From Anaeramoeba ignava BMAN (Eukaryota > Protista > Anaeramoebae), in NCBI GenBank assembly GCA_028826165.1, contig JAPDFW010000074.1, positions 124,001-188,000 on the forward strand: DNA of 64,000 bases. The letters are read 5' to 3'. This document shows, in pieces, positions 1 through 64,000 of the stretch. A program made the position numbers and the translations under genes. Numbering within the stretch: the first letter of the stretch is position 1; each line of letters starts with the position of its first letter. Under the pieces are notes generated by a model. That model searched no databases and had not been told where the DNA came from. It worked only from the letters and a program-made list of their open reading frames with translations.

Positions 1-545
1 ATATTTTATTTATAAATATTATTTACATATTAATTTATATTTTATTAATAAATATTATTTACATATTAATTTATATTTTATTTATAAATATTATTTATAT
101 TTTAATTTATATTTATTTATATAAATATTATTTATATATATTAAATTTATATTTTATTTATAAATATTATTTATATATAAATTTATATTTTATTTATAAA
201 TATTATTTATATATAAATTTATATTTTATTTATAAATATTATTTATATATAAATTTATATTTTATTTATAAATATTATTTACATATAAATTTATATTTTA
301 TTTATAAATATTATTTACATTTAAATTTATATTTTATTTATAAATATTATTTATATTTAAATTTATATTTTATTTATAAATATTATTTATATTTAAATTT
401 ATATTTTATTTATAAATATTATTTACATATAAATTTATATTTTATTTATAATTATTATTTACATTTAAATTTATATTTTATTAATAAATATTATTTACAT
501 TTAAATTTATATTTTATTAATAATTATTATTTACATTTAAATTTA
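1..545. repeat. 36-bp tandem repeat (ATATTTTATTTATAAATATTATTTACATATTAATTT) filling an intron that ends at AG 560-561
   Basis: The unit recurs at a 36-nt period from position 1 and is followed by TAAATAG and an open exon. Confidence 0.9.
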
Positions 546-561
546 TTTATTATTTAAATAG

Positions 562-3196
562 GAAATGTCAGTTCCCAAAGTTGATCCACTCCCTAAAACA
601 ATCAGAACACTTGAATTTGAAAACAAAGTAAAAGCAAATCGTAAGAGACAAACACCTCCACAAAAAACACAATTTGAAAACAATCAAGAATTTGAAACTG
701 AAATAAAAATGCCACGAATCGAACAAAGTAATGATAAATATCCATCACCAAATTCAGTTCCAACAAAAGATTCACCACAAGAATTATTCATACAAACAAA
801 TCCAAAAAAGAATGATTTAAACTCAACAAAAGAAAGTGCAATAATGAAAAAAAAGGAAAACAAAGAAAATTCGAATGAAAATAAAAATCAAATCAAAAAT
901 CAACTCGAAAATCAACCACAAATTCAAAATTCAATTCGTCAAAATTCAAGACAAAATTCACCTCAACCAAATGTTCGTAAATTAAGACTTCAAGACTACC
1001 AACAAAGAAGAAAAGAAAAACAAAATGAAATTCATAATGATTCTGAAAGAGATTCTATTCGTTCTGTTGAATCTTCTCCTTTTCTTCATCAATCTCCTTT
1101 TGTTTCTTCTTTATTAACTTCTCCAAATTTTCATGAAGAATCAAAAAATTTCGAACAAATTGCAGATGGTCTTTTCCAAAAAGGAAGGGAACTTAAACAC
1201 AAAGGAAACAAAATTGAAAATGTATTTGATATTTTTGAAATTTTTTTAATTGAATTCTCTGAATTAAATTTAAAAAAATTTTACAATCCAATTTAAAAAA
1301 TAATTATAAAAAAAAAATCAAAATGAAAAAAAAAATCAAAATGAAAATAAAAATCAAAAAAATAATATAAATATTTTTAATATTAATTATAACTAAAATA
1401 TTTAAACAGAAAAAGGAACAATTTGAAGTATTTTTCCGTTCTGGGATCATGTTTATGGAAGGAGGAGAATATTATGAGGTTGGAGATCATTAATTTTTTA
1501 AAAAAACAAAAATAATTAATCATTTCTAAAAAGAAAGAAAAAAAAAGAGAAAAAAATGATTATAAATAATTATTGAAATAATTATAAATAATTATAAATA
1601 ATTATAAATGATTATAAATAATTATTGAAATAATTATAAATATTTACAAAAAAAATTATAAAAATAAAAATTATTAAAATAATTATAAATAATTATTAAA
1701 ATAATATAAATAATTATTAAAATAATTATAAATAATTATTAAAATAATTATAAATAATTATTAAAATAATTATAAATAATCAATTAAAATAATTATAAAT
1801 GATTATTGAAATAATTATTGAATTATTATTGAAATATCAAAATGATTATTGAAATAATTATAAATAATTATAAATGATTATAAATAATTATAAATGATTA
1901 TTGAAATGATTATTAATAATTATAAATAATTATAAATAATTATAAATAATTATAAATGATTTATAAATAATTATAAATGATTATAAATAATTATAAATGA
2001 TTATAAAAATAATTATTGAATTATTTATTTATGAAAATAAAAATTAAAAATAATTATAAAAATTATTAAAAATAATTATAAATAATTATAAATGATTATA
2101 AATTATTATTGAATTATTTATTTATAAATAATTATAAATAATTATAAATAATTATTGAATTATTTTTTAAAAATAAAAATAAATAATTTATAAATGATTA
2201 TAAATGATTATGAAATAATTATTGAAATAAATTATAAATAATTATAAATGATTATAAATAATTATTGAATTATTTATTTATAAATAATTATAAATGATTA
2301 TAAATAATTATAAATAATTATAAATGATTATAAATGATTATAAATAATTATAAATAATTATAAATGATTATAAATAATTATAAATGATTATAAATGATTA
2401 TAAATAATTATTGAATTATTTATTTATAAATAATTATAAATGATTATTAAAATAATTATAAATGATTATAAATAATTATAAATAATTATTGAATTATTTA
2501 TTTAAAAATAATTATAAATAATTATAAATAATTATAAATGATTATTAAAATAATTATAAATGATTATTAAAATAATTATAAATTATTATTGAATTATTTA
2601 TTTATAAATGATTATAAATGATCATAAATAATTATTGAATTATTTATTTAAAAATAATTATAATCAATTAATCAAATATCGAAAAAAATAAAAACTGAAT
2701 TCAGTTGGAATCCAAAAACAGCGAAGCGCGGATTAAAGCAACAACAAGTTACAAACAAACATCTGGATTTCTTAATTACTGTGCAACATCATTTGCCGAT
2801 CTGCACAATTTCGATTTAGCATCATTAGGATTTCTTTGTATTGCAATTATAGAAATGCGATTATTTCAACTCAATCGAGTTCAATCATTGCAAACAAACA
2901 AAAAAGCCCTTCAATATCTTCCAAATAGAACCCTTAATTTGGAAGACCAAAAAGAGTTTCATGCGAACATGTCTCATATTTTCCGTTCGTATGATGCTTG
3001 GGATCATTTTGAGAAATATAAACAAAAATCGGGAAGAAGAGATTTGGATTTTTCAATTAATCTTCATAAAGCAATGCCTCATGATGTTATAGATTTCTTA
3101 AAAACTGAATTTCTATTAGAATTCCATTCTTCTTTTTTTTTTGACTCTCTTTTTTTCTTCTTTCTTTCTCTTTGTTTTTTCTTATTCTGTTTCTGA
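562..3196 (+). CDS. AF4/FMR2 (AFF) C-terminal homology domain-like protein, 5'-partial; exons 562-1221, 1410-1478, 2705-~3196
   Basis: GT-AG introns at 1222-1409 and 1479-2704 are phase 0. The spliced C-terminus ADGLFQKGRELKHKGNKIENKKEQFEVFFRSGIMFMEGGEYYELES...SYKQTSGFLNYCATSF...LASLGFLCIAIIEMRLFQL...IFRSYDAWD matches the helical AFF-CHD / plant CW-zinc-finger C-terminal pattern and follows a long disordered region. The true stop may lie earlier, at the T-run near 3133-3145. Confidence 0.6.
1560..2660. repeat. Intronic ~10-bp satellite (AAATAATTAT/AAATGATTAT)
   Basis: Directly visible tandem units inside intron 1479-2704. Confidence 0.85.
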
Positions 3197-3630
3197 AAAA
3201 TTTGATATAATTCTATTTGAAATTATTTTTTTTTGTTCCATTTTTTTTTTGCCTGAATTTTTTTGTTCCAACTTTTTTTTTGCCTGAAATTTGTTTATTT
3301 TCTTTTTTTTTTTTTTCAAATCTATTAATTGATGAACGATTTTAATTGATAATTTGGTTTGTAAATCCTTAACTTTTAACTGTTCTTTATATTTCAATTT
3401 AAGATTATTTCTGTTTTTCTTACTTACTTCAATTTATTATTTTTTTTTTGATAATTTTATTCGTTCGTTATTATTTTTCTTTCAATTTTTTTGTTTAAAT
3501 TTTACTTCTTCTTCTTTTGTTTTTGTTTTTTTTTTTTTGAAATAAAAAAATCAAATTTACCATTTTCTTTTTCATTTTCATTTTTCATTTTTCATTTTTT
3601 TTCCTTTTCTTTTTTTTCTAAATTAAAAAA

Positions 3631-6402
3631 ATGTCACAAGAAGTTCAAGAATTTAATACTTGGATTGCTGCATACAAAAGACAACTTGATGTTGAAAATC
3701 AATTTAAAGATTCAATTAATAAAGTAATTTTATTATTAAAAAATTTATTTTTTTCTTTTTTCTAACGAAAAATTTTCAAATCAATTTAAATTTTTTTAAA
3801 AACATAAATGAACACAAATAAAAACACAAAAACACAAATAAAAACAAAAATAAACATAAATAAAAACAAAAACAAAAACAAAAACAAAAACAAAAACAAA
3901 AACAAAAACACAAATAAAAACACAAATAAAAAACAAAAACAAAAACAAAAACACAAAATAAAAACAAATAAAAACACAAACAAAAACACAAACAAAAACA
4001 AAAACACAAACAAAAACAAAAACACAAATAAAAATAAAAACAAAAAAAGATTAAATCACAATTTCATTATCAAAGAATGAAAGGATTAACAAAATTATTA
4101 GAATATTTATATGGTTTAAGTGAAAATGATATTAAAACAATTGAAAAAATACAGAATGATGATCAATATAAAGGTTAATTGAACAATTAAAATTAAATAT
4201 AAAATTAAATATTAAAATTTAAATATTAAAATTAAATTTAAATTAAATATAAAAATTAAATATTAAAATTTAAAATTAAATTTAAATATAAAATTAAATA
4301 TTAAAATTAAATTTAAATTAAATATAAAATTAAAATTTTAAATTAAATTTAAATTAAAATATAATATTAAAATATAAAATTAAATTTAAAAAAGTTGTCA
4401 ATAATGTTATGAAATATATTATTGAACCAAAAGAACCAGTTTTAATAACTCACAAACCTTCAGAAAAAAAACTTGGATTTGAAGTTATTCAAGGAATTTG
4501 CCTTTCTCATCAAGAAAGTAAAAAAAACTTTAGAGAATCTGGTGGAATTGATTCTGTTCTTGGAATAATCGATTCTCAACCAACTCTTTCTTTTTATGGT
4601 ATTGAAGCTCTTATGGCAGCTTTAGTTGATGATCCTGAATCTCAAAAAGTTAGTTTTAATTTTATTTTTAATTTTAATTTTAATTTAATTTTATATTATA
4701 ATTTTATATTTAATATTAATTTGAATTTTAATTTTAATTTTAATTTTAATTTTAATTTTAATTTTAATTTTATATTTAATTTTATATTTAATATTTAATT
4801 TTAATTTTAATTTTAATTTTAATTTTATATTTAATATTAATTTTAATTTTAATTTTAATTTTAATTTTAATTTTAATTTTAATTTTAATTTTAATTTTAA
4901 TTTTGATTTTAATTTTAATTTTAATTTTAATTTTAATTTTTAATTTTGATTTTAATTTTAATTTTAATATAAATTTTAATTTTTGGAAATAGTATTTTGC
5001 TCAGAAAAAAGGAATTGACATTGTTGTAAGAATTATGACTGATAAGAAAATGCAACGAAATATTAGAATTCGTACAACAGAATTCTTAAGAATGTTAATT
5101 GAAAATAAGGAGTTCAAGTAATTAAAATTTATCAATGGATTTAGAAATGGATTTAATAATAATTTTAATAATAATTTTATAATTAATTTTATAAATAATT
5201 TTATTAATAATTTTATTAATAATTTTAATAATAATTTTATAAATAATTTTAATAATAATTTTATAAATAATATTATAAATAATTTTATAAATAATTTTAT
5301 AAATAATTTTATAAATAATTTTATAAATAATTTTATATTTAAATTTATAAATAATTTTATAAATAATTTTATAAATAATTTTATAAATAATTTTATAAAT
5401 AATTTTATATTTAAATTTATAAATAATTTTATAAATAATTTTATAAATAATTTTATAAATAATTTTATAAATAATTTTAATAATAATTTTATAATTAATT
5501 TTATAATTAATTTTATAAATAATTTTATAATTAATTTTATAATTAATTTTATAAATAATTTCATTAATTAATTTTATAATGAATTTATTAATAATTTTAT
5601 AATTAATTTTATAATTAATTTTATAATTAATTTTATATTTAATTTTATAAATAATTTTATAAATAATTTTATAATTAATTTTATATATAATTTTATAAAT
5701 AATTTTATATTTAATTTTATAAATAATTTTATAAATAATTTTATAAATAATTTTATAAATAATTTTATATTTAATTTTTATAAATAATTATATATTTAAT
5801 TTTATAATTAATTTTATAAATAATTTTATATTTAATTTTTATTAATAATTTTATAATTAATTTTATATTTAATTTTATTAATTAATTTTATAAATAATTT
5901 TATAAATAATTTTATAATTAATTTTATATTTAATTTTTATAAATAATTTTATTAATAATTTTATATTTAATTTTATATATAATTTTATAAATAATTTTAT
6001 AATTAATTTTATAATTAATTTTATAATTAATTTTATAATTAATTTTATATTTAATTTTTATAAATAATTTTATAATTAATTTTATAAATAATTTTATAAA
6101 TAATTTAATAAATAATTTTATATTTAATTTTATATTTAATTTTATATTTAATTTTATAATTAATTTTATATTTAATTTTTATAAATAATTTTATAAATAA
6201 TTTTATAAATAATTTTATATTTAATTTTATAAATAATTTTATATTTAATTTTATTAATAATTTTAATAATAAAAACAGAAATAAGGTCCAATCACTTATT
6301 GGAGAAAAAGCTGTAACATATATGGAATCAAAAGTACAATTTAATGATGAAATGAAGAAAGGATCAACAATGTTTATCAATAAATTAGATACTGGATTTT
6401 AA
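3631..6402 (+). CDS. ARM-like protein of the fungal SIN-pathway Cdc14 family (not the phosphatase); exons 3631-3723, 4050-4173, 4395-4648, 4993-5117, 6279-6402
   Basis: Four phase-compatible GT-AG introns give a continuous ORF from MSQEVQEF to KLDTGF*. The motifs EVIQGICLSHQESK, IEALMAALVDDPESQ, GIDIVVRIMTDKKMQRNIRIRTTEFL and SLIGEKA resemble S. pombe Cdc14 and its plant homologues. Confidence 0.65.
3810..4048. repeat. Intronic AAAAAC/AAACAC hexamer microsatellite
   Basis: Tandem units inside intron 3724-4049. Confidence 0.85.
4655..4980. repeat. Intronic TTTTAA hexamer microsatellite
   Basis: Tandem units inside intron 4649-4992. Confidence 0.9.
5150..6270. repeat. Intronic 12-bp satellite (TTTTATAAATAA family)
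   Basis: Tandem 12-mers inside intron 5118-6278. Confidence 0.9.
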
Positions 6403-6616
6403 TCAAAAGAAAAAAATTATGAAATTCTTCTTTTAATTTTTAATTTTTAATTTTTAATTTTTAAGATGAAATTAATGGAATAAAAACAAATCAAATGAAA
6501 TTTGGATTAAAAAAAGAACAAAAAATTTATTTTCAAAAAAAAAAAAATTAAAAAACAAATTAAAAAAAAACAAAACAAAATTCATTCCATTTTTTTTTCT
6601 GTTTTCTGTTTGAAAA

Positions 6617-8141
6617 TTATTTTCGAAAATCATATTCAAAATCTTTGAATAATATTTTATCTAAACATGTTGGATTTGTTTTTTCTAAAGAAGGAAATGA
6701 ATTTTTTTTTAATTCCAAATTTTCATTTTGAATTAAATTTTCTTGATTAAAAAAAAATGAAGGAATAAATTGAGGTTGAGATTTTTTATTTGAAAAATTT
6801 GTCCAATTAATTTCTTTAAAAAATGGATGTTTCATAATTTCTTTAATTCCTTTTTTGCTTGAACCAAGTCTTTTTTTTGGATCTTTTGAAAGTAACTAAA
6901 AAAAAAAAAGAAAAAAAAATGGAAGGAAAAAAAAATTATTTTTTTAATAAGAAAAAATTTTTCGTCTTTTTTTTTTATTATTTAAAAATAATTATTACTT
7001 TTGTTATTAAATCTTTAAATTCACTTGAACAAACTCCTTCAAAATTAACTTCTTGATTTAAAATATTTTTTTGCATTTCTCTTAGATTTTGTGAATAAAA
7101 AGGGGGCTAAAAAAAAAAAAACAAATTTAAAAAATATAAAATATAAAAATAAATAATTAAAATTTTTGATCAAAAAGAAAAAATTTCTTCTTTTAATTTG
7201 AAATGGCAAAAAGAAAATAAACTTACAATTCCATAAAACATTTCATAAAGAACCATTCCAAGTGACCAAAAATCAATTTCGAAACCATATTTTTGATTTT
7301 TTAAAACTTCTGGAGCTAAAATTAAATTAAAATTAAAATTAAAATAAAATTAAATTAAATTAAATAATCAATTGAAATTTTTAATTTTTTAAAATTTTTA
7401 TTTACCAAGATATTCAAGAGATCCACAAAATGAATTTGTTCTTTCATTTTTTTCAAGTTTTTTTGAGACTCCAAAATCTGTTAAATGAATATGTCCAGTT
7501 CTATCAATTAAAATATTTTCTGGTTTTAGATCTCTAATTAAAAAAAAAATAAAAAATAAAATGGGGGATAAAAAAATTAATACAAAATTCTTTAAAGAAA
7601 AAAAAAAGGAAAAATTTTTGCTTTTTTCCTTTTTTTTTCTTTTTGATTATTTGAAAAAATAAAAAAATAAATTTACCTGTAAATATAGTTTGCTTTATGA
7701 ATTGCTTTTAAAGCTAAAATTAATTCAGCTGCAAAAAATTTAATTTCATTTTCAGTGAAAGAATGAACATAATTTAAAATTTGATATAAATCCCCCCCAT
7801 TTATATAATCAATTAAAAAACAAAAATCAGTTTCTGTCAAAAAAGAATGATGTAATTGAACAATAAAAGGATTTTTTATTTCACATAAAATTGTTTTTTC
7901 AGCAAAAAGTCTTTGAAGATCTTTATCATTTGAAATACTGTTTTTTTTGATCAATTTTAACACATATTGTTTTTTATCCTTTTCATTTTCAACAAGATAA
8001 ATTTCAGAATTTTGTCCTTTTTGAAGTGTATTTAAAAATTTAAAGTCGTTTGTTTTTGGGGTGTTTTTTGCTTTTTTTGTTTTTTTATTTGTTTTTTTTG
8101 GTTTTTGTCTTTGATTTTGAAATTGAACACAATAAACCCAT
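6617..8141 (-). CDS. AGC-family Ser/Thr kinase (PKB/S6K/SGK-like) with probable acylated N-terminus; exons 8141-7677, 7533-7406, 7315-7227, 7106-6999, 6895-6617
   Basis: The spliced protein has [50 protein letters not shown] and an AGC hydrophobic-motif tail FKDFEY. The ATG at 8141 (MGLLCS) joins the kinase frame if one base is removed from the T8 run at 8092-8099. Confidence 0.85.
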
Positions 8142-9230
8142 TTAAATTAAAATAAAATTATTAAAAGTTATTAAAAAATTTAAAATTAAAAAAAAGGTGG
8201 AAAAAAAAAATGAATTAAAAAATTTTTCAAAAACAAAAAAATAATTTAAAGTTTTTTTTAGTGGAATTTTGAATTAATTAAAAAATTTTTATTAATTCGA
8301 CATTTTCAAAAAATAAAATAATAAAAATAATAAAATAAATTAACAAACAATCTTTTTATTTATTAAAAGAAATGCTTTGTCGTTTTTATTATTTTTTGAA
8401 TTCATAAACAAATGTCAGCATTTAATTAAAAACAAAAGACATTTAGAAAGACAAAAACCATCCGTTATTTTTTTTAATTCCAAATAATTAAATTTAATTT
8501 AATTTAATTACTATTTTAATTACTATTTTTTAGATTCTTAAATCTTTTTTGATCTAAAAAAAAATTTTTTTAAAGATCAAAATCCTTCACCTTTTATTAA
8601 AAATTTTAAATTTAAAAAAGCTAATAACTCTATTTCTGCACTTATTTTTATATTATTTGTTATTCTTAAAATTTGATCCATTTTATTTTTTTTTGTTTTT
8701 TTAATTTTTTTTTTTAATAATTTTTTTTTTGGAAATTTTATTGATCATTTTTTAATTTTATTTAAAAAAAAAAAAGCAAAAAAAAATAACAATAAAAAAG
8801 ATAAATAATAAAAAAGAAGAGTAAAAGAATTGATTTATAGAAGTTAAATTATTTTGAAATATTAGTTTTTCCACAAAATATTTCTTATTTTAATTTTTGG
8901 AATAAAAAGGGAAAGAAATTGATCAATTAAAAAAAAAATTAATTTAAAAATCAATTAAAAATAGATTTAAAAATAAATTTAAAAATTAGATTTAAAAATA
9001 GATTTAAAAATAGATTTAAAAATAAATTGAAATAAATTTTTTTTCCAAATTTTTATTTTTTCTGTCAAATCTTGAAAAAAGAAAAAAGAAGTAAAAAGAA
9101 AAATTTTTGATTAAATTGAAAAAGAGTAATCAAACAAAGCTAAAAATGACTTAGTTAAGTATTTCTGCAATCTGAATCTGGAAAATCATCTAAAAAATGA
9201 TGATATAAAGATTCATTGTAAAAAGAAAAG

Positions 9231-11049
9231 CTAATTTTTATCATCTGGTGGTGGAATCATTTCTTGATCCTATTTTATATTTAATTTTATAAATAATTTT
9301 ATAAATAATTTTATATTTAATTTTATATTTAATTTTATATTTAATTTTATAAATAATTTTATAATTAATTTTATAATTAATTTTATAAATAATTTAATAA
9401 TTAATTTTATATTTAATTTTATAAATAATTTTATAAATAATTTTATAAATAATTTTATAAATAATTTTATAAATAATTTTATAAATAATTTTATAAATAA
9501 TTTTATAAATAATTTTATAAATAATTTTATATTTAATTTTATAAATAATTTTATATATAATTTTATAATTAATTTTATATTTAATTTTATAATTAATTTT
9601 ATATTTAATTTTATATTTAATTTTATATTTAATTTTATAAATAATTTTATATTTAATTTTTATATTTAATTTTATATTTAATTTTATATTTAATTTTATA
9701 TTTAATTTTATATATATAATTTTATAAATAATTTTATATTTAATTTTATAAATAATTTTATAAATAATTTTATAATTAATTTTATAAATAATTTTATAAA
9801 TAATTTTATAAATAATTTAATAATTAATTTTAATAATAATTTTATAAATAATTTTATAATAATTTTATATTTAATTTTATAAATAATTTTATATTTAATT
9901 TTATAAATAATTTTATAAATAATTTTATAAATAATTTTATATAATTAATTTTATAATTAATTTTATAAATAATTTTATAATTAATTTTATAAATAATTTT
10001 ATAAATAATTTTATAAATAATTTTATAAATAATTTTATAAATAATTTTATAAATAATTTTATAAATAATTTTTATAAATAATTTTATAATTAATTTTATA
10101 ATTAATTTTAAATTTAATTTTATATTTAATTTTATAAATAATTTTATATTTAATTTTATATTTAATTTTATAAATAATTTTATTAATAATTTTATATTTA
10201 AATTTATAAATAATTTTATAATTAATTTTATAAATAATTTTATAAATAATTTTATATTTAAATTTATAAATAATTTTATATTTAATTTTATAAATAATTT
10301 TATAAATAATTTTATATTTAATTTTATATTTAATTTTATATTTAATTTTATATTTAAATTTAATAAATAATTTTATATTTAATTTAATAAATAATTTTAT
10401 AAATAATTTTATATATAATTTTATATTTAATTTTATATATAATTTTATATTTTAAAGGAATTTTGAAAAATACCTCAAAAATATAAGAAAAATTTTGAAT
10501 AAAAGTTTTCATTAGCAATTTAGAAACAGGAGCATCTTCCATAAATATTTTTGCGGATTGTTCTCTTGGACGCAACAAATTAGGAGAAAAAACAACAGCC
10601 AAATTTTCAGCATTCATTTTGTTTTTTGCGGAATTTTTTTCAACTTCAGTTAAAAATTTGCACAAATATTTAAGAAGAATTTTATTAAGAGGAGGAAGAA
10701 AGTCAATGACTTTTCTTAACATGACATTTCTTGTGATTTCGACATTGATAGCTTGAGCTGCCAAAAACATATCATAGTATTCAAAGCCACATAACGGTTC
10801 CGGCAATTCTCGCAAATATAACTTTAAAAGACTTGCAATTGCATATTTATCTTCAACTTTTTCAAAGTCAATGTCCTTGCCATTGTCAAGTTCTGCTTTT
10901 AGTTCTTTTATAACGCTTTGTTGTCCTGGAATTCGAAAAATTCCCTCAATTTCTAATGATGTTTTTGAAATGTGTTCAATTATTAATTTTACTACAAATG
11001 GTATTTCATCTTGTGGGAGTTCTTTTAAACTTTTCCCAAAATATGCCAT
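9231..11049 (-). CDS. Small RhoGAP; exons 11049-10474 and 9269-9231
   Basis: FGKSL, EGIFRIPG (arginine finger), LLKLYLRELPEPL and NKMNAENLAVVFSPNLL motifs. GT-AG intron 10473-9270. The short last exon DQEMIPPPDDKN* is less certain. Confidence 0.92.
9275..10450. repeat. Intronic 12-bp satellite (TTTTATAAATAA/TTTTATATTTAA)
   Basis: Tandem 12-mers fill the RhoGAP intron. Confidence 0.9.
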
Positions 11050-11234
11050 TTAAACAAATTATTTTGCTTTTGTTTTTTTTTTAAAAAGAGAAAAAAGAAA
11101 AAAAATGAAAAAAAATTTTTTAAATTAATTAAAAAAAAACAAATTATTTGTGTAAATGAGTCAAAATTAACAAAGATTAGTTAGAATTTTTAATTTAAAA
11201 ACATCACAAAAAACATCACAAAAATCAACACAAA

Positions 11235-12260
11235 AATCTAAATCTAAATCTAAATATAAATCTAAATTTAAATCTAAATCAAAATCTAAATCTAAATCTA
11301 AATCTAAATCTAAATATAAATCTAAATCAAAATCTAAATCTAAATATAAATATAAATATAAATATAAATATAAATATAAAAATAAATATAAATCTAAATC
11401 TAAATCTAAATCTAAATCTAAATCTAAATATAAATCAAAATCTAAATCTAAATATAAATCTAAATCTAAATCTAAATCTAAATCTAAATCTAAATCTAAA
11501 TCTAAATATAAATCTAAATATAAATCTAAATATAAATATAAATCTAAATCTAAATCTAAATATAAATATAAATATAAAATAAATATAAATATAAATATAA
11601 ATCTAAATATAAATATAAAATAAATAAATCTAAATCTAAAAAAAATTAAAATCTAAATCTAAATATAAATCTAAATATAAATCTAAATCTAAATCTAAAT
11701 CTAAATATAAAATCCAAAAATCTAAATATAAATATAAATCTAAATATAAAAAATAAATAAATATAAATATAAATAAATCAAATATAAATCTAAATATAAA
11801 TATAAATCTAAATCTAAATCTAAATCTAAATATCACAAATCAAAAATCAAATATAAAATATAAATATAAATATAAATATAAAAATATAAATATAAAAAAA
11901 TTAAAAATATAAATATAAATCTCCAAAAAATCTAAATATAAATCTAAATCTAAATCTAAATCTAAATATAAATCTAAATATAAATATAAATCTAAATATA
12001 AATCTAAATCAATTCTAAAATCAATTCTAAAATCAATTTCAAAATTAAAAATCAATTCTAAAATCAAATCTAAAATCAATTTCAAAATCAATTCCAAAAT
12101 TAAAAATCAATTCCAAAATCAAAATCTAAAATCAATTCTAAAATCAATTCTAAAATCAATTCTAAAATCAATTCTAAAATTAAAAATCAATTCCAAAAAT
12201 AAAAATCTAAAATCTATTCCAAAATTAAAAAATCAATTAAAAATCAATTTAAAATCTATT
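11235..12260. repeat. Intergenic TAAATC/TAAATA hexamer array followed by AAAATCAATTCT 12-mers, between two divergent genes
   Basis: Directly visible tandem units. Confidence 0.85.
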
Positions 12261-12343
12261 TAAAAATTCGAAAAAAAGAAAAATAAAAGAAAAAAAGCAA
12301 AAAAATTTTTTTTTCTTTTTTTTTTTCATTTTTTTTTTTCAAA

Positions 12344-15300
12344 ATGAATAATAAAAAAGACGCCAAATTAATTTCAAACGAAAAAGTAATAATTGTTGGG
12401 AGTATATCAATAGGAGTTATAGGATATTTTGTAACACGTTATTTAAATAGCAAAAAAAATTTACAAAAATATGAAGAAATTATTGAATGTTTAAATCCAA
12501 AAGAAAATAATTCAAATGACATCACTACAACAGATTTAATCACAAAAAGAATTAAAAACTTACAAATTTTCAATCAATTATTACTTGAAGGTGAGTTCAA
12601 AAAAGATATAAAAATAATCTAAAAAAACAATAACTTTTATTAACAAAAAAAAATCGAAAAAAATGAAAAATACTTGAAAAAACATTCGATAAATAATATA
12701 TGAATATAATTTATATGCGCAGATAATAACCCTCCTTTATTAGAAAGTCTTATGGAAGGAACTTTTTTTTCAAAATTAATTCCCAACTTGTTTCTTATGA
12801 ATTTCGAACTTGAAATTGAGGTTTTAGACACTTTATTATTTTCTACAAAAGATGGTGAATAATGAAATGAATAATGAAATAAATAATGAAATAAATAATG
12901 AATAAATAATGAAATAAATAATGAAATAAATAATGAAATAAATAATGAAATAAATAATGAAATAAATAATGAAATAAATAATGAAATAAATAAATAAATA
13001 AATAATTAAATAAATAATGAAATAAATAATGAAATAAATAATGAAATAAATAATTAAATAATTAAATAAACAATGAATAAAAATAAATAATAAAAACAAA
13101 TAAACAATGAAATAAATAATAAAATAAATAAAAATGAATAATGAAATAAATAATGAAATAAATAATGAAATAAATAATAAAAATAAATAAAAATAAATAA
13201 TGAAACAAATAAACAAATAATGAAACAAATAATGAAAAAATAAATTTTCAATCAATAAAATAAACTTGAAATAAAATAATGAAGTAAAATAATGAAAAAA
13301 ATATGAAAAAATAATCTAATGAAATAAATAATTTAATTAACAAAAATGAAATAAAAAAAAAAAATAAAATAATGAAAAAAATTGAAATAAATAATATAAA
13401 TAAATAATTTAAATAAATAATGAAAATAAATAACCCTAAATAATGAAGAAAGTAATTATGGAAGGAACTTTTGAAAAATTAATTCCCAAAACAAATAATG
13501 AATTAATGAAATAAATAATAAAATGAAATAATGAAAGGTTTAATGAAACTTTATTGAAATTTAATGAACAAAATAATGAAATAAATAAATAATAAAAAAA
13601 TAAAATAAATAATGAAATAAATAATTAAATAAATAATGAAATAAATAATTAAATAAATAAAAATAAATAAATAATGAAATAAATAATGAAATAAATAATG
13701 AAATAAATAATGAAATAAATAATGAAATAAATAATGAAATAAATAATGAAATAAATAATGAAATAAATAATGAAATAAATAATGAAATAAATAATGAAAT
13801 AAATAATGAAATAAATAATGAAATAAAAATGAATAATTAAAAATGAAATAAAAATAAATAAATAAATAAATAATGAAATAAATAATGAAATAAATAATGA
13901 AATAAATAATGAAATAAATAATGAAATAAATAATGAAATGAATAATTAAATAAATAATGAAATAAATAATGAAATAAATAATTAAATAAATAATGAAATA
14001 AATTGAAATGAATTAAAAATATAAAAAATAAAATCATGTTATAGAAATTAATTGTCGAGCAATTATTCGTGAGGACGGGATTAAATTTCTTTTAGAATAT
14101 ATGAATTATCGTTTGAATTATGAAAATCAAGAAAACTTGGATAAAAAAAACTATTCAATCAGCAATTCAACAATTCAATTAATCACAAAAGCCTGCAAAA
14201 CAATATCAAGAATTATTCAGAAATTGAAAGGCTTAGTTTTATCAGAAATTTTAACAACAAAATCAACTTCAATATTTGTAGATTTACTTAAAATTCCAAA
14301 CGAAAAATTACAACGATTTTCAGCAGAATGTTTGACTTGGATATCAGAAGGTTATTCTGAAATCATATATGATTTATATCGATTGATTGATTCAAATGAC
14401 TTGATTGCATTGTTAAATTCAAATGATGTCAAAAAACTAATTGCAGTTTCTTCTTTAATTCTTGATTGTCTTACTCTTAATCAATTTTTTCTGAGTGAAA
14501 TGTTCCAAAAAGGAATTCTTCGCAGTCTTGCGGAAATCATTCAAAAACACGATGATAAAGAGCTACTTTGTAATTGTATTTTGGCAACTTCTCGATTATT
14601 TACTTTGAAATTTTGCACTCCCAAAATGATTGAAAAAAACAATTTAATTCCAAATGTTATTAAAATTTGTTTTATTAATCAAAATGATGATAAATTAAAC
14701 TATGCAGGTTGTTTTTTTGTAAACTTACTTATGGATAATACAGAAGAGCATAAAAAATTCGCTTTAAAATATCATATTTTACCTTATTTAATTGAGCTTT
14801 TTAATTCTCCTTGTATTAGAGTTGTTAAACAATCTTTGGAAGCTTTGAAAAATTCAAGCATTTCTTCTGCTGAAAATATTCAAGAATTAATTAATCTTAA
14901 TATTCTTGATTATCTTTTTCCTTTAGCTTGGAGATTTTCGCGAAACGAATCTATTAAGCATAATATTGCTATTATTATTGGTAATTGTGCATATTTAGGT
15001 ATGAAAATTTATTAGAAAATTTATTAGAAAATTTATTAGAAAATTTATTAGAAAATTTATTAGAAAATTTATTAGAAAATTTATTAGAAAATTTATTAGA
15101 AAATTTAAATCAATATTTAAATCAATATTTAAAATCAATATTTAAAATCAATATTTAAAATCAATATTTAAAATCAATATTTAAATCAATATTTAAATCA
15201 ATATTTAAATCAATATTTAAAATCAATATTTAAATCAATATTTAAAATCAATATTTAAAATCAATATTTAAAATCAATATTTAAATCAATATTTAAATCA

Positions 15301-17207
15301 ATATTTAAAATCAATATTTAAAATCAATATTTAAAATCAATATTTAAAATCAATATTTAAAATCAATATTTAAAATCAATATTTAAAATCAATTTTAAAA
15401 TCAATATTTAAAATCAATATTTAAAATTAATATTTAAATCAATATTTAAATCAATATTTAAAAATCAATATTTAAAATCAATATTTAAAATCAATATTTA
15501 AAATCAATATTTAAAATCAATATTTAATTTTAAAATCAATATTTAAATTTTAAAGAACTTATTTAAAATCAATATTTTATTAATTGAAATATTTAATTCA
15601 AAATTTAAAAAAGTTTAAATCAAATTTAAATCAATATTTAAAATCAATGCGAAAAAAATCAATATTTAAAATCAATATTTAAAATCAATATTTAAATCAA
15701 TATTTCAAATCAATGAATTTAAATCAAAATGAATTTAATTTAAAATCAATATTTATTTAAAATGAATTTAATTTGAAAATGAATTTAATTTTAAAAATGA
15801 ATTTAATTTAAAAATGAATTTAATTTAAAAATAATAGATTTAATTTGAAACTTGTTTAATTTAAAAATGAATTTAATTTAAAATGAATTTAATTTGAAAA
15901 TGAATTTAATTTAAAATGGAAAATTAATTTGAAAATGAATTTAATTTGGAAATTGGATTTAATTTGGAAATGGATTTAATTTGAAAATGGATTTAATTTG
16001 AAAATGGATTTAATTTGAAAATGAATTTAATTTGAAAATGAATTTAATTTGGAAATGAATTTAATTTGAAAATGAATTTAATTTAAAAATGAATTTAATT
16101 TGAAAATGAATTTAATTTGAAAATGAATTTAATTTGAAAATGAATTTAATTTGGAAATGAATTTAATTTGAAAATGAATTTAATTTGAAAATGAATTTAA
16201 TTTGAAAATGAATTTAATTTGAAAATGAATTTAATTTGAAAATGAATTTAATTTGAAAATGAATTTAATTTGAAAATGAATTTAATTTGAAAATGAATTT
16301 AATTTGAAAATGAATTTAATTTGAAAATGGATTTAATTTGAAAATGAATTTAATTTAAAAATGAATTTAATTTGAGAAATGAATTTAATTTGAAAATGGA
16401 TTTAATTTGAAAATGAATTTAATTTGAAAATGAATTTAATTTGAAAATGAATTTAATTTAAAAATGAATTTAATTTGGAAATGGATTTAATTTGAAAATG
16501 GATTTAATTTGAAAATGAATTTAATTAGAAAATGAATTTAATTTGAAAAATGAATTTAATTTGAAAATGGATTTAATTTAAAAATGAATTTAATTTGAAA
16601 ATGAATTTAATTTGAAAATGAATTTAATTTGAAAATGAAATTAATTTAAAAATGAAATTATATTAAAATTATATTAAAATTATATTAAAATTATTTTTCA
16701 AATTTTAGCATTAAATCAAGAGGAAATTAGAAATTCAGGTGCTCTAAAGAAAATTATCCAAATTTTAGATTCAAATCAATATTATTCAATTATAAGCTCA
16801 CTTTTCGCATTAAAAAAATTTTCAGAACCAATAGAAGGGATAAATAGTGAAATTTGGAGTAAATAAATTAAACATTTTTTTTATAAAATTTACAACTTTT
16901 AATCAATTATCATTTTTTAAAAAAAAAAAAAGGAAAAAATGTTGAATTTTTAGTACAAAATGGATGTATTGAACGTTTAATAAGAATTGCAACTTTAAGA
17001 GATGAAAATTTAACAAAACTCGCAAATGATTGTTTGGTTCAATTAGAAAATCATTGTTAGTCAAATATTTTATATTTTTATTAAAATTCCAAATTAAAAT
17101 TTCAAATTAATTTAATTTATTTTTTAGCAAGTGTTAAATCGATTATCCAAAAATTTAATGCAGAAATTTCTCGTTTACAAGAACAATCAACACAAAAATC
17201 AAATTAA
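12344..17207 (+). CDS. Armadillo-repeat (importin-alpha/Vac8-like) protein with N-terminal transmembrane anchor; exons 12344-12590, 12723-12854, 14045-14998, 16709-16858, 16933-17055, 17128-17207
   Basis: Five phase-1 GT-AG introns give a continuous ORF. It has a hydrophobic VIIVGSISIGVIGYFVTRYL segment, an importin-alpha-like LLLEDNNPPLLESLMEG, and repeated ARM signatures (ILPYLIELF, IIGNCAYL, NSGALKKIIQIL, NGCIERLIRI). Confidence 0.8.
12858..14010. repeat. Intronic 12-bp satellite AATGAAATAAAT
   Basis: Tandem units in intron 12855-14044, interrupted at ~13240-13560. Confidence 0.88.
15003..16690. repeat. Compound intronic satellite: GAAAATTTATTA (12), AAATCAATATTT(A) (12-13), AATTTGAAAATGAATTT (17)
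   Basis: Three successive arrays inside intron 14999-16708. Confidence 0.88.
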
Positions 17208-17589
17208 TTCTCTCTCTTTTTTTTGAAAACAATTCAAATTGACTTTAAAAAAAAATCAATTTGTTTGAAATTTTTTCATTTTCAAATTTTCATTCCAATT
17301 TCTGTTTTATTTTTTGTTTTTTTTTTCAAATTTTAAAATTAAAAATAAAACAAATTCTTCAATAAAAAAGAATTCAAAAAAAGAAACAGAAAGAAAAACA
17401 GAAAAATAATTTTTTAAAAGGAAAAAAAAAATTTTTTTTTTAATTGAAAATTGTTTTTAAAAAAGCAAAAAAATTTTTGTTTTCCTTAATGAAAAGAAAA
17501 AGTGGATCAAAAAAAGAAAGAAAGAAAAAAAGACAAAAAAAAAGAAAAAAGAAGAAAAAAAAGAAGAAGAAGAAATTAAGAAGAAGGAA

Positions 17590-20154
17590 TTAGTTTTGAT
17601 TTGATTTAAGGAAAGGATCAAAATGAGTTCGATAAAGGAAAATTTCAGATTGTTTAAAGTATTTTTTATCTTCTTCATCAAATAAAGTTAATTTAAGATA
17701 ATAACGGACGCTAAATTTGTTATTAATCTTCTTATATGTTGGAGTGAGGTCTAAACTTTCTAAAAAGAATCTAATTGGAATACTTTCACCTTTAACTGGA
17801 GTTCCATCCATAATTTCAAATCGAGATACAATTTCATTGTGATAATCAATTTCTTCTCCTTTTCCAATAATTTCTCTTCGAATAACTGAAACTTCCATAA
17901 ATTTTAGTTTAATTCGAGAAAGTAAATAAAAAACTTTGCCAATAACAACATCTTCAAGATGGAATCTTTAAATTTAATTTTTATTTTGAATTTAATTTAA
18001 TTTTTAATTTTGAATTTTGAATTTAATTTTTAATTTTGATTTGAATTTAATTTTGAATTCAATTTTAATTTTTGATTTTGAATTTAATTTTTATTTTGAT
18101 TTGATTTTGAATTTAATTTTTATTTTGATTTGAATTTAATTTTGAATTTAATTTTGAATTCAATTTTAATTTTAATTTAATTTTGAATTTAATTTTGAAT
18201 TTAATTTGAATTTAATTTTGAATTTAATTTTGAATTTAATTTTGAATTTAATTTTAAATTTAATTTAATTGAATTTAATTTAATTGAATTTTTTACTTGG
18301 ATTTTCTATATTCAAATTGAATATGAATACAATCTTGAATTCCAACTTCCATTGTAATTGGATTTCCTTGATCTGGCATTGATTTTTTATTCATCACAAA
18401 AATATCAACTTCTTTTTAATGTTTGAAACGAAATCCTCGAATTTCTTTTATTTAATTCTAACAAAATAATTTTTAAAATTTAATTTTTAATTTAAAATTA
18501 AAATTAAAATTAATTTTAAAATTAAAAATTTAAAAGAAAATAAACCTTAAATTCCAATTTTTCCATAATAAGATTCATATTGATTTCTCAACATTTTTAA
18601 ATTCAAAAATCCCAAACTTTTGATTTCTTTTTAATGTTTGAACGAAATCCTCGTTCTATTATAAGTCTAACAAAATATCTATTAAAATTTAAAAATTAAA
18701 TATAAAATTAAAATTAAAATTAAAATTAAAATTAAAATTAAAATTTTAAAAGAAAATAAACCTTAAATAAATTTTTATAAATAAATTGTTTATAAATAAC
18801 ATTTGGAAATTCAAAATCCCAAACTTTTGATTTGTTTATAAATAAATTGTTTATAAATAAATTCTTTTAAAATAAATTCATAATTAAATACCTTGTTTAT
18901 AAATAAATATTTATAATTAAATTATTTATAAATAAATTGTTTATAAATAAATTGTTTATAATTAAATTGTTTATAAATAAATTGTTAATAAATAAATTGT
19001 TTATAATTGTTTATAAATAAATTGTTAATAAATAAATTGTTAATAAATAAATTGTTTATAAATAAATTGTTTATAAATGTTTATAAATAATTGTTTATAA
19101 ATAAATGTTTATAATTAAATTGTTAATAAATAAATGTTTATAAATAAATTGTTTATAAATAAATTGTTTATAAATAAATTGTTAATAAATAAATTGTTTA
19201 TAAATAAATTGTTAATAAATAAATTGTTTATAAATAAAATGTTTATAAATAAATTGTTAATAAATAAATGTTGATAAATAAATTGTTAATAAATAAATTG
19301 TTAATAAAATAAAAAATTGTTAATAAATAAATTAATAAATAAAATTGGAATTAAAATTGAAATTATAAATAAAATTATTTATAAATAAATTGTTTATAAA
19401 TAAATTATTATAAATAAATTGATTATAAATAAATGTTTATAAATAAATTGTTTATAATTGTTTATAAATAAATTGTTAATAAATAATTGTTAATAAATAA
19501 ATTGTTAATAATTAAAATGTTTATAAATAAATTGTTAATAAATAAATTGTTAATAAATAAATTGTTAATAAATAAATTGTTTATAAATAAATTGTTAATA
19601 AATAAATTGTTAATAAATAAATTGTTTATAAATAAATGTTTATAAATAAATTGTTAATAAATAAAATGTTTATAATTGTTTATAAATAAATTGTTTATAA
19701 ATAAATGTTTATAAATAAATTGTTTATAATTGTTTATAATTAAATTGTTAATAAATAAATTGTTAATAAATAAATTGTTAATAAATAAATTGTTTATAAT
19801 TGTTTATAAATAAATATTTATAAATGTTTATAAATAAATTGTTTATAATTAAAAAAGAATTCCCATTTCCATTTCAAAATTTTAATTTGAAATTCAACTC
19901 CAAATCCTTTTATAAATTTAAATTGAAAAATTTTTACCAATTTGACCAATAAATTCAACTTTGATTTGTTCAAATTCAAGTTTTTTGCCTTCTTTTACTT
20001 GAATTTTAATTTTTCCTCCAACTGAATCACCAGAAGTAAAAACAAGAAGTTGATGTTTTTGCTCTTTAATTGTTTGTGTTATTTTCTTTCTTACTCGTTC
20101 ATCTGTAAATGCAACATAAACTTCACAAACTGGTTTTGAACCAAAAAAACTCAT
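17590..20154 (-). CDS. VPS26: Retromer subunit VPS26; middle exons scrambled in this assembly
   Basis: Exon 20154-19938 reads GKKLEFEQIKVEFIGQI. Fragments KNVEK/QYESYYG and YFVRL...PITMEVGIQDCIHIQFEYRKSK lie at ~18300-18680. The last exon 17965-17590 reads FHLEDVVIGKV...FEIMDGTPVKGESIPIRFFL...FSVRYYL...YFKQSEIFLYR. Confidence 0.92.
18900..19850. repeat. Intronic ~15-bp satellite (TTGTTTATAAATAAA)
   Basis: Tandem units in VPS26 intron 1. Confidence 0.85.
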
Positions 20155-20552
20155 TATTTTTATTAATAAAATAAAAATTTAATTTAATTTTTGTTTTAAT
20201 TTGTTTTTGTTTTTTTAAATTGAGAAAACAATTTAAAAAATGAAAAGAAGAAAAGTAAAAAAATAAAAAAATGAATTTTTAAATTAAAAAAATTTTTTTT
20301 TTCTTTTTCCTTTTTCCTTTTTTTTTTTTTTTTAAACTTTTTAATTTTTGTTGTTGTTTTTGTTTAAAAATTCAAAATAAAAATCAAAGAAATTGTTTCC
20401 AAAAAAAAAAATCAAAAAGAAATCTTCTTTTTGTTTGATTGTTTTAAAAAAAAATAATTCCATTTTTGTTTTTGTTTTGTTTTTGATGAATGAACTTCTT
20501 TTCTTATTGAAAAATTTTTTTCTTCGCTTTCTTTTTTGTTTCTTATTTTAAA

Positions 20553-22848
20553 TTACATTAATTTTTTGCCAATCAAAATGAAAAAATAAAGAAACAAAAA
20601 GAAAAAAATGAGTAATTTAACAATCCAAACTGGCCATTGAGACAAACGACGCTTTTGAAAGAAACCCCTCTTAATCTTACGATAAGAAACACTAAGATGC
20701 TCAAATTGTTTTGATACAGGGATAAGTTTTTTTGTAAAGCGAAAACGCTTTCCAATTTCAATTTGGGAAATTTTGACAGGTGCAGTTCCCGAAGAAGTAG
20801 CAAGAGAAATAGCCTCATCAAAAGAATCTGAGGTGAAATCATCAAAGCCAACATTTGATTCGAGCATGCTTTTTTTAGAGATTGGGGCTTTTGCTTTCAT
20901 CAATTGGGATTTTTGATTAAGTTTAGCGTGACGTATTCTATTTGATCTTGATGAAATATTATTGTTAAATGAACTTTCAATTGTATTTTCAATTGAAGAA
21001 GTTAAAAATGATAATTCAGAATCTGAATTTTCCTTCATCGATCCAGTGAATTCTGAGTATTGGAAGTTGCTCGGAAGATTTAAAGAAACAAAAAGTTGAT
21101 TTATTGGAATGTCAAATAACGGAAATGAGAACTTTAACGATCCACAACATTTCATAACGGTTGCCGGCAAAAAATAAAAAATTTCAACGGAAAAAGAACT
21201 ATGATTTGGGTTGTTTTTCTCAAGCGGAATCATGATATATCCGCTGTCATCTTGTGAGGGTTTTACTGGATGATCCGCAACTACTGTCGACCATAAAGAA
21301 AATTGTTTGTTCGGGATTTCCATTCGAAGAAACTGTTTCTGAGTGTTTCGCACATATAATTTGCAATGGTACACAATTGAACTCTCTGAATGCGTGACTG
21401 AAACATGAAGTTGGTCAATCACAGCAACAAGTACATCTGTTTCGTCGTGGTGGATCACATTGAGAATCAGATGAAAAATCGGAACAAGAAATTTATAAGC
21501 AAAAAGTGGTGATTCGTTTAAAAGTTTGTCTTGAATTGTTGGCGGTAATTCCGCAACTGCAAGCTTCGCGAGAGAACTTATTGAGACTTCTGAAATTTCT
21601 AAGTTGGATTTGCTCAGAATTCCGATCCATCCTTTGTCATGATCCACATGTTGATTGCGAAATACTGGCAGCGATACATCGGATTTTTCAGAGAGATCAA
21701 CAGGAAGCTCGGTGATTATGTTCAGATAGAATTCACCTTCGATACCTGAATCGACCCAAACGCGAACAATTTTGTTCGGCAATTCGGGAAAATTTTTTTT
21801 TCTTTTATCTTTTTCATTTTCTTTATCTTTTTCATTTTCTTTATCTTTTTCATTTTTCTTTTTCATTTTCTTTATCTTTTTCATTTTCATCAAGATCCAA
21901 ATTATCTTTTTCATCAAGATCCAAATTTTTGTCTTTGTTCTCTTTTTGAATTGTTTGCTTTGTCTGAGAAATTTCTCGCCATTTTTTTAACTTATCGCAA
22001 GTGACAGAAAGAACATGAACGTTTCCAGGAACAAGAACATCAAAGCGCGATTTTGTTCCGTGAAGAATTGTGAATTTGACCATAAGATCCGAGATGGCAA
22101 CACTTTCAGAAAGCGAATGAATCACATACTGTTCAGCATTTACGATTGTTTTTTTTTTTTCGACTTTCGGTTTTTTGATGTCAGTTTGTCCCGAATCTGT
22201 CAAAATCTTTTTAGGCTCTTCAACAAACTCTTCTTTCTTCTCTATCCACGAAATGCGCAGCGTGGTTACTGCGGGAATTGTGCAGTGGATCCGGGTTGTG
22301 TCTTCTTCGCGAGTCTGGACAAGATCAAGTGCGGATTGAACGTTAATTTGGATCGTTTCATTTGTTGTCACTTTGAAGTCAACGATATTTTTTCTAGCGC
22401 GCGGAATTTCTATGTTGATAATTTTTGCGCGCTCAGTGTAATATGCTGTCAAAATTTTCAGTTCTACTTTATAAGTGCCTTTACTTCTTGTCAGGAACAT
22501 GCATCCTTGTTCTGTCGCTGATATCCAGCTTTCGCCTCCGTCTAGTGATGTGATGCTGCTTTCTAGAACTAGAATTTTTTGTGGCAATAATTTCGTTATT
22601 GTCCACTGGTTTTCTAAAAGGGTTTCAATCTCAAAAGTGCAAGTTAATTTGGCTCGTTTTTTTTCAGACTCTCCTTCATAATGCGCCTCTTTGATAATAG
22701 CACTTCCGTGTGGATTTGTGTGCTGAATTAATGATAAGATGTCAAAAAAATCTTTGTTTTGCATTGTAAATTGAGTATTTGGCGAAGAAAGTAAGGAAAT
22801 TATGTTATTTGGAATGAAAACAGTTTGTTTTTGTTTTTCAACATCCAT
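20553..22848 (-). CDS. Intronless ~765-aa beta-strand-rich protein resembling an uncharacterised bacterial family, with a C-terminal transmembrane tail; split by a 1-nt frameshift near 21855
   Basis: ORFs 22848-21850 and 21917-20553 overlap in an ENEKDK repeat, where removing one A joins them. Motifs include DKGWIGI, AELPP, PLFAYKF, VLVAVID, VRNTQKQFLR, LWSTVVADHPVKP, IMIPL, FPLFDIPINQL and GTAPVKI. The terminus is WIVKLLIFFFLFLYFFILIGKKLM. Confidence 0.75.
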
Positions 22849-22971
22849 TTTTAATTAAAAGAAAAGAAAGAAAAAAATGAAAAAAAAAAATTAAAAAAAA
22901 ATAATTAAAAAGGAGAAAAACTAAAATAATTTCTCCTTTTGTTTTTTTTCTCCTTTTTAGTTGTTTTTTGT

Positions 22972-24198
22972 TTAAAGAAAAACATTCACAACTTTTTGAA
23001 TTTTTGCTCGACAAATTGGACAATTAGTCAAAGATTTAGCGCATTCTTCACAAACAGAAAGATGTGCACAAGGGATAAACATGCATTTTCTGAGATTCTC
23101 CATGCACACAACACAATGTGTGATTGATTCAAGCTCTTCAATTTTTTTTGAAGTAACCATTTCTTTTTGAGCATTTTGGATTTTCTTTTTGGGGGCAATA
23201 GCAAAAGAAGAAAAAGCAAAAATTTCATGTTCCACATTTTTCGTTTTTTTTTCCTCATTTGGATCTGCATTTCCAACGCAAAAGAAACAATCACGCGGGT
23301 CTTCTTCAAACGGATTTTGATGGAATAAATAAACAAAACCACCATTTTCGCAGATTTTCCACTCTTTTTTTGATTCAGAAACAAGAGTTTCATTTGGACG
23401 AACCCAGCAATAATAACGCGCGCCTTTGTCGTACATACTTTGTATTGTGATGTCCTGGAATCTGCCTTCGCGATAAAGACAACTAGTGAATTCATGATCC
23501 CATTTATGCGGTCCGTTAAAAAAAAGTCCTCTTCCAATTCCAATTGCATTTGCTCCAACAACGCGATCTGAACTGTCAAAATAAAGATATCCCCCAAAAC
23601 TCACAAAAACTACTTCTGGCGCTGTTAGATCAAGTTGCGCTTTTTGATCTTCCGTTAACTGACTAACCCCCGCTAATGGATATGCCCAAACAAAAGATGT
23701 CGCTTTAATTGGAATTTTCGCTATTATTTTTGATTTTTCATCAAGTGTGATCGGATGTTTTGGTGAAAATGTCCCGAAATTCCAAACGTTAAATTTGTGA
23801 AGAAGTCCTAGTTTTCCTAAAAAGGAAATTGAATAGATAAATGATTCCATTGATTCAATTTTCGGTCTTAAATTTGTTGGAATTATTCCAAATGGTCCAA
23901 GTGCATTTGGAAAGGTTTCTGTATCATCATCTTCATCATCTTCAACTTCATCTTCACTAATTACAACTATATCCATTTTTTTCTTCTCTTCAAAATGTAC
24001 TTTTTTTTCTTTTTCTTTCTCTTTTTCTTTCTCTGAAAATTTCTCTTCTAATTCTTCTTTTTCTTTTTCTGTTTCCAAAAGTGTTTGTGTTAATTCTTTG
24101 TTTTTTTCTTCTAATTCCGCTATTCTTGTTCGCAATTCTTTCATTTGTTTTTCTACTTCTTCTGGTTGTAAAGGAATAAAATAATTTTCTTGATCCAT
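22972..24198 (-). CDS. RING-finger (IAP/MGRN-type C3HC4) E3 ligase with N-terminal coiled coil and unrecognised central domain
   Basis: C-terminal CVVCMENLRKCMFIPCAHLSVCEECAKSLTNCPICRAKI. First ATG at 24198; intronless. Confidence 0.88.
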   Translation of the reverse strand: MDQENYFIPLQPEEVEKQMKELRTRIAELEEKNKELTQTLLETEKEKEELEEKFSEKEKEKEKEKKVHFEEKKKMDIVVISEDEVEDDEDDDTETFPNALGPFGIIPTNLRPKIESMESFIYSISFLGKLGLLHKFNVWNFGTFSPKHPITLDEKSKIIAKIPIKATSFVWAYPLAGVSQLTEDQKAQLDLTAPEVVFVSFGGYLYFDSSDRVVGANAIGIGRGLFFNGPHKWDHEFTSCLYREGRFQDITIQSMYDKGARYYCWVRPNETLVSESKKEWKICENGGFVYLFHQNPFEEDPRDCFFCVGNADPNEEKKTKNVEHEIFAFSSFAIAPKKKIQNAQKEMVTSKKIEELESITHCVVCMENLRKCMFIPCAHLSVCEECAKSLTNCPICRAKIQKVVNVFL

Positions 24199-24339
24199 TT
24201 TAATTAAAAACAAAAACAAAAAAAACCAAAATAAAAATGAAAAATGAAAAATTTTAATTAAAAAACAGAAAATTTTTTCTTTTTAGTTTTTTTTTTCCTT
24301 TTTTAAAAGTTCACTTTTTTAATTCATCATTCTCAAAAA

Positions 24340-26030
24340 ATTAATAATTAAAAAATAAACTTTTCTAATTAATAATTTTTAAATTTTAATAAAATATTTA
24401 TTATTTACAAATTATTTAGAATAAATTTATAAATAAATTATTTTTGATTTTAATTATTAATTTTGAAATAATTTAAATAAAATAATTTAATAATTAAAAT
24501 ATACTTTTCTAATTAATAATTTTTAAGTTTTAATAAAATATTTATTATTTACAAATTATTTAGAATAAGTTTATAAATAAATTATTTTTGATTTTAATTA
24601 TCAATTTTGAAATAATTTAAATAAAATAATTTAATAAATAAAATATACTTTTCTATTTAATAATTTTTAAGTTTTAATAAAATATTTATTATTTACAAAT
24701 TATTTAGAATAAATTTATAAATAAATTATTTTTAAATTTAGTTATCAATTTTGAAATAATTTGAATAAAATAATTTAATAATCAAAATAAACTTTTCTAA
24801 TTAACAATTTTTAAGTTTCAATAAAATATTTATTATTTACAAATTATTTAGAATAAATTTATAAATAAATTATTTTTGATTTTAATTATCAATTTTGAAA
24901 TAATTTGAATAAAATAATTTAATAATTAAAATAAACTTTTCTAATTAATAATTTTTAAGTTTTAATAAAATATTTATTATTTATAAATTATTTAGAATAA
25001 ATTTATAAATAAATCATTTTTAAATTTAATTATCAATTTTGAAATAATTTGAATAAAATAATTTAATAAATAAATAAACTTTTCTAATTAATAATTTTTA
25101 AGTTTTTAATAAAATATTTATTATTTACAAATTATTTAGAATAAATTTATAAATAAATTATTTTTAAATTTAATTATCAATTTTGAAATAATTTAAATAA
25201 AATAATTTAATAAAAATAAACTTTTCTAATTAATAATTTTTAAGTTTTAATAAAATATTTATTATTTACAAATTATTTATAATAAATTTATAAATAAATT
25301 ATTTTTGATTTTAATTATTAATTTTGAAATAATTTAAATAAAAATAATTTAATAAATAAATAAACTTTCTAATTAATAATTTTTAAGTTTTAATAAAATA
25401 TTTTTATTTAAAAATTATTTAGAATAAATTTATAAATAAATTATTTTTAATTTTAATTATCAATTTTGAAATAATTTGAATAAAATAATTTAATAAATAA
25501 AATAAACTTTTCTAATTAATAATTTTTAAGTTTTAATAAAATATTTATTAATTAAAAATTAATTAGAATAAATTTATAAATAAATTATTTTTGAATTTAA
25601 TTAATTTTTGAAATAATTTGAATAAAATAATTTAATAAATAAAATATAATTTTCTATTTAATAATTTTTAAGTTTTAATAAAATATTTATTATTTACAAA
25701 TTATTTAGAATAAATTTATAAATAAATTATTTTTAAATTTAATTATCAATTTTGAAATAATTTGAATAAAATAATTTAATAAAAATAAACTTTTTCTAAT
25801 TAATAATTTTTAAATTTTAATAAAATAATTATTTTACAAATTATTTAGAATAAATTTATAAAATAAATTATTTTTTTTTAATTTCAATTTTGAAATAATT
25901 TGAATAAAATAATTTAATAATTAAAATAAACTTTTCTAATTAATAATTTTTAAGTTTTAATAAAATATTTATTATTTAAAAATTATTTAGAATAAATTTA
26001 TAAATAAATTATTTTTGATTTAAATTAAAA
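24340..26030. repeat. 144-bp satellite, ~12 tandem copies
   Basis: The anchor CTTTTCTA recurs at 24360, 24504, 24648, 24792, 24936, 25079, 25221, 25365 (one T short), 25507, ~25650, 25790 and 25931, a period of 141-144. Confidence 0.95.
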
Positions 26031-26409
26031 TAATTGATAATTAAATAAATAAATAAAATATATTTAAATTCCACTTTTTTTATTTATTTTTTTTTTGCCT
26101 TCTTTTAATTAATTTTTTTTTTAATTTTTTTTTCATTTTTTTCTTTACAAAAACAAAACAAAAACAAAGAAATAAAAAGATATTTAAATTCCACTTTTTT
26201 TATTTATTTTTTTTTTGCCTTCTTTTAATTAATTTTTTTTTTTCATTTTTTTTTTCATTTTTTTTCTTTACAAAAACAAAAACAAAAACAAAGAAATAAA
26301 AAGAATTTACTTTTATTTTTTTTATTAATTTTATTATTCACACACAAAAACACAAAAACAAACACACACACAAAAACACAAAAACAAACACACAAAAACA
26401 CACAAAAAA

Positions 26410-26509
26410 GTAATTAAAAATTTATTTTTTATTTTTTATTTTTTAAATTCCATTTTTATTTATTTAATTAATTAATTTAATTTCAATAAAATAAAATAAA
26501 ATAAAATAG
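26410..26509 (+). other. Probable 5'-UTR intron of BTB-TLDc copy 1 (equivalent in copy 2: 29663-29765)
   Basis: GTAATT...AAAATAG ends 4 nt before the ATG in both copies. Confidence 0.5.
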
Positions 26510-26513
26510 GAAA

Positions 26514-28173
26514 ATGGATAATAATAACAATAATAATAATAACCAAATTGAAAATCAAAATCAAAATCAAAATCAAAATTGAAAATCAAAATGAAAATCA
26601 AAATGAAAATGAAAATGAAATGAAAAATTTAGAAAAAAAAGTAACAAAAAATTTAATTAAAGATTATTCAAACCTTTTAAATGGAAATTCATTTAAAGAT
26701 TTTTCAATTTTTGTTGAGAATAAATCAAATCCTTTTGAATTTAAAGTTCATAAATCAATTTTATCTTCAAGATCTCCTTTTTTTAATGAATCATTAAGGC
26801 AAGAATCTCTTTCTATTTCTTTAAATCAATTTAATAAAAAAGAAATGGAATCAATTTTGAGTTATATTTATTATGGAAATATTTCTTTTGAGAATCAAGA
26901 AAATCTTATTCAATTATTAGAAATTTCAATTTATTTTAAATTAAATTTATTGAAAGAAATTATTCAAAAAAAAATTTTAAATTCAATTAATTATTCAAAT
27001 TTTTTCCAATTTTTATTCCAAAATCGAAATTTAAATTCAAATGAAATTGAAATAAAATGTTTTGAATTAATAAATAAAAATTTTTCCCAAATTCAAAATA
27101 ATGAAAATTTATTCAATTTAACTAAAGAAGAAATTATCAAATTTATTCAATTTAAACAAGAAAAAAAAGAAATTTTTCAATTTGATTTTTTTCAATTTTT
27201 AAATAATTGGATTGAAAAAAGAAATAAAAAATTAAAAGGAAAAAAAGAAAAAGAAAAAGAAAAAGAAAAAGGAATTGAAAAGAAAAGATTATTTCATTCT
27301 TTTTTTTCATTATTTGATAAAGATTCAATTTCAAAACAAGATTTTGATAAATTAAATCAATTTGATATTTTTCCTAAATCTTTTTTAGTTGATATTCAAA
27401 ACAAAGTTATTCAAGACAAAGATAAACAAAATCAAGAAATGAAAATTGAAATTGAAGATAAATTAAAAAAAGAACTTGATAAGAAAGATAAAGAAATTGA
27501 AGAAAAATGGAAGAAAGAAGTTGATAAAATGAAAGAAGAAAATGATAAAATGAAAGAAGAAGTTGATAAAATGAAACCTATTTTTGAACAACATCAAAAA
27601 GAAATTGAATTACAAAAAAGTTTTTTTGGATTATCAGATTCTGAAATTATTAAAGATATTGAATATGTTAAGAAATTAAAAGAATGGATAAATGATAATG
27701 ATTTTTTTTCTAAAATGAAAAAAGGATTTTCAGCAAAAAGAGATGGATTTTCATCTTCTAATTTTCATTCTAAAGCTGATAATCATGGAAAAACATTAGT
27801 TATTATCAAAACATCATCAAATTATATTTTTGGTGGATTTACTCAAGTTGGTTATAAATCAAATGTTAACAATTATATTAATGATTCAAATGCATTTATT
27901 TTCACATTAAAAAATCCATCAAATCATCAACCTCAAAAATTTACTTGTAAACTTCCTCAATATGCAATTTATTCTAATTCAAGTTATGGTCCAACTTTTG
28001 GAGGTCATGATATTTATATTAATCCAAATCTTAATCAAGGATCTCATACTAATTTTGGACATTCTTATAATACACCAAATGGAATTACTCCTCAATCAAC
28101 TCAAGCTCAAAATTATTTTACAGGAAATTATAATCAATGGCAAATTTCAGAACTTGAATGTTATTTCATTTAA
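26514..28173 (+). CDS. BTB/POZ - BACK-like - coiled coil - TLDc protein, copy 1
   Basis: BTB motifs KDFSIFV and FKVHKSILSSRSPFF; TLDc motifs SAKRDGFSSSNFHSKADNHGKTLVIIKT, YIFGGFT, GPTFGG and ISELECY. The ATG at 26514 matches copy 2; one extra A near 26576 shifts the first ~21 codons out of frame. Confidence 0.9.
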
Positions 28174-28499
28174 TTCCTCTTTTTTTTTTCAATTTTAATT
28201 TTAATTTTAATTTTAATTTTTAATTTTAATTCAAATTCAAATTTTAATTCCAATTCCAATTCAAATTCCAAATCAAATTCAAATTCCAATTCAATTTTAA
28301 TTTCAATAAAAAAACAAAACAATATTTTTATCTAATTTTTAATAATAAAATAAATAATAAATAATTAATTTAGATAAAAGAAATTATTATAAAATATAAA
28401 AATAGAAATAATTTTAAATTTAATTATTTATTATTCTTTATTTCATTTTATTAATAATTTTAATTCATTTTTTTCCTTTTTTTTATTTTCAAATTAATT

Positions 28500-29460
28500 A
28501 ATTTTAATAAATAATTAATCATTAATTTATATAGAATAAATTTTAAATAAATTATTTTTTCAATTTTTTATTTGAGATAAAATAATTTTAAAAATAAACT
28601 TTTCTAATTTATTTTTAAGTTTTAATTATTTACAAATTTTTGAAATAATTTTAAATAAAAAATAATTTTAATAATTTAAATAAAATAATAATAAAAATAA
28701 ACTTTTCTATTTAATAATTTTTAAGTTTTAATAAAATATTTATTATTTACAAATTATTTAGAATAAATATAAATAAATTATTTTTAAAAATTATCAATTT
28801 TGAAATAATTTGAATAAATTTAAATAATGAAAATAAACTTTTCTAATTTAATTTTTAAGTTTTAATAAAATATTTTCTATTTACAAATTATTTAGAATAA
28901 ATTTATAAATAAATTATTTTTGATTTTAATTATAATTTTGAAAATAATTTGAATAAAATAATTTAATAAATTAAAATAAACTTTTCTATTTAATAATTTT
29001 TAAGTTTTAATAAAATATTTATTTATTTAAATAAATTTATTTAGAATTTAAATAATTTTAAAATAAAATAATCAAAATTATTTTTCTATTTAATAATTTT
29101 TAAGTTTTAATAAAAATTTTTTTGAAAATTATTTAGAATAAAATAAATAAATTATTTTTAAATTTAGTTATCAATTTTGAATAAAATAATGAATAAAATA
29201 ATTTAATAATCAAAATAAACTTTTCTAATTAACAATTTTTAAGTTTTAATAAAATATTTATTATTTACAAATTATTTAGAATAAATTTATAAATAAATTT
29301 TTTTTTAATTATCAATTTTGAAATAATTTAAATAAAATAATTTAATAATTAAAATAAACTTTTCTAATTAATAATTTTTAAGTTTTAATAAAATATTTAT
29401 TATTTAAAAATTATTTAGAATAAATTTATAAATAAATTATTTTTGATTTTAATTAAAATA
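28500..29460. repeat. Second, more degenerate array of the same 144-bp satellite (~6-7 copies)
   Basis: Same unit (AAACTTTTCTAATTAATAATTTTTAAGTTTTAATAAAATATTTATTATTTACAAATTATTTAGAATAAA...) lies upstream of copy 2. Confidence 0.9.
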
Positions 29461-29769
29461 ATTGATAATTAAATAAATAAATAAAATATATTTAAATTCC
29501 ACTTTTTATTTATTTTTGCCTTCTTTTTAATTTTTAATTTTTCATTTTTCTTTACAAAAACAAAAACAAAAACAAAAACAAAAACAAAGAAATAAAAAGA
29601 ATTTACTTTTTATTTTTATTAATTTTTTATTATTCAAAAACACAAAAACTTTTACACAAAAAGTAATTAAAATTTATTTATTTTTTATTTTTTATTTTTT
29701 AAATTCCATTTTTATTTATTTAATTAATTAATTTAATTCCAATAAAATAAAATAAAATAAAATAGGAAA

Positions 29770-31526
29770 ATGGATAACAATAACCAAATTGAAAATCAAA
29801 TTGAAAATCAAAATCAAAATCAAAATCAAATTGAAAATCAAAATCAAAATCAAATTGAAAATCAAAATCAAAATGAAAATGAAAATGAAATGAAAAATTT
29901 AGAAAAAAAAGTAACAAAAAATTTAATTAAAGATTATTCAAACCTTTTAAATGGAAATTCATTTAAAGATTTTTCAATTTTTGTTGAGAATAAATCAAAT
30001 CCTTTTGAATTTAAAGTTCATAAATCAATTTTATCTTCAAGATCTCCTTTTTTTAATGAATCATTAAGACAAGAATCTCTTTCTATTTCTTTAAATCAAT
30101 TTAATAAAAAAGAAATGGAATCAATTTTGATTTATATTTATTATGGAAATATTTCTTTTGATAATCAAGAAAATCTTATTCAATTATTGGAAATTTCAAT
30201 TTATTTTAAATTAAATTTATTGAAAGAAATTATTCAAAAATTTTAAATTCAATTAATTATTCAAATTTTTCCAATTTTTATTCCAAAATCGAAATTTAAA
30301 TTCAAATGAAATTGAAATAAAATGTTTTGAATTAATAAATAAAAATTTTTCCCAAATTCAAAATAATGAAAATTTATTCAATTTAACTAAAGAAGAAATT
30401 ATCAAATTTATTCAATTTAAACAAGAAAAAAAAGAAATTTTTCAATTTGATTTTTTTCAATTTTTAAATAATTGGATTGAAAAAAGAAATAAAAAATTAA
30501 AAGGAAAAAGAAAAAGAAAAAGAAAAAGAAAAAGGAATTGAAAAGAAAAGATTATTTCATTCTTTTTTTTCATTATTTGATAAAGATTCAATTTCAAAAC
30601 AAGATTTTGATAAATTAAATCAATTTAATTTTTTTCCTAAATCTTTTTTAGTTGATATTCAAAACAAAGTTATTCAAGATAAAGATAAACAAAATCAAGA
30701 AATGAAAATTGAAATTGAAGATAAATTAAAAAAAGAACTTGATAAGAAAGATAAAGAAATTGAAGATAAAAACAAAGAAATTGAAGATAAAAACAAAGAA
30801 ATTGAAGATAAAAATAAAGAAAGTTGAAGAAAAAACAAAGAAATTGAAGAAAAATGGAAGAAAAAAGTTGATAAAATGAAAAAAAAGAAAGTTGATAAAA
30901 TGAAACCTATTTTTTTGAAACATGGAAAAAGAATCGAAAAGAAATTGAAATAAGAACCAATCAAAAAGAATTTTCCTCAATTTTCAGATTCTGAAATTAT
31001 TAAAGATATTGAATATGTTAAGAAATTAAAAGAATGGATAAATGATAATGATTTTTTTTCTAAAATGAAAAAAGGATTTTCAGCAAAAAGAGATGGATTT
31101 TCATCTTCTAATTTTCATTCTAAAGCTGATAATCATGGAAAAACATTAGTTATTATCAAAACATCATCAAATTATATTTTTGGTGGATTTACTCAAGTTG
31201 GTTATAAATCAAATGTTAACAATTTTATTAATGATTCAAATGCATTTATTTTCACATTAAAAAATCCATCAAATCATCAACCTCAAAAATTTACTTGTAA
31301 ACTACCTCAATATGCAATTTATTCTTATTCAACTCATGGTCCAAGTTTTGGAGGAGGTTATGATATTTATATTAATCAAAATTTTAATCAAGGATCTTAT
31401 ATTAATTTTGGACATTCTTATAATACACCAAATGGAATTAATTATCAAACAAATGAAGCTAAAAATTATTTTGCTGGAAATTATAATCAATGACAAATTT
31501 CAGAACTTGAATGTTATTTCATTTAA
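29770..31526 (+). pseudogene. BTB-coiled coil-TLDc copy 2, disrupted
   Basis: Colinear with copy 1. Indels occur in A/T runs (~30240, ~30270, ~30510, ~30820-30950), and a TGG>TGA nonsense change at 31491-31493 removes the last 10 codons. The indels may be assembly errors. Confidence 0.7.
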
Positions 31527-31788
31527 TTCCTCTTTTTTTTCAAATTTAATTTTAATTTTAATTTTAATTCAATTTCAATTTTAATTTCAATTTTAATTTC
31601 AATTCCAAATTCAAATTCAAATTCAATAAAAAAACAAAACAAAATTTTTATCCGATTTTGAATTTGTTTATGAAAAATTGTTTTTGTTTTTGTTTTTGTT
31701 TTTGTTTTTGTTTTTGTTTTTGTTTTTTTTTTTGAAAAATGAAAATGGAAAAGAGAAAGAAAGTTTTTTTTTTTGTAAAAGAAAAGAA

Positions 31789-34700
31789 TCATTTCCACAT
31801 TTTCATGATAGACATTGAACCATCAAGATCCTTTTTCATAACTTTTGAAACAGCCATTTCGAAGTCTTCTTGAGTTAAATGAATTCTTCTTTCACGAAGA
31901 GCATACATTCCAGCTTCAGTACAAACAGCTTTAATTTCTGCACCAGAAGCTCCAGCCATTTTATCTGAAATTTTCTTAAGATTTATTCCTCTAACTAAAT
32001 TCATTTTTCTTGAGTGAATTCTAAGAATTTCAAGCCGAGCCTAAATTATATTTCATTTTAAATTTTAATTTTAATTTTAATTTTAATTTTAATTTTAATT
32101 TTAATTTTAATTTTAATTTTAATTTTAATTTTAATTTTAATTTTAATTTTAATTTTAATTTTAATTTTAATTTTAATTTTAATTTTAATTTTAATTTTAA
32201 TTTTAATTTTAATTTTAATTTAATTTTAATTTTAATTTTAATTTTAATTTTTAATTTTAATTTTAATTTTAAATTTTTAATTTTAATTTTAATTTTAATT
32301 TTAATTTTAATTTTAATTTTTAATTTTAATTTAAATTTTAATTTTAATTTTAATTTTTAAATTTAATTTTAATTTAAATTTTAATTTTAATTTTAATTTT
32401 AATTTTAATTTTAATTTTAATTTTAATTTTAATTTTAATTTTAATTTTAATTTTAATTTTAATTTTAATTTTAATTTTAATTTTAATTTTAATTTTAATT
32501 TTAATTTTAATTTTAATTTTTAATTTTAATTTTAATTTTAATTTTAATTTTAATTTTAATTATAATTTTAATTTTTTTTAAATTTTAATTTTAATTTTAA
32601 TTTTAATTTTAATTTAATTATAATTTTAATTATAATTTTAATTTTAATTTTAATTTTAATTTTAATTTTAATTTTAATTTTAATTTTAATTTTAATTTTA
32701 ATTTTAATTTTAATTTTAATTTTAATTTTAATTTTAATTTTAATTTTAATTTTAATTTTAATTTTAATTTAATTTTAATTTTGATTTTAATTTTTGATTT
32801 AATTTTAATTTTAATTTTAATTTTTAATTTTAATTTTAATTTTAATTTTAATTCAAATCCAAATTCAAATTCAAATTCCAATTCAATTTCAAAATCAATT
32901 TTAAATTTAATTCAAATTCAAATTCAAATTCAAATTCAAAATTTATGTTTAAAAGTAATTTTAAATTTTAAAAGAAAAAAGCTACAGATTCATTAGGATT
33001 TGGGAATTCAATTTTTCTATCAATTCTACCAGGACGTAAAAGAGCGGGATCAAGAATATCAATTCTATTAGTAGCCATTAAAACCTTAATATTTTGAGAA
33101 GATTCGAAGCCATCAAGTTGATTAAGAAGCTCCAACATAGTTCTTTGGACTTCAGAATCACCGCCTCTAGAAGACTCTACTCTCGTGCTACCAATAGAAT
33201 CGATTTCATCCATAAAAATAATAGAAGGCGCATGGAGCCTAGCCATGACAAAGAGCTCCCTGACCATTCTGCTGCCTTCTCCAATGTATTTTTGAACCAG
33301 TTCTGCGCCACTAACTCTTATAAAAGTGCAGTCAGTATGATGAGCAACAGCTCTTGCCAAAAGCGTTTTTCCTGTCCCAGGTGGCCCGAATAGTAGCACG
33401 CCTTTCGGTTGGGATATCCCGAGACTGTCGAATAATTCTGGGTGTTTAATTGGTAGTTCAATCACTTCTTTGATCTCTTGAATTTGTCGATCTAATCCCC
33501 CAATCATGTCGTATGTTGAATCCGGCACTTTTTCTACTCGCATTAAACTTACTAGTGGATCTACTTTGTTCGGTAGGATCTTGTGAAGTCGATATCCGTT
33601 CCCGCTTAATGCTACTCGTGTCCCAGGTGTTAGTGTTGCAATGTCTATGTTTTTGCTGATTCCAACAACATATTTACCTTCAGGATGGATCTTTTTTTTT
33701 AGATTATTGTTTTTATATTAAATATTAATAAATTTGATTATAAAATTGTTTATAAAATTGTTTATTTTTATATATAAAATTGTTTATAAATTTGATTATA
33801 AAATTGTTTATAAAATTGTTTATAAAATTGTTTTTAAATTTGTTTATAAATTTGTTTTTAAAATTGTTTATAAATTTTATATAAATTTTAAATAAATTTG
33901 TTTATAAATTTGTTTATAAATTTGTTTATAAAATTATTTATAAAATTATTTATAAAATTATTTATAAAATTATTAATAAAATTATTTATAAAATTATATA
34001 TAAAATTATATATAAAATTGTTTATAAATTTGTTTTATAAATTTGTTTATAAATTTGTTTATAAAATTGTTTATAAATTTGTTTTATAAATTTGTTTTTA
34101 AATTTGTTTTTAAATTTGTTTTTAAATTGTTTATAAAATTATTTATAAAATTTGTTTATAAATTTGTTTATAAAATTGTTTATAAAATTGTTTTTAAAAT
34201 TGTTTATAAATTTGTTTTATAAAATTGTTTATAAATTTAAAATTATTTATAAATTTGTTTATAAAATTATTTATAAAATTATATATAAATTTGTTTATAA
34301 AATTGTTTATAAAATTGTTTATAAATTGTATATAAATTTTAAATAAATTTGTTTTTAAAATTATTTATAAAATTAATTATAAAATTTTATATATAAAATT
34401 ATTTATAAAATTATATATAAAATTATTTATAAAATTATTTATAAAATTATTTATAAATTTGTTTATAAAATTAATAAAATTATTAATAAATTTATTTATA
34501 AAAAAATTATAAAATTGTAAATATAAAATTATTAATAAAATTATTAATAAATTTGTTTTTAAATTTGTTTATAAAATTATTTATAAAATTATTTATAAAA
34601 TTATTTGTAAAATTATTTATAAAATTTATAAATTATTTATAAAATTATTGTTTTTATAAATTTGTTTATAAAATTATATATAAAATTGTTTATAAAATTA

Positions 34701-35747
34701 TATATAAAATTTTCAATTATAAAATTATATATAAAATTGTTTATAAAATTGTTTATAAATTATATAAAATTATTTATAAAATTTTTATAAAATTATTTAT
34801 AAATTTGTTTATAAAATTATTTATAAAATTGTTTATAAAATTGTTAATAAAATTGTTTTAAAATTATTTATAAAATTATTTATAAAATTGTTTATAAAAT
34901 TATTTATAAAATTGTTTATAAAATTGTTTATAAAATTGTTTATAAATTTGTTTATAAATTTGTTTATAAATTTGTTTATAAAATTGTTTATAAAATTGTT
35001 TATAAATTTGTTTATAAATTTTAAAATAAATTTGTTTATAAAAATTGTTTATAAAATTGTTTATAAAATTATTTATAAAATTGTTTTAAAATTGTATAAA
35101 ATTGTTTATAAAATTATTTATAAAATTGTTTATAAAATTGTTTATAAATTTGTTTTATAAAATTATATATAAATTTGTTTATAAAATTATTTATAAAATT
35201 ATTTATAAATTTGTTTATAAATTTGTTTTTAAATTTGTTTTATAAATTTGTTTATAAATTTGTTTATAAATTATTTAAAATTGTTTATAAATTTATAAAT
35301 AAATTGTTTATAAATTTGTTTATAAAATTATATATAAATTTTAAATAAATTTGTTTTTAAAATTATTTATAAATTTATTTATAAAATTATTTATAAATTT
35401 GTTTATAAAATTGTTTATAAAATTGTTTATAAAATTGTTTATAAAATTGTTTATAAATTTGCTTATAAAATTATTTTTAAAATTGTTTGTAAATTTGTTT
35501 GTAAAAATCTTACTTTAACAAGAGCTTTTTTCTTTCCCATTAATTTTACAACTTCTCCAATACTAGAACTAGACTCTTGTAATAATTCTAATTCTTCTTT
35601 TAAAAGTCTCACTTGAGAATTTAACTCATTTCTTTGAACTTCAAGTCTTCTTATATTTTGTTCTTTTTGTTTTAATAAAATTCTAGTTTCTTCAAGTTTT
35701 CTTTGATAATATTGACTTAAAGGTTTTTTTAAAAAATTTGAAGTCAT
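31789..35747 (-). CDS. RPT6: 26S proteasome regulatory AAA-ATPase subunit Rpt6 (PSMC5); exons 35747-35514, 33690-32986, 32040-31789
   Basis: [79 protein letters not shown] and a terminal KMWK. Confidence 0.97.
32058..32940. repeat. Intronic TTTTAA hexamer microsatellite
   Basis: Near-perfect array in RPT6 intron 2. Confidence 0.92.
33720..35505. repeat. Intronic 12-bp satellite (TTGTTTATAAAA/TTATTTATAAAA)
   Basis: Fills RPT6 intron 1. Confidence 0.9.
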
Positions 35748-35926
35748 TTTCTAAATAAAAGGAAAAAAGAAAAATGAAAAAAAATGAAAAAAAATTTTTG
35801 AAATTTAATTTTAATTGGTTTTTTTAAGTAATTTTGTATTGTTACAACAAACAACAAAATTGTTTTAGAATAGAAAGAACAACAACAAGAAAAAATTAAA
35901 AAAAAAATTAAAAAATTAAAAAAAAA

Positions 35927-38691
35927 TTAAAAACCAATTTGAGTTTTTTTTGAAACGAATAAATCTTGTAATTCAAGAACCAATTGAAAATCGCTCAAAT
36001 AATTTTCTTTAGTAAGAAAATTTGATTGATTTTCAATTGGAAAATTTGGAGAATCATACAAAACAACATCTGAATTATCAAGATTATTCGAAATAAAACC
36101 GCCAAGTTTAGGAATAACAAAATTCCAAAAACGAAGAAAAATATCATTTCCAAAAATTCGGAATTTTTTTTGAAAAACACTTGAAATTTTAAACGAAGTG
36201 AATTTTTTCGAGTCAAAAATGTGATACATTTCTTGAGGAAGAAGCGTTTTTGATTTAACGGAATCGATGATCCATTTGTACGAAATAACAGGTACTTGAA
36301 GAATCAAAAGAAGAAGAAGTTGATAATTTGGTGCTTTGTTTAAAAACAATGTTGGTTCGTTAATGGTCAAATAAATTGTTGATCTTGTTGAATCAACGTT
36401 GGGTATTTCTTGTTGATCAAAAACTGTTCCCCCATTTTCCGTTATTATTTCTACAACAGACTGTTTTAGTTTTAGAGATAATGGATCAAGTTCTGAGTCT
36501 TTTTGGATAAATATAATTTGTGGTTTTTCGAAAAGTTTTGTTTTGATTTTTTTTTGACTTCTTGTGATTCTTTTTTGAGATGAAAAATTTGCATTTTTTT
36601 TAAGTTGGGTTTTTTTGATTTGATTTTGATTTTCTTTTTCGTTTTCAATTTGATTTTCATTTTCATTTTCTTTTTCTTTTTCATTTTGATTTTGATTTTG
36701 ATTTTCTTTTTTGATTCTTTTTACTTGTTTTTCCCGATTGTTTTTTTGAGTTTTCTTCGTTCTTTTTTCTTGTTTTTCTTGTTTTGCTTTTGTTTTTCTT
36801 TTTTTAATTCTTTTTTTTCTTGAAGTTTCTGATCGATGTTCATGAAGAAGACGCGAATAACAACGATTACAAATCCATTTTCCAGAGATTTCTCCATCAA
36901 ACCATTTTGGAGGTCTTCTCCATTGAGATGTTTGTGCTGTTTCGCAGAATGAACATGTTGCATCTTGATAAACGTTTGATTCGTTTTTTTTCATTTCTTG
37001 ATTTTTTGTGATTTTTTGTGTTTCTTCTTCTTTTGGGATTTCTGAGTTTGTTTCATTTTCGAATAAATTTGTAGCTGGATCTTCAAAAATATTTTTCATT
37101 TCAATTTCTTCGATCTCTTTTTCGTTTTCTAAAAATAATTAAATATTGAATATTGAATTTTTAATATTGAATATTAAATATTGAATATTGAATTTGAATA
37201 TTGAATTGAATATTGAATATTTAAATTGAATTGAATTTTGAATATTGAATATTGAATATTGAATATTGAATATTGAATTGGAATATTGAATTAAATATTG
37301 AATATTAAATATTGAATTGAATATTGAATTGAATATTGAATATTAAATTGAATATTGAATTGAATTGAATATTGAATATTGAATATTGAATTGAATATTG
37401 AAATGAATTTTGAATATTAAATTGAATATTGAATTAAATATTGAATTGAATATTGAATTGAATATTGAAATGAATTTTGAATATTAAATTAAATATTAAA
37501 TTGAATTGAATATTAAATTGAATATTGAATTGAATATTGAATGAATTTTTGAATATTAAATTAAATATTGAATTGAATATTGAATTGAATATTGAATTGA
37601 ATATTGAATTGAATATATTGAATTGAATATTGAATATTAAATTAAATTGAAATTATTTTTATATTAAAATTTTGAATTTATATTTATATTGAATATTGAA
37701 TATTTATATTGAATATTTATATTGAATATATTTATATTATAATTATATTTTATTGAATATTGAATATTTATATTTTATATTTATTTTATATTTTTATTTT
37801 TATTTTTATTTATTTTATTTTTATTTATTTTTATTTATTTTTATTTGTATTTATATTTGTATTTATATATTTGTATTTATATTTATATTTATATTTATTT
37901 TTATTTATATTTATATTTTATATTTATATATTTTTATTTGTATTTTATTTTATTTTTTATTTGTATTTATATTTTTTTTTTTTTTTTTTATATTTATTTA
38001 TTTTTATTTTATATTTTATATTTGTATTTATATTTATTTTTATATTTATATTTGTAATTATATTTTTTTTTTTATTTGTATTTATATTTGTATTTTATTT
38101 GTATTTGTATTTGTATTTTTGTTTTTATATTTATATTTGTATTTATATTTATATTTTTATTTGTATTTGTATTTTTATTTTTATTTGTATTTGTATTTGT
38201 ATTTGTATTTGTATTTGTATTTGTATTTGTATTTTTATTTTTATTTGTTGTTTTTATTTTTTATTTTTTTTTTGTTGTTTTTGATAAGTTCAATTCTTAC
38301 GGCTACTAAAATAACTTTTGATTTCTTCTTGCAACTCATTCATCTCCTTTTCTTCTCTAGATTGATTTTCTTGATTTAAATTTTGAACAACAAAAGGTTT
38401 TTGTGAACGATTTTGAAAAAAAAAAGGAAAATTTTGATTTTTATCAAAACGAAGAACATTCTGAGTTTGAATAAAAGGATTTGAAATTGAATTTGCAATA
38501 GCAATTGAACTGAAATTAAATTGATGTAAAAAATCTAAACCAAAATCAAAATAATCTTCTGGTATATTGTAATTAGTGGGGGCAAGTGTTTGATCGTCAA
38601 TTTGAAAACTAACTTCATTCATTTCATTGAAGTTGGGAATTGAAGTTGAATGAGAAATACTTGTTTTCATATATTCTCTTGGTAGAATCAT
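35927..38691 (-). CDS. GATA-type zinc finger plus C-terminal BRCT-like domain protein; exons 38691-38301 and 37128-35927
   Basis: Phase-1 intron 38300-37129. CSFC-ETAQTSQWRR-...-CNRC finger followed by a basic tail. BRCT hallmarks IITENGGTV, VPVISYKWIIDSVKSKTLLP and a second VIPKLGG. Confidence 0.72.
37135..38260. repeat. Compound intronic microsatellites (AATATTG/AATTG, TATATT, TGTATT)
   Basis: Fill intron 38300-37129. Confidence 0.85.
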
Positions 38692-39318
38692 CTTTTTGTG
38701 TCTTTGATTGATTCAATTTGTTCGTTTTTATATTTTTTTTTTAAAAAAAATAACAAAATAACAAAATAAAAAAAAACAACAACAACAACAAAGTAAAAGC
38801 GTTTTTTTTTTTTTATGTAAATAAAATAAAACAAAAAAAAATAAAAAAATGAGAAAAGAAAATTGAATTTTTTTTTTTATTTAAAATTTTTTTTAATTGT
38901 TTTCCGGCTAAAGAATTTCTTTTGAAGGCAAAAATTTTTTTAAATTAATTCCTTTATTTTCATTCTTATTTGAATATTTACTTATTTTTTTTTAAATAAA
39001 CTATTATAAATTATTTAATTGAATTTTTTTTTTCTTTAATTAAAAAAAAAAAGATTTTCTTATTAAAAAGTTTGTTGATCAAATCCATTGAAATTTTAAA
39101 AAGAAAATTTTAATAAAAAAAATAAAAAAAAGCAAAAAAAAAAATTCAACTTTTAAAGTAAATAATATTCTAAATTAATTTATAAATTAAAAATTAATAA
39201 AAAAAGAAGAACTCCACGTTGGAAATTTTAATAAAAATAAATTAAAAAAGAAAAACACGTAAGATAATTTTTAAAATAAGATTTTAATTTTAATTTTAAT
39301 TTTAAAATAAAAAAAAAT

Positions 39319-40117
39319 TTAAATAAAATTGATTCTTTTCTTCCTTCGGTTTCTTCTTTTTTTTTCAATAAAATCTTCTCTTTTGTATTCAGAATCTTCA
39401 TCTTCTATAATTTTAATTTCATGTTTTGTGTTTATTTGATCCATTTGAGTTTTTTGTTGATTTAATTTTTCAATTTGATCTTGAAACTTAATTTTTAATA
39501 GATTTTCTTTTTGTTTAAAATTTTCCACATCATTCTGATTTTTATTTAATTTGACATTGATATTTTGATTGTCAATTTCAAAATTAATTGGGTTTTGAAT
39601 AGGGTTAAGATTTAATTTATTTTTTGATTTATTTAATTGGTTGTCAATTTCATTTTTATTTATTAAACTGTTATCTTTAATTAATTTATTTGAAGGCAAA
39701 CGTGTTCGAACTTCTTCAATTCTTTTTTCCAATTTAGCTTTTGTTTCTATTAAGGATTCTTCATTTGGAGCATATTTTATGTTTAAATGATTTCCAAAAA
39801 AATAACGTTCATTAAGTTTTTTTTTAGCAATTCTTGCTTCATCAATATTTAAAAATTTAATTAAAATTGAAATTGAAAATTTTTCTTCTTTTTTTTTCTC
39901 CTTTTCTTCTATTTCTTTATATTCAAGAATTGGACCGTATAAAGCAAATAATTGTATTAATTCTTTAATAACTCCTGTTTTTGGAATATTTTCAATAATT
40001 AAATAACTATAAATAAAGATTTAATAAATAAATAAAATAATTTTTAAATTTTAATTAATTTTTTTACTTTGATTCTTGACAAATTGTATAAACTTTTAAT
40101 TGTTTTTTTTGATTCAT
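39319..40117 (-). CDS. RBM48: RBM48-like RRM protein; exons 40117-40068 and 40006-39319
   Basis: The spliced protein LKVYTICQESNYLIIENIPKTGVIKELIQLFALYGPI...LIKFLNIDEARIAKKKLNERYFFGNHLNIKYAPNEESLIETKAKLEKR follows the RBM48 RRM pattern, and it has a terminal RKKRI. Confidence 0.85.
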
Positions 40118-40772
40118 TTTAAATAAAAATAAAAAAATGGAATTAATTTTTTAATCTTTAATTTTTATTCTTCTTTTTAATCTTTAATTTTTTTAAAAGT
40201 TTTTGGAATATTTTCAATAATTAAATAACTATAAATAAAGATTTAATAAATAAATAAAATAATTTTTAATTTTTAATTTTTAATTTTTGTTCTTCTTTTT
40301 AATCTTTAATTTTTTAAAAGTTTTTGAATATTTTTTCAATAATTTTAATAAATAAATAAAATAATTTTAATTTTAAATTTTAATTAATTTTTGTTCTTCA
40401 TTCATTTTAAATAAAAATAAAAAAATGGAATAATTTTTTAATCTTTAATTTTTATTCTAATTTTTAATTTTTAAATTTTAATTGTTTTTGATTCATTTTA
40501 AATAATTAAATAATTAATAAATAAATAAATTAATTTTAAAATTTTAATTGATTTTTGTTCTTCTTTTTAATTTTTAATTTTCTTTTTTTAAAAACATTGA
40601 ACTATTTCACAAAAAGAAAAAGAAAAAAGAAAAAAGAGAAAAAAAGGATAAGAAAAAGGATAAAAAAATTTCATCAATTAAAGTAAAAAAAAAAAAAGAG
40701 GATTTTTTGTGAATAATTCAAATTTAAATTCTTCTTAAATTTTTTTTTTTTCAGTAATAAACATTTTTCTAT

Positions 40773-43700
40773 TCAATAATCATCAGCAGCAATTTTAAAA
40801 GACAATTCCCACATATCATCTTCAGAAATAATTTTTTTATTAGCAAAATAATTATAAACAGGAGAATTTTTTGGAAAAGAATAAAAAGTGGATTGAAAAT
40901 TATGAATTTCCAAAATAACGGCATAAAGCCTTCTTCGCTTAGCCCAATTAATCAAGTTATTTTCAATTCTTCCAGGAAGCTCTTCAATATTAGTCAAATC
41001 TGACAAGAAAACGCCTAAATAAGGAATAGCCGGTAAAACCGCATTTTGGAACGAATTCCGCAATTTTTTATAACCGCTAACGGCGTTAGTTAAGTCATCC
41101 AAATAACGGAATCTTTGATATATTTTTTTGGATAAACCGCTCCATGTTTGGGTTAATCTTTCAACAGCAGAATTTTGCAATCCTGATACAATTGCCATTA
41201 AATCGTTGAAATTGTTCAGTGTGCATAAAAGATCCGCTAATTTAATCACTTTGGTCAGCTTCTTTACTCTTTTATTAAAGTCCATTTCTTCCACAATTAA
41301 TCCTGATGTCCAATCTGCTAAGTCGTTGAATTTCTTGATGCTGCCCATAATGTTTGGACTGATTTCGTGCTTGTTGATTTTGGTCCATGAATTATTCAGA
41401 AATTCTCGTGTTTGGATTTTTGCAAAATCATCGAAAGACATTAAGCATAATTGGTTTGCGGCTTGAATGTTTGGAATTTGCAAAAAATCAGTGAAAACTT
41501 GTTCTTTTTTTTTCTTTTCGGTTTTTTCTTCGCTTATATTTTTTTCTTCCTTTATGTTTTTTTCTTCGTTTAAATTTTCAAGAGCAATTTCTTTTGGATT
41601 CTGTTTGTTTTTCTCTTTGGATTTTTTGGGTTTATTTGAATTGGACAATTTGGGTCTTCTGCAAGGCATGCATCCTTTCAATTCCAAACTATCATCATCA
41701 TCATCACTATTGGTTTCATATTCAAAAATATTAGAAGGTAACTGAGCAAGAGAAGGAGAAATTAAGCTGTTCAAACGAAGAGTAGGATCAAGACTAACTG
41801 AATCCATATCTAATTTGCTTAAATAAACCCGAATTTGGTCGCGATATCTGATAACACCAAGATCCTGGCTCTGAAGTCCGACACTGCGAAGAAACTCTAT
41901 GATAAGAGTCTTGGCTTCTGTGGGAAGTCTTTTGTCGCGAAGTTCAATTAGTTTATAGATGATTTTCATCACGTTTTGCTGTATTTCAATCTTCTCATGT
42001 GGTGCGATTCTTGTGTTTGTAAGTGGATCAAATCGCGGGATATGAAAACGTTCAAATAATTTCTGAAGAATCATAACATCTTCTGAAAAAGTCGGAACCA
42101 TATGAAGAAACATCTCCATAAATTTGACACAATGACCCTTTCCTGATGTCAGGATTTCCACCGACTTGTTCAGACTCGCTCCTCTTACTTTCTCAAATAA
42201 ATCCAAATTCGGATCCGTTAGTTTGACTGAATCTTCCCAGATAATGTTCTGGATTGATGATCCGATTTCTTGCCAAATATTCATCGAATCAACAACATCT
42301 TTCTTTTTGATTCTTCTTATCGACATTTCTCCTCCAGAATACAACATGTCTTTTTCCTCACCACTTTTTTTACTTGATTCAACTTGATTTTTTTGCTGTC
42401 CAATCGCATTTGGATTCTCATTAGTTTTCGGATCAAACAAAAGGTTTCCCGAATTCGGGTTTTGTGGATCGTTGCTGTTGATTTCAATCGGAAGTTCCAC
42501 AAATTCATCGTCGATTTGATCGTCTCTTATTACCAAAGATGGTATCAATTTTAGTACTGCTCCTGCAACAATTCCTTGATAGGAAAGAGCCAAATTCTCT
42601 TCCAAAAGTATCAGTTCCAAAACATCAATCTGTTTTGGTTTTTGTGCGTTTGTTTCCGTTACATTGAATGATATATGAACTGTTTTTTTTGGAATGTTTG
42701 TTTCATTTTCTAGGTTGTTTTTATTCATTTCTTGATCTGTTTCAAATTCATCATCGCGGAATTCGTCGAGATTTAATTCATTTGTGTTTTCGTTGCTTTT
42801 GACTTGCTCTTTTTCAGAATTGGATTCTTCTGTCTTTTTCTTTGCAAATTACATGATACAATGTGTAAAAGTTATCTTTTGGAAGATCGAAAAATTTGCA
42901 GAATTCTTTGACTAACATTCGTGGATTTGTTGAGAAATCGACGAATATTTGGACTTGTGTTTCGTATGTTTTGCGTTTTGTTTGTCTATCAATAATTGAG
43001 TATATCATAGTAGCATTTCCAGGTTTTGGTCCGAATTTAACAATTAATGCGCCTTTTGACTTAATATTTTTAATTTTAATATTTTAATATTTTTAATTTA
43101 ATATTTTTATTTTAATATTTACATAATAATTATAGATATAAGAAGATAGCATCCGATCATTTATTGATTCCATCCAAATCCCAAAATGATTTTTGGCTCG
43201 TTCTTGGCTTTTTGTTGGACTCACTTCACTCAAATCAATAAAAGTGCTCTGTTGAGGTTTAACCCAAATTGCAGAGATAGTTCTTTCACCTCGTGATCTA
43301 CTATTAAGACTTTTTCTTTCAGGCAATTTCAATAACAATCCATATTGTGACGATGAAACTCCCAATTCAGAACACAAAGATTGAATCACATCAAAAACTT
43401 TTGTATCAATTTTAAATTTTTTCGAACGAAGCGATAAATCAACAGGATTTGGTGGTAAAATTATACTAATTTCCTGTTGAATTTTACAGGCAAGCTTCAT
43501 TTTCTTTGATTTGTATTTCGAAATTAGTTCCTCTTCTAATAGAATTTTTCCATCAATAAAACTCCATTCATTTTCTTCTTCATTTGGATCTTTTTTTGTT
43601 AAATCCAACTCTTGACTTTTTTTTAAATTCCAACTTCCATCTTCATAGCTTGCCAGAATTTGATAATTATCAGGATCTAAATTGTAATTTTCTCCGATTG

Positions 43701-46055
43701 CTTCAAGAATATCTTTTACTTTTGTTGTTTCCGAAATTTTGGCTTTCACACATTGACCTGTTGGTATTTGAACTATGATATATGCCTTTTCTTCTTCAAC
43801 TTTATCTTCACTTTCTGATTTTTCTTTTGAAATTGTTGGTTCTGTTGTTTCATCATCATCATTACTATCACTATTTTCACTATTTTCACTATTTTTATTG
43901 TTTTTTTCATTTCGATCTTTTTTGTTATTTTGATTATCTTGATTATTTTCATTCTGTTTTTCATTCTTTTCATTCTTTTCATTCTTTTCATTCTTTTCAT
44001 TCTTTTCATTTTGATTATTTTCTTTGATTTCTTTGTTCTTTTGAGCTGATATATCTTTTTGTTTCTTTTCATTTATAAAAAATTAAAATTAAAATTAAAA
44101 TTAAAATTCAAATTCAAATTCAAATTAAAAATATTTACAAGAAGTTCCAGTTTATCAAAAACTTCAGCAAAATCATATTCTCTTTCATCGTAATTTTTAA
44201 ATAATTCATCAGAAAGACTATTGATAATTAATTCGAGAGGAGGATAAAATTCTTTTGTTGAAATATTTTTATAATCTTCTCTCAAAATGACCAAAATACG
44301 AACAAATAAAATCATGGATAAAATTTTGATTTCATTATCAACTTTTTCTGAGGATAAAACTTGAAGAATTTGTGCTAAATGATTGTCGCTTTTTTTGTAC
44401 TTCATGGATATTTGCTTATCATGATTTGAATTTTTAAGGATAATATCTAATAAACAAACAGGAATTGCAATTGGAATAATTTTGACTTCGTTTTCAATAT
44501 CCAATAAATTTGGAGAAACTTTAAAAATTAATTCTGAAATGAAGGTTGGATTTGGGACTAAATTAAGGAGGGTTTTGATTGCTAAAATGGAAATTTGAAA
44601 TGAAGTTCTATCAAAATAATAATAAATATAAATATAATAATAAATAATTTTAAGAGAATTTTGTTTTTGAAAAATTACAATTGATTTTCTGATACTAAAC
44701 TAAACGGATTTTTTGGTAAGAAAGAAAGAAGAGAGAAAAATAATCCTATTCCTTTGATTCCCATTTGTTTTTCGAGAAAATTTAAGCAATTAGAACTGAA
44801 AACATTTTGCATTTTTTCCTTTGCTAATTCACATTCTTTTTGTGTTGAATATTTTAAATTATAATTTTTATCTTCTTGGGAAAAAGTTTTTTCAATATCT
44901 TTATCAAAATATTTTGGAGTTAAAGGAGAAAACTCATTATCTTCAATTGTATTTGAATTTGTATTTGAATTTATATTTTCAATTTGCAGTTTTAAATCTT
45001 GATTGGTGAAATTAAGGAAGTTTTTATTTATACTTGCATCAGTAACAATAGCACTTAAATCACTTGATGAATTTTTTGTTGTTTGACTTGTTGTTCTTTG
45101 TTTGAAAAATGTTTCTGTCATTATAACTGATGATGTTGTTGTTGTTTCTTCTAATTCTTCTTGGTATAAAAAAAGCATTCTTCTTTTTCTTTCCATACTC
45201 ATATTATTGATTGTTTCTTTAAGTTTGGAGTCCATTCTAATAAAGCAAATTTATTTAATTTTGAAAATGAATTTTAATTTTCATTTTAATTTTAATTTTC
45301 AAAATGAATTTTAATTTTAATTTTAATAATTTTAATTTTAATTTTAATTTTAATTTTAATTTTGATTTTAATTTTAATTTTAATTTTAATTTTAATTTTA
45401 ATTTTGATTATAATTTTAATTTTAATTTTAATTTTAATTTTAATTTTAATTTTAATTTTAATTTTAATTTTCAAAATGAATTTTAATTTTAATTTTTAAT
45501 TTAAATTTTAATTTTATAAATGAATTTTAATTTCAATTTTAATTTTAATTTTAATTTCTTTTGTTAATATTTGCCTCATTTGTTTTTTTTTAAATAAAAA
45601 ATTAAAAGCAATAATAAAGAAAAAACTTACTTCCATTCATCTAATAATTGATTTAATTTTTGATCTACTTCTTGATTAGTTAAATTCATAATAATTTTAA
45701 CTGATTCTGAAGAATTTTCATTAAACATTGGTCTTTTAATTGGATTTTGAAGGAAAATGGCACTTTTAGGTCTTTTTTTTTTATATTTCCCATGTTTTTG
45801 TTTTTTTTGTTTAATTTCTTTTGGTTTTTTTGGTTCTTTAATTGTAAAGTCTTTAAATTTTTCATTTTCATTTTCATTTTCATTGTCATTTTCATTGTCA
45901 TTTTCATTTTGCTTTTTATGTTTTAAAATAATATTTGACTTTGACAACTCTTTGTTTGTATCTTTTTTAGAAAATAAATCAAATCGATATTTGTTTTGAT
46001 TTGTATTTGTTCTTCCAACATTTTTTCTAATTTCTTTCATCACGTTATTAATCAT
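40773..46055 (-). CDS. Large RasGEF: formin GBD/FH3-like N-terminus, ubiquitin-like (RA/FERM) folds, REM and CDC25 domains; exons 46055-45631, 45236-44679, 44607-44139, 44064-43123, 43059-40773
   Basis: Four phase-compatible GT-AG introns plus one extra A at 42835-42839. REM motif VRGASLNKSVEIL; CDC25 motifs LNNFNDLMAIVSGLQNSAVERLTQTW, IPYLGVFLSDLTNIEE and INWAKRR. Confidence 0.88.
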
Positions 46056-46774
46056 TTTCTTTGAAAAATGAAAAAAAAATATATAAATAAAAAGTATTTT
46101 TTTTTTATTTTGTTTTTTCCAAATTTTTTTTTTACTTTTTTTTTGTGTTTATTTTGATAAGCTCTCCTTTTAGAAGGTGAAATAGTTTTAGATCTAAATA
46201 ATTTTGGATGTTTTTGATATTGAAATTCCATTTTATCTTTCGGTTATTTTTTTTTTTTAATTGATTTTGTTCTCTTTTGTTTTAAAATTAAATTTTTTTT
46301 AAAATCTTGAAAGAAAAAATTTTTCAATAAAAGTATTTCTTTTGTTTTTTGTTTTTAAAAAGTAAAAAAAAAAAAAAAGTTATTTAATTAACGAACAAAA
46401 AGAAAACTAAATAAAAAGAAATAAAGAAAAAGAAAAATAAAAAGAAAAATGAAATTTTTAAATTAAAAAATAAATTAAAAAAAAAATTTTATTTTAAATT
46501 ATTTGCCTTCAAAAATTTTTAATTAAAAATAAAAACAAAAAAATTATTTTTTTTTTATTATTTTTATTCTTTTTAAAAAAAAATAAAAATTTTAATTTAT
46601 AATTCTTCTTTCATTTTTTAAATTTAAAAATAATAAAAGAGATCCCAAAACAAAAATCAAAAACAACAAATCAAAAACAAATCAAATTTAAATAAAAAAA
46701 AAATAAAAAAAATCTTTATTTTTTTTAATTTCATTTTTTTTCTTTTTTTTTTAATTGTGTTAATTAATTTTTAA

Positions 46775-49006
46775 ATGGGGAATCAATTTTCACTTGTAAT
46801 TCATAAAAAAAATTGGAAACAACATATTTCTTCAATGCAAGATTTTAAAGATCCTACAATTATTTTAAATCAAAAACTTCAAATTGAATTTGCAAATGTT
46901 CATTTTGTTGAATTTATTGGATCTTCTTTTTCTCAAGTTATTGATCAACATATCTCTGTTTTTTCTTTTGATTTTCAACCCTTTTTTAAATTAAATACGC
47001 CAAATGCTTTATTAAAAATTATAAATGATTCAACTCAGTAAAAACAAAATTTAAATCAAAATTTAAATCAAAATTCAAAACAAAATTCAAAACAAAATTC
47101 AAAACAAAATTCTAAACAAAATTCAAAACAAAATTCTAAACAAAATTCAAAACAAAATTCTAAATAAAATTTAAAACAAAATTCTAAATAAAATTTAAAA
47201 CAAAATTCAAAATTAAATTTAAAACAAAATTTAAAACAAAATTTAAAACAAAATTTAAAACAAAATTCAAAACAAAATTCTAAATAAAATTTAAAACAAA
47301 ATTCTAAATAAAATTTATAACTAAATTCAAAACAAAATTTAAAACAAAATTCTAAACAAAATTCTAAACAAAATTTATAACAAAATTCTAAACAAAATTT
47401 AAAACAAAATTTAAAACAAAATTCAAAACAAAATTTAAAACAAAATTTACAACAAAATTCTAAATAAAATTTAAAACAAAATTTAAAATAAAATTCAAAA
47501 CAAAATTAAAAATAAAATTTAAATCAAAATTCTAAACAAAATTCAAAATAAAATTCAAAACAAAATTCAAAATAAAATTTAAATCAAAATTCTAAATAAA
47601 ATTTAAAATAAAATTCAAAACAAAATTAAAAATAAAATTTAAATCAAAATTTAAATAAAATTAAATTTAATTCAAAAATAAAAAATAAAATTCAAAACAA
47701 AATTCTAAAATAAAATTCAAAAACAAAATTCAAAAACAAAATTCAAAACAAAAATTCAAAATTAAAAAATAAAATTTAAATCAAAATTCAAAATAAAATT
47801 TAAAACAAAATTCAAAACAAAATTCAAAACAAAATTCAAAACAAAATTCAAAACAAAATTCAAAATAAAATTCAAAACAAAATTCAAAATAAAATTCAAA
47901 ATAAAATTCAAAACAAAATTCAAAACAAAATTCAAAACAAAATTTAAATCAAAATTCTAAATCTAATTCTAATTAATTCAAAACAAAATTCTAAATAAAA
48001 TTTAAAACAAAATTCAAAACAAAATTTAAAACAAAATTTAAAATAAAATTCAAAACAAAATTCAAAACAAAATTTAAATCAAAATTTAAATCAAAATTTA
48101 AAACAAAATTTAAAACAAAATTTAAAACAAAATTAAAACAAAATTCAAAACAAAATTTACAATTAAATTCAAAACAAAATTCAAAACAAAATTCTAAATA
48201 AAATTCTAAATAAAATTCTAATTTAAATCAAAAATTAAATCAAAAAATTAAATCAAAAATTTTAATTTTATTTAAAATTTAGGTTTCAATCAGGAACATA
48301 CACAATAAATTGGATATTTCGACATTCAACATTAAAAACAAAAAAACCAACATCAGTTTCAATAACTTTTATAAGATTAGAAAACAAAAATTTAGCAGAA
48401 TTAATAATAAAACCAGATCAAAATACAATTTTAGAAAATGAAACAAATCAATCAACAGAAAAAGCAAAATCAACACAAGTTTCAAGATTAATTGAAAAAG
48501 AAGGAGTTGTTTCAACTTCTCAAATGGAAAAACAAATTTCTCAAATTTTTCAAGAATCACAAACTTTTGTAAAAGGAAAAAATTTAGAAGAAAAAACACA
48601 AAAAGTTTCAGAAAGTTTTTCAGAACTTGAAAAATTTATACAAAATTGTATTGAACAAAAAAATCAAACAATCCAAAAATTATCCGAAAATTTACTTAAA
48701 CAAAGAAAGCAAAATTCCAAACAAATTCAAAAATTGGAATCTCTTCTTGAATTTAGAATGGATGGAATGGAAGCGGTTAAAAGTCAAAAAAGAGAACTTT
48801 TGAGAGAAAATCAAATTTTGAAAAAAAAATTAAAACAAATAAAACCTTTATATGATAAACAAAAAAATTTCATTTTCCATTTAAATGATTTAATGGAAGT
48901 CGATAAATTTTTACAAGATGATTCAACAAAAAAATCTGTAGACAATTCTTTTGGTGAAATAAGTGAATTTTCTGAAGATGAATTTGAAGTTTCAGATAAA
49001 AATTAA
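46775..49006 (+). CDS. PAS-domain plus coiled-coil protein with MGxxxS N-terminus; exons 46775-47037 and 48283-49006
   Basis: Phase-2 intron 47038-48282. PAS-like segment DPTIILNQKLQIEFANVHFVEFIG...FQP, then INWIFRH; heptad-rich C-terminal half. Confidence 0.7.
47040..48260. repeat. Intronic 12-bp satellite AAAACAAAATTC/T
   Basis: Fills the PAS gene intron. Confidence 0.9.
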
Positions 49007-49236
49007 AAACTTTTTTTTTATTAAATTTTTTAATTTTTTGTTTTTTAAATTTTTTAAACAAAAAAAAGACAAAAAAAAAAAGTTGTTTTAATTCTTAAAC
49101 AAAATTAAAATTAAAATTAAAATAATTATTGTTGTTTATTTTCTTTTGTTTTTTTGTGAATTACAAGAATTATTAAAAGGGGAAATTTGAAAAATAAATT
49201 TACACTTTAAATAAAGCTTGTAAAAAAAAAAGGAAA

Positions 49237-50457
49237 TTAATTTTGATCTTTTTCAATTTTCATAATTTGATCATTTTCATCATTTTGAAATTGATTTATA
49301 TTATTTTGAAATTGATTTTGAAAATGATTTTGAAATTGATTTTGAAATTGATTTTGAAATTGATTTGTATTATTTTGAAATTGATTTGTTTGATTTTGAA
49401 ATTGATTTGTTTGATTTTGAAATTGATTTGTTTGATTTTGAAATTGATTTGTTTGATTTTGAAATTGATTTGTTTGATTTTGAAATTGATTTGTTTGATT
49501 TTGAAATTGATTCTCAAAAACAATACGATTATTTCTCTGTTTAGGAATCCAATATGGAGAATCACTAGAATCAACTTCAACTTGATTAGATTGAGTATTT
49601 GTATTTAAAAAATTAACTGAATTAGCATAAGAAGTTAGAGAAGGTGAATCATTTTTCAACACTTTAATATTATTAATAACTCCAAAAGAAAAATAAGTGT
49701 TTTCTTTTCGAACTGAATTTTGAGGCAAATCAATATTTTCTGAAAATCTTTGATATCTTTTCGAATAATTTTGCTGATTGATATTTAAATCTTGAGAATC
49801 ATCTTTCAAAATTTGATTTGAGTTTTGATTGTGAATAATATTGTTTGAATAAGAAATATTTCTTGAAAATAATCCTTCTTGATTTTGAAATGAATTTCTT
49901 GTGTTTTCATTTAAAGATTGATCATAACGCCAAATAAAATGATTTTCATCATTATTATTTGATTGGATTTGTTGATCTCTGAAATTAGTGTTTAAATTAG
50001 AACTGTCTGGATTATTTCGTGAGTTGATGTCTGTATTAAATGGATTTGTTATGTTTCTATTGAAATTATCTGCTGAACTGTGCAATTTAGAAGTTTGAAG
50101 TGATTTTTGGTTATTTTGATTTTTTTCCGTTGAATTTAATTTTTCTTGATAAATTTTAATTTTGGAATTTTGCTTTTCAAATGAATTTTTAAATTGATGT
50201 GAATTTTGCTTATAAAATGTATTTTTAAATTCATTTCTTATTGGATTTATTAATATTTTCTCCTTTTCTTTTCTTTTTTCTGGTTTTTCTGGTTTTTCTG
50301 GTTTTTCTGGAATATTCATTTGTGTAAAAAAATTTATATCACTTTTTGGGGATTCATTTCTTGTTTTGATCATTTTTTTATTTATTGCTTGTCTTTTAAA
50401 TTCAAATTCATGTAGAAATGAAGGTTTTTTGTTTGAATGCTTTCTTTCATTGAACAT
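49237..50457 (-). CDS. Hypothetical N/Q-rich low-complexity protein with NQFQNQT heptad repeats
   Basis: 406-codon ATG ORF with coding-like composition, flanked by UTR-like A/T runs; no recognisable domain. Confidence 0.65.
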   Translation of the reverse strand: MFNERKHSNKKPSFLHEFEFKRQAINKKMIKTRNESPKSDINFFTQMNIPEKPEKPEKPEKRKEKEKILINPIRNEFKNTFYKQNSHQFKNSFEKQNSKIKIYQEKLNSTEKNQNNQKSLQTSKLHSSADNFNRNITNPFNTDINSRNNPDSSNLNTNFRDQQIQSNNNDENHFIWRYDQSLNENTRNSFQNQEGLFSRNISYSNNIIHNQNSNQILKDDSQDLNINQQNYSKRYQRFSENIDLPQNSVRKENTYFSFGVINNIKVLKNDSPSLTSYANSVNFLNTNTQSNQVEVDSSDSPYWIPKQRNNRIVFENQFQNQTNQFQNQTNQFQNQTNQFQNQTNQFQNQTNQFQNQTNQFQNNTNQFQNQFQNQFQNHFQNQFQNNINQFQNDENDQIMKIEKDQN

Positions 50458-50742
50458 TCGTAATTGTTTATAAAATTAACAAAAAAAATAATTAAAAAAA
50501 AAATTAAAAAAATGAAAAAAAAAAAAATAAAAAAAAATTTATTTCTCTTTTAAAAAAAAAAACACAAAAAAAAAATTATAAAAAAAAAATTAAAATTTGA
50601 AATGTCAAATATCAAATTTAAATTGAAATAATCATTTCAAATAAAAAACCTAATCATTTTGGAAAAGAAACGTTTTACAAAAAAAAATAACTTTTTCTTT
50701 AAAATAATATCAAAGTAAACTTAATAAAAACTTAATAAAACT

Positions 50743-51303
50743 TTAAAGATCTGAAATATTTGGAGTTTTAGAAAAATCAATTTGTTCAATATCAATTTTT
50801 TTTCCTTTTCTAGTTTTAATTTGTTCAGCAATTTCTTTTGTTTCTGGTTTTAAAAGTAAAGGTCTAAGAATTCTTCTCTATTTAAAAATAAAAATGAAAT
50901 TAAAAATAAAGATTAAAAAATTTGTTTTTTGTTTTTTTTTTTTTTTTTTTTTTGAGATCTAAAAAAAAAACAACAATAATATTTTGTTCTTATTTTGAAT
51001 TGTTAATTTCATTTGTTTTTGTTTTTTTACTCTGGCATTAATAAAAAAATTGTTTGCTTGAGCCATTGTGACATTTGCAAGTCCACATAAAAGCATTTTT
51101 TCTCCTCTTGTTGGATAAGGATTTTCAATATTATAAAATAACCAAATTAATAAAATTCTTTTACTATGAACTGTTAATGAAGGTGGGTTTCGTTGCTTTT
51201 TTGCTTGTTTTAGGTTTGTTGTTAATTTCATTTGTTCTTGTTCTTCTTCATCGTCAGATTCTTCTCTTGGTTTTCTTTTATGTGATTTTGTTGTTAATGA
51301 CAT
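50743..51303 (-). CDS. TALE-class homeodomain protein; exons 51303-51031 and 50877-50743
   Basis: The spliced sequence LLIWLFYNIENPYPTRGEKMLL...AQANNFFINARRRILRP contains the PYP loop and the FINARRR recognition helix. Confidence 0.88.
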
Positions 51304-51604
51304 TTATTATTTATTTTTTTTTTGTGTTTTTTTTTTTGGAAAGGAATTAAAAAAAAAAAAGATAAATGATAAACAAAGAAAAATGAAAAAGAATTGAAAA
51401 AAAAAAAATTAATAATAAATAGGGAAAACAGTTTTAGAACGTTTTTATGGGGGCATAACTAGTAAATAATTCGTGAGAAGTAAAATTAAAATTAATTAAA
51501 AAAAATAAAATAAAATAAAAAAGAAAAAAAAAGAAGAAATTTTTTTATTTTCTCCTTTTATTTTTTTTTTTCATTTTTTTCTTTTTTATTATTTTTTTTC
51601 CCAA

Positions 51605-54600
51605 ATGTTTTCTGTTGGAATTCTTAATCTAATAACTCCAACAAATCCTGATATATTTATTTCTCATCAAGAAAATGTTCATATTCTTTATTCTGCAATT
51701 CATTCTGTTGAACAAAAATTAATTATTACTTTAAATAATTGCATTCATTTAGAACTTGATTTGATTCAAAAAATACTTAATCTATATTATAATATTTTAT
51801 CTTTAGTTAATCCTCATGTTAATTCATCTATTATTCCTATTCAAAAATTTGATCATTTAGCTCAAACAAGTAATAATTTTATAAATAATTTTATATAGAA
51901 TTTTATAAATAATTTTATATATAATTTTATAAATAATTTTATAAATAATTTTATAAATAATTTTATAAATAATTTTATAAATAATTTTATAAATAATTTT
52001 ATAAATAATTTTATAAATAATTTTATAAATAATTTTATAAATAATTTTATAAATAATTTTATAAATAATTTTATAAATAATTTTATAAATAATTTTATAA
52101 ATAATTTTATAATTAATTTTATAAACAAATTTATTTAAAATTTATAAACAAATTTATAATTAAATTTATATTTAAATTTATTAATAATTTTATAAATAAT
52201 TTTATATATAATTTATAATTAATTTTATAAATAATTTTATAAATAATTTTATAAATAATTTTATATATTATTTTATAAACAATTTTATAAATAATTTTAT
52301 ATTTAATTTTATATTTAATTTTATAAACAATTTTATAAATAATTTTATAAATAATTTTATATTTAATTTTATAAATAATTTTATATTTAATTTTATAAAT
52401 AATTTTATTAATAATTTTATAAATAATTTTATATTTAATTTTATATTTAATTTTTATAAATAATTTTATAAATAATTTTATTAATAATTTTATAAATAAT
52501 TTTATAAATAATTTAATATTTAATTTTATATATAATTTTATATATAATTTTATATTTAACTTTATAAACAATTTTATAAACAATTTTATAAACAATTTTA
52601 TAAATAATTTTATAAATAATTTTATATTTAATTTTATAAACAATTTTATAATTAATTTTATAAATAATTTTATAAATAATTTTATAATTAATTTTATAAA
52701 CAAATTTATATATAATTTTATAAACAAATTTATATATAATTTTATAAACAAATTTATAAATAATTTTATAAACAAATTTATAAATAATTTTTATAAACAA
52801 ATTTATAAATAATATTATAAATAATTTTATATTTAATTTTATAAATAATATTATATTTAATTTTATAAATAATTTTATAAATAATTTATATACAATTTTA
52901 TAAACAATTTTATAAATAATTTTATTAATAATTTTATATATAATTTTATAAATAATTTTATTAATAATTTTATAAATAATTTTATAAATAATTTAATATT
53001 TAATTTTATATATAATTTTATAAATAATATTATATTTAATTTTATAAATAATTTTATAAATAATTTTATATACAATTTTATAAACAATTTTATAAACAAA
53101 TTTATAAATAATTTTATAAACAAATTTATAAATAATTTTATAAAACAATTTTATTAATAATTTTATAAATAATTTTATAAATAATTTTATAAACAATTTT
53201 ATTAATAATTTTATAAATAATTTTATAAACAATTTTATTAATAATTTTATAAATAATTTTATAAATAATTTTATTAATAATTTTATAAATAATTTTATAA
53301 ATAATTTTATAAATAAATTTATAAATAATTTTATATATAATTTTATAAACAATTTTATAAATAATTTTATAAATAATTTTATTAATAATTTTATATATAA
53401 TTTTATAAATAATTTTATAAATAATTTTATAAATAATTTTATTAATAATTTTATAAACAAATTTATTTAAAATTTATAAACAAATTTATAATTAAATTTA
53501 TAATTAAATTTATAAATAAATTTATAATTAAATTTTATAAATAATTTTATAAATAATTTTATAAATAATTTTTATAAATAATTTTATAATTAATTTTATA
53601 ATTAATTTTATAATTAATTTTATAAATAATTTTTATAAATAATTTTATAAATAATTTTATAATTAATTTTATAATTAATTTTATAAATAATTTTATATTT
53701 AATTTTATAAATAATTTTATAATTAATTTTTATATTTAATTTTATATATAATTTTATAAATAATTTTATAAATAATTTTATAAATAATTTTATATATAAT
53801 TTTATAAATAATTTTATATATAATTTTATAAATAATTTTATAAACAAATTTATTTAAAATTTATAAATAATTTTATATATAATTTTATATATAATTTTAT
53901 ATATAATTTTATAAATAATTTTATAAATAATTTTATAAATAATTTTATAAATAATTTTATAAACAAATTTATAATTAAATTTATAATTAAATTAATAATT
54001 AATTTTATAAATAATTTTATATATAATTTTTATAATTAATTTTATAAATAATTTAATAAATAATTTTTATAAATAATTTAATAAATAATTTTTATAAATA
54101 ATTTTATAATTAATTTTATAAATAATTTTATAAATAATTTTATAAATAATTTTATAAATAATTTTATAAATAATTTTATAAATAATTTTATAAATAATTT
54201 TATATAATTTTATAAATAAATTTATTTAAAATTTATAAATAATTTTATAAAACAATTTTATAAACAATTTTATATATAATTTTATAAATAAATTTATTTA
54301 AAATTTTATAATTAATTTTATAAATAATTTTATAAACAAATTAATAATTAATTTTATATATAATTTTATATAATTTTATAAATAATTTTATAAACAATTT
54401 TATAAATAATTTTATAAATAATTTTATAAATAATATTATAAATAATTTTATAAACAATTTTATAAACAAATTTATAAATAATTTTATAAACAATTTTATA
54501 AATAATTTTATAAACAAATTTATTTAAAATTTTATTAATAATTTAATAATTAATTTTATAATTAATTTTATAAATAAATTTATAAATAATTTTATAAATA

Positions 54601-56450
54601 ATTTAATAAATAATTTTATAAATAATTTTATAAATAATTTTATAAATAATTTTATAAATAATTTTATAAATAATTTTATAAACAATTTTATAAAACAATT
54701 TTATAAATAATTTTATAAATAATTTTATAATTAATTTAATAAATAATTTTATAAATAATTTTATAAACAATTTTATAATTAATTTTATAAATAATTTTAT
54801 TAATAATTTTATATTTAATTTTATATATAATTTTTAATTTTATATTTAATTTTATAAATAATTTTATAAATAATTTTATAAATAATTTTATAAATAATTT
54901 TATAAATAATTTTATAAATAATTTTATAAACAATTTTATAAACAATTTTATAAATAATTTTATAAATAATTTTATAATTAATTTTTATATAATTTTATAA
55001 ATAATTTTATAATTAATTTTTATAAATAAATTTTATAAATAATTTTATAAATAATTTAATAAAAATAATTTAATAAATAATTTTATAATTAATTTTATAA
55101 ATAATTTTATAATTAATTTTATAAATAATTTTATAATTAATTTTATAAATAATTTTATAATTAATTTTTATAATTTTAATTTTATATTTAATTTTATATT
55201 TAATTTTATATTTAATTTTATAATTAATTTTATAAATAATTTTTATAAATAATTTAATAAATAATTTTATAATTAATTTTATAATTAATTTTATAAACAA
55301 ATTTATTTAAAATTTTATAAACAAATTTATTTAAAATTTATTTAAAATTTATTTAAAATTTATTTAAAATTTTATAATTAATTTTATAAATAATTTTAGT
55401 GGAAGATCTTGATGTTATTTTTGGAACTACTTCAAATTTAGAAGGTATAAGATATACTTATTATTTATTAACAAAAAAATTTTTTTTTGTATTCTAATTC
55501 ATCTTTAATTCTTTATTTTAATAAGAATATAAAACTCAAATAATTGAAATTAATGAAATCAGATCTAAAAATTCGTTAAAACCATTAAAATTTTATTTAT
55601 GTGAAAAACAAGGAATGAATTTAACAATTTCTGTTGATAATTTAAGCACATGGAATCAAGAAATTATTGAAAAGGAAGAAGAAATATTAAAACCAGAAAA
55701 TCGTAAAAGAAAAATTTAATTGAAAAAATTTTTTTCCGATTTTTATTTTTATCATAATTATAAAAAAATTCTTTAGTTCAAATACAACATCCTACATTTG
55801 ATGGTGTTGTTCTTGGTGGAACTTTTGATCGTTTACATGCTGGTCATCGTGCTTTGCTAACAATAGCTGCTTTAATAGCAAATAAAAGATTATTAATTGG
55901 AATTACAAGTAAAAAGAAGATATTAAATAAAATTTATAATTATTATTCATTATTTATTTTGAAATGAAAATTTAAAAAGGTGGAAAATTTCTTCTTGGAA
56001 ATAAACTTCATGCAAATATGATTCAACCTTTTGATGTTAGAGTGAATGCAGTTGTTCAATTTATTTCATTAATTAAACCTGGATTAATTCTTGATGTAAA
56101 ATTTAATTATAAAAATTTAATTATAAAAATTTTAATTGAAAAATTTAAAGACAATTAGACTCACAGATCCATTTGGAGAATCAAAAACAGATCCAAATGT
56201 TCAAGCTATTGTTGTTAGTGAAGAAACAAGAAAATCAGCTCAAAAACTTAATGAAATTCGAATTGGAAATAATCTTCAAGCTTTAGAAATTGTTGTTATT
56301 GATTATGTTCAAGGTTTTGCTTATGTTGGAAATGAAGATTTTAAACTTAGTTCAAGTTATTTTAGACATCAAGAATGGGTTCAATCACAAAAAAAATTAT
56401 TAAGAAAAGGAAAACAAAAACAATTACTTAAAGAATCAAAATTGATTTAA
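51605..56450 (+). CDS. Phosphopantetheine adenylyltransferase (eukaryotic/archaeal type, Cab4/COASY PPAT domain); exons 51605-51869, 55400-55444, 55526-55702, 55777-55908, 55980-56095, 56151-56450
   Basis: VVLGGTFDRLHAGH, IQPFDVR, LTDPFG, AIVVSEET, LNEIR and KLSSS motifs; five phase-compatible introns. Confidence 0.9.
51872..55397. repeat. 3.5-kb intronic 12-bp satellite (TTTTATAAATAA/TTTTATAAACAA)
   Basis: Fills intron 51870-55399. Confidence 0.93.
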
Positions 56451-56765
56451 AACAGATAAAAAAATATAATTTCAAATTATTGATTTTTATCTTTATAATC
56501 TTTTTGTATTGATTAAGGATGTTCCTTTGAATTATTTCCATTTTGAATTTTAAGTTGAATTTTAATTTGAATTCAATTTTCTTTTTCTTTTTTTAAGTTG
56601 AAATTAAAATAAATTTTAAAATGATTTGATTTAAATTTTGTTTTGTTTTTATTTAAAGAAAAAAGAAAAAAGAAAAAAGAAGAATTTGTTGGTTTTTTGT
56701 TCCACTTTTGTTTTAAAAAAAAAAAAACAAAACAAAAGTGTTTTTGAAATTGTTTCCAATTCATT

Positions 56766-57845
56766 TTAATTTGTTGAAATTTTTTTTTGATTGAAAATTT
56801 GATGATAATAAATGACTTCAAGAAAATGATAAGAAATTGCATTAAGATTTTTAATTTTTTCAATTTTAAGAGGATTAAGAGAATGTGATTTTTTATTAAA
56901 ACGAGCAAAAATTTGAACATAATCACCTTCTTGAAGAGAATCACTTTGATTCATTTCAAGATCAAATATTTTTAATTGAATCATAGCAGTTCCATCATCT
57001 AAAAGAAGCATTGGAAATGGTTGTTGATGAAATAGAACAAGATGTCCAATAAATGAAAAAATAAATTCATCTAATTCTTCTTCTTGTTCATTTGTGATGT
57101 TTTGTGTTTTCTTAAGTAAAATTCTAATTGAACAAGGGAAGATATTTTTTGATCTAATTTGAGTTTTTTTAGCTTGTTCTTGATTGAATTCAGTTTGTTC
57201 TTGTTCTTGGTATTGATTTAATTGGTTTTGAAATGAATTAAATTGATTTTCATTTTGATTTTGATTTTGAAATGAATTTGGATTTAATTGATTTTGATTT
57301 AATTGATTTTGATTTAATTGATTTTGATTTAATTGATTTTGATTTAATTGATTTGGATTTAATTGATTTGGATTTAATTGATTTGGATTTGGATTAAATT
57401 GATTTTGATTTAATTGATTTTGATTAAATTGATTTTGATTTTGATTAAATTGATTTTGATTTGGATTAAATTGATTTTGATTTTGAAATGGATTTGAATT
57501 TAATTGATTTTGATTTTGAAATGGATTTGAATTTAATTGATTTTGATTAAATTGATTTTCATTTGAATTTAATTGATTTTGATTTTGATTAAATTGATTT
57601 GGATTTTGAAATGGATTTGAATTTAATTGATTTTGATTTTGATTTTGATTAAATTGATTTTGATTAAATTGATTTGGATTTTGATTTAATTGATTTTGAA
57701 ATGAATTGGGATTAATTTGTTGTGCTAATCTTGTTTGTGGTTGTATTCTTTGGTTTTGAGAATATTTTTGAGGTGTTTTTGTTTGAATTAAATTGTTTTG
57801 TGTATTTAAAAATGGATTATAAGATTGTAAAGCAATTTGACTCAT
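56766..57845 (-). CDS. RPA32/Stn1-like OB-fold protein with long N/Q-rich N-terminus
   Basis: IFPCSIRIL, LLDDGTAMI, EGDYVQIFA and NAISYHFLEVIYYH motifs are typical of the RPA32 OB fold. Confidence 0.72.
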   Translation of the reverse strand: MSQIALQSYNPFLNTQNNLIQTKTPQKYSQNQRIQPQTRLAQQINPNSFQNQLNQNPNQFNQNQFNQNQNQNQLNSNPFQNPNQFNQNQNQLNSNENQFNQNQLNSNPFQNQNQLNSNPFQNQNQFNPNQNQFNQNQNQFNQNQLNQNQFNPNPNQLNPNQLNPNQLNQNQLNQNQLNQNQLNQNQLNPNSFQNQNQNENQFNSFQNQLNQYQEQEQTEFNQEQAKKTQIRSKNIFPCSIRILLKKTQNITNEQEEELDEFIFSFIGHLVLFHQQPFPMLLLDDGTAMIQLKIFDLEMNQSDSLQEGDYVQIFARFNKKSHSLNPLKIEKIKNLNAISYHFLEVIYYHQIFNQKKISTN

Positions 57846-58701
57846 TTTTGTTGATTGTTTTTGTGTTTTATAAAAAAAAATAAAAAAAAATATAAAAGAA
57901 TAAAAAAAGAATTTATTTTTTTGTTGATTGAAAAATGAATTAAAAAAAATTTTTTCAATTTCTTTTATATTATTTCTTTTTTTTTTTTTTAAAAGGAGAA
58001 AAAAAAAAATTTAAATAAAAAAAATTTTTTAAATAAGAAAAGGAGAAAATTTTGATCTCCAGTTTTGTTTATTTAATTTTAATTTTAAATTCAATTTTAA
58101 ATTTGAATTAAATTTAATTTTAATTTTAATTTAAAGTTTTGAATTTAAATTTTTTAATTCAAATTATATTAAATTAATTTAAAAAAGGATCTATAACTGA
58201 AATTAAATTTTTTCTTCTTTTTGTTTTTTTTATTTATCATCTTTTTTGATCAAGTTTTATTATTTTTGATCCAATAGATCAAATAAACTTAAAAATAAAA
58301 GAATAATTAATTGTAATAATTAATTCTTATAATTTTTCAATTATTTTATAATTATATTTTTAATTATATTTTTAAATTATTTTTTAAATTATATTTTTAA
58401 TTATATTTAAAATAATTTAACAATAAAATAATTCAGAATAAATTTATATAAAAGATTCAGAATCACGATCTTCAATTTGATTTTGATTATTTTGAAAAAA
58501 ATTAAACCCTCAAAAAAAACAAAAAAAAAAAAAAAAAATTTTATTTAAAAAAAAAATAAAAAAAAATTAAATAGTAAATGGATCATTTTTCTTTTTACAA
58601 AAGAATTATTTTTTTATATTACTTTATTATTTTTCCTTTTTTAATTATTTTTTTTTCTTTCTTCCACATTTTTTTTGTCTTATTTTAATAATAGAGAAAC
58701 A

Positions 58702-60441
58702 ATGAGAAACATGTCTCTTTCAGAAACAATAAAAATAACTTATCATAAAGAAAAAAAAGAAAAACGTTTAAATCAATACATAATAGGATCCTTATTAGGA
58801 GAAGGTTCATATGGCAAAGTAAATGTAGCTTTAGATTCAGAAACAAAAGAATTAGTAGCAATCAAAAAAATGCGCAAATCCCAATTAAATAAAATTCCCG
58901 GCGGAATGGAAAACGTTCGAAAAGAAATTGAAATTATGAAGAAACTTCATCATCCAAATGTCATTAAATTACTTGAAGTTATTGAGCCTGAAGACAAACC
59001 TAATATTTATCTTGTTCTTGAGTTTGCTGACGGTTGTTCTGTTTGGGATCTTCTTGAGTCCGTTTATGACAAAATTGTTCCTGCTCGAAATCTTCAATCA
59101 GATTCTGAATTGGATTTTGATAACAATTTCCAATCAACGTTCAGTTTGAATTTGAGCTTTGGTGCCAATGCCAATTTGAATTCTTTCTCAGATCTCACTT
59201 TGAATAACTTCTCAAGACCGACTTTGCATTCAAAAATCGATTTGGCTTTTAATTCCCCATCAATGACAACATCAACGCCAAATTCAATTTCGCTATCAAA
59301 TTCAAATTTGAATTCAAATCTCAACTCAAATTCAACATCAATTTCAATGGATAATTTGCCTCAGAACTTGAAGAAATCAAAGCCAAGTAAAAGTAAAATC
59401 CAAAAAAGTAAAAGTCAAATTCAAAAAAAGAGCCAAGATAAATCAAAACAAAATCAACCACCAATTCCAGTTCCAATTCCAGTTACAAGTCAAAGTCAAC
59501 ATCAAAGTCCAAGAAAACCGAAGAAAAACCAACACAAAAAAATTACGATTCAAACACCACAAGACCAAAGTGAAATTGAACTCAAAGAGAATCAAAGTCA
59601 GATCAAAGAGAATAAAAGTCAGATCAAAGAGAATAAAAGTCGAATTCAACCACAATTTCCAATTGAAAATGAAATTTCTCGTTTTCATTTTGTTCATCAA
59701 ACAAAAAAACTTCCGTTACCTCAAATCAGACAAATTCTATATCAAACAGCAAACGGATTAGAATATTTACACGAACAAGGAATTATTCATCGAGATATCA
59801 AGCCTTCAAACCTTCTTCTAACGTCCAAAGGAGAAATCAAAATATCTGATTTTGGCGTTTCTGAATTGATCCAAAACATGGAATCAAAAACAATTTCCAA
59901 AAAAGACATAATAGAAGTAACATCCTCAGGCTCGCCCGCATTTCAATCACCCGAAATAACAAAAGGCAAAGAATTTGTTCGCGGTTTCAAGTCCGATGTC
60001 TGGGCAATGGGAATTAGCTTCTACATAATGTTGACAGGAAAAATTCCATTTTCGGGTCGAAATGTTTATGATTTATTTCTTAATATTTCAAAATGTGATT
60101 TGCCTATTCCTGAAGATATTCATCCTCTTGCAATGGATTTACTTCTTAAAATGCTTGTTCCTGATGAACAAAAACGTATTTCTATCCACCAAATTTTGGA
60201 ACATCCCTTAATGTCAGTTGAACTTCCTTTTGAATCTTTAACTGAAATTCCCAAGTTTAATTATAAATTTCCTTTTAATAAAAATATTAATGATCCAAAT
60301 TTCAATTCTGATGATTATGATTCAAAACCTATTGATTGGAAACAACAAAAATTAGCTGAAGAGAAAATTAAAAGATTTTCTGAAATAAATCAATCTCAAG
60401 TTATTGATAATAAGAATAAATCGTGTTGCATTATTATTTAG
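58702..60441 (+). CDS. STK11: LKB1/STK11-like kinase with ~200-aa insert and C-terminal CaaX (CCIII)
   Basis: LGEGSYGKV.ALDSET, KIPGGMENVRKEI, LEYLHEQGIIHRDIKPSNLLLT, SSGSPAFQSPEI, GFKSDVW and PFSGRNVYDLF. A probable 5'-UTR intron spans 58574-58694. Confidence 0.82.
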   Translation: MRNMSLSETIKITYHKEKKEKRLNQYIIGSLLGEGSYGKVNVALDSETKELVAIKKMRKSQLNKIPGGMENVRKEIEIMKKLHHPNVIKLLEVIEPEDKPNIYLVLEFADGCSVWDLLESVYDKIVPARNLQSDSELDFDNNFQSTFSLNLSFGANANLNSFSDLTLNNFSRPTLHSKIDLAFNSPSMTTSTPNSISLSNSNLNSNLNSNSTSISMDNLPQNLKKSKPSKSKIQKSKSQIQKKSQDKSKQNQPPIPVPIPVTSQSQHQSPRKPKKNQHKKITIQTPQDQSEIELKENQSQIKENKSQIKENKSRIQPQFPIENEISRFHFVHQTKKLPLPQIRQILYQTANGLEYLHEQGIIHRDIKPSNLLLTSKGEIKISDFGVSELIQNMESKTISKKDIIEVTSSGSPAFQSPEITKGKEFVRGFKSDVWAMGISFYIMLTGKIPFSGRNVYDLFLNISKCDLPIPEDIHPLAMDLLLKMLVPDEQKRISIHQILEHPLMSVELPFESLTEIPKFNYKFPFNKNINDPNFNSDDYDSKPIDWKQQKLAEEKIKRFSEINQSQVIDNKNKSCCIII

Positions 60442-60641
60442 AAGGCAAAACTTTGTTTTCTTGTTTTCTTTTTTTCTTCAATTTCTTTTTTTTTTTTGAA
60501 GGTTGTTTATGTTTGAATTTTAATTTTGTTTTTTAAATTAAATTTTTTAAAAAAAAAAAATTTCATTTTTTCCTTTTTAATTTCTTTTAAAAATAATTTT
60601 ATAAATTAATTTTTTAACATTTTTAAATTATTAAATTATTT

Positions 60642-63600
60642 ATGTCAAACACTTTTGAATCAGAAATACAAACAAAATTATATCGAGTTATTTATAATCC
60701 AGATATTAAAGTTTTAAAACAAGATGAAACTGAAGATTTAATGAGAATTCATCCTTTTGATCTTCTTCTTCGTTGGGTTAATTTTATTCTAAGTAAAATT
60801 GGTCAAACTTCTCAAGTCAAGAATTTTACAACTGATTTCCAAGTATAAACTCAAAAACATATATAAAAATATAAATATAAATATAAATATAAATATAAAT
60901 ATAAATATAAATATAAATATAAATATAAATATAAATATAAATATAAATATAAATATAAATATAAATATAAATATAAATATAAATATAAATATAAATATAA
61001 ATATAAATATAAATATAAATATAAATATAAATATAAATATTTAAAATATAATTAAAATTATAAATATAAATATAAATATAAATATAAATATAAATATTTA
61101 AAATATAATTAAAATTATAAATATAAATATAAATATAAATATAAATATAAATATAAATCTAAATATAAATATAATTAAAATTAAAATTATTATTAGGATT
61201 GCATTGTACTAACAAATATTATGTCAGAATTAACACCAAATATTGGATTTATGGATGTTTTTATGCAAACAGCAATTAAAGATAGAGTAGAACTTTTCAA
61301 TTCTTTAATGAAAAAAACAACATATAAATCTGAACTTTTAATTCCTGAAGATATAATAGAAGTACAATAAAAATAAATATTTAAGAAATTTCAAGATCAT
61401 TTTATTAAATTTGCTTTTATTTTTATTTTTGTAAATATTTTAAATATTTTGTTTAAAAAAATTAAGGGAAATGAAGAAGCTATTATTAGATTTGTAACAA
61501 ATTTATGTATTTGGAAACCATGTTTGAAAACTCAACTTTACTCAAATTATTCTAATGATAAAAGTTATCGACCAATGAGTTATGGAGGATATACACCTAA
61601 AACTGAAGAAATTGTAAATATAAAATTATTTATAAAATTATTAATAAAATTAAATATAAAATTATTAATAAAATTATTTATAAAATTAAATATAAAATTA
61701 AATATAAAATTATATATTAAATTATTTATAAAATTATTTATAAAATTATATATAAAATTAATTATAAAATTATATATAAAATTATTTATAAAATTATTTA
61801 TAAAATTATTTATAAAATTATTAATAAAATTATTTATAAAATTATTTATAAAATTATTTATAAAATTATATATAAAATTAATTATAAAATTATTTATAAA
61901 ATTAATTATAAAATTATTTATAAAATTATTTATAAAATTATTTATAAAATTAAATATAAAATTATTAATAAAATTAATTATAAAATTATTTATAAAATTA
62001 ATTATAAAATTAATTATAAAATTATTTATAAAATTGCTTATAAAATTGTTTATAAAATTGTTTATAAAATTATTTATAAAATTAAATATTAAATTAATTA
62101 TGAAATTATTTATAAAATTATTTATAAAATTAATTATAAAATTAATTATAAAATTAAATATAAAATTATTTATAAAATTATTTATAAAATTATTTATAAA
62201 ATTATTTATTAAATTATTTATTAAATTATTTATAAAATTATTTATAAAATTATTTATAAAATTATTTATAAAATTATTTATAAAATTATTTATAAAATTA
62301 TTTATAAAATTATTTATAAAATTAATTATAAAATTATTTATAAAATTATTTATAAAATTATTTATAAAATTATTTATAAAATTATTTATAAAATTATATA
62401 TAAAAATTTATATTAAATTATTTATAAAATTATTTATAAAATTATTTATAAAATTATTTTTATAAATTATATATAAAATTATTTATAAAATTAATTATAA
62501 AATTATTTATAAAATAAATTAAATATAAAATTATTTTATAAAATTATATATAAAATTATTTATAAAATTATTTATAAAATTAATTATAAAATTATTTATA
62601 AAATTATATATAAAAAAATTTAAAATTATTTATAAAATTATATATAAAATTATATATAAAATTATTTATAAAATTATTTATAAAATTATTTTATTAAATT
62701 ATTTATAATTATTATTTATAAAATTAATTATAAAATTATTTATAAAATTATTTATTAAATTATTTATAAAAATTATATATAAAATTAATTATAAAATTAT
62801 TTATAAAATTATATATAAAATTATTTATAAAATTATTTATAAAATTAATTATAAAATTATTTATTAAATTAATTATAAAATTATTTATAAAATTATATAT
62901 AAAATTATATATAAAATTATTTATAAAATTATTTATTAAATTAATTATAAAATTAATTATAAAATTAATTATAAAATTATTTATAAAATTATTTATAAAA
63001 ATTATATATAAAATTAAATATAAAATTAATTATAAAATTATTTATAAAATTATTTATAAAAATTAAATATAAAATTATTTATAAAATTAAATATAAAATT
63101 ATTTATAAAATTATTTATAAAAATTATTTATAAAATTATTTATAAAAATTATATATAAAAATTATTTATAAAATTAAATATAAAATTATTTATAAAATTA
63201 ATTATAAAATTAATTATAAAATTAATTATAAAATTATTTATAAAATTAATTATAAAATTATTTATAAAATTATTTACAAAATTATTTATAAAATTGTTTA
63301 TAAAATTGCTTATAAAATTATTTATAAATTTGTTTATAAATTTGTTTATAAAATTAAATATAAAATTATTTATAAAATTGTTTATAAAATTGTTTATAAA
63401 ATTATTTATAAAATTAATTATAAAATTATTTATAAAATTATTTATAAAATTATATATAAAATTATTTATAAAATTATTTATTAAATTATTTATAAAATTA
63501 TATATAAAATTATTTATAAAATTATATATAAAATTAATTATAAAATTGTTTATAAATTTGTTTATAAAATTATTTATAAAATTATTTATAAAATTATTTA

Positions 63601-64000
63601 TAAAATTATTTATAAAATTATTTATAAAATTAATAGGGACATAGATCACAAGATTCATCCTATACAAGTTCACCTAGAACACCAACAACACCAACAATAA
63701 CACCAACAACAACAACCTCTAAAACAATATTTACACAACCAAAAGCACACATCAAACACACATTTTCTAAAAAAATATTCCCAAAACTCCAACCACAAAA
63801 TCCACAACATTCAAAAAATCCACAACAAATCAAACAAGAAATAAAACAAACCAATCCATCCAATAATCAAGCTATTCCACAAAGAAAATCCAAATTTAAT
63901 GGACAAATTTCTCAAGATATTCAAAATATTATTTCTCAATATCGTTCATTTGTTAAACAAGACCAAAATATTCAACAAGCTTTAAACAGAGCAAATGATT
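60642..64000 (+). CDS. Calponin-homology (fimbrin CH2-like) domain protein, 3'-partial; exons 60642-60842, 61197-61361, 61467-61613, 63637->64000
   Basis: EDLMRIHPFDLLLRWVNFIL...VKNFTTDFQDCIVL...IPEDIIEGNEEAIIRFVTNL; phase-0 introns. Confidence 0.8.
60860..61180. repeat. Intronic ATAAAT hexamer microsatellite
   Basis: Perfect array in intron 60843-61196. Confidence 0.92.
61616..63630. repeat. Intronic 12-bp satellite (TTATTTATAAAA)
   Basis: Fills intron 61614-63636. Confidence 0.92.

Follow-up and report, generated by a model that had tools for sequence, protein, structure and literature searches.

The primary paper on the nematode F-box and MATH-BTB adaptor families is that of Thomas (2006). 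PMC4334554, with reference to earlier work (its ref. 41), describes them as large families evolving by birth and death, places positive selection in the substrate-binding and not in the cullin-binding domain, and reports the proposal that they detect foreign proteins. The BTB-TLDc family of Anaeramoeba ignava analysed here is similarly large, with ω > 1 in the putative substrate domain and a conserved, presumably cullin-binding BTB. It differs from the nematode families in that the variable module is a TLDc domain and the host a free-living anaerobic protist, that BTB identity reaches 99% between dispersed loci and variants are shuffled over tens of bases, and that arrays of cloned introns occupy one loop in some of its members.

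TLDc domains are otherwise familiar as conserved modules linked to V-ATPase and oxidative stress. The A. ignava domain has the fold of OXR1, NCOA7, TBC1D24, mEAK-7 and Rtc5 (TM 0.74–0.78, Z ~20) with its core residues G38, G67, G123 and E173/E175, and is probably like them a protein-binding module, whereas those proteins are only 14–18% identical to it, low-copy, conserved and devoid of a BTB, with V-ATPase as the single partner (PMC8608904, PMC9263379). It belongs to the same subfamily with the YGPTFG motif (7,310 representatives at E ≤ 1e-10) as the BTB-TLDc, B-box-TLDc and Ig/EGF/fn3-TLDc proteins of cnidarians, rotifers, diatoms and Pandoravirus (TM 0.87–0.92), in which TLDc is also terminal, behind B-box, BTB, Ig, EGF or fn3 domains. 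Sites of the Y118 type are fairly conserved in the BTB-, B-box- and Ig-TLDc relatives but hypervariable in A. ignava. The order of BTB, 3-box/BACK-like helices and C-terminal recognition domain is that of KBTBD4, KEAP1, KLHL11 and SPOP; these, however, are conserved genes with Kelch or MATH domains and fixed substrates. Our literature search found no paper on TLDc in Anaeramoeba or on the BTB-TLDc family itself, nor on the function, expansion or selection of BTB-, B-box- or Ig-TLDc proteins, and the main text of the A. ignava genome paper (PMC11550330) mentions neither TLD nor POZ.

The twin locus and its family

The window, a stretch of 64,000 nucleotides of contig JAPDFW010000074.1, contains two tandem copies of a BTB-TLDc gene (Table 1). 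A single A puts the upstream ATG of copy 1 (26514) out of frame. The best off-locus match of the array in front of copy 1 (C2:505623-505906) lies upstream of L003, the closest TLDc relative.

Table 1 Features of the BTB-TLDc twin locus (positions within the window)
Feature	Position	Strand	Remarks
144-bp tandem array, 11.8 copies	24345..26027		Upstream of copy 1; belongs to duplicated unit
Copy 1 open frame, 517 aa	26620..28173	+	BTB, 3-box/BACK-like helices, coiled coil, TLDc
Constant module, BTB and following helices	26638..27147	+	85–99% identity in ~115 dispersed paralogues; matches KBTBD4, KEAP1, KLHL11, SPOP
TLDc domain, copy 1 (residue 1 = 27634)	27634..28170	+	Model pLDDT 96; Z ~20 to NCOA7, OXR2, mEAK-7
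Variable patch, copy 1	27970..28140	+	Includes hypervariable codons 113, 115, 118, 121, 123–125 loop, 128, 130, 138, 143
Degenerate 144-bp array	28560..29495		Upstream of copy 2; 73–96% to array of copy 1
Copy 2, layout as copy 1	29770..31526	+	Homopolymer frameshifts and TGA 31491; part modelled by NCBI as M0811_08614
Variable patch, copy 2	31320..31493	+	Includes candidate conversion tract 31449–31463

Copy 2 is broken, either as a pseudogene or by assembly error, a point that the initial annotation left out of account. Its frameshifts lie in homopolymers (−4 at ~30236, −1 at ~30266, −2 at ~30505 and more in the coiled coil), and the TGA takes off the last strand of its TLDc. It is quite possible that the frameshifts, and perhaps the TGA, are errors that leave the family result unaffected. 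The degenerate array upstream of copy 2 has diverged from that of copy 1, which points to a real tandem duplication.

At least 150 copies of the TLDc family were scored from 556–670 candidates, all from one assembly; judged from these sequences, the family probably has several hundred members. Full-length BTB copies (~115) occur at dispersed loci, and 15 of the 16 additional BTB carriers examined also carry TLDc. In ~75 annotated paralogues, identity to copy 1 is 90–99% in the BTB and 48–65% in the TLDc. The BTB end is thus kept nearly constant among dispersed loci, and the proposal of the initial annotation that a constant BTB scaffold carries a variable TLDc part is upheld at the level of the family.

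An assembly or polishing artefact, in which copy 2 would be a chimera or a duplicated allele and mis-mapped reads would create the mosaic, is very unlikely. It would agree with the homopolymeric position of the frameshifts and with the annotation of many paralogues as fragments, and a search of Logan and transcriptomes for independent short-read haplotypes of the paralogues found none. Nevertheless, the array of copy 2 is diverged, an internal stop is present in only 1 of 177 TLDc domains, multi-base alleles, D/Q62 and S/K168 among them, reassort over distances below read length, and errors would not be expected to pick 11 codons while sparing silent sites.

The differing patch of the twins

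Codon alignment of 27634–28173 with 30984–31526 reproduced the differences first noticed between the twins: 16 amino acid changes, all within 27976–28122, an extra GGA (Gly) at 31350 in copy 2 that is absent from copy 1, and TGG 28138 of copy 1 against the TGA of copy 2. The near-identity of the upstream stretch was confirmed as well, since Y/F (27874) and a silent change (27952) are the only differences in its 112 codons, and the BTB and linker differ by 7 substitutions, 3 of them silent. The 10 downstream codons do not differ. Of the 21 substitutions in the 540 nt aligned, 19 are confined to 174 nt (P=2.4e-8, Fisher test; patch of ~56 codons). Hypervariable codon 81 (27874) lies upstream of the copy 1 patch.

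The patch was also said to have no purely synonymous change. No codon differs by a silent change only, but the T/A codon (ACA/GCT) conceals one silent step, which gives 17 nonsynonymous to 1 synonymous change. The lack of silent changes, taken initially as an argument for selection, proves little because the GC3 of the genome is 8.6%: against the patch's own synonymous sites, P was 0.078 (NG86), 0.029 (kappa 3) or 0.30–0.43 (AT92). Against gene-wide silent differences, pN/pS was 3.7–6.8 (P=3e-5 to 5e-3) for this region chosen post hoc. After modelling of AT bias, the 17:1 ratio alone is weak evidence for selection. The twin changes are over-represented at the sites positively selected in the family (P=7e-4), an enrichment which is marginal when restricted to codons 113–170 (P=0.056).

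Polarised with L003, the twin changes fall on both branches, and for several of the C differences it was copy 1 that gained the C. At codons 155–159 (31449–31463), copy 2 agrees at 4 nonsynonymous sites with the consensus of the main clade and copy 1 with L003, and this stretch is probably a short conversion tract. The patch combines changes on both branches with, probably, one such tract in copy 2, which would have lost its function afterwards or in the assembly. A donor for the whole patch was not found among the other loci (best locus 82%, exact matches of 20–28 nt only).

A targeted mutator, i.e. a diversity-generating retroelement or deaminase hypermutation, would write variation into a C-terminal region at Tyr/Asn-type codons and their positions 1–2, much as seen here, and at 12 of the 19 positions where the twins differ the base of copy 1 is C. 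This mechanism was rejected on the substitution spectrum, which is not adenine-specific, and we give it hardly any credence. At the variable codons T changes like A (0.38–0.48 versus 0.35–0.57), the adenines of neighbouring codons are kept (0.01–0.12), and the C gains in copy 1 and the changes on both branches argue against it. No template-like copy for retroelement-type diversification was found, and no reverse transcriptase among nine nearby frames scanned.

Diversifying selection and shuffling of variants

Selection was analysed in 90 independent paralogues, the twins being left out, with FastTree trees and our own MG94 code for the site models. Eleven TLDc codons carry 11–16 amino acids each (ω ~5–30), whereas a tree-free neutral simulation gave a mean of 2.6–3.7 amino acids per site with a maximum of 9; the 11 sites were chosen from the same 90 genes that were used for testing. 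At these sites all 90 genes are mutually distinct, with a mean of 8.8 differences and Tyr making up 30%. The site models gave 2ΔlnL of 994–1156 with F3x4 or 92%-AT frequencies and with loops masked or unmasked, and 113–158 when the silent rate varied among sites. Silent sites hardly vary, and codons ending in G or C are retained (AAG13 in 83/90, ATC58 in 89/90, TTC178 in 83/90). Sites 118, 121, 128 and 81 are more variable within A. ignava than between its distant relatives from metagenomes. Strong diversifying selection therefore acts on a defined set of TLDc codons. The suggestion of positive selection made for the twins holds at specific codons of the paralogues, and site-wise ω exceeds 1 at the 11 codons after modelling of AT bias. 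The two-allele sites 62, 168, 174 and 176 may be false positives of the test because recombination inflates tree-based ω.

The rival view dispenses with selection: conversion homogenises the framework, the loops drift neutrally and AT bias masks silent change. The low GC3, a region-averaged piN/piS of ~1 under the strongest AT-bias weighting (AT92) and a silent diversity 2.5–3 times higher beside the variable codons are in its favour. However, even a tripled rate gave a mean of only 4.5–6.5 amino acids (95th percentile ≤9, maximum 12) against 11–16 at 11/11 sites. Moreover, variable and near-invariant codons alternate at a distance of 3 nt, and changes toward GC-rich codons (TGG, CGT, GGT) are opposite to the mutation bias. 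Neutral drift is thus largely refuted and very improbable.

Among the paralogues, an r2 of 0.18 gives way past 45 nt to a background of 0.012 (P=0.001 by permutation), four-gamete pairs are present and the silent sites 84 and 97 show r2=0. Across dispersed loci, common variants are in linkage equilibrium at spacings of just 5–40 nt, and hence short-tract gene conversion is indicated; the pieces in which paralogues exchange variants measure tens of bases. Conversion from a paralogue pool, as proposed initially, is borne out family-wide by the decay of linkage, but not in the form of a single donor of the twin patch. Selection and conversion had been posed as alternatives; each was confirmed, and both operate. 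Such near-free reassortment across dispersed loci is unusual and bears on recombination in the A. ignava genome.

Probable recognition face and possible targets

The TLDc of copy 1 scored 82.9 bits with Pfam TLD (PF07534; cut-off 24.5), and its model (pLDDT 96) gave TM 0.78 to 7obp and Z 19–21. G38 (177/177), G67 (177/177) and G123 (174/176) map via 4acj to surface G815, buried G845 and G896 of NCOA7. As judged by DSSP and the pattern of the sequence, each short strand bears one of the variable residues 81, 113, 121, 128 and 138, beside mostly hydrophobic conserved residues. Together with the adjoining loops, these residues are likely to make up a single exposed binding face rich in Tyr and Asn.

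V-ATPase regulators like OXR1, NCOA7 and mEAK-7, diversified for compartment specificity or effector evasion, could account for the invariance of G38, the counterpart of NCOA7 G815, which V-ATPase binding requires (PMC8608904), and of mEAK-7 G276 (PMC9263379). The mEAK-7 contacts P316/Q317 also align to the variable 79–81 loop (the HMMER alignment reaches residue 329; positions beyond are an offset estimate). Yet G38 is conserved in distant subfamily members too and may be structural, and separate divergent TLDc genes (L163, L164) outscore the family on Pfam TLD. The low identity to these regulators, which speaks against orthology, and a conserved pump that offers no cause for hundreds of diverging faces, leave this role a slim chance.

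The constant end was compared with known adaptors. The BTB of copy 1 matched PF00651 with 51 bits, and the region aligned to KBTBD4 over 146 aa, extending past the BTB (Cul3 adaptor matches with E 5e-6 to 4e-3). PF07707 matches were confined to divergent paralogues. The genome has ~8–9 cullin loci. A search for A. ignava RNA runs found none. We propose, with a probability of roughly 0.6, that the twins are a recent tandem duplicate within a large germline BTB-TLDc repertoire of adaptors of the Cullin-3 type, whose TLDc recognition face diversifies and whose targets, speculatively, are non-self. By homology, the BTB and 3-box/BACK-like helices would recruit Cullin-3, and each paralogue would hand over whatever its TLDc face binds for ubiquitination. 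The ligands might, speculatively, be fast-changing proteins of prey bacteria, symbionts and their effectors, or viruses.

The same adaptors under the same selection could instead serve in a genetic conflict within the genome, with endogenous targets such as selfish elements, viral or intein products of endogenous origin, rival paralogues or markers of self and non-self. Ligand identity is not readable from sequence, which leaves room for this, but no co-varying partner family was identified and the nematode precedent is interpreted as defence against foreign proteins, itself a hypothesis (PMC4334554); we regard endogenous targets as rather unlikely. A bolder form of the Cullin-3-type adaptor reading, doubtful at present, is an intracellular antibody-like surveillance in which hundreds of constant BTB adaptors, their TLDc face re-assorted by codon-scale conversion (in a subset with one-codon exons at the 123–125 loop), would ubiquitinate symbiont, prey or virus proteins.

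As judged from sequence, the BTB-TLDc family resembles a heritable library of protein-binding molecules. Our findings indicate that the TLDc fold can also serve as a diversifying binding scaffold, and suggest a role for the BTB-, B-box- and Ig-TLDc proteins that occur, unannotated and in their thousands, in other eukaryotes and in giant viruses. At least 90 variants that share one scaffold, and 11 named positions within it, provide natural test material, and the long-standing idea of cullin adaptors as a repertoire of innate immunity becomes directly testable in a symbiont-housing protist.

Twin genes and the family to which they belong

The TLDc residues are numbered from window position 27634 in copy 1, residue n beginning at 27634+3(n-1). 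The initial annotation listed the differences exactly. In codons 115-169 the twin BTB-TLDc genes (copies 1 and 2) are separated by 16 amino-acid changes, one Gly indel and a stop, and the upstream codons 1-112 are near-identical, with one replacement and one silent change. The clustering of the differences in this patch is far beyond chance (P=2.4e-8), and both twin branches carry changes. The lack of silent changes in the patch, which had also been stressed, is weaker evidence than it appears: the GC3 of the family is 8.6%, and the count of 17:1 gives P=0.03-0.43 under different mutation models. The patch pN/pS is 3.7-6.8 against whole-gene silent differences, a yardstick that conversion may have lowered, for a region chosen post hoc. 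The TGA in copy 2, which is partly covered by the gene model M0811_08614, removes the last strand of the TLDc fold. The window has a GC content of ~17%, and the AAA ATPase and RING genes beside the twins are probably a chance neighbourhood. The genome holds arrays related to the 144-bp repeat at dozens of loci (364 matches).

Features of the window and TLDc loci elsewhere (G000, A. ignava assembly; C, contig)
Feature	Position	Strand	Description
Copy 1	window, from 26620		open frame, 517 aa; BTB and TLD domains
Copy 2	window 29770-31526		layout as copy 1; several homopolymer frameshifts, TGA at W169
144-bp repeat	window 24345-26027 and 28560-29495		AT-rich tandem repeat
AAA ATPase gene	window 31790-33543	-	proteasome-type; long hexamer-repeat intron
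RING protein	window 22972-24219	-	C3HC4
L041-L045	C13:576900-586400		five tandem TLDc genes, 94-98% identical; per pair 10-19 replacements, 0-4 silent changes
L046	G000:C104:866600-868990		870-aa frame with four TLDc domains in tandem, three 97-99% identical
L163, L164	C13:747016, C78:281529		divergent TLDc genes, not part of the expanded family; highest Pfam TLD scores
L168, L169	C65:57913, C74:377367		same TLDc coding sequence at both loci, on separate contigs
L181	G000:C93:984400-986950		cloned introns of ~180 nt with 3-base pieces between, directly after GPxFG
L182	G000:C137:804300-806800		similar triplet pattern after GPxFG

Homologues of the twins are tagged Anaeramoeba ignava M0811. The genome is 80.65% AT, and the main text of the paper describing it does not mention the family (PMC11550330). 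Of 556-670 candidates in the 42.8-Mb assembly, at least 150 matched TLDc. The analysis used 177 distinct TLDc coding sequences from this single assembly, the members of the family that scored best, and copy 2 alone among them has an internal stop. The twins and their closest relative L003 share the upstream 144-bp array and form a side lineage ~78% identical to the main consensus, so that the 90 main-clade genes are an independent test set. The twin pattern recurs independently in the L041-L045 cluster. The protein P0237 holds six TLDc domains. The identity of L168 and L169 reflects either a very recent duplication or assembly redundancy, and L163 and L164 are candidates for an ordinary TLDc function.

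Selection on individual TLDc codons

The positive selection in TLDc that the twins had suggested was supported by MG94 site models on the main clade. Allowing omega >1 gave 2dlnL of 994-1156 (F3x4 or 92%-AT frequencies, ambiguous loops masked), with omega of ~5-30 at the hypervariable codons, and the signal persisted when silent rates were allowed to differ between sites (2dlnL 113-158). Silent positions hardly vary among the 90 genes, GC-ending codons included, and 11-16 amino acids occur at codons 81, 113, 115, 118, 121, the 123-125 loop, 128, 130, 138 and 143, often as multi-base changes. Many ~94%-identical paralogue pairs show 17-24 replacements versus 0-3 silent changes. At 11 variable sites, where Tyr makes up 30% of the residues, all 90 genes differ, and several TLDc sites vary more within A. 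ignava than across distant relatives. Main-clade analysis called 32 sites, and nine of the 17 twin replacements are at these sites (P=7e-4; P=0.056 within codons 113-170).

Since recombination inflates tree-based tests, neutral allele counts were also simulated with an independent genealogy for each codon, calibrated on silent diversity. The simulated codons held 2.6-3.7 amino acids on average and 9 at most; tripling the rate raised the average to 4.5-6.5, and an approximately tenfold rate was needed to reach the observed counts. Silent diversity is 2.5-3 times higher beside the hypervariable codons, an excess that is expected from linked selection and is too small to account for them. Averaged over the region, piN/piS is 2.2-2.9 with simple models and ~1 with the harshest AT model, and the claim of positive selection is therefore site-specific.

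Shuffling among paralogues

Between common two-allele sites, r2 is 0.18 at distances up to 15 nt and falls to a background of 0.012 beyond 45 nt (P=0.001), and all four combinations occur in 74% of the site pairs. Silent sites 84 and 97 are unlinked, as are sites 168, 174 and 176, though only 6-24 nt apart. Recurrent mutation is an unlikely source of these combinations because other silent sites hold at most a few variants, and the simplest cause is conversion, short or patchy, between dispersed paralogues. The proposed gene conversion from a paralogue pool thus holds for the family through its linkage decay but not for the twin patch as a whole, for which a donor was searched for and none exists. 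Codons 155-159 contain four sites at which copy 2 agrees with the main consensus and copy 1 with L003, which makes this segment of copy 2 a candidate short conversion tract. The variation differs from that of diversity-generating retroelements in not being adenine-specific, and such an element was excluded on this ground.

The intron array in L181 and the triplet pattern in L182 lie at the loop that carries the Gly indel of the twins. The first intron of L181 is in phase 1, so that the frame would read TAG if the first 3-base piece were included; L181 must therefore skip this piece, use a different acceptor or be a pseudogene.

Constant BTB module and variable TLDc domain

The constant BTB scaffold with a variable TLDc domain, deduced initially from the twins, recurs in the family: in the BTB region, copy 1 shares 90-99% identity with ~75 annotated paralogues, whereas their TLDc domains are only 48-65% identical to its own. 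About 115 full-length BTB copies (85-99%) are scattered over dozens of contigs, and 15 of 16 further BTB carriers checked also have the TLDc end, most of them interrupted at the 123-125 loop. The alignment of the BTB region with KBTBD4, KEAP1, KLHL11 and SPOP extends over the helices that follow BTB, and by this homology the region may recruit Cullin-3. The genome has ~8-9 cullin loci.

The model of the copy 1 TLDc (pLDDT 96) has the TLDc fold. The family is assigned to the known TLDc proteins by this fold, V-ATPase binding being no part of the assignment. Nearer to the model in structure are TLDc proteins with BTB, B-box, Ig, EGF or fn3 domains, together with two Pandoravirus proteins; in BFVD, Pandoravirus TLD and B-box-TLDc proteins are among the close matches. 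L183, a JGI metagenome contig from an unrelated organism, carries two TLDc genes, one adjoining a RING-UBOX frame. Each of the residues 81, 113, 121, 128 and 138 occupies a short strand next to a conserved partner (I82, I112, F122, F/I127 and S/T139), and this pairing suggests that the variable residues form a single exposed face. The mEAK-7 residues contacting V-ATPase include Y341, T354, Y367 and K384 (PMC9263379). The mEAK-7 contacts map to the invariant G38/F39 and the variable 79-81 loop, and these four residues, placed by offset only, to residues ~104-150. The surface by which known TLDc domains bind proteins thus appears to coincide in part with the variable part.

The variable TLDc patch and family are a real feature, known from the sequences of a single assembly, and a literature search turned up no description of a BTB-TLDc family that is expanded or under selection. 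In the nematode F-box and MATH-BTB families, selection acts in the substrate domain and the cullin-binding domain is conserved (PMC4334554). Judged from its sequences, the BTB-TLDc family of A. ignava would work alike, with a variable recognition domain and a constant adaptor domain.
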